Assembly: GCA_024137785.1 (NCBI GenBank)
Contig: JAHRHZ010000059.1
Coordinates: forward strand, 26,378,559 to 26,442,558
DNA from: Ginglymostoma cirratum
Taxonomy: Eukaryota
Length of the DNA: 64,000 bases
Direction: 5' to 3'
In this document: positions 1-64,000 of the stretch, one piece after another
Position numbering within the stretch: position 1 is the first letter of the stretch
How the letters are laid out: each line of letters starts with the position of its first letter
Notes under the pieces: generated by a model
Told to the model about the DNA's origin: nothing
The model's database searches: none
The model's input: the letters and a program-made list of their open reading frames with translations, nothing else
Translations under genes and position numbers: made by a program

Positions 1-12951: not shown

Positions 12952-15900
12952 AGTATTTTAGCCACTTGATCAGAGCTGAAAAGCTGCAGAGATCTCCCTG
13001 AGAGGGCAAAGGGCAGTTGGATGAGGGGTTGACTCAGGCATAATTGGATGATGCATGTTACAGGGCAGTTGTATGAGAGCTAGAGTGAAAATTCAAGGCT
13101 GACATTAAACTGGAGAATGTGACGTCCTATGACAGAAGGTCCCCTGGCAAGAGAAGATACAAGCAGCAGCACATTTGGAGATTGCTGAGTACACTTTGTA
13201 AATGATGGATGGCAGTGTATCTCAACGCTGATCCTTGTGGAACATCACACCCAAACTCCGACTAATCTGAATAACTAAGGACATTACTGCCGTTCTTATT
13301 TCTGTTGGATTAACAGTTTGTTGTAGTTGCACCAATTTCACAGTAGCAACTGCAATGTAGGTAGTTTCCTGTGACACCTAAAGGTGAGAAAAGGATGCAA
13401 AACAACAGCAGAATCAGAGGAAGGAGGAAGGAGAGAATCAGAAACAGAAGGAGGAAGAGGGGAAGAATCAGGAAAGAGCTTGATTGGAGCGATAAGGATT
13501 GAGGAAGCGTTTCAAGAGAATTGGACATGTAATAGGAATAGAATTGCTCAGCATACTCAACCTGAACACAGTGGCTGTTTCTGAGGAAGAATACTGCTGC
13601 CAGGTTTGAAAGTGATGGGAACACATTTCATGCAGATGGAGCCAGTAACAAGGTCATCGAGCTTTAAGGCAAGGACAGGTAGCTAAATGATCAGGAGTTG
13701 GCAGGGAAGACAGTCAAGGTCACAGAAATTGGGTCTCACACAGCAGACACAGTTGCATTTGTCTGAACTGAACTGAACTGTATCAGGTTATTAACATGAA
13801 ACATACATAATATACGTTGCAAATAAAAACTTAAGACCTTATCATCCAATGACACTGATACCAAAATCAGGTAACATAATAAGATTGCATGTACCATGCA
13901 CACTTGGAGCTCCTACTGAAGTTCCATTAACCAAAAGGTAATGTGCTTTGACTAGAATAATAAATGCAGTTTCATATCACATGACTCGATGAAGGTTTAT
14001 CATATGAAGCTTAAAATAACACCCACACCCTGTGAATCATCAGCAGCTAATTCACAAATCTGTCCAGTAACCAGAGGCGTATTGCGTTTACTGTATATAA
14101 ACAGATTTGATTTCTGCATTTACACATTGATACATGTCACATTGCACAGGCCGTGCCTGTCTGTCATCATTAATTGTTTTCTGCCTAAAGATTCTCCAAA
14201 CCAAATTCCCCATTAACCAATGATTCTACAAACTAAAAGAGAACAAAATAAAATTTTGCAAAATAAGATGACGAACTGTCTTTATGCTTGGAAAGTATCA
14301 TAATTTAATGAAAGGAAAACTGGTTATATATAATTCCATTTACGTTAATGGTAGCTGGTATGGTAATGGCAATGCTGTAGCTGCTACTGTATTTTAATTG
14401 ATAAAACAAAAATGGGTTCTTCAATAAAATATTTTCTAAAATTTCCCTCAATTTACATTTTTCTTGCTACATAATTTGCCACACACTATGTGTCATAGAA
14501 ATCTTGTAATTTCCCAAGGCTAGGGGATTAGTATAAATCATAATCTTAATGCTACACTTAACAAGCTAGTTATGAGCTAACAAAGTGTAAATGCCAAGTC
14601 ATAATTTTAATAGCTGAGCTCTTCTGTTTTAAGTCAAATTAAGGATCAAATATTCTGATTGAGACTCACTAAAATTGGCATGTCACTCTCTTGATCTCTT
14701 GTTAGACCAGACATAAGTAAAAATGTGTCACAAGTTAATTTAATTGCTTTTGTAAGCTGATAAATAATCACAGGTAATAGGCTTCCCCTTGAAGATATGA
14801 TGCGTTTATTTTGTGATTAAAATATTTTAGAGCAGCATTTTAAAAGTCCCGTCACTTTCATATACAGTCATGAAGAAAGTGGTGTGTTAGTTTGTTCTGA
14901 TAAAATTTCATCATTTTCATACCCTCATTTCCCGAAGTCAAAATAAGTAAAACTTGAAAATAAAAAAATTGCAATTCTGTCATAAATTAGAAGCGAATGA
15001 AATAATTTACAACATGGACACCTGTACCTTAGCAAGCAAATTATGATGAGCATGCCCAGCCAAATTTTGTAAAATGTAACAAGAAAGCCTACAGAAAACA
15101 GTTGAAACAAACCTGCATACACCACTTTATATAACACAATTGTTACAGTGAATGCACAGAACTCATTTTAAACAACTGTTCTCTATAAATAAATCCGCCC
15201 TCCACTTTAACTTCAGTCTGTTCAAATAAGGTCTACACAGCTGTGTAGTTCCTGTTTCCTGGCCAACTTTACCTGTGCAGCAGAATTCACATCTACCACC
15301 AACGTGGTTAAAACTCAAATTCACTGTTCATTATGGTAACATCACTCATTCATAACCATTTTAATTTGTGCATTGTTCACTGCTGCTAAACAGAAGCTAA
15401 ACCCAAATTCCTGCCAAATGAAAGCAACCCTTTGAAATCTAAGAGTTAAAGAAAAAGTACTTAGGAAAGTGTTTGCTCACCGTTGGGAAATTATGTCACC
15501 TTGAGATATACAGTGCAGATACGGACAACCTACAACCCCATTGATTTACATCTTTAACTAGCAAGAGGCTGGTAGGAATGATTCCAATGGGATGTTGTTT
15601 AGCCATAAAGGTTACTATGATTTTAACCAGCCGCCATGCTGGAGTTGGTTGAAATAGTAGAATGACATGTATTTGTGTTTTTGTTACCAAATTAGACAAA
15701 CTTAGCACAAGCTCTGGAACACGGTTTTGGATTAAAGCAGAATATTAAGAATGAAGTTTTGGGTTGATGGAAGCAGGCCCTTTTAGACCTAGTGAAAGCT
15801 TTATTCTAGGATGGTGTGCTCTCTAGGGCAGATTACTTTCCAAAAGGCAGCCTGAAGCTATTTTTCTTGTCATATGCTGCTATGTAAGCTTTACATATAC

Positions 15901-17429
15901 AACATAAATTGTTTTCTCTCTTTCTGTTATTTTAATTATCGCCCAGTATTTTCAACATGTACCTGATAATAACCAGATGTGATCAGTGTACCATGAAGCA
16001 TTGTGCTGTGTGCAACCTTCCACAGTGTGTGACAAAATGTAGAAATGTTGAACAAAACTTGATTTTCTGGACAACGCTTCAAAGAATAAATTCTATAAAG
16101 TGTAATGCAATACTTTTTAAGTAATTACACTTCAAGTGTTTTGCTATTTTACTTTTCATTCAGAAATAAAACAATTGATGTTCCACGATAGAATTTAAAA
16201 CCTATTTAAAAACTATGCTTTGTTCCCTCAATATCACTTCTCTGCTGGAAGAGGTAGAAGTCAATAGATTAGTTATTATAAAATTTTGCTAATATGAATA
16301 AATGTAGAAGGATTTCATTCATTTTCCATTTCAACTCACTAAAAGAACATCTTCTGGAAGTATTTGGTAAAATTTTAGGACCCATGTTTGGTATTTTTAG
16401 ATTCCAGATTGTTGCAAACCGTATGGAGATAAAATGTGAACCTTTAAAATCAAGTACTCTCATGTACAAGACAGCATCAGTGATCCAACAGATAACAAAT
16501 GCATTGAAAGAAAAATAAAACACAAGCTAAAGAGATTGAGATTTTGTATCAATAGCTTTCATTTAGTAAGCTACAGTTCTGCATTGTCAGTTTAAAATTA
16601 AGGAATATCTGAAATGAGAAAGAAAAACTCTCTATCCCATATAGACTGCTCCCTTTCGTAGACTGCACAAAAATTGTAGCATAGACCATAGACTCTTCTA
16701 AACTCATATAATTTCCTGGTAGTGAGTTATGACAAGTAGAACATCCACAGTCCACAATGAAAATACGACAAAAAATAAATGTTTGCTTAGTAATATCATA
16801 TATATCATTCAACACAGTGCCATATACAGAACTGTGAGGCTAGTTACAAGGCAAAATTTATGTGACATTGTTATGTTATTTCATTTGCAATAAATAAACG
16901 CAATATTAAAGGGAAAATTATGCAAATTGGGGGAAAACAGCATCTAAGAACGGCATCTGTCAGAATGTTTATTTATTGTATTTTGCTCCCTGATTAGACT
17001 TCAGATTAAACTGTTAATTGAATAGTAATGTTAACGTAATGTGTCTACTTGAAAAAGATTGGTAAAGCAAACTTTTATTTAAGATCAGTACATTTATTTT
17101 AATTGTTGCTTTTTTTTATTTTAAAACATTGTTTATCCTCCACAAGCTGTCACAAAGTAATAATGCTGGCAAAGATTATTAAGGAGTAACTGTAGACTGA
17201 GCTTTAACCTACTCAGACAGTACAGACTGAACACATCTGTAGTAGTGACAGCAAAATACTTGCAATTTACAACACAGCCAACTGCAAATTACAGTAAAGA
17301 ACATTTCACATTGCCGTATTAACTACTTCAAAGTGCACACTTCATTTTAAAAATGTTAAATTGAAATGTTTCCATTTTGTTCCCAACACTCAGAGGTTTT
17401 AAATAAAAGAGGAAGTATATGGACAATCC

Positions 17430-18295
17430 ATCCACCTTATACTATTCCTGAAGTCCCCACCACCACAGATACCAGGCTTCAGCTAATTCAATTCACTCCA
17501 AGTCAAGTCAAGAAATGTTCGTGCACACAACATAGAACAAAAGTTATGGATCCTGAAAACATCCCAGCTGCAGTACTGAAGACCTGAACACCAGAGTGTC
17601 TGACAGCTTCTCTTTGTCATTCGGTGGCATTACCATCAGTAAATCAACCACCATCAACATACTGGATGTTACCATTAACCAGATACCAAACAGACGAAAC
17701 ACACAAATGCTGTGACAACATAAGCAGATCAGAAGCTGGGAATTCTGCAGTAAGCAACTCACCTCCTGACTCCTCGAAATCTATTGGTAAAATGGCACAA
17801 GTCAGAATGGAATACTATCCAACTGCCTGGATATGTGTAGCTCCAACAACACTCAAGATGTTTGGCACCATCCAGGATAAAGGAAACCGTTTAACTGGCA
17901 CCTCATCCACCACCTTATACATTCGCTCACTCCAAAGCTTGAATTGTGTGTCCCATTTACAAGATGTACTCCTGCAATTCACCAAATCATCTTTGACAGC
18001 ACCTAAAAGAAAAACTCACCATTTCCTATCAACTAGAAGACCAAGTCCAGCAAATACATGGGAACACCACTGCCTGAAAGACCCTCTCAAGCCACACCAT
18101 CCTGATTTGAAAACATATTGAAATGCTCTATCATTGGGTCAAAGTCCTTAAACTTCCTTCCCAACAGCACTGTGAGGATACATGCACCACACAGACTGCA
18201 GTAGTTCAAGAGGGCAGCTCACCACCACATTCTCTAGGGCAATTAGGGATGGGCAATAAATGTTGGCCCATCCAACAAAATCTAAAATCCCATGA
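17430..18295 (+). mobile_element. CR1-clade (Zenon-like) LINE 3' fragment
   Basis: Decayed ORF with AQVR.MEY motif; 3' end TTCAAGAGGGCAGCTCACCACCAC...GGGCAATTAGGGATGGGCAATAAATG. Confidence 0.7.
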
Positions 18296-20844
18296 GTAAC
18301 TTAGCTATGTGCATTAACTCAGAATATGACCCGATTACAACAAAGAACAAATGTACAAAAGCCATCGGCTAAAAACAAAAATCAATATTGAAATGCGATG
18401 AAAAAATGTGGGCCAGCTTTACTGTTACAAAGTGACACATATGTATACAAATACAGAATGACTAGACAAATATGTTTTGCACCAAACTAAATACTAATGG
18501 TTAATCCAATGGGTCGGTTTTTCACAGTGTTGTAAAATTACCAGCTTAAATATTTTTACAAAAAATAGAGCTTCCATTATCAGGAACTGCACCCTCTAAT
18601 CATTAGGCACAACTCCATAGAAACAAAAACAAAAATCTCAATTAAACTGAGAAACATCCAACCCAGAAATTCTTAAACAGTTTTACAACATTGTGCAATT
18701 GTAATCAAGCACATCACTAATGGGGTGAAAGGTTGCTGAAATATCCCGTATCGAGAGAATACGACTCCATCATCTGCCAACTAAATTACTATATACAAAT
18801 TTGGTTTTCTACGATACAAAATACACAAGTTAGGTCCAGAATATACTTTATTCATAAGCATTTTTATTTCAAACTTATAGCAGCCAGCATGCGTTAACCA
18901 AACCACAAATAGACTAGTACCACATCAAACAATGAAACTACCAGATATAACACCTTTGTGACTTATACACCCAGGTCCAATCACAAGAGAACCAACCTGC
19001 CTCCCTCCTAAAACACATATATATAGCTCGAGTAACAGTTTTAAACAGTCACAAGCCACAATATGTCTTGTTCTGTCCATAAAATTGTTGCAATCTATAA
19101 ATTCAATTCACTAATATTTACTATTTGATACACTATAGTACTTTTTAGCTTTCACCTCAAACAAGTTATCAAACGTCACATGAAATTTAGAGCAAAACTC
19201 CAGAACAGCACAGTAATTAAAGATCTATTTGTAATTAAGAGATTAATAGTTCAGTTGTGGTCATCTCTCCAAACCCCAGACATATTCACTGGGCAAAGAA
19301 TCTAAAGACAGAGCAACAGATACAATATTGCAAACAATTGGTGTAACTTTTAATTCAACGTAGAAACATAGATTTTGATTGTTTCAGCAATGTGCATTAA
19401 TTTCACAATTAGCCTTGTATCAAAGTCAAAAAGTGGAGAGCAAGAGAAAAACAGAAATTTAATGAGATCTCTGCTCTTCTACCAACTATTATGAGCAAAG
19501 TTTCTTAGTGAGAGATTTGACAGCGTTTTTTGCGACATGATTTAACTAAATTATACAAAATAAAACTGAGACAAGGCAATCAAAAAATGCATAATAAAGA
19601 TAACGCAAAAAAACACATGTCCATTCAGAAGACACTTAAAATTGGAACAATATTTGAACACTTAACACCAGAGCCAAGAACTGTTTGGAATTATTTGTTA
19701 TCAACATGAGATATTTTTATGAGGATTATTTTATGTTTTCCTTTGAAACATACAAGGACTGCTAAATTTGGCAACTTCTGATTTTTATTTTTGTACAGTA
19801 GGAATTAGGCTTGGGGGTTTTACATGAACTCCAGAAACTACAAATCCACACTTATTCTGCAAGTCCTGATGAAGCAAATACTAACTGGACCAAAGCAGGT
19901 GATGTGACTCTGCCCTTGAACAGAGGCTGGTCAAAGCACTGACTTTAATTCACAAGAAATTAAAGGGAGAGGTTTAGAGTATTTTAGTGCTTAGATTAAT
20001 TCTTGAAATTGCTATTAGTTTTTTTTAATCAATTGCTATTTTAAATCATTTATATCAGTAAAGTTAGCGACACACCCAGCGCAAAATAAACTTTGTTTCA
20101 AAAGATACGTAGCTCTATTAAAATTCTCTTCATTCCTGAAATTATACCCCGCTTTCCAACATTCCATTATGGAAGATACTTTAGACAGAATCTGTTATCT
20201 ATTCCCTTCCCAATAATGAACAGTAAGTTGCAAAATTCCACATACTTTTTAGGTCATGATCATTGAAATCGGTCACCACCCTCTCTATAACATCACATAC
20301 CCAGCATGCCTGCTGTATACGAACCCAGAAACTCACAAATAGTTAGAGAAATACAACCACTAACTAATTGTGCCGCATGGGTTTTATTCTTAACGCTTCG
20401 GAGAATTGGAGTTACTGGATTGCATTTTCCATTCTCCGAAGAATATGTAAATCCAATTTGCGTACAAAATCGCAAAGTAATGTTCATAATTAGAGCATCT
20501 TTTATCTGGTTAACACCTACTTCGATAGATCCAACTGGGTAGCGTTGCGACAGTTTTCTCAGTCGGAAACGATAGCTATCTTAGCAGTTTATGTCTCACA
20601 CAAAGCACCGGCTTTTCCAGGACACACTGACACCGCGCCACTTGTACAAAGGCAGCAAGGGCCGAGAGAAGCCAGTCTGTCTCCAGCAGGAGCTAGTTCC
20701 TAGGGACATGGTGGCAGGGGGTAGGGGAACTGCGACAAACCCGGGGAAAGTGCGAGCAGGCGGCTGGAGACAGAAATGGCCCCGGGGGGAATTGCTCAGG
20801 GCACAGCATGCACTCACGCCAGTCTCATCCGGCAGGGCCCGGGC

Positions 20845-21180
20845 ACATGACAGTGCCAGGTCGTATCAGAATGGGCATGGTGAGCGTCATGTGACAGTGC
20901 CAGGTAGTGTGAGAATGGGTATGGTGAGGGTCATGTGACAGTGCCAGTCAGTGTAACAATGGGCACCATGAGGGTCATGTGACAATGCCAGTCAGTGTAA
21001 CAACGGGCACGGTGAGGGTCATGTGATCGTGCCAGTCAGTGTAACAATGGGCACGATGAGGGTCATGTGACAGTGACAGTCAGTGTAACAATGGGCACGG
21101 TGAGGGTCATGTGACTGTGCCCGTCNNNNNNNNNNGAGGGTCATGTGACTGTGCCCGTCAGTGTAACAATGGGCACGGTG
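20845..21180. repeat. 44-bp minisatellite, at least 7-8 units, with a 10-N gap at 21126-21135
   Basis: GAGGGTCATG recurs at 20926, 20970, 21014, 21058 and 21102. Unit is about GAGGGTCATGTGACAGTGCCAGTCAGTGTAACAATGGGCACGGT. Confidence 0.95.
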
Positions 21181-23876
21181 AGACTAAAGACTCCCAATGA
21201 ATGAGGTTGGCACGGGCACTCCGTGGGCAAGGCTCAGCGGTGTGAGGGAGTGCAATGTCAGCTGGTTTCTAGCCGTCTCCACAACTTAGAAAACAGCCAA
21301 TGAAGAACAGAGCTGCCGGCCAATAACTGAGAGAGGGAACAAAACTATCCAGAGCGTTCTTCAAAACGTCTCCTGGCTCTGTGGCATCGTTTGGGAAAGA
21401 GGAATGGAAATCTGGCCAGCAGGCAATCCGCTTCCCATCCTGGATAGGAGTAATTGCAACAGGAGCTCAGCAACTGAGTCCTCACGCCCCGTCCAGGGAC
21501 GGTGTCGCTTCTACACCAACGCTGGCCTCAGGCAGAGCTCTTTCTGCTTTTTCCAACTACTCTTTCCAGACGATTCTTAACGGGCCAAGTGTTTGTTGTT
21601 AAATGTTCAGTGGTGAGGTCCGAAACTGGGTCAACTCCATTCCGGAGTGGCCGCAGAGTCTGTCAGAGCTTGGAGGAAGGGATGAGTCCGGAGTCTATAA
21701 TAACACCAACATCTCACTCCCCTCCCCCGCGCCACCCGCCTCCCAATCCTCCCAAGAAATCCCAGCCCGAACAAGGTTACAGAGCAAACCCCAAACTGGG
21801 ACAGTAACTGAGTGCCACAGCCAAGCACAGAAGTAAAAATGTGTAGGCTCCAAACAAATTACATTTCCTTTTTCTTCTGACATTGCTGTGAGATGTTTTC
21901 AGTTCAGTTCATTTGATTATATTTTTGCCAGAGGGTAGATATTAAAAATACATCGAAGATGGGATAATCTAGTGAAACTACAGCGCTAATATCACCAATC
22001 AGAACCTAATGGGAAGGAGAGAGCTTTCAGGGTTTTGTTTTTAACAGACAAGATCGAAGAGTGCTTTTTTCTCTCAAAGTTAGCAGTATTTTTTGCGTAA
22101 ACTTTTCTTCATAAATACTCGTGAAATCGAAGCCACAAAATATAAATAAGCCTGATTTCTGCTTTTGGCGGACAGCGAGAACAAAAAACTGAGGAAGTGT
22201 TCTCTGAGTAGGAAGGGTAGGAATCTTCGCTTTAGTTAAAACTAGAGGGTTAATTACTGCTCCCCTAAGCAGTACGTAGCTATAACGTTTTGTGTGCAAA
22301 TACACTGCAAATACATTGTTCAGGATTTTAACCAGTTTTAATTTGAACACGTGGGAATGAAACGCCCCTTCAGAGTTGGAATTCGGTGCAAAATTTGAAC
22401 CTGTTTTTCAAAAAAAAAATTCCTCCACATCCGTGGAACATAATGCACAAGTAATCCCACTGGATCTGAAATCACTCGTTTAGGAATATTGTCCATCTCC
22501 TTGTGATTCGGGGAATGCGAGGAAACTGATGTATTTTCCAGGTACTACCCCCGCACCTTCCCCCCCAAGTCCTGAAGCGGTCAGTTTCTCCCTCTGCAAC
22601 TGTCCCACAAGTTTTCACTCTCAATAAGAAATGAAGGAGCTAGTCCTGACAGTAACCTTACGATGTAATTCCTCAGACAGCGCTCTGTCACTCCTAGGTA
22701 TTTACAAACAATATATAACTATACCCTTTTTTCCCGCAAATAGCCTGCGTCTGTGCAGGATTTTAACCGGTTTAATTTGGAAACGTGTGTGAATGAGATT
22801 CCTGTTCAGAGTCTGATCATCGAAGAGTTTATCTGCATGATCTTTTTTAAACGACAAGCACAGAGATAGAGAGAAAACAGATTTATCAGATTTTGAGAGC
22901 TGGGACTACCTCATGGGTTCTGCACATCTTGCTAATTTACCCTTTGCTTTTAAAAATGTTGTGACCCTCTCATGCTGTTTTTGGGGTGTGAGGAGTAAAT
23001 GTATTTCTAAATATCACGATGTGGGAGCGGCGGGGTGTGGGGGAGAGGAGTTTGTGCTTAAAAGTGCTGGCGAGGGTGTCCTGTCTCCGTGTGGGACCGC
23101 AATCAAATCAGAATGAGCGGTCAGCGGGACCAGCTGCCTCTCTCGCTGTTTCTCGTCCCGTTCACCAAGGGGGAGCAGTAAATGTCAGGGATTCCCTGTG
23201 ATCACTAGGATCCCTCCATTCCCCCACTCCCCTCACACCCTCAGCAACTGCCTTTCCTCCAAAACAAAACCCTCCCCAAATCTCAAAGCGGCGGGAGGGA
23301 GCTAGTACCGCGTTCCCAAAGCGCCGGCTCCTTTCTGTAGTGTCTGCCCGGATCGAGTGCGCTCTGGCCGGCCGCCGGCGCGACACGCTCCCGCCCTCCC
23401 TTCTTCATCTTTAAACCGAGCCGCTGCTACAGATAGAGTCTGAGAACAACTCACTCACCCCACCCCAGGAATCTACACTTCCTTTAACAAAAAACAAATC
23501 CAAAACAAAGTTACCGATTGCCAAATTCCACCTCGTTTTTCAGTTAAAAGTGTTAAGCGAGATAGATGCGGAACTGAGAAAAATGCTTTATCTGCCGAAG
23601 TTCATACAGAATCGGCCCCACAGCGGCCAGAGTTGCTAGCTTCAGTCTTAACCAGGCGAAAGGCAAAATTCTACCCCTTTCTCTGTCTCTCTCCGCACAC
23701 CCCTATATCACAAACACCACCGTCTCAAATACCATTTAGCTCAGCGCCAACCGCTTGTATTATTTAGTTTTTAAAAAAGGCTCGTCTACAGCAATGTCCT
23801 GAAGGAAACAAGATGTAAAACGACAACGAGAAGGTAAAAGAAAAACATAACCGGGTGAACTTTACAACCATCAGTC

Positions 23877-23942
23877 CACACACACACACACAGGCAGACA
23901 GAGAGAGAGACACACACACGCATATACATACATACACACGAC
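23877..23942. repeat. Compound (CA)n/(GA)n microsatellite in intron 6
   Basis: cacacacacacacacaggcagacagagagagagacacacacacg... Confidence 0.85.
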
Positions 23943-24102
23943 AGAAAAACCACCATGCACTCTGTAGGCTGCAATACATAATGTCACATATTCTTTCTGA
24001 CTGAGATTCAAAGCGCTCTTGACAATATGCGAATAACCAGCAGGCACACAGCTACAGTAGGTATTCCGTGTTCCCCCAAGCAGGACTGAACTCTGTCCGT
24101 AC

Positions 24103-24255
24103 CTGATCTGTGATATTAACTGACGACGACCTGGTGATCTCCTCGTTGTCCGATTTGGAACCGCCTTCTCTCTCATCAATAACTAGGTCAATGGGCATTT
24201 TTCCTTTCAAGCAGCTGATGTACCGGTGGCAAAAATTGTCACATAATTCGTGCAC
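24103..24255 (-). CDS. meis1: Meis1 exon 6 (153 nt; [51 protein letters not shown])
   Basis: TGTAG acceptor and CAG|GTACG donor. REGGSKSD...TDQ is MEIS1-type. Downstream exons were not found in the window. Confidence 0.95.
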
Positions 24256-25219
24256 CTACAATTGGACGACGATGAGAAAATAATGAAGAACAATACACTA
24301 AAAAAAATATTTTTTTCAAAAAACAAAAAATAAATTGTAACACTCTAGTAGAAGGGACAGGTCCAGCTCAGGTCTGTGTGACGCGAGGTTCCCAATAGTT
24401 GGAAGCACTTGTGAATTTCCCCCCAGAGACACACGCATCAAGAATTTGGAATAACCAACAAAATAGAGATATCGGTACAAAATTGACAGTGACAAGATGA
24501 TTCACAGCTACAACGCATTCAACACCCATGTTAAATTTGCCTGCTCCCGGGGCTGTGCCCATTAGATGTCCGACCCGCATGAATGACATTTAAGGTAAAC
24601 AGTTTAATTTCGTCTCGTCATTTCATTATAAACTCCGAACAATTCCGAGAAAAAGGGGATGTGTAGGATTCGACTGTGACACAGATAAGCACTGCTCAGG
24701 TCTTCAACAAGTAAATATGTCTTGGGAGATTCCAGCCATGGTAAACTACAATGCTCACACTTCTTGTCACACCCCACCCCCCTCAGAAATACAAGTTCGA
24801 TTTGTCTATTAGATTTGATTAAAATATTCCTCGCAGACTAACAGGACAAAATATTATGATTTCCCGTCTAATGAGTCAGAATCGGCAGATTGTTGACATC
24901 TTTAGATCATTTATAACGTGTGGACTCGATGGGGGGAAGGGTGGGGAGGGGAGAGAAAGAGGATTTATGTTTTTGTTTTAAAAATGGAGCTGATCAAAAT
25001 TAAATCCCACAGCGAGATTAAAATGAACAAAACGGCGGGGCGTTTGTGGTCAGGGGTTTTAGTGGAATGAATTGTAATGAAAGGGCAAGAAAAATGTGAG
25101 GCAGGATTGGCTTTGACAGTAATTGCAAAGAAGCCAGAGCAAGAGACACATGCAAATACTGGTCGCACCGAGTGGCTAATGTCTAATACCATCCAGCCGC
25201 CAGAAGAGGAGGTAGTTAC

Positions 25220-25270
25220 CTTCTCTAACTCCAAAAGGTGAAACCTTAACACTTGTATGGCTTGAATCAT
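25220..25270 (-). CDS. meis1: Meis1 exon 5 (51 nt; MIQAIQVLRFHLLELEK), PBX-interacting HM2 motif
   Basis: TTTCAG acceptor, AAG|GTAAC donor, and an invariant MEIS/Homothorax peptide. Confidence 0.96.
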
Positions 25271-26354
25271 CTGAAAGGAAACAGGTAAAACATCTATTAG
25301 CAGCCGGAAACGCACGGGCCTGGGGGAGGGGGCGCGGAGGCTGGGGAACTTCTTATCTTGCTCCCCATTTTTACAAATAGTTGCGATGGCAGCATCTTTA
25401 GTATTTCTTACATGTGTGCGTGTATGTGTTTGGGAGAGAGGTGGGAGGCACGCTGGGGTTGGAGGGACTGCAAAAGTAGGCAAAAATCGTTCCTGTCTGC
25501 TCCTAAACCCACGCCCCCCCCCATACCGCTCCTCATGCCCCACTCCCCCACCCCCAACTCTCTCCAGCCTACTGAGAGCAAGGCCAAGTCTACATCAACC
25601 GCACAGGCATGGAACTCGGCCGACTAATGCACGCAAACACTTCCCTTTCTTTGAGACCGCCTAGAAATGCTGTAAACTTCTTTCCAACCTTTTAGTTTAG
25701 AAGAAAAGTAGAAAGAAGTCAGTTGTGGGGGGGGGGGGGGAGTGGCGAGGGGAAGGGGGTCAAAAAGATCTAGCATTTTAAAAAAAATTAGAGCAACTCC
25801 TTAAATTCATTAGGCCGGATTACTCCCAGCCACCAGAACCCCCCCTCCCGTCCCCACACATATACACCAACCCTTGTCTCTTCCTTCTCTCGCCCCTCTC
25901 CGTCCACCCTAGGCAACTTGGGAGACAGAACAGAACTCCGAACCTTAACGCACCGTCGCCGCGACCCAAAATTTCACTACCCAGGCCAAAAAGCGAAAAT
26001 TAAATGAAATATATATATATGTAAAAGAATCACGCATCGTCTTCAGTGGAGTGACAGCCATACAATAACCGAGTTGTGATGGTTATCGCTCCTGTCATTG
26101 CTATCGGAAAATCAAAAAAAAAACGCACATTTGCAATGGATTGTAACGATCGCTTTTTTTTCCTCCTTGCTCTCTCTCTCACTGCTTTCCCCCAAATATG
26201 CGGCTACGCTAAACTGACAATAGGTGCCGACCCATCTCCCAAGAAGTCCTGACAATTTGCCACTATAAATATATATTTGCTTTGGTTCAGTGGAAACGCT
26301 TTTACGAGTTTCTCTACAGCGACTTCCCTCTACTGAACAGGCGGTCAGGCTTAC

Positions 26355-39115: not shown

Positions 39116-40009
39116 TTTAAAAATGAGGACAGTATTTTGACCAGTCACAGCAGGCTTGTGTCTTCAACAATAGGGCACAGTTTAGATCCACTGTAAAAAA
39201 AATGATCCACACCCCAACCCTTTAAGGTTAATCACAATCTGTAAAGCTCAATGCAGGAAAGTCTTAGAATGCTCATCCATCAGGTGTGAGGTACAGCTAA
39301 AAGGTTCAGGAATCCTGACACCGTCCAGATCACCGAAGAGCGCTGCAGCATTTGTGAGACACAGGATACACTGCAGAGTCTTGTCAAAGTTACTTCAAAA
39401 GCAATTCATTACATTGCAATCTGAACCACTGGGAGAAGGACAAATGTAGCAAATCTGTGTCTTCCAATGCACACACTGGAACTGGAATCTATCACTGCTC
39501 TTTCATTTTCGTGGGGCCCGTATTCCAGCATTTTCAATCTGCTACTTACGTTGGTATTCTCCCTTTACAATAGCAAACCTTTCCACCCAAAGGAGCAAAA
39601 TCAAGAAATAATTAACACCCTGTCAAAGGAGGGAACATTAGGACAAGTTACAAGTAAACTTCATTACAATGTTAGTTTTATGAAGACGATTGAAGAAGGA
39701 GAAACAGATGGAAAGTCAAAAGAGGGTTAAATTCTGTACAGTCAATGATTTAGGGAGGTGAAGGTGAGGAGCAGATATGAGTGCTCAATGCATTTCATAC
39801 CATCAGGGAGTACTATCAGCTCAGGGAGTCATCAGTTCCAGGAAATGTACTATCAGTATCTTCATAGGGTAACCAGATTGGTGACAAATTCTAGTTTTAT
39901 TTTTGCTGACTTGAGCCTGAAAATGAACAAGGAAACCAAATGCAGCAGTGATTGTCAAATTACTGCGGTACAACAATGACATTTGATTCCACTGGGCAGT
40001 ATCCAACCT

Positions 40010-40355
40010 AGAAACCTATAAAGTTCAAACAGGACTAGACAGGTTTGATGCAGGAAGGATGTTCCTGATGGCTGGGGATGTGCAGAATCTGCTTTAAGGA
40101 TAATGGGTAAACCTTTTAGGTCTGAGACGAGAACTTCCTTCACCCAGAAAGTGGTGAGGCTATGGAATTCAATACCACTGCAAGTGATTGAAGATTAAAC
40201 ATTATGTGTTTTCATGAAGGAGGTAGATATAACTCTTATAGTTAAAGGGATCAAGGGATAGGAAAGGAGATCAATCATCAGCCATGATCATGGTGAATGG
40301 CATAGCTTGAGGGATTGAATGGCCTGCTCTTGTTCCTATCTTCCATGTTTCTACC
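40010..40355 (+). mobile_element. CR1 LINE 3' fragment
   Basis: TTCACCCAGAAAGTGGTGAGGCTATGGAATTC ... GAATGGCCTGCTCTTGTTCCTAT. Confidence 0.7.
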
Positions 40356-42659
40356 TTTCATTCATCCACCTCACAGAATCCATAAAACAGTGGAGAGGCT
40401 TCCCACCACTGAAAGCAAAAAGGCATTTTCATTCTCCTGATTAATTGTCACTTTCTGTGGGAGCCATTAATGTGGTGAAAAATCATGCTTTCTTTCCCAA
40501 AACATTTATTTGCTACTTATCTTGATTGTAGGTGAAAGCTGCTGGTAAGAACAGTAAACAGTGTTTACTTAACGTCTACACTCTTCAATTATATGGTCTG
40601 TATTTTGAAGAAAAGGAACAACTGTTTGACTTCAATGGATTTTCCTTATTTTCCTGTGAAAACAACCTCCGCATTGACAAAGCAAAGTAATAGGTTAAAA
40701 GGCAAGTTCCAAAGTTACAGAAATACAAGAACAAAGCACAAGAATTTCATCAATGTTAAGTGAATCTGGATACAGATTAACGTTTTGAATTTAAGCTATT
40801 AAAATGTTGCTGTTAATTACTATTTATGCATAAATGGATAAATCCCTTCCCGCTTTTTGAGAAAATAATTATAGCAGCAATGTACATTGCCAGATGCAAC
40901 TATAAAAGCCCAAAGGACAAATTAATATAGCATCATATTACAATGATATTGGGAAAAAAAGTGCATTTATATGGCCCTTTTCACTACCCCAGGATGTCCC
41001 AAAGCATTTTACAACCACTGAGGCAATTTCTAAATTGTAATGACTGTTGTACTGAATTAAATAAATTACTGGCCACTGCAATGAATGGAAGTGTATTGCC
41101 TGTAACTTGGATTGCAAAGATAACATTTTATTGACTGAATGCTACATGAAGAGTGACCTGTATTTACTGTCAGTAGCTAGGAATTCACATAAATGATAAC
41201 AGCAACCATTTCGCTGAAAACGTGGAGTGCACTTGCAGTTCTGTGCTCTACTTGTTGGGAAGGAGGTCTTGATCTCGGAGGGAGTACATATACCAGACTG
41301 ATACCTGGACTTCAATTAAACTACAAGGAGAGATTCCATGAACGAGGGTTGTATTCCTCCCGGAGTAAAGGATTTGATCAAAGTTTTCAAGACAGACAGG
41401 AGGTATTTCCGCTGGCTGGGGGAGGTCGAGAGCGAAGGGACAAATGGTGAAGTCGAGCCATTGCTAGGGGGTGCGTTCCTGAAGAACGTGCAATCGATGA
41501 TTTTCCCAAACAGTGGACATTGCATGTTGTCCACCGGCAGTTACACGCGCAGTGCAGAGCACACTTTTACTCCGGGAAGTAAGTTCCATTCTTTATTTCT
41601 CCTTTAAATCCGCAGATGAGCGAGCTGTACGTGCACAGTCAGTGAAAGGTATACAGGCAATGCTGTGTAAATAAGTGAATCTGTGACAGGTGAGCACACA
41701 AATGGCTGAAAATTTACCGCCATCTAAGACAGACTTTCCAGGAGCGTAACTAGGAACCGGTTCCACACACCGAGACTGAAGTCGAATGTTTGCAATGCAG
41801 GGCTCATACTTGTGGCTGATGGTTAACTTTAAACCTGACATTGATAGATTTTTATGAACCAAAGCTTTTAAGGGATAATTCACAGAACACGAATCCAGAT
41901 CAAGTGATTCAACATTTCATCCTGTTTCTGGGTTCCTAAAGACTTCAGAGTAAACATTGACTTTTGTTTTAAAGATTATTAACTACCACCTTATCTTGTG
42001 TTTAGCATTGTTTAAAGTACAATGTTTGTAATCAATATTATGCATTCACAGAAGACAAAAACACGAAGGGTTATTCTTTTTTTAACCTGTTCAGAGATGA
42101 TATTGCACACCTCCGGGGTAGTTGGGATTTGATACCAGATCTTCAGGCTCAGAGTTAGGGACATTACCAGATATGGATGGGTGTTGCAGCCCCTCTGTCA
42201 GTGGGTTTGAAGGTTGGGGCACGGTTTGGTGTAGGGCTGTAGAATGCAGTGCGTAGTCTGTCCACTGCTGTCCCACCCTCTCTCAACCTCTCTCCAATTT
42301 GATGGTGCGTGGTGGAGGTCCCAAGCTCCACCCCACCCCCTACGCCCCACCCTTGGATGAGAGGCAGCCAGTTAATGGTCACTTAAGTGCCTCATCCGAC
42401 GCCTCACCTCCCATCGCTATTTTACCGTCGCGGTGGGGGTGAAGGGTCGTCTGGAAGAAATGTGGGGCACACTATTGTGAGGGAGAAGGGAGCTGGAGGC
42501 GGGGGAGAAGGGGGCTCCACGCGACACCTGACCCCAAGTTCACTCCCCTTCCTCAGATTGAACTCTCCTTCACTGGCATCTTCAACCTGCTTCCCTGTAT
42601 TTATGAACTTCAGGAGACCATTGGCCTTATTAGCCACTTGGCCAACGTGCCTTGGTAGT

Positions 42660-42785
42660 TCTGGAGAAGGGTCCAGACGCTTTCATCAGCTTTCCTGCTC
42701 CTCTGATGCTGCCTGACCTGCTGTGTTCATCCAGCTCCACACTGTATTATCTCAGACTCCAGCATCTGCAGTTCCGACTGTCGCC
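42660..42785 (+). mobile_element. Single-arm copy of the fold-back family, copy G
   Basis: CTGGAGAAGGGTCCAGAC... through ...CTCCAGCATCTGCAGTTCC; same arm sequence as the other copies. Confidence 0.65.
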
Positions 42786-42931
42786 TGGGTAGTCTGTTAG
42801 TTGAGTGTGAGCTCATGTACTGCTAGCCCGCACAGAATTGTAAGCTTTACTTCACAAAGATTTAACCGCTAATGGAGGTCAAAACCGAAAGAACTGCGGG
42901 TGCTGTAAATCAGGACGCTTCCTCACTAATA

Positions 42932-43545
42932 GAGATAACAAGCATGGGGCTGGATGAACACAACAGGTCAAGCAGCATCATAGGAGCAGGAAAACTTTTT
43001 CCGAGATAACAAGCATGGGGCTGGATGAACACAGCAGCTCCTATGATGCTGCTTGACCTGCTGTGTTCATCCAGCCCCATGCTNNNNNNNNNNNNNNNNN
43101 NNNNNNNNNNNNNNNNNNNNNNNNNNNNNNNNNNNNNNNNNNNNNNNNNNNNNNNNNNNNNNNNNNNNNNNNNNNNNNNNNNNNNNNNNNNNNNNNNNNN
43201 NNNNNNNNNNNNNNNNNNNNNNNNNNNNNNNNNNNNNNNNNNNNNNNNNNNNNNNNNNNNNNNNNNNNNNNNNNNNNNNNNNNNNNNNNNNNNNNNNNNN
43301 NNNNNNNNNNNNNNNNNNNNNNNNNNNNNNNNNNNNNNNNNNNNNNNNNNNNNNNNNNNNNNNNNNNNNNNNNNNNNNNNNNNNNNNNNNNNNNNNNNNN
43401 NNNNNNNNNNNNNNNNNNNNNNNNNNNNNNNNNNNNNNNNNNNNNNNNNNNNNNNNNNNNNNNNNNNNNNNNNNNNNNNNNNNTGTGTTCATCCAGCCCC
43501 ATGCTTGTTATCTCGGATTCTCCAGCATCTGCAGTACCTTCTATC
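42932..43545 (+). mobile_element. Fold-back Penelope-like element, copy B (400-N gap at 43084-43483)
   Basis: Arms nearly identical to copy A. Direct repeat TCCTCACTAATAGAGAT at 42920-42936 and 43546-43562, partly overlapping the element ends. Confidence 0.75.
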
Positions 43546-43614
43546 TCCTCACTAATAGAGATCGTTTGGTTAAAAAAAAACTTGCATACGATATTAGTTT
43601 GCCTCAGCCGGAGG

Positions 43615-44163
43615 ATTTTGCCCAGTGCTGCGCCCCGCTCTTCGGGATACATGTGAAGGGATTGGAGGGGAAGTCAGAAAAGATTTACAAAAATGGATGA
43701 GGAATTTCAGAGAGGAGAAAAGACTGGAGAAGTTGGGAGAAGAGAAGGCTAAGGGGAGCAAATTACTGCAGATGCTAGAATCTGTACTGAAAACAACAAA
43801 TGCTGGAGATCATAACAGCATCCGTGGAGAGAGAGCAAGCTAACCTTTCGAGACTCGAAACGTTAGCTTGCTGTCTCTCCACGGATGCTGCCTGACTCGC
43901 TGTGATCTCCAGCATTTGTCGTTTTCAGGCTAAGGGGAGATCGCATGGAGGTATTCAAAATCATGAGATGTCTGGATAGAGTAGGGAGGGAGAGACTCTT
44001 CCTCCTGACATAAAGATTGAGTTTGAGAGTGCGCAGATTTAAAGAAATCAGTGAAAGAAGCGAAGAGGATATATGGAAAATGTTTTTCGCACAATTTGTG
44101 GTTAGGATCTGCCGGAGAGTGTGATGGAAACAGACTCGAATAAGGCTTTGAAAAGGACATTGG
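43615..44163 (+). mobile_element. CR1 LINE 3' fragment interrupted by fold-back copy F
   Basis: The ORF2 C-terminal sequence is continuous once 43759-43939 is removed. Confidence 0.7.
43759..43926 (-). mobile_element. Fold-back element, copy F, inserted into a CR1 fragment
   Basis: Long internal inverted repeat centred near 43851; 13-bp TSD AGGCTAAGGGGAG at 43746-43758 and 43927-43939. Confidence 0.75.
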
Positions 44164-44164
44164 A

Positions 44165-44458
44165 TGCCACAGTGGTTCGCACTGCTGCCTGACAGCGCCA
44201 GGGACCCGGGTTTGATTCCACCCTCGGGCGACTGTCTGTGAGGAGTTTGCACATTCTCTCCATGTCTGTGTGGGTTTCCTCCAGGTGCTCCGTTTTCCTC
44301 CCACAGTCCAAAGATGTGCAGGTTAGGAGGATTGGCCATGCTAAATTGCCCATAGTGTTCAGGAACGTGTAGATTATAGGGTGATGGGTCTGGGTGGGAT
44401 GCTTCGACAGTCGATGTGGACCCTTCGGCCTGTCTTCATGCAGTAGGGATTTTATGAT
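44165..44458 (+). mobile_element. HE1-type V-SINE
   Basis: Same head, V-domain and tail as 8375-8693. Confidence 0.85.
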
Positions 44459-45519
44459 TGAAGCATAGAGAGGGAAAAATACTCCCCTACTGTAACAATC
44501 CTGTGACTAAACCTTTCCTGCACAATGTGGCCTTGAGTCAATTCTCACTTGCCTGCCAAAGAAGTTTGCCACTTTGACAATAGCTGAGAATCCGTGCTTT
44601 TGCGAGTTGTTTTGAGACACCAGTTCCTTTGATCTGCACAGAAAACTAGAAAGTGCGGAGCATTAACAATCCTCCGATCGAATCATAACAGGCGAGGGGA
44701 GGAAACAGGGCATTGCCACAGGAGCTATTATTTCAGGTGTGTTAATGGGATTAAAGCAGTGTGAAAAATCCAAGGGTTAGTGTGATTCTATCCTTCAGGT
44801 ACCAGCAGCATTTGTTGCCTGCAACGCACGAATGTAGCCTAGAGGTGAAAACTGAACGTCGCGATTGTAATGCATTGGGAGCAGAGCTGCCAGCAAGCAG
44901 GAGAGAGAGAGAGAGAGTGTCACAGGCAGGCCAATTGTGAAATGCTGGGGCAAGTCTCACACCTCCGGACGTCCTGTTAATTGATCATCACAGAAGAAGC
45001 AGAGAGAGAGAGAGATACAGAGTGAGAAAAAGGAGCATGTGTGTGGGTGTGAAAAAATGTATTTGCTACCAAGATGAGATAACGGGGACGTAAGCAACAA
45101 TGACACTTTTTCACAATGCAATCAAATGTAATCACAGCCGGTCTTTGCATTTACAGGTTTGCTTTGAACCTAGCCTCAGGTACTCTTTTCAAACACGCGA
45201 GGTAAGATTAGGGGTTTTACCTCTCTCGGGCTCCAGGCAACATGCATTTTCTTTTTCAAAAACATCTCCATTTAGCAACTAAAAATGAATTCCATCTCAA
45301 CTGAAACAGGAGTTTATTAACTTATATCTAGAGCCAGGTACTGCATGAACGGGTCTTTTCTCTGTCTGTAATTTCCAACGGCTGTACAAACATCAAGATT
45401 CGGTATAATCTCCCGACTCTACCCCCATCTCAATTCATCTGCTGCTGAACCCACCGCTCTTGCCTTTGACACCTCCTCTCCTCCCTAGCCTCCCATCTCC
45501 CATCCTTCTTTTAAAAAAT

Positions 45520-45845
45520 CGTTCACAGGATGAGTGCATCACTGGCCAGGCAGCATTTATTGCCCATCACTAATTGCCCAGGGGGCAGTTAAGTGTCAAT
45601 CACATTGCTGTGGGTCTGGAGTCACAGACCAGGTAAGGATGGCAGTTTCCTTCAATAAAGGATATTAATGAGCCAGTTGGGTTCTTCTGACAATTGGCAA
45701 TGGACTCATGGTCAACATTGGACTCTTAATCTCGGATCTTTTTTGAAAATTCAAATTTTACTGCTTGCTTAGGGGGATTCGAACACGGGACCCCAGAACA
45801 TTACCTGGGTCTCTGGATTAACAGACCAGCAACAATACCAGTAGG
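45520..45845 (-). mobile_element. SINE with Zenon-like LINE tail, nested in an L2-like fragment (about 45400-46310)
   Basis: CAGCATTTATTGCCCATC...GAACACGGGACCCCAGAACATTACCTGGG; related copies at 54985-55260 (-) and 55700-56020 (+). Confidence 0.6.
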
Positions 45846-46616
45846 CCTCAGTAAATTTGAGATTACACAAAAAACTCTTGGTACCTACGTGGCATTATTT
45901 CACATTCGTCTGTTACTCCCCACTGTGCTTGCTGACCAACATTGGCTCCCAGTCCAGCAATGGCTCCATTTGAAGATTCTAACCTTTCCATAGCCTCATC
46001 CTCCCCAACTCTGTAACCTCCTCCAGCTCCACAACTCTCCAACATTGCTGCATCCCTCCAATCCTGAACTCTTGCGTGCCTCTGAATTGTACCTTATGGC
46101 CACATGTTCTGATTGTCTAGGCCCTAAGCTTTCGGAATTCCCTCCCAAAGCCTTTCTCCCTCCTTTACGATATTGCTTTAAATACCCCGACACACCTGCC
46201 CCCAATATCTGCTTAAGAAGCTCATTGTCAAATTTTGTCTGATGGTCACTACTCTCAAGTGCCTTGGGATCTTTCACCGTGTTAAAGGTGACATACAAAT
46301 ACAGGTTGTTGTTGCTGTTCAAGTGACCCACTAGCCATATTTATGGCACTCAGTCCTCAATTTAGAAACAAGGCTGGGTATATTTAAATCGCTGACGAGA
46401 GTTAGCACCAGGAGCTTCTAAACCAAATCCATGCTTAGCTGAACTAAACTCTGCAAGCTGATGCACACTTCTTTCAAATTCTTTCTTCCTGGTACAATTA
46501 CCACGCCCGCACATCAACAAAATTAGTTTCGAATGTTTCAGTCAAGCTGGGAGCTGTTGTTTGTCCTATTCACAGATATACTCTTAACAAGAACACAACC
46601 AGCAATAATATAGGGT

Positions 46617-46750
46617 AAGAGATAATAAAGTGTAGAGCTGGATGAACACAGCAGGCCAAGCAGCACCAGAGGAGCAGGAAAGGTGACGTTTCGGGCCTAG
46701 ACCCTTCTTCAGAATTCTCCAGCATCTGCAGTTCCTACTATCTCTGAAAC
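46617..46750 (+). mobile_element. Fold-back family copy C (inverted arm joined directly to the 3' tail)
   Basis: TSD AATATAGGGT at 46607-46616 and 46751-46760; contains an intact hammerhead core on the minus strand. Confidence 0.75.
46685..46712 (-). ncRNA. Minimal hammerhead ribozyme core (Penelope type)
   Basis: CUGAAGA-A-GGGUCUAGGCCC-GAAA-CGUC: conserved boxes, helix II, palindromic ACGU helix III and GUC cleavage triplet. Helix I is poor in this copy. Confidence 0.6.
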
Positions 46751-48349
46751 AATATAGGGTGACTGCCCAGTGCACAGTCTGCCGCACCCGTGAGGCTGGG
46801 AACTAGTGAGGGAATAGGCATCAGTTTCTTTCTGAGTCTGATTTAGATCACTGTGATTTGCAGCTGTTTTAAAACTGGTAGCATGAGGTGTCCCTTTTAA
46901 TGCAGCAAGAGTAAACAAACTTATGGCATTTACACAGTGCATTTTAATGAGGAACAGCTGCAAACTCGATACAAAAACTGAATTAGTCGCTGCTGTGTAA
47001 ATGGGACTTTAATACCCCTATTTAACTGATTAAGTGCTAACTTCCCTAAGGATATAACCTCACTTTAATAGTTGTGGGACATTCTTCAAGGTAACCGAAT
47101 TTGTCAAAAAAAATTGATGTGGAGGAAAATAATGTTTCCATTCATTCATTCATCCACAATAGGGCAAATCTTTTGAATAAAAGGAATGTAAAATTTCACC
47201 TTCTTAAGACCAGCTACAAAGATTTGCTATTAATTTTAGCTTGCTTCATTCTTGTTGTTGAAGACTTTTGATGTAAAAGGCAAGATTTGAATTACAAGTT
47301 GGCTTTAAGGAGGTTAGTGAGTCTGATCGTGCGAAAGGTGGACAAGTATGGCAGAGGTACATACTATAACTAAGAATGCACTGACAATTCTGCAAGGCAG
47401 GTAGAACAATCGGATATCTGCATATTCTTTTAATAGTCTTGTGCTAGCCTTACAAGAATGCTTTCCTGATGCAGTGATAACTTCAGACTGGACAACTACC
47501 AATAGCCTAGGCAGGCACATCTCTAAAGCCTTTGATATCCATTGCATTTCTTCTAAATTAGAGGTTCTAGCTTAATTTTCCCTTTATTTTAAATCTCAGA
47601 GCAACAGCAAAGATGTGCATTTACACAGCACCTTTAGCACAGCAGAATGTTAGCATGGTCCCATTAATTATCAAACAGAATTTGGGAGCAAGCCACACAC
47701 AAGGAGTTCTTAAGGCAGGTCAGCAAAAGGTTGATCAAACAGGGTAGGTTTCTAGGAGGCACTTAAATGAAAGCGGTTTATGGAGGGAATTCCAATGCTC
47801 AGTTTTGGGGGACTGGGTTTGGAGGGGATCAGCCCAATGTTTAAGTGTGTAAAACACTGGCATGTGCAAGAGCCTTGGTGCCACAGATGGTAGGCACCTT
47901 CTCACTGAAGTTGACAATCAGTGGTAAATCAATTTGTGGATTCATTCATAGAATTGCAAAAGGCTTGACAGTGAGATTGATCCTTTCCCCTCTGAGTTTT
48001 ATGTAGAACTTGTGCCTTCCTGTTTGGCTCATTATGCATCAATCTGAAGCATAAATTCTGATCTGAATTTTTCTTCTTAGCACGCGCACAGTGGTACCAG
48101 GTTTTAACCCTTGCACATCCATCATTGAATGATCAAGTGGAGCTGAGGGAAGTGAGTAAAGATCAGTTTGTGGTTTACTTGGTCAAACCACAAACCACTG
48201 TCACCAAGTGAGATGCAGAGGAAGCAGATTCTTTTATTTCCGAGATTCTTCCTCCCTTGCAGTGACTGCTGCAATATTTCCATTGCTTTTGTTAGCTTAG
48301 TAAAGTTGGAAACACATTTGTTGTACTCGCATTTGCAACTTCATTATCG

Positions 48350-48720
48350 CAATCAACATTGTGGGGGCTACCATTGACAGAAACTGAACTGGCTATAAGA
48401 CCAGGCCAGAGGCTAGGAATACTGCAGCAAGTAATTCACCTCCAGGCTCTCCAAAGCCTGTCCACCATCTACAAGGCACAAGTCAGGAGTGTGATGGAAT
48501 ACTCTCCACTTGCCCGGTTGGATACTGGAACTCTATCTCTGTTCCTTCGGTTCGTTGCATCAAATCCTCGAACTCCCACCCTAAGAGAATTGTGGGTGCT
48601 CTACTCCTCAAGCACGGCAGTGTTCTAAGAAGGCAGCTCTCCACTACATTCTCCTGGGCAGTTGCAGATGGACAAAAGTGCCAGCCCAGCCATGTACACC
48701 CACATCCTGTGAACAGACAT
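48350..48720 (+). mobile_element. CR1-clade (Zenon-like) LINE fragment
   Basis: Translates to LSTIYKAQVRSVMEYSPLA and carries the family 3' tail. Confidence 0.75.
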
Positions 48721-50224
48721 TTTAAAAAATTACAAATAGTCAAGGATGGAATATTTCTTAAGTGTCAACCATTTTTCAAAGAGACAGCAGTGATGAATGT
48801 ATGAAGTAGAATCATAGAATTTTACGGTACAGAAGGAGTCCATTCAGCCCCTCATGCCTATGCAAGCTTCCAAAAGAGCCCACCAGCTAGTCCCATTCTA
48901 CAGTGTTATCTCCATAGCCCCCTCTAAATTTGTCACTTTCAGCATTTTGTCATTTATTTCAAAGAAAGTTCTATTTAACCCCCAACCTCTGTTCTGTGCA
49001 CAAATTTATTTGTTGGGGCTTGCCAGATATAAACGAAAGTTTAGAAAATTAAAAAAGTACAAAATAATGACGATAATACCCTGAAATTAAAAGAGTGATT
49101 GAAACAAAAACAAGAGTCCCTCATGAGAACAAAGAAGCAATAATATTTTAACTGAACAATGCATTGTCATGGATTTACATAACATTATATGATAGCCACC
49201 ACATACTTTTGGGGGAAAGAATTAAGAACAGCTACAATTAAAGGAAAAAAAATGAAATGACTTGATTTTGATTAAAAAGGAAGCTAGATTGAACTCCACT
49301 GAGCATATTAGGCAAACAAGCTGCTCGATTGTAAACTTTTTATTTTTCTTTTCAAATTTTCCAGGATTTTGCCCCTCATCTCTGTAAGCTCCTTCAGTCT
49401 TATGCCCCTCTGGGATACTGGTGCTCCTTTAATTTTGACCTCATGTTGCTGTTGTCTATCTATCTCCTGTTCTTGTTTCTGAAGATTGGGACATGGACTT
49501 CTATTGGATTAATCCATACTTCCAGAAAAAGCTCAGCCGTGGTTTGTCATGACCTTCGGCAGGACAACTGATCAGGAGACTCTCCCGTTTTTACTGCCTA
49601 GTGTTAGGGAAATTGGAAGAATTTACAAGCTGACTGCCAAATTGTTTAGTCACATTATAAACACAGCTCCTACCACCCACCCCCCGAACCCCACCCCCGG
49701 GGGGTAATTGTGGCAGGAAACCTCACAGTCTTTAAAACCTATTCGGGTGAACACTTCAAACGTCATAACATTCAAGGCTATGGAGAAAATGCTGGAAAGC
49801 AGGACTCATGTAGATTTAGTCTCTTTTTTGGTACAGATTTCATGGGCCAAAAGGCCTTCTCTATTCTGTATGATTTTCTATGATGACCAAGTCCTGAAGT
49901 GGGACTTGTACCTAAACGTTTGGAGCAGGGATTGGGATGTTAGCCAATGCATCACAAGTCCCCTCCCTCTTATATTTATGCAGAATAGAATGATTCAATG
50001 CACCTTTGACAGTTCCCTGGTTCCTGAACTCTGGAATTCCCTTTCTATCTGGCTCAAGACCCATTTGCTCTAGTGGTGGGTAGTAGCATTTCTGAAGAGG
50101 TTGAACTGAAAAATATCTCCCTCTTTATCCTTCTCCATCTCTCTATCACCCTGTGCAGTGAGGCACTTTTACATTGTTCATTGGGATTGGATTTCACTCA
50201 AAAGCTACTAAAATTATATCATCT

Positions 50225-50670
50225 TTACCAGACCATAGCGCTGCTCTCTCCGTAGAAAAAAGACAACTATGTAGTGATTATAATGAATTCAGCCAGGTGA
50301 ATCTTATAAAATATGAGTTCCCTGATTGTGTCTGTTAACCTGGTCCGATCAGGGAGCCCTGGCTGACAGATATAAGCAGGAGTGCCAGGGGTTCTGTTCA
50401 CTCTAAGAGTCAGCTCTAAGCTAGCTGGGTCAGTGTCACGTACTATACACATGTAAATAAAGGGTGACTTGCTGATGGGATACCAGTCTTTGTGGAGCTA
50501 TTTCAGACTGGTGGTGGTTTAGTCTGAGGGTCACCACACCTCAGGTGAGGTAGAGTTTGAGAAGGAGAGTCCTTCATGGTAACCTCAGCTGATGTGGGAA
50601 TTGAACATGTGCTGTTGGCTTAACTCTACACTGTAGACCAAAGTTACAGCGAGCTGAGCTAACTGACACC
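50225..50670 (-). mobile_element. tRNA-derived SINE (same family as 3745-3955), interrupted by a solo LTR
   Basis: Shares GAGAAGGAGAGTCCTTCATGGTAACCTCAGCTG with 3745-3955; split at 50270-50505. Confidence 0.7.
50270..50505 (+). mobile_element. Short solo LTR
   Basis: TG...CA ends, TATA-like GATATAAG, AATAAA, degenerate 5-bp TSD; second copy at 5763-5990. Confidence 0.7.
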
Positions 50671-51434
50671 CAAATGCACAGTACAAAGGTGATTTTCTAA
50701 TAAGAGAGTAGTGAAGGCTGCAATAACATTAATGTAGAGTAAAATCCCAATACCAAATTGCCCTCCTAATGCTTTGCCATGTTTTTGCGATTGTGCAAAG
50801 CCATTCGTTATTTCTGAATGTTAGATTTGCTCTAAGTTAACAGAATATCAGTTAACAGCATGAGCTTCATTTGAAACTCCTGGCTGACCCCAATAACATA
50901 ATTTACCTGTAAGAGCTGTGCAAGTGGTTCTGTACTGAACCAAAAATCACATTCTAACTGCAGATTTTTCTGTTAATCTTTTGATTGTTGAAAAAATAGT
51001 CTTCTTGGATATTGCACTTCAGCAAACTATATCTCTTTCCTTCCTTCGCAGCAAAATCTAGAAGAATGTACAGAATTCAGGTTCAAGTCTTTGACATTTT
51101 TAAAATACAGTGACCATCCATTTAAACGTGGTTCAATGTACAGGGATCCCTGAAATGTAAGTGTCCAACGTACAAACTTGTGCTGATGAACAAGATCCCA
51201 TATTAATGTTAATTTTAAGGATCAGACATGTGAGTGTTTTCTTCTACATAGGGATGGATATTTTATATCATACTGCACGGTGTTCCCACTTGTGGATAAA
51301 TCAATTTACAAACGTACTCATTCAGGAATGGAACCTGCTTGTAACCAGAGGACTGCCTGTGACTGTGAAATCATTCAAAGCGAGGGAATCTTATGTCTCC
51401 CAGACTAGATAACTTCTTTTAAAATCCTCAAAAG

Positions 51435-52135
51435 AACGAAGAACAATACAGCACAGGAATAGGCCCTTCGGCCCTCCAAGCCTGCGCTGACACATTTTGC
51501 CCTTCCATACTAAAACTGTCGTCACTTACAGGATCCGTATCCCTCAATTCCCTTCCTGTTCACGTATTTGTCCAGATGCTTCTTGAATGTTGCTATTGTG
51601 TCTGCTTCCACTACCTCCTCTGCAATGTGTTCCAAGCACTCACCATTAATTCGGCACCTTTCCCTGTCCCGGTAATTATTGTAGGGCCTACAGTGGAAGT
51701 CCATTACTAAGCAGAGAAAACCATAAAACCTAGGAGCAGAACTAGGCCATTCAGCCTATAGTGTCTACTCTGCCATTCAGTGAGATCATGGCCGATCTGA
51801 TAATCCTCAACCCCACTGCCCTATCTATTCACCATAATCCTTGATCCCTTCCTAAATAAAAATCTCTTTATCTCAGCCTTGTACATATTTACTAAAAAAT
51901 AAAAACACTGGACTCCTATTTTCTCCCGTTGTTAACCAGTGATCACACAGAGATGAGGGGCTTCCTTACTTTCCTGATGTAAGTTTATAAGATTGTGAAC
52001 GGCATGGATAGAGTGGAAAGTATGAGGCTTTTTCCCAGGGTGAAGAGGTCAATTAGTAGGGGACACAGGCTCAGGGTGAGAGGGGTGAAGTTTAAAAGAG
52101 ATGTGCAAGGCGTGTTTTTCACACAAAGGGTTGGA
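51435..52135. mobile_element. Cluster of three CR1 3' fragments (51435-51650 -, 51720-51890 -, 51980-52135 +)
   Basis: EEVVEADTIATFKKHLDKY C-terminal peptide and typical 3' UTR tails. Confidence 0.7.
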
Positions 52136-52264
52136 CATTGCTTTCTGTCCTTGAGGTAGGGGCACTTTGCAGCAACCTCTATCCCTCCCTGAACCACCCT
52201 TTCAGTGACCACCCTCTGACATCTGCAACCCCCACCCACCCCGCACCCACAGTCACCCCCTCAG

Positions 52265-53122
52265 TGATCTGGACTCTCCCTGATCCGGACTCTCACTGAT
52301 CCGGTCTCTCGCTGATCCAGACTCTCTCTGATCTGGACTCTCACTGACCCAGATTCTCCCTGACCCGATCTCTCACTGACCTGGATTCTCTCTGACCCTG
52401 ACTCTCACTGACCCGGACTCTCGCTGATCCAGTCTCTCACTGACCCGGACTCTCACTGACCCAGACTCTTACTGATCCGGTCTCTCACTGATCCGGACTC
52501 CCTCTGAACCAGACTCTCCCTGACCCAGACGCTCCCTGACCCAGACTCTCCCTGTCCTGGTCTCTCGCTGACCCAGACACTCACTGATCTGGTCTCTCGC
52601 TGATCTGGACTCTCACTGATCCGGACTCTCCCTGATCTGGTCTCTTGCTGATCCGTTCTCTCGCTGATCTGTTCTCTTGCTGATCCGGTCTCTCACTGAT
52701 CCGGACTCTCCCTGATCTGGACTCTGACCCAGACTCTCCCTGATCCAGGCTTTCGCTGATCTAGACTCTCACTGATCTGGACTCCCCCTGACCCAGGCTC
52801 ACCCTGACCCGGACTCTCGCTGATCCAGACTCTCACTGATCCGGACTATCCCTGATCCGGTCTCTTGCTGATCTGTTCTCTCGCTGATCCGTTCTCTCGC
52901 TGATCCGGTCTCTCCCTGATCCGGACTCTCCCTGATCTGGACTCTGACCCGGACTCTCACTGATCTGGACTCGCCCTGATCTGGACTCTGACCCGGACTC
53001 CTGCTGATCCGGACTCTCCCTGACCCAGACTCTCACTGATCCAGACTCTCACTGACCTGGACTCTCCCTGACCCAGACTCTCACTGACCCGGACTCTCAC
53101 TGACCAGGGCTCTCCCTGATCC
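52265..53122. repeat. 16-bp minisatellite (CTGAYCYRGACTCTCN), roughly 54 units
   Basis: TGATC recurs at 52265, 52281, 52297, 52313 and 52329, and the pattern continues to about 53120. Confidence 0.95.
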
Positions 53123-53604
53123 ATCTCCTCCCTGTTCCTCTAATCCCTGGCTCCATTGCTTGTGGATTCGCTCTCTCCTAAGCACTGAGTATGAACTGTG
53201 GAGTGTGATGTAGGAAGCAGGAGGGACAGTGTCAACACTGAGGAAGTGTCACAGTCTCCTCAAGTCGGTTTGTGATTAACCTCACACCTTTTTTGATCAG
53301 AAATCTCATGGAAATAGATCCTTAATCCTGACAAAAAGAGAACCTATGCCATGATGGCTTGATCATGTGGGGACAGAGGGTCATCATGTGACTCCTTGCT
53401 GTCACACATGGGTTGTGAACTCTGCTGGTAAGACCAATACTGATTGTTCAACCCCACTTGTTCTTGTCAGGGTTAGGAATGAGCTTTAACCTTTTCAGGT
53501 GTCTGTGAGTTGAGTAACTGATGGGTATGTGCCACAACTTTAGAACTTCCTTGCTTTTTTGTGCCAAGTGGGATACGGTGATACCGCACACCTCACACAG
53601 CATT

Positions 53605-53849
53605 CAGAGACAGCAAGAACTGCCAATGCTGGAGTCAGAGCCAACACAGTGTGGAGCTGGAGGAACACAACAGGTCAGGCAGCATCAGAGGTGCAGAACA
53701 GTTGATGTTTCGGGTCGGGACCCTTTATCAGAACTTGTAAAACCATACTGTGAAGCCAGTTCTGATGAAGGGTCCTGACCCGAAATGGTGACTTTCCTGT
53801 TCCTCTGATGTTCTGACCTGCTGTGTTCCTCCAGCTCCACACTGTGTTG
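53605..53849 (-). mobile_element. Complete fold-back element, copy D, with two head-to-head hammerhead-like cores
   Basis: Inverted arms of about 90 bp, a spacer of about 25 nt and a 37-nt tail. TSD CCTCACACWGCATT at 53591-53604 and 53850-53863. Cores at 53704-53731 (-) and 53762-53789 (+). Confidence 0.8.
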
Positions 53850-56674
53850 CCTCACACTGCATTGTCTGGACTTTTGTGCTGAACTGAGCAAGTGTGAATG
53901 CCAGAATTGCTGCTCAGTTTATCCTTTAATAACAGTAGGCTCTGCTGTCCTAACCATTTCTTCATCTCAAAAATCTGAACAAGTCTGTGAAGGTGGGAGC
54001 TGAGATTCACTCTTGCCTATTCGTCAGTTCATTTCTGTCAGGGGCATAAGAGGCAAAATTCATTCACTTCTCATTCCATATAAATGACCATGACTCTGAA
54101 GCTTGTCTTCGCTATAATGTCACTTTGTTAACTTATTTGGAACAGCTCCTTGTCCCTTAACATGGAATCTTTGATTTAAACCACAAAAAATATATAGCCG
54201 TGCAATCAAGTTAAGAATGTTATCTGGTTAATGGATTGGAGCTACATTTTCCTTTTAAGAATTTTTTTTTTAAATTTATGTAAGTTTCTTCATTTTGGTC
54301 CCTTCTTAATTCTAATTAATCTACTTTACGCTTTTACTGTCACCAGAATACCTTCTTTTACAATATTCAGCATTTCTGGTGACATTTATCCCAGTGGAGA
54401 AGATACAGTCTCATTCCATTAATATGGCATTGATTAAGCATCTTTGTCTCCCTATCCCTACTCCCATTCATTGGTCCATGAATCAGTCTGAGGACCATAG
54501 TGGCTTAGACAGGGTGGAAGTGACAGATAGAGTTAATTACTTGCTTAGCTCATTCCGTATTAGAACTGACAATTATGTTTGTCTTCCATTTTTGCACCTT
54601 TTCATGCCTTAATGTGCAGAGCTGGGATTTCCCTTGGGTGGGAATGCAATGTGTTTGTACTTAACATCAGTGTACAGCAAGCCTGACATTCAATTTCACT
54701 GCCCTCTGCAGAGCAACAACAGAAGCCTGTAACAGGCAGTGGACGTAATATCACACGCTTTGTGTTAGCGACCCAATGTAATTTCCGACCTGCAGTGTCA
54801 TACTGGGGTCCACACTTATCAGTCATTACTCCAACTGCTCCCAGCTGGCTAGGCTTTATGAATGATCCTTTATATCGAGGGGTTTTAGGATTGTCAACTA
54901 TTGAGAGAATTCGCAAGAAAAGTCAACAAGGTTCCAGCCTGGCCCTTTCCTCATCCAACACCTGTCCGTGCTTGTGACCTTTTAATTCATTCATGGAATG
55001 CAGGCATCAGTGGCAAGGCCAGCATTTGTATCCCATCCCTAAATACCCTTAAGAAGGTGTCTGAGCTACATTCTTGAGCTATTGCAGTCCCGTTGCAAAT
55101 CACGTATGACTTGCTTGGGGCATTTCAGAATTCGTTTTAGAGTCCACCACATTTCTCTAGGTCTGGAGTCAAATGTAGGCCAGACTGGATAAGTTCAGCA
55201 GATTTCCCTCCCTGAAGGACATTCATGAGGCAGCTGGGGTTTTAAGTCAGTCTGGTACGTTCATATTTCGCAGCAGGAGGCATTTGGCAAGAGAAGGTTG
55301 CACAGTGGTAATGGTCACTGAGCCACTAATACAGAATTATGGACTCAAATCTCACCATGGCCAATGCTGTGTGGTACATGAGTATCTGCATGGAACCAAA
55401 GCAATGTGCAAAGGACAAATCAATCATTGAAAGTGCAAGACATTAATTTGAGGCCCCTCATCAGAATTGCTGGAAGTTCTTAGTTGTTATGGGTTGTTTG
55501 GGTGAGTCATACTTAAAACATTCAGTTTACCAAAGTTTTAATCCACTAAAAGTAGATTTGTTTCACATTTTGAACTGTGACTTTTTCCTATCTCAAATTC
55601 TAGTCTAATGAATGCAGGATTCCAATTTATACAAATTGGAGTTCATTTTGACTGTTCTCGAGAGTGAACTGGGTGATGGGAGCTTTATCAGAGGCAGGCA
55701 GTGATGGTGCAGTGTCATGCCACTCGGCGAGTAATTAGGAGGCCTCAGGCTAATACTTGAGGGGCATGAGTTTAATTCTCATTGCATCAAGCTGGAATTG
55801 AAAGCTAGTGTCAGTGACGATGACAACTGTTAAAATATCAACCTGTCCAGTTCACTAATGAAGGAAATCTGCCATTCTTACCCAGTGCGGTCTACATGTG
55901 ACTCCAAACCCAAAGCAATGTGGTTGATTCTGAACTGCCCCAGCAAGCCATGCAGTTTAGGGGCAATTGGGGATGTGTAACAAATGGTGGCCTTATGCCC
56001 ATGTCCCATTGGAAGAATAAATTTAAAGAAGCAAAGTGGATGTCAGTTTTTTTTTTATATTGCCTTTTTAATACCACAATGATACGCAAAATTACCCTGG
56101 GTCCTAAAGAGTCAAAAAGTTACAGCTTCAAATGTGAGGAAAATGTTCTGTACTGCCTTTGAATAAAACTGGATATCTTTGTAATGTGAAGGCTGATAGG
56201 GGATGCCAAGTGTCATACTAATGCTGTCATCCTTGATCCCAAGGGACCACCTAAGGGAAAGAAAGGAAAAAGGTTCTAATCCACCGTGTGACACATTCAT
56301 AAAGGTGGTCTCATTTCAAATCAAACTGGATACAGCCAGAATCTCTATATGGTACTTTTGGGAGTGTGATTATTACTCTCAACAGTGCAGTATAACTCGA
56401 GTAATACTTTAAAAGCACCCTTGAGTTTCTTTCTAACTTTGAATGATCTACCAGACTATAACTTCCCTACAATAAATACGTGATTCTATCTTTATTTTTC
56501 GTGCAGGGATTGAAAATCGATTGGGAGAAATGTTCTTTTGGAGTTTATGTCTGTTGCGGGTGGTGATCTGATTGTACAGTAATGTCAGTCAGATTCAAAG
56601 CATTAACCCTACAGCATTCAACAACTAAGACCAAAAAAAAATAGTTTTGCATCCAGAATATTGCTACTTTATTG

Positions 56675-57200
56675 GAGTTCACAGAATCACAGATTTGTTA
56701 CCATGCAGAAGGAGGCCATTCAGTCCACTATTTCTGCACTGAATCTTCAGGCGAGCATCATTACCTGCCTTTACCCCATAAACCTGCGCACTCTTTCTAT
56801 CCAAATAATCATCCAAGGTCCCTCTTGAATGTGTCAACTAAACCTGTCTCCACCACATTTCCAGGAAGTGTATCTGGGCCCTAACTACAAACTGTGTTAA
56901 AAAGATTTTTTTCTCACCCTTGCTTCTTTTGCACATCATTTTAAACACACACCCTCCTGTTCTTGTTTATTTTACAAATGAGAACAGCTTTATCTCAACA
57001 ACTCTATATAGACCACTCGCGATTTCAAAACCCTCCACCATATCTCCTCTCAGTCTTCTCTTCCCCACAGAGAACAGTCTCAACTTCTCCAATCACTCCT
57101 CATCACTGAAGTTTCTTATTCCTGGAACCGTTCTTGTAAATCATTTTTGCTCTTTCAACGTGTACATGTCTTTCCTATAATGTGGCGCCCACAAACACAC
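56675..57200 (-). mobile_element. CR1 LINE 3' fragment
   Basis: CAGAAGGAGGCCATTCAG tail plus reverse-complemented ORF2 C-terminus. Confidence 0.65.
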
Positions 57201-59234
57201 AGAGGCTACATTGAAACGTTCATCAGAAATGATTTCTTTACTCATATAAATTAATGTGGTTGATGAAAATGACTTGTATTTATGTAACTCATCTGCATGG
57301 CAAAATGGCCCAAGTTGCTTTGGAGGAGAATGATAAATTAAGAACTGAGACTGGTCCACATTGAGACATTGTGTCAGATGGTCAAAAGCGTGGACAAAGA
57401 GATAGATCTAAGGGGTATCTTTATGTAGATAGACAGATGGAGAAGTTTAGTAGGGGCGGGGTGGGAGTTGGTGTGGAATGGGGAATGTTCCAGAGCTTAT
57501 GATCCAGACAGCTGAAGGTTTGGCAACCAATGATGGGAGGTAATTACAAGCAATATGTCAGACTTAGAGGACTGCAGATATCATTTGGAGGGTTTTAGTG
57601 GCTGGAGGAGATCACGGACAAGTGGGGTCTTGGTGGTTTTTGATCTCAAGGACGAGAATTTTAAAATGAAAGCATTTCTCCACCATAACCCAATGTGTGT
57701 CAGTTCTTGCAGAAAGTTGTCTCAGAATTCAAGGGCAATGAAGAGCCTAAAAGTGTGCAAAACTAAGTTACTAAAATGACATAATATCATTCCTTCCATA
57801 AAACTATGCGTTAAATAATATACATAGTCAGAGGAGAATTTGGGACAAGGTTTTGTGGATTCAGTGAATCACACAGTACATAAGAGGTGCTTTGAACCAT
57901 TTAGTCTGTACTGACAAAAAATCTCCATTGACACAAGATCCACTTTTCAGCTCTTAGCCCAGGTATATGATGCACAACATTGCAGTTAGGCCAAACATTA
58001 ACCTTTTGATGGGGATTGTTCAATGTCGTCTCTGTGTCTCTCCATTAAGATTTACCATCAATTTCCCCTTTAATTTCTGGCACTATTACCCCACTCTTTA
58101 AAACAGTGATTTTTTTTCTCAGGCTGCAGCTCCAGCACCAGCCATAGCCCTTAATTATCTGAATCAGTTAGCACTGCCTGTGTGTAGCAGTTTCCTACAA
58201 GTGGATATTATCAACCTGTTCAACACTGCAACTTTTACTCGGCAACTTAGAGTCAATTCCAACGGGAGCCCAACTGAAATCAGCAAAGTCCAGGCATCAA
58301 ATACAAGATCATCCTGGTTTGCATGGCATGGTGCCACATTGTGTTGTACATTTGCACAACCATGATATCAGTTTGGGTTTTTTTATCTGCATCTTCACAC
58401 TGCTACTTCATAACAACCTGTCCATCATTTTGAACTTGCTGAAATGCACTGCATAATTCATAATTATTTAACATACATTACGTAGTCGCTTTTCCAAAAG
58501 AGTTATAAAATTAACATGAATCTCCTGACCTTACATATATTATTAATATTTGTTGAAAATGAAAAAAAGTCTTGGGATATTGTTTTACAAGTGCCACTCA
58601 GTAAAGACACTGAAAATGTTCATCTTGTCACATTTAACTAGGGACAAATTATCTTTCATTAATTTCTCAACAGGATAATATATTCTTATGTTAAATAGTG
58701 CATTAGCTAAAAGCATTTCTATAAATCTTTTCTGCTCTTAAACTGCTTCATCACTTCATTAATTTATAGTACGCTGATAGTCATGAGTGACATCATTTTA
58801 AACATTATTGTATGATTAGCTTTTAAACTGCAGCAATCATGTAGCTACTTTTGGAATTTATTATAACAGATCTCGAACATGTTTAGCTATTGGCACAGTT
58901 AAAATACGAGAATTGGGTCTGGAAATTATCTTATTTTTAATGTATGTTATTATATTAGTGTTTGTACATCCATCCCATTGGTATAATGTTCTGTTCTCTG
59001 TTTTAATAGAGATTTGGCCCATTTATTTCAGATGGTGTAAAGCTTCCCAGTAAAATGTAGGAGGAAGGCATGTTGTAGGACTGCCTTAAGGGTTAATATG
59101 CACCATCTTCACTCATAATGAAACGATTTGTGCCTGGTCATAACTGAACTTAGACAACATTTAACTTGGGCTGCTAACACCACCAAAGTGATTGACTTTG
59201 TCAATGTCTTATCCTCAACAGGAAATAAGTCTTC

Positions 59235-60450
59235 CCAAGAACAGAAGAAATAGGAGCAGGAGTGGGCCATTTGGACTCTGAAGCCTGCCCTGCTATTCGA
59301 CACGATCATGATTGATTTGTACTGTTCTTTGTTCTTCAGAAGTTTACAACTTTATGAGAAGCATGGATAGGGTTAGGGTTAGGGTTAGGGATAGATAGCC
59401 GGAGTCTTTTACCCAGATTAGAAATGTCAAATATGAGGGGACATAGGTTTAAGGTAAAAGGAGGAAATTTTAAAGGAGATGTGAGGAGCAATTTTTGTTT
59501 ACACAGAGGGTGGTAAAGTGCCTGGAAAATGCTGCCAGAGGAGGTGGTGGAGGCGGATACAATAAACAAAATTTAAGAGGCATCTTGACAAATATATGAA
59601 TAGGCAATGAATAGAGGGATATTGACTGCTCAGAGACTAAGGAGTTTAGTTTAGAAAGGAATCATGTATCTGTGCAGTCTTGGTGGGCCAAAGGGCCTGT
59701 TCCTGTGCTGTACAGTTGTTTGTTCTTTGTTTTACCCCAGGACTCAATATAGCCCTCACTCCCGTATGTTGCAAAAATCTAACTAACCATTAAATATTTT
59801 CAGTGATTTAGCCCCCACAACTCTCTGAGGTAGCGAATTCCAGACATCCACTACCCTGTGGGAGAAGAAATCCCTTTGTATCTCAGTTTTAAATGAGTGC
59901 CTCCTTATTCTGTTGTTGTGTTCCTTCTTTCAAAATTCTCCCATAAGTGGAAACATCTTCTCAACATTTAAGCTGTTAAGCCATCTTAGAATCTTGTATA
60001 TTTCAATAACATCATTTCTCATTCTTCTAAACTCTAATAAATAAAGGCCTGACCTGTTAGCTACTCTCAATAAGCCATTCCCTTTACCCCAGGAGTCAGC
60101 CTAGAAAATCACCTTTGAACTTCCTCCAATGCCAGTGTATGTGTTCGGCTTTTCAAGATGCTCCTGACATATCTTCCTTAATGATGGAATCTAGCATCTT
60201 CCTAATAGTAGATCTTAAACTAACTGGTCTACAGTTTCCTACTTTCTATCTCCCTCCCTTCATGGACAAGGCCATCACTTCTTAGAAAAGTCTCATTAGT
60301 TCGTCAAACTACTTTCCCTTATGATGGAGACTGTTACAAGATCTTTCTTCCAGTTAACACCTTGCCAGTGTGATTTCCTTGGGATGCTTAGAATGTTCTC
60401 CATCATGAAGACCATTGTAAAATATTTTTTTAAATTATCTGCTGTTTCCC
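59235..60450. mobile_element. Minus-strand CR1 fragment with a nested plus-strand CR1 3' end (about 59335-59730)
   Basis: Two oppositely oriented CR1 tails; the host sequence resumes after 59730. Confidence 0.7.
59369..59390 (+). repeat. Short interstitial telomeric sequence AGGG(TTAGGG)3
   Basis: Read directly from the sequence; it sits inside a CR1 3' fragment. Confidence 0.9.
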
Positions 60451-60454
60451 TCAT

Positions 60455-60765
60455 CCATAGAATCCCTACAGTGTGGAAACAGGCCCTGTGGCCCAACAAG
60501 TTCACCTTAACCCTCAGAGCTTCCCACCCAGACCCATCCCCCTAATCTACACATCCCTGACCACTATGGGCAATTTAGCATGGCCAATCCACTTAGCCTG
60601 CACATCTTTGGACTGTGGGAGGAAACCAGAACACCCAGAGGAAACCCATGCAGACATGGAGAGAATGTGCAAACTCCACACAGACAGTCACCCAAGGGTG
60701 GAATTGAACCTGGGCCCCTGGTGCTATGAGACAGCAGTGCTAACCACTGAACCACTGTGCCACCC
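60455..60765 (-). mobile_element. HE1-type V-SINE
   Basis: Same head, V-domain and tail as 8375-8693. Confidence 0.85.
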
Positions 60766-60959
60766 TAACCCTAATTCCCCAGTTGCTTCCTCCCAGGTTT
60801 CCACAAATACTGTAGCTATTCTCTTTCTCTTTATATACTCCCAGAAGATCTTGCTGTTTCCTGTTATATTTCTTGTCAATTTACTTTCATAATCAATATA
60901 CTCCCTGTTTCTTAGTTGTTTATGACATTCAGCACCACTTGTGATTCCTCAAATACTGA

Positions 60960-61355
60960 AGCAGTCCATTTCCAAATACAGCAAGTTCTGGACATCATCC
61001 AAATTGGGTTGACAAGTGGCAAGTGACATTTACTGCCACACAAGTGCCCAGCAATGAAAATCTTCAACCAGAGAGAAATTAACCAGCATCTCTTGACATT
61101 CTATTGTGTTACCATCGTTAAATCCCCCATTATCATGTTCCTGGGGGGATCACCATTGACCAGAATCTCAACTGGACTAGCCATATAAATACTGCTTCAA
61201 GAGCAGCCCAGAGGCTGGGAATCCAGCAGAGGGTGAATCACCCGCTGGCTTCCCAAAACCTATTCACCACATGTAAGGCACAAGTCAGGAGTGTGATGGA
61301 ATATTCTCTGCTTGCTTGGATGGGTTCAGCTCAACAACACTCAAGAAACTTGCCT
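60960..61355 (+). mobile_element. CR1-clade (Zenon-like) LINE fragment
   Basis: AAGGCACAAGTCAGGAGTGTGATGGAATA is shared with 48470-48500. Confidence 0.7.
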
Positions 61356-63087
61356 GGTTGTTAAGTACCCTCAAAATTCACTTCCTCCACCATCAGTACA
61401 CAAGGGATCTGGTGAATCTTCTGAGTAGCTGCTGCTTTGACATTTGATTTTGGGGCGCATGCAATATCGTATAAAAGGATAACAGTAGAGCAACAAATTG
61501 TGCTAAAGCTCATTGCAGCTGACTCCATAGTAACCACTTCTAACTGGGAGGGATCAACAAGAGTTAAGGCAACATATTGAAAGGTAGTTTCTCGTTGTTT
61601 CTCCAGTCTCCTGTTGCTTAACAGGAAGCAGCAAATTCCTATAAACATGCAATAGTCAGCTGGCTGCAACTCTAATCAGGTCCTGTCTTTTTTTTTTAAC
61701 TAAAACGAGTTACAAATTCTGGAAAAGTTGTCTAAGATTAGACACTCAGTTTTGATTATCCTGACAAAGTTTATTCAAAAATGTTTAGGAGCTCAGCTGA
61801 TTCTTTGAATGCTATTGTCTCTCCTGATGAAACCAATCTTCCAGACTTAGTAGGGGTTTGGATATATCAAAGAGAGTGTTGTGAATTTGTGGGGGATAAT
61901 TCATTTCACTGATGCAGTTTGAAATTCAACTCATGCCTCTTTAACATGAACAAATTGCTCTAAATCTGTGGCCTCTCATTTCTGATCCTTTTATGAATGG
62001 GACCAGTTACTCCTTATTCACAAAGTCCAGGCCCTTCAGGATTTAAAATTCCTTTATCATAATTCCTTTCAGCTTTTTCTCTCAAGAAACCAGTTCTAAC
62101 TCTCCAATCTATCAAGCAAGAGTGGTTATTTCCCTGCCTAGCTCCCTAGTAGATTTTTGTACTGGTCATTATTTGATATTGCTGCGTATTTGTTGAGACC
62201 AAAGTTGCACTGTATGCCTCTAGGTGGCACGTAATGTTAGGTGAAGTTTTAACTAATTCAAAACCCTTTGAACACGTATATGGAATTGAAATTGGATCAG
62301 TTGTATCACCTAATGTTACTGTAACTGTCGTGCATCTGATTCCCCGTCGTTGTGAATACATTACAACTGATAACCTGCTAACAGAAGCATGTATAGTGGT
62401 AAAGTTTGGCACCTTGTTGTGTAGTTGGTGAAATGGCCAAGGAGCAGAGGAAATGAAAAATTGGTCACATGTGAGTGGGTGAACATTGCTGCCCCATTGC
62501 TAAGATGCAGAATGGCTATGGAAGTGCTTGTTAAGAGAAGGTGGGCATGTATACATATAATGTATAATATAGTGCATGTATAATAGTGGTTCAGATGCTG
62601 CAATTTCTTTTGTTTCAGAAATATACTTCATTCATAAAAAAACTTTGCATTTATACACAGTCCCAAATGCAGTTTGGTTCTGTACAGTGACATATCAAGG
62701 AAACAAACAGACATTAGAATTTTACTCTATCCAAACAAACCAAAACCATCTATTGTACATTCAAGACTATAATTACATGCATTGAGGCACTAGGAGGGTT
62801 CAGTTACTGAAAGGACCCCAATTTAACTTCAGAACAAAGACCTCAGATACTGGTCTTTCCCCACCGTGCCTTGGCAGCAGCTGCTATTTCTCTCCAAAGA
62901 CCCAATTGATTTGTTGTGCTGTTATTGACATGGCCACTGAATGAAATAGTAACAAATGAGGCCATCATCTGCTGTTGATTCCTTGATAAACTAGTCAATA
63001 CTTTCCACTCCCTTTCCCCACAGCCCTGCAATTCTTTCTCCCTTCTTGCAATCCTCCAAATCTCTTTCAAATGCTCCTTTTGAATCT

Positions 63088-63978
63088 TGTAATGTAAGGT
63101 GTGTGATATATATGTTAATAGTGTTGATTTCAGAGTTTGGATTTTGAACTGGTGGCATGTGGATTTTGGTCTATCTAAATAATGGGGCTTAATGCTGAAC
63201 TTGTCAAACTCTCAGGAGCCTGGATTGTAAACCAATATCTGTTAGAAGAGACGACTGGGGCCCTCCTAGACTGATAATGGGCATTTGTTTCTAATTTGAA
63301 ATTTACGATCAGAAAGAGCTAGCATTGAAAGGCAGTAGCTTGCTTTCAAGAAGTGACTTCAAATTAGAAAGAAAAACTGGTTAGAAAGCTTTGGTGGGAG
63401 TTCATAGAAGACCTGGCTAAGGTTAGATGTAAGAAGAGTTTCTCCCGGAGAAAGGAGTTAGTTCAGAACTTTTAGGAAATAGGTAATCCCAGTGGAAGGA
63501 TTTTAGTCTGAAAATTCCAGACCAGAAGAGTTTGGTTACAATGCTGAAGTGGTTATTTGAAGTTAAGAAAATTCAAGCTCAATTGTGTGAACAATGAAGG
63601 AAAAGTTTTCAAAATATCAAAATTGGGAATTGGAAGAAAAAAATAAGGTCAAACCCATAGAAATGATGAAGAAGGAAACTCTCACTGGTATTTGAGTTCC
63701 ATTAAGTGACGATGTCGAGGATAGATGGGATGGTATACTTCTGTGTGTTTTGAAATTTCAAGTTGTCTTATATGTAAATAGCTTAGTTTGTTCTACTTTA
63801 TATTGATTTCTTTCATATAATAAACATTTGCTTTATTATTAAAACCAAATCTGTAGTATTGCATGCTCATATTTCAGTGGAAGTCTAGCATGATAAATAG
63901 ACAAAATAGAATCTATCAAGCCAGGTTTCATTCTGGGATCTGACTTGTCCAGTAGTGAAATCAGTTGGGATCATAACA
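63088..63978 (+). mobile_element. Solo LTR, 891 bp, probably Gypsy/Ty3 type
   Basis: TGTAATG...CATAACA inverted termini, exact 4-bp TSD ATCT (63084-63087, 63979-63982), AATAAA near 63818; it interrupts a CR1 tail. Confidence 0.75.
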
Positions 63979-64000
63979 ATCTGCTTCCAGCCCTCCTTCA

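Follow-up and report, generated by a model that had tools for sequence, protein, structure and literature searches.

In endonuclease-bearing (EN+) Penelope-like retroelements (PLEs), the head-to-head layout of element ends is a standard by-product of insertion, and hairpins of the architecture analyzed here are already known from the literature, as far as the accessible portions of PMC3846280 and PMC8557442 go. The insertion units of these elements carry an optional tail of 30-40 bp (PMC3846280; PMC8557442). The origin of the inverted ends and the role of the hammerhead are called unresolved in excerpts of PMC8557442 and PMC11167929. Transcription starts inside the terminal repeats (pLTRs) are already known (PMC6765202; PMC8557442). 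The pLTR of a rotifer element possesses a TATA box and an initiator-like sequence (PMC3846280), and Penelope of Drosophila virilis possesses a TATA-less promoter with a start 46 bp before an intron (PMC2377424), which ends at helix I (PMC4209133). In Schistosoma, dual hammerhead motifs are found on opposite strands, 100-700 bp apart (PMC4209133). Further, the anole enzyme cuts and extends both strands in vitro, and unprocessed RNA is the main template of the anole element PAc (PMC11167929). Non-LTR retrozymes consist of direct tandem units, each with a hammerhead (bioRxiv 10.64898/2026.07.22.740005).

We analyzed a head-to-head pair of hammerhead motifs in a window of 64,000 nucleotides of Ginglymostoma cirratum DNA. 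The element spans 53605-53849 (245 nt) and forms one hairpin with 93-bp arms (Table 1). It thus extends beyond the hairpin of the preliminary description, because the left arm bears an unpaired 37-nt tail. The predicted fold of the hairpin had an energy of -171.7 kcal/mol (z = -16.7), and none of 200 shuffled sequences folded equally well. Identity of the window arms to read-through copies was 85-90% for an older subfamily and 79-86% for younger ones. We identified the centre as templated filler, since 18 of 19 nt matched the 5' UTR of the parent (next tandem unit). Native sequence upstream of the core was rejected as its origin, as only 2 genomic matches had the core attached. By analogy with the anole system in the accessible part of PMC11167929, the tail of the long arm may mark the outer start site of reverse transcription. 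Rfam at gathering scores gave zero matches within the 64-kb window.

Table 1. Features of the hairpin locus, in window coordinates.
Feature	Position	Strand	Remarks
Target-site duplication, left copy, 14 bp	53591..53604		one mismatch to the right copy
Unpaired 37-nt tail, 3' end of the long arm	53605..53641	-	one tail and one short arm in 45/48 hairpins
Long arm, pLTR end, older PLE subfamily	53605..53735	-	85-89% identity to read-through copies
Minimal type I hammerhead, decayed	53700..53735	-	G8A; CG to CA at 15.2/16.2; predicted cleavage after 53704; base 53735 is the A of an initiator-like motif
22-nt centre	53736..53757	+	18/19 nt match element sequence just behind the tail; common to L026
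Minimal type I hammerhead, decayed	53758..53793	+	C15.2U, U16.1G, C17U; predicted cleavage after 53789; base 53758 is the A of an initiator-like motif
Short arm, pLTR end without tail	53758..53849	+	87-90% identity to older-subfamily read-through copies
Target-site duplication, right copy, 14 bp	53850..53863		pairs with the left copy

Several other features were observed in the same window. A MEIS-family homeobox gene lies on the minus strand (26928-28180, start codon 28180), and its exon matched Pfam Meis_PKNOX_N (E 8e-23). A 16-bp minisatellite (52260-53122; 54.7 copies, 77% matches) stops ~470 nt before the hairpin, and a 44-bp tandem array (20848-21125, 6.3 copies) runs into a stretch of N. 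An arm of the same PLE at 46615-46748 still has its core intact (46689-46712, minus strand), and its own tail comes next in opposite orientation. At 12690-12910 there is a decayed head-to-head hairpin that belongs to a second PLE family and has a longer helix II. Further fold-back and fragmented PLE ends are located at 43816-43890, 42657-43547 and 7674-8210, two of them partly masked by N.

Both hammerhead cores of the preliminary description were recovered at the places stated: AGTT-CTGATAA-A-GGGTCCCGACCC-GAAA-CATC-AACT on the minus strand (C3 at 53731, base 17 at 53704) and AGTT-CTGATGA-A-GGGTCCTGACCC-GAAA-TGGT-GACT on the plus strand (C3 at 53762, base 17 at 53789). Helix II is possible in each core, as is a helix I of 4 bp, in agreement with the proposed type I topology. 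The preliminary description had also noted substitutions, some of them at a CpG. The CpG changes were confirmed, yet each core has also lost an invariant catalytic base (G8A in the minus core, U16.1G in the plus core). Either change alone violates the core consensus used by Perreault et al., as given in an excerpt of PMC3088659. Further, the palindrome is lost from the minus core, and the plus core carries two additional substitutions (Table 1). Both window ribozymes are predicted from their sequences to be inactive. The variant found in the plus core occurs at just 2 genomic sites.

In the family as a whole the catalytic core was kept, as the ribozyme reading of the preliminary description had called for. 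The family motif is that of a minimal type I hammerhead, with C3-A9, G12-A15.1, U16.1 and H17 present. A strict 31-letter core pattern had 2,850 exact matches in the genome, and the reversed control had none. Among 191 family cores, 188 possessed an extra A before helix II (between 9 and 10.1) and 145 the CG palindrome at 15.2/16.2; CpG decay products were present in 43. The full core was intact in 11 of 35 unselected arms. The first four positions of helix I paired at frequencies of 1.00, 0.97, 0.69 and 0.71 in 86 cores with C-rich upstream sequence, some of which were selected for that upstream sequence.

The suggestion that the long hairpin competes with ribozyme folding was borne out by the fold predictions. 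Forcing the hammerhead helices on the full hairpin cost 42.0 kcal/mol (plus) or 29.6 kcal/mol (minus), and in nascent chains the penalty was 24-40 kcal/mol, with predicted hammerhead helix probabilities of 0.0. Note that the antisense arm is transcribed first in transcripts of both strands. A built-in off-switch, which had been proposed on these grounds, found no support at the window locus, because each core has lost one invariant base; moreover, the layout is that of the standard insertion by-product. By analogy with Penelope in a lizard, which is heavily edited (PMC5625713, partial text), it is plausible that copies serve as a dsRNA or editing substrate where they are transcribed.

When the window hairpin was used as a query, 4,688 candidates were found in the 4.36-Gb genome, and all 40 that were scored matched most of the query. 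The strict head-to-head pattern was present at 1,296 loci genome-wide and its reversed control at none. We also sampled 13 contigs in 60 stretches of 10 kb at even spacing (341,022 readable bases), which contained 60 arms; their neighbours were head-to-head in 14 cases and never tail-to-tail or direct. The density of hairpins was ~41 per Mb, which extrapolates to a genome total of roughly 1-2 x 10^5.

Among the best matches, a same-strand arm was located downstream of a GIY-YIG domain in 29 of 30 loci, the remaining locus being masked, and the distance was mostly ~350-400 nt (30 loci). One insertion (L091) contains a 714-aa frame with Pfam GIY-YIG and RVT_1, the latter below the curated cut-off, and a CX4CxxC linker at residue 563. 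This frame lies between a tail arm in inverted orientation and a short arm in direct orientation, within a 17-bp duplication, and these ends are the same as those of the window copy. Further, older-subfamily read-through copies contain endonuclease coding sequence upstream of the arm, and the order in partial tandems is arm, tail, short 5' UTR and ORF start. A CX2-5CxxC linker between the reverse transcriptase (RT) and endonuclease is described for the Neptune clade and also for Nematis (PMC8557442, partial text). The linker of the parent is of this Neptune/Nematis type. The family may already bear a name in Repbase or Dfam. A second PLE family (L265-L325) possesses TATAAA and, directly before the hammerhead, TCAGTT, and forms 1,273 strict hairpins; its frame at L272 is 55-67% identical to that of L091. 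In addition, short direct tandems in which the 5' UTR is joined back to the hammerhead start were observed at three loci (L213, L215 and L225). This recurrent template jump could seed retrozyme-like dimers.

The insertion signature was examined in 48 hairpins, namely 27 of 30 top-hit loci (three duplicates were dropped), 7 of 15 filtered centre-pattern loci and 14 random pairs. One tail arm and one short arm were present in 45 of the 48. A duplication of at least 9 nt flanked 33 of the 48, compared with 1-3% in mismatched controls, and the length of the target duplications varied from 9 to 19 nt.

We determined where the arms stop by counting the exact native sequence upstream of C3. In family 1, 68 of 70 ends were situated at most 6 nt upstream of C3 (first 35 of 1,296 hairpins), as were 94 of 98 ends in family 2 (49 of the first 50 of 1,273 hairpins, one neighbouring duplicate being omitted). 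For both families, 162 of 168 ends were within 6 nt, compared with 39% expected under a uniform null with a 30-nt limit, and 4 of 168 were at 8 nt or more, compared with 56% under the uniform null; only hairpins with intact cores and a centre of at most 30 nt had been admitted to these samples. Among 87 unselected arms, 22 ended at -6 to 0 and none at -7 to -12, with a modal end at -3 (12 arms), not at -4. Another 31 read through, and 34 ended inside or past the ribozyme. Resection or ordinary truncation therefore also occurs. Only 5 of the 87 had their end close to the cleavage site (+28), at +26 to +30, and cleaved RNA was accordingly not supported as the main template. We are close to certain of what the parent element is, of the arms facing head-to-head with a tail on one of them, of the duplication and where the centre came from, and of the mutated cores and sharp 5' boundary.

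The boundary coincides with promoter-like motifs. In family 1, 63 of 71 read-through arms had a TATA-like TATTTA located 31 nt ahead of the A at -4, which is part of CCATTT or CCAGTT. In family 2, most of the matches listed had TATAAA 29 nt ahead of the A in TCAGTT (4,003 matches, none in the control). The motifs of both families agree with the usual spacing of TATA boxes and with the initiator consensus. Further, an extra T was present at the boundary in 25 of 103 short arms and in none of 65 read-through arms, as expected from slippage at the end of a template. From the placement of these motifs we lean towards reading the boundary as the site where a TATA-initiator promoter starts transcription, on the first base of helix I, and the short arms as strong-stop cDNAs. 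At the RNA level, no match was listed for window positions 53130-56000, and in two presumed-RNA runs and two others the signal over a parent copy mirrored copy number. Because the arrangement in D. virilis differs, this geometry of TATA box, initiator and ribozyme is not universal.

The sharp boundary might instead reflect a stall of RT at a C-rich tract or RNA structure, or a splice acceptor, a minority possibility in our judgment. Family 1 possesses a C-run just upstream of the boundary, but family 2 keeps the boundary without a long C-run. AG occupies -4/-3 in the older subfamily and family 2, and, as noted above, helix I is where the intron of D. virilis terminates; yet the boundary is still present in the young subfamily without AG at these positions, 60 of 98 family-2 ends retain at least 3 native bases, which is beyond a splice point at -2, and there was no common upstream exon sequence at the joints examined. 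A cap-derived G at -5, whose absence would fit a stall or splice site, was not seen (6 G, 17 C, 8 A and 2 T; n = 33), whereas the TATA-initiator spacing is kept in both families.

The head-to-head layout itself could have arisen within a single element, one strand priming itself and folding back, in which case the first arm served as template for the second. Head-to-head palindromes are interpreted in this way in the accessible text of PMC3846280 (Arkhipova et al., 2013), with self-priming on an antisense template. Arms within a hairpin differed at 8.8% of markers, compared with a background of 6.7% and with 37% for random pairing (57 pairs), and 36 of the 57 pairs were identical at all 6 marker sites. 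These shared subfamily markers fit fold-back and two cDNAs alike. In three hairpins (L051, L108 and L233), however, several markers differ between the arms while background mismatches number 0-1, and at least these hairpins look as though they carry arms of two variants. Since fold-back cannot yield mixed arms, we favor two cDNAs. The variable centres, often with element-derived filler, and the action of the anole enzyme on both strands in vitro also argue against fold-back, which we regard as rather unlikely.

Two-strand nicking with two internal priming sites, modeled on the anole system, is the probable alternative to self-priming fold-back. The RT-endonuclease would nick both target strands ~14 nt apart, and priming would occur at two internal start sites, ~+94 and ~+130 from C3, both by analogy with the available part of PMC11167929. 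Each cDNA would run to the 5' end of the RNA, which is likely capped. The short arms would then be "strong-stop" cDNAs from the 5' repeat of uncleaved mRNA, comprising its first 98 or 134 nt. The two cDNA ends would be fused by end-joining with templated filler, the window filler being a snippet of 5' UTR. Whether the motif order further means that the ribozyme would be a capped 36-nt leader and that each hairpin would join two strong-stop cDNAs primed on opposite target strands is, to us, an evenly balanced question. If it were so, ribozyme cleavage would remove the cap and act as a dimer- or protein-triggered brake on the mRNA of the element, and the head-to-head inverted pLTRs of Penelope would be explained without an antisense template. 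As for the locus itself, it is very likely a single old PLE insertion of paired short cDNAs, with two inverted terminal repeats bearing ribozymes that are predicted to be dead.

A MITE-like or retrozyme-like non-autonomous family, in which whole hairpins are copied from masters, is very improbable. The window copy shares a ~43-nt centre and G8A with one other hairpin, L026/L103 (G000:C25:41832280-41832534), and short centres recur among hairpins. However, long centres were otherwise unique among the loci read, the recurring ones being 2-14 nt joins of two ends; the duplications vary in length; and the ORF-bearing insertion L091 has the identical end structure. The arms of L026 belong to another subfamily, and its flanks differ. 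Shared internal sequence with a fixed short duplication, as expected of a MITE-like family, was not found, with L026 as the sole exception. The likeness of L026 counts against separate origins, because independent birth leaves the shared centre and G8A unexplained; this one case most likely stems from templated repair or from conversion between hairpins. Further, the window copy resembles retrozymes in being non-coding, hammerhead-bearing and derived from PLE pLTRs (bioRxiv 10.64898/2026.07.22.740005, partial text), but identity with them was rejected, the window copy being an inverted pair and direct neighbours being absent from random DNA.

We can scarcely credit a functional device, be it an off-switch for the ribozyme or a dsRNA or small-RNA source under selection. 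In its favor, the hairpin is predicted to block the ribozyme fold fully in transcripts of either strand, A-to-I editing is heavy in lizard Penelope and also in frog palindromic repeats (PMC5625713, partial text), and the insertion may be common to two related organisms (a weak hint, the flank contigs entering the element by <31 nt). Against it, both cores lack an invariant base, the plus-core variant is confined to its two genomic sites, divergence of the arms from read-through copies is 10-15%, the layout is what insertion yields by default at the density given above, and the copy lies outside the exons found, ~25 kb upstream of the start codon of the MEIS-family gene. The window locus is ordinary dead transposon debris, and its interest rests on the hairpin population. 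Wherever they are transcribed, ~10^5 hairpins, from perfect to decayed, would constitute a large pool of substrates for dsRNA formation and editing.

A start-site or strong-stop reading of PLE ends was not found in the freely accessible literature that was searched. The EN+ PLE insertion units share with the hairpins described here the inverted pLTRs, a tail at a single end, a duplication of ~9-19 nt and an RT and GIY-YIG parent in partial tandems (PMC3846280; PMC8557442). They differ in that the window insert is reduced to two ends and that the ends of the family pile up 5' of the hammerhead, a fixed end point that is not reported in the accessible text of these two papers. The motif resembles the PLE minimal hammerhead in the lack of helix III, CG at 15.2/16.2, G10.1-C11.1, a short helix I and an extra base between 9 and 10.1 (PMC4209133, partial text). 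In contrast to the dual motifs of Schistosoma, the window cores are 30 nt apart and both mutated. As in Poseidon PAc of Anolis, two internal RT start sites would define the tail (Frangieh et al., 2024; PMC11167929). Unlike PAc, whose ORF starts inside the ribozyme and whose transcription start is unmapped in the available part of that paper, the parent here has an ORF that starts ~45 nt behind the tail and a Neptune/Nematis-type linker.

What is new here is the fixed end point of the arms at a TATA-initiator-like site in two families, which provides a testable clue to PLE replication. In LTR retroelements, minus-strand strong-stop synthesis is primed near the 5' end of the RNA and yields a short cDNA that ends at the cap. 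If the transcription-start reading is true, the PLE arms would be similar in that a short cDNA reaches the cap. In contrast to LTR retroelements, the short cDNA of this non-LTR element would be target-primed, with no tRNA primer, and would be inserted directly as a dead pair.
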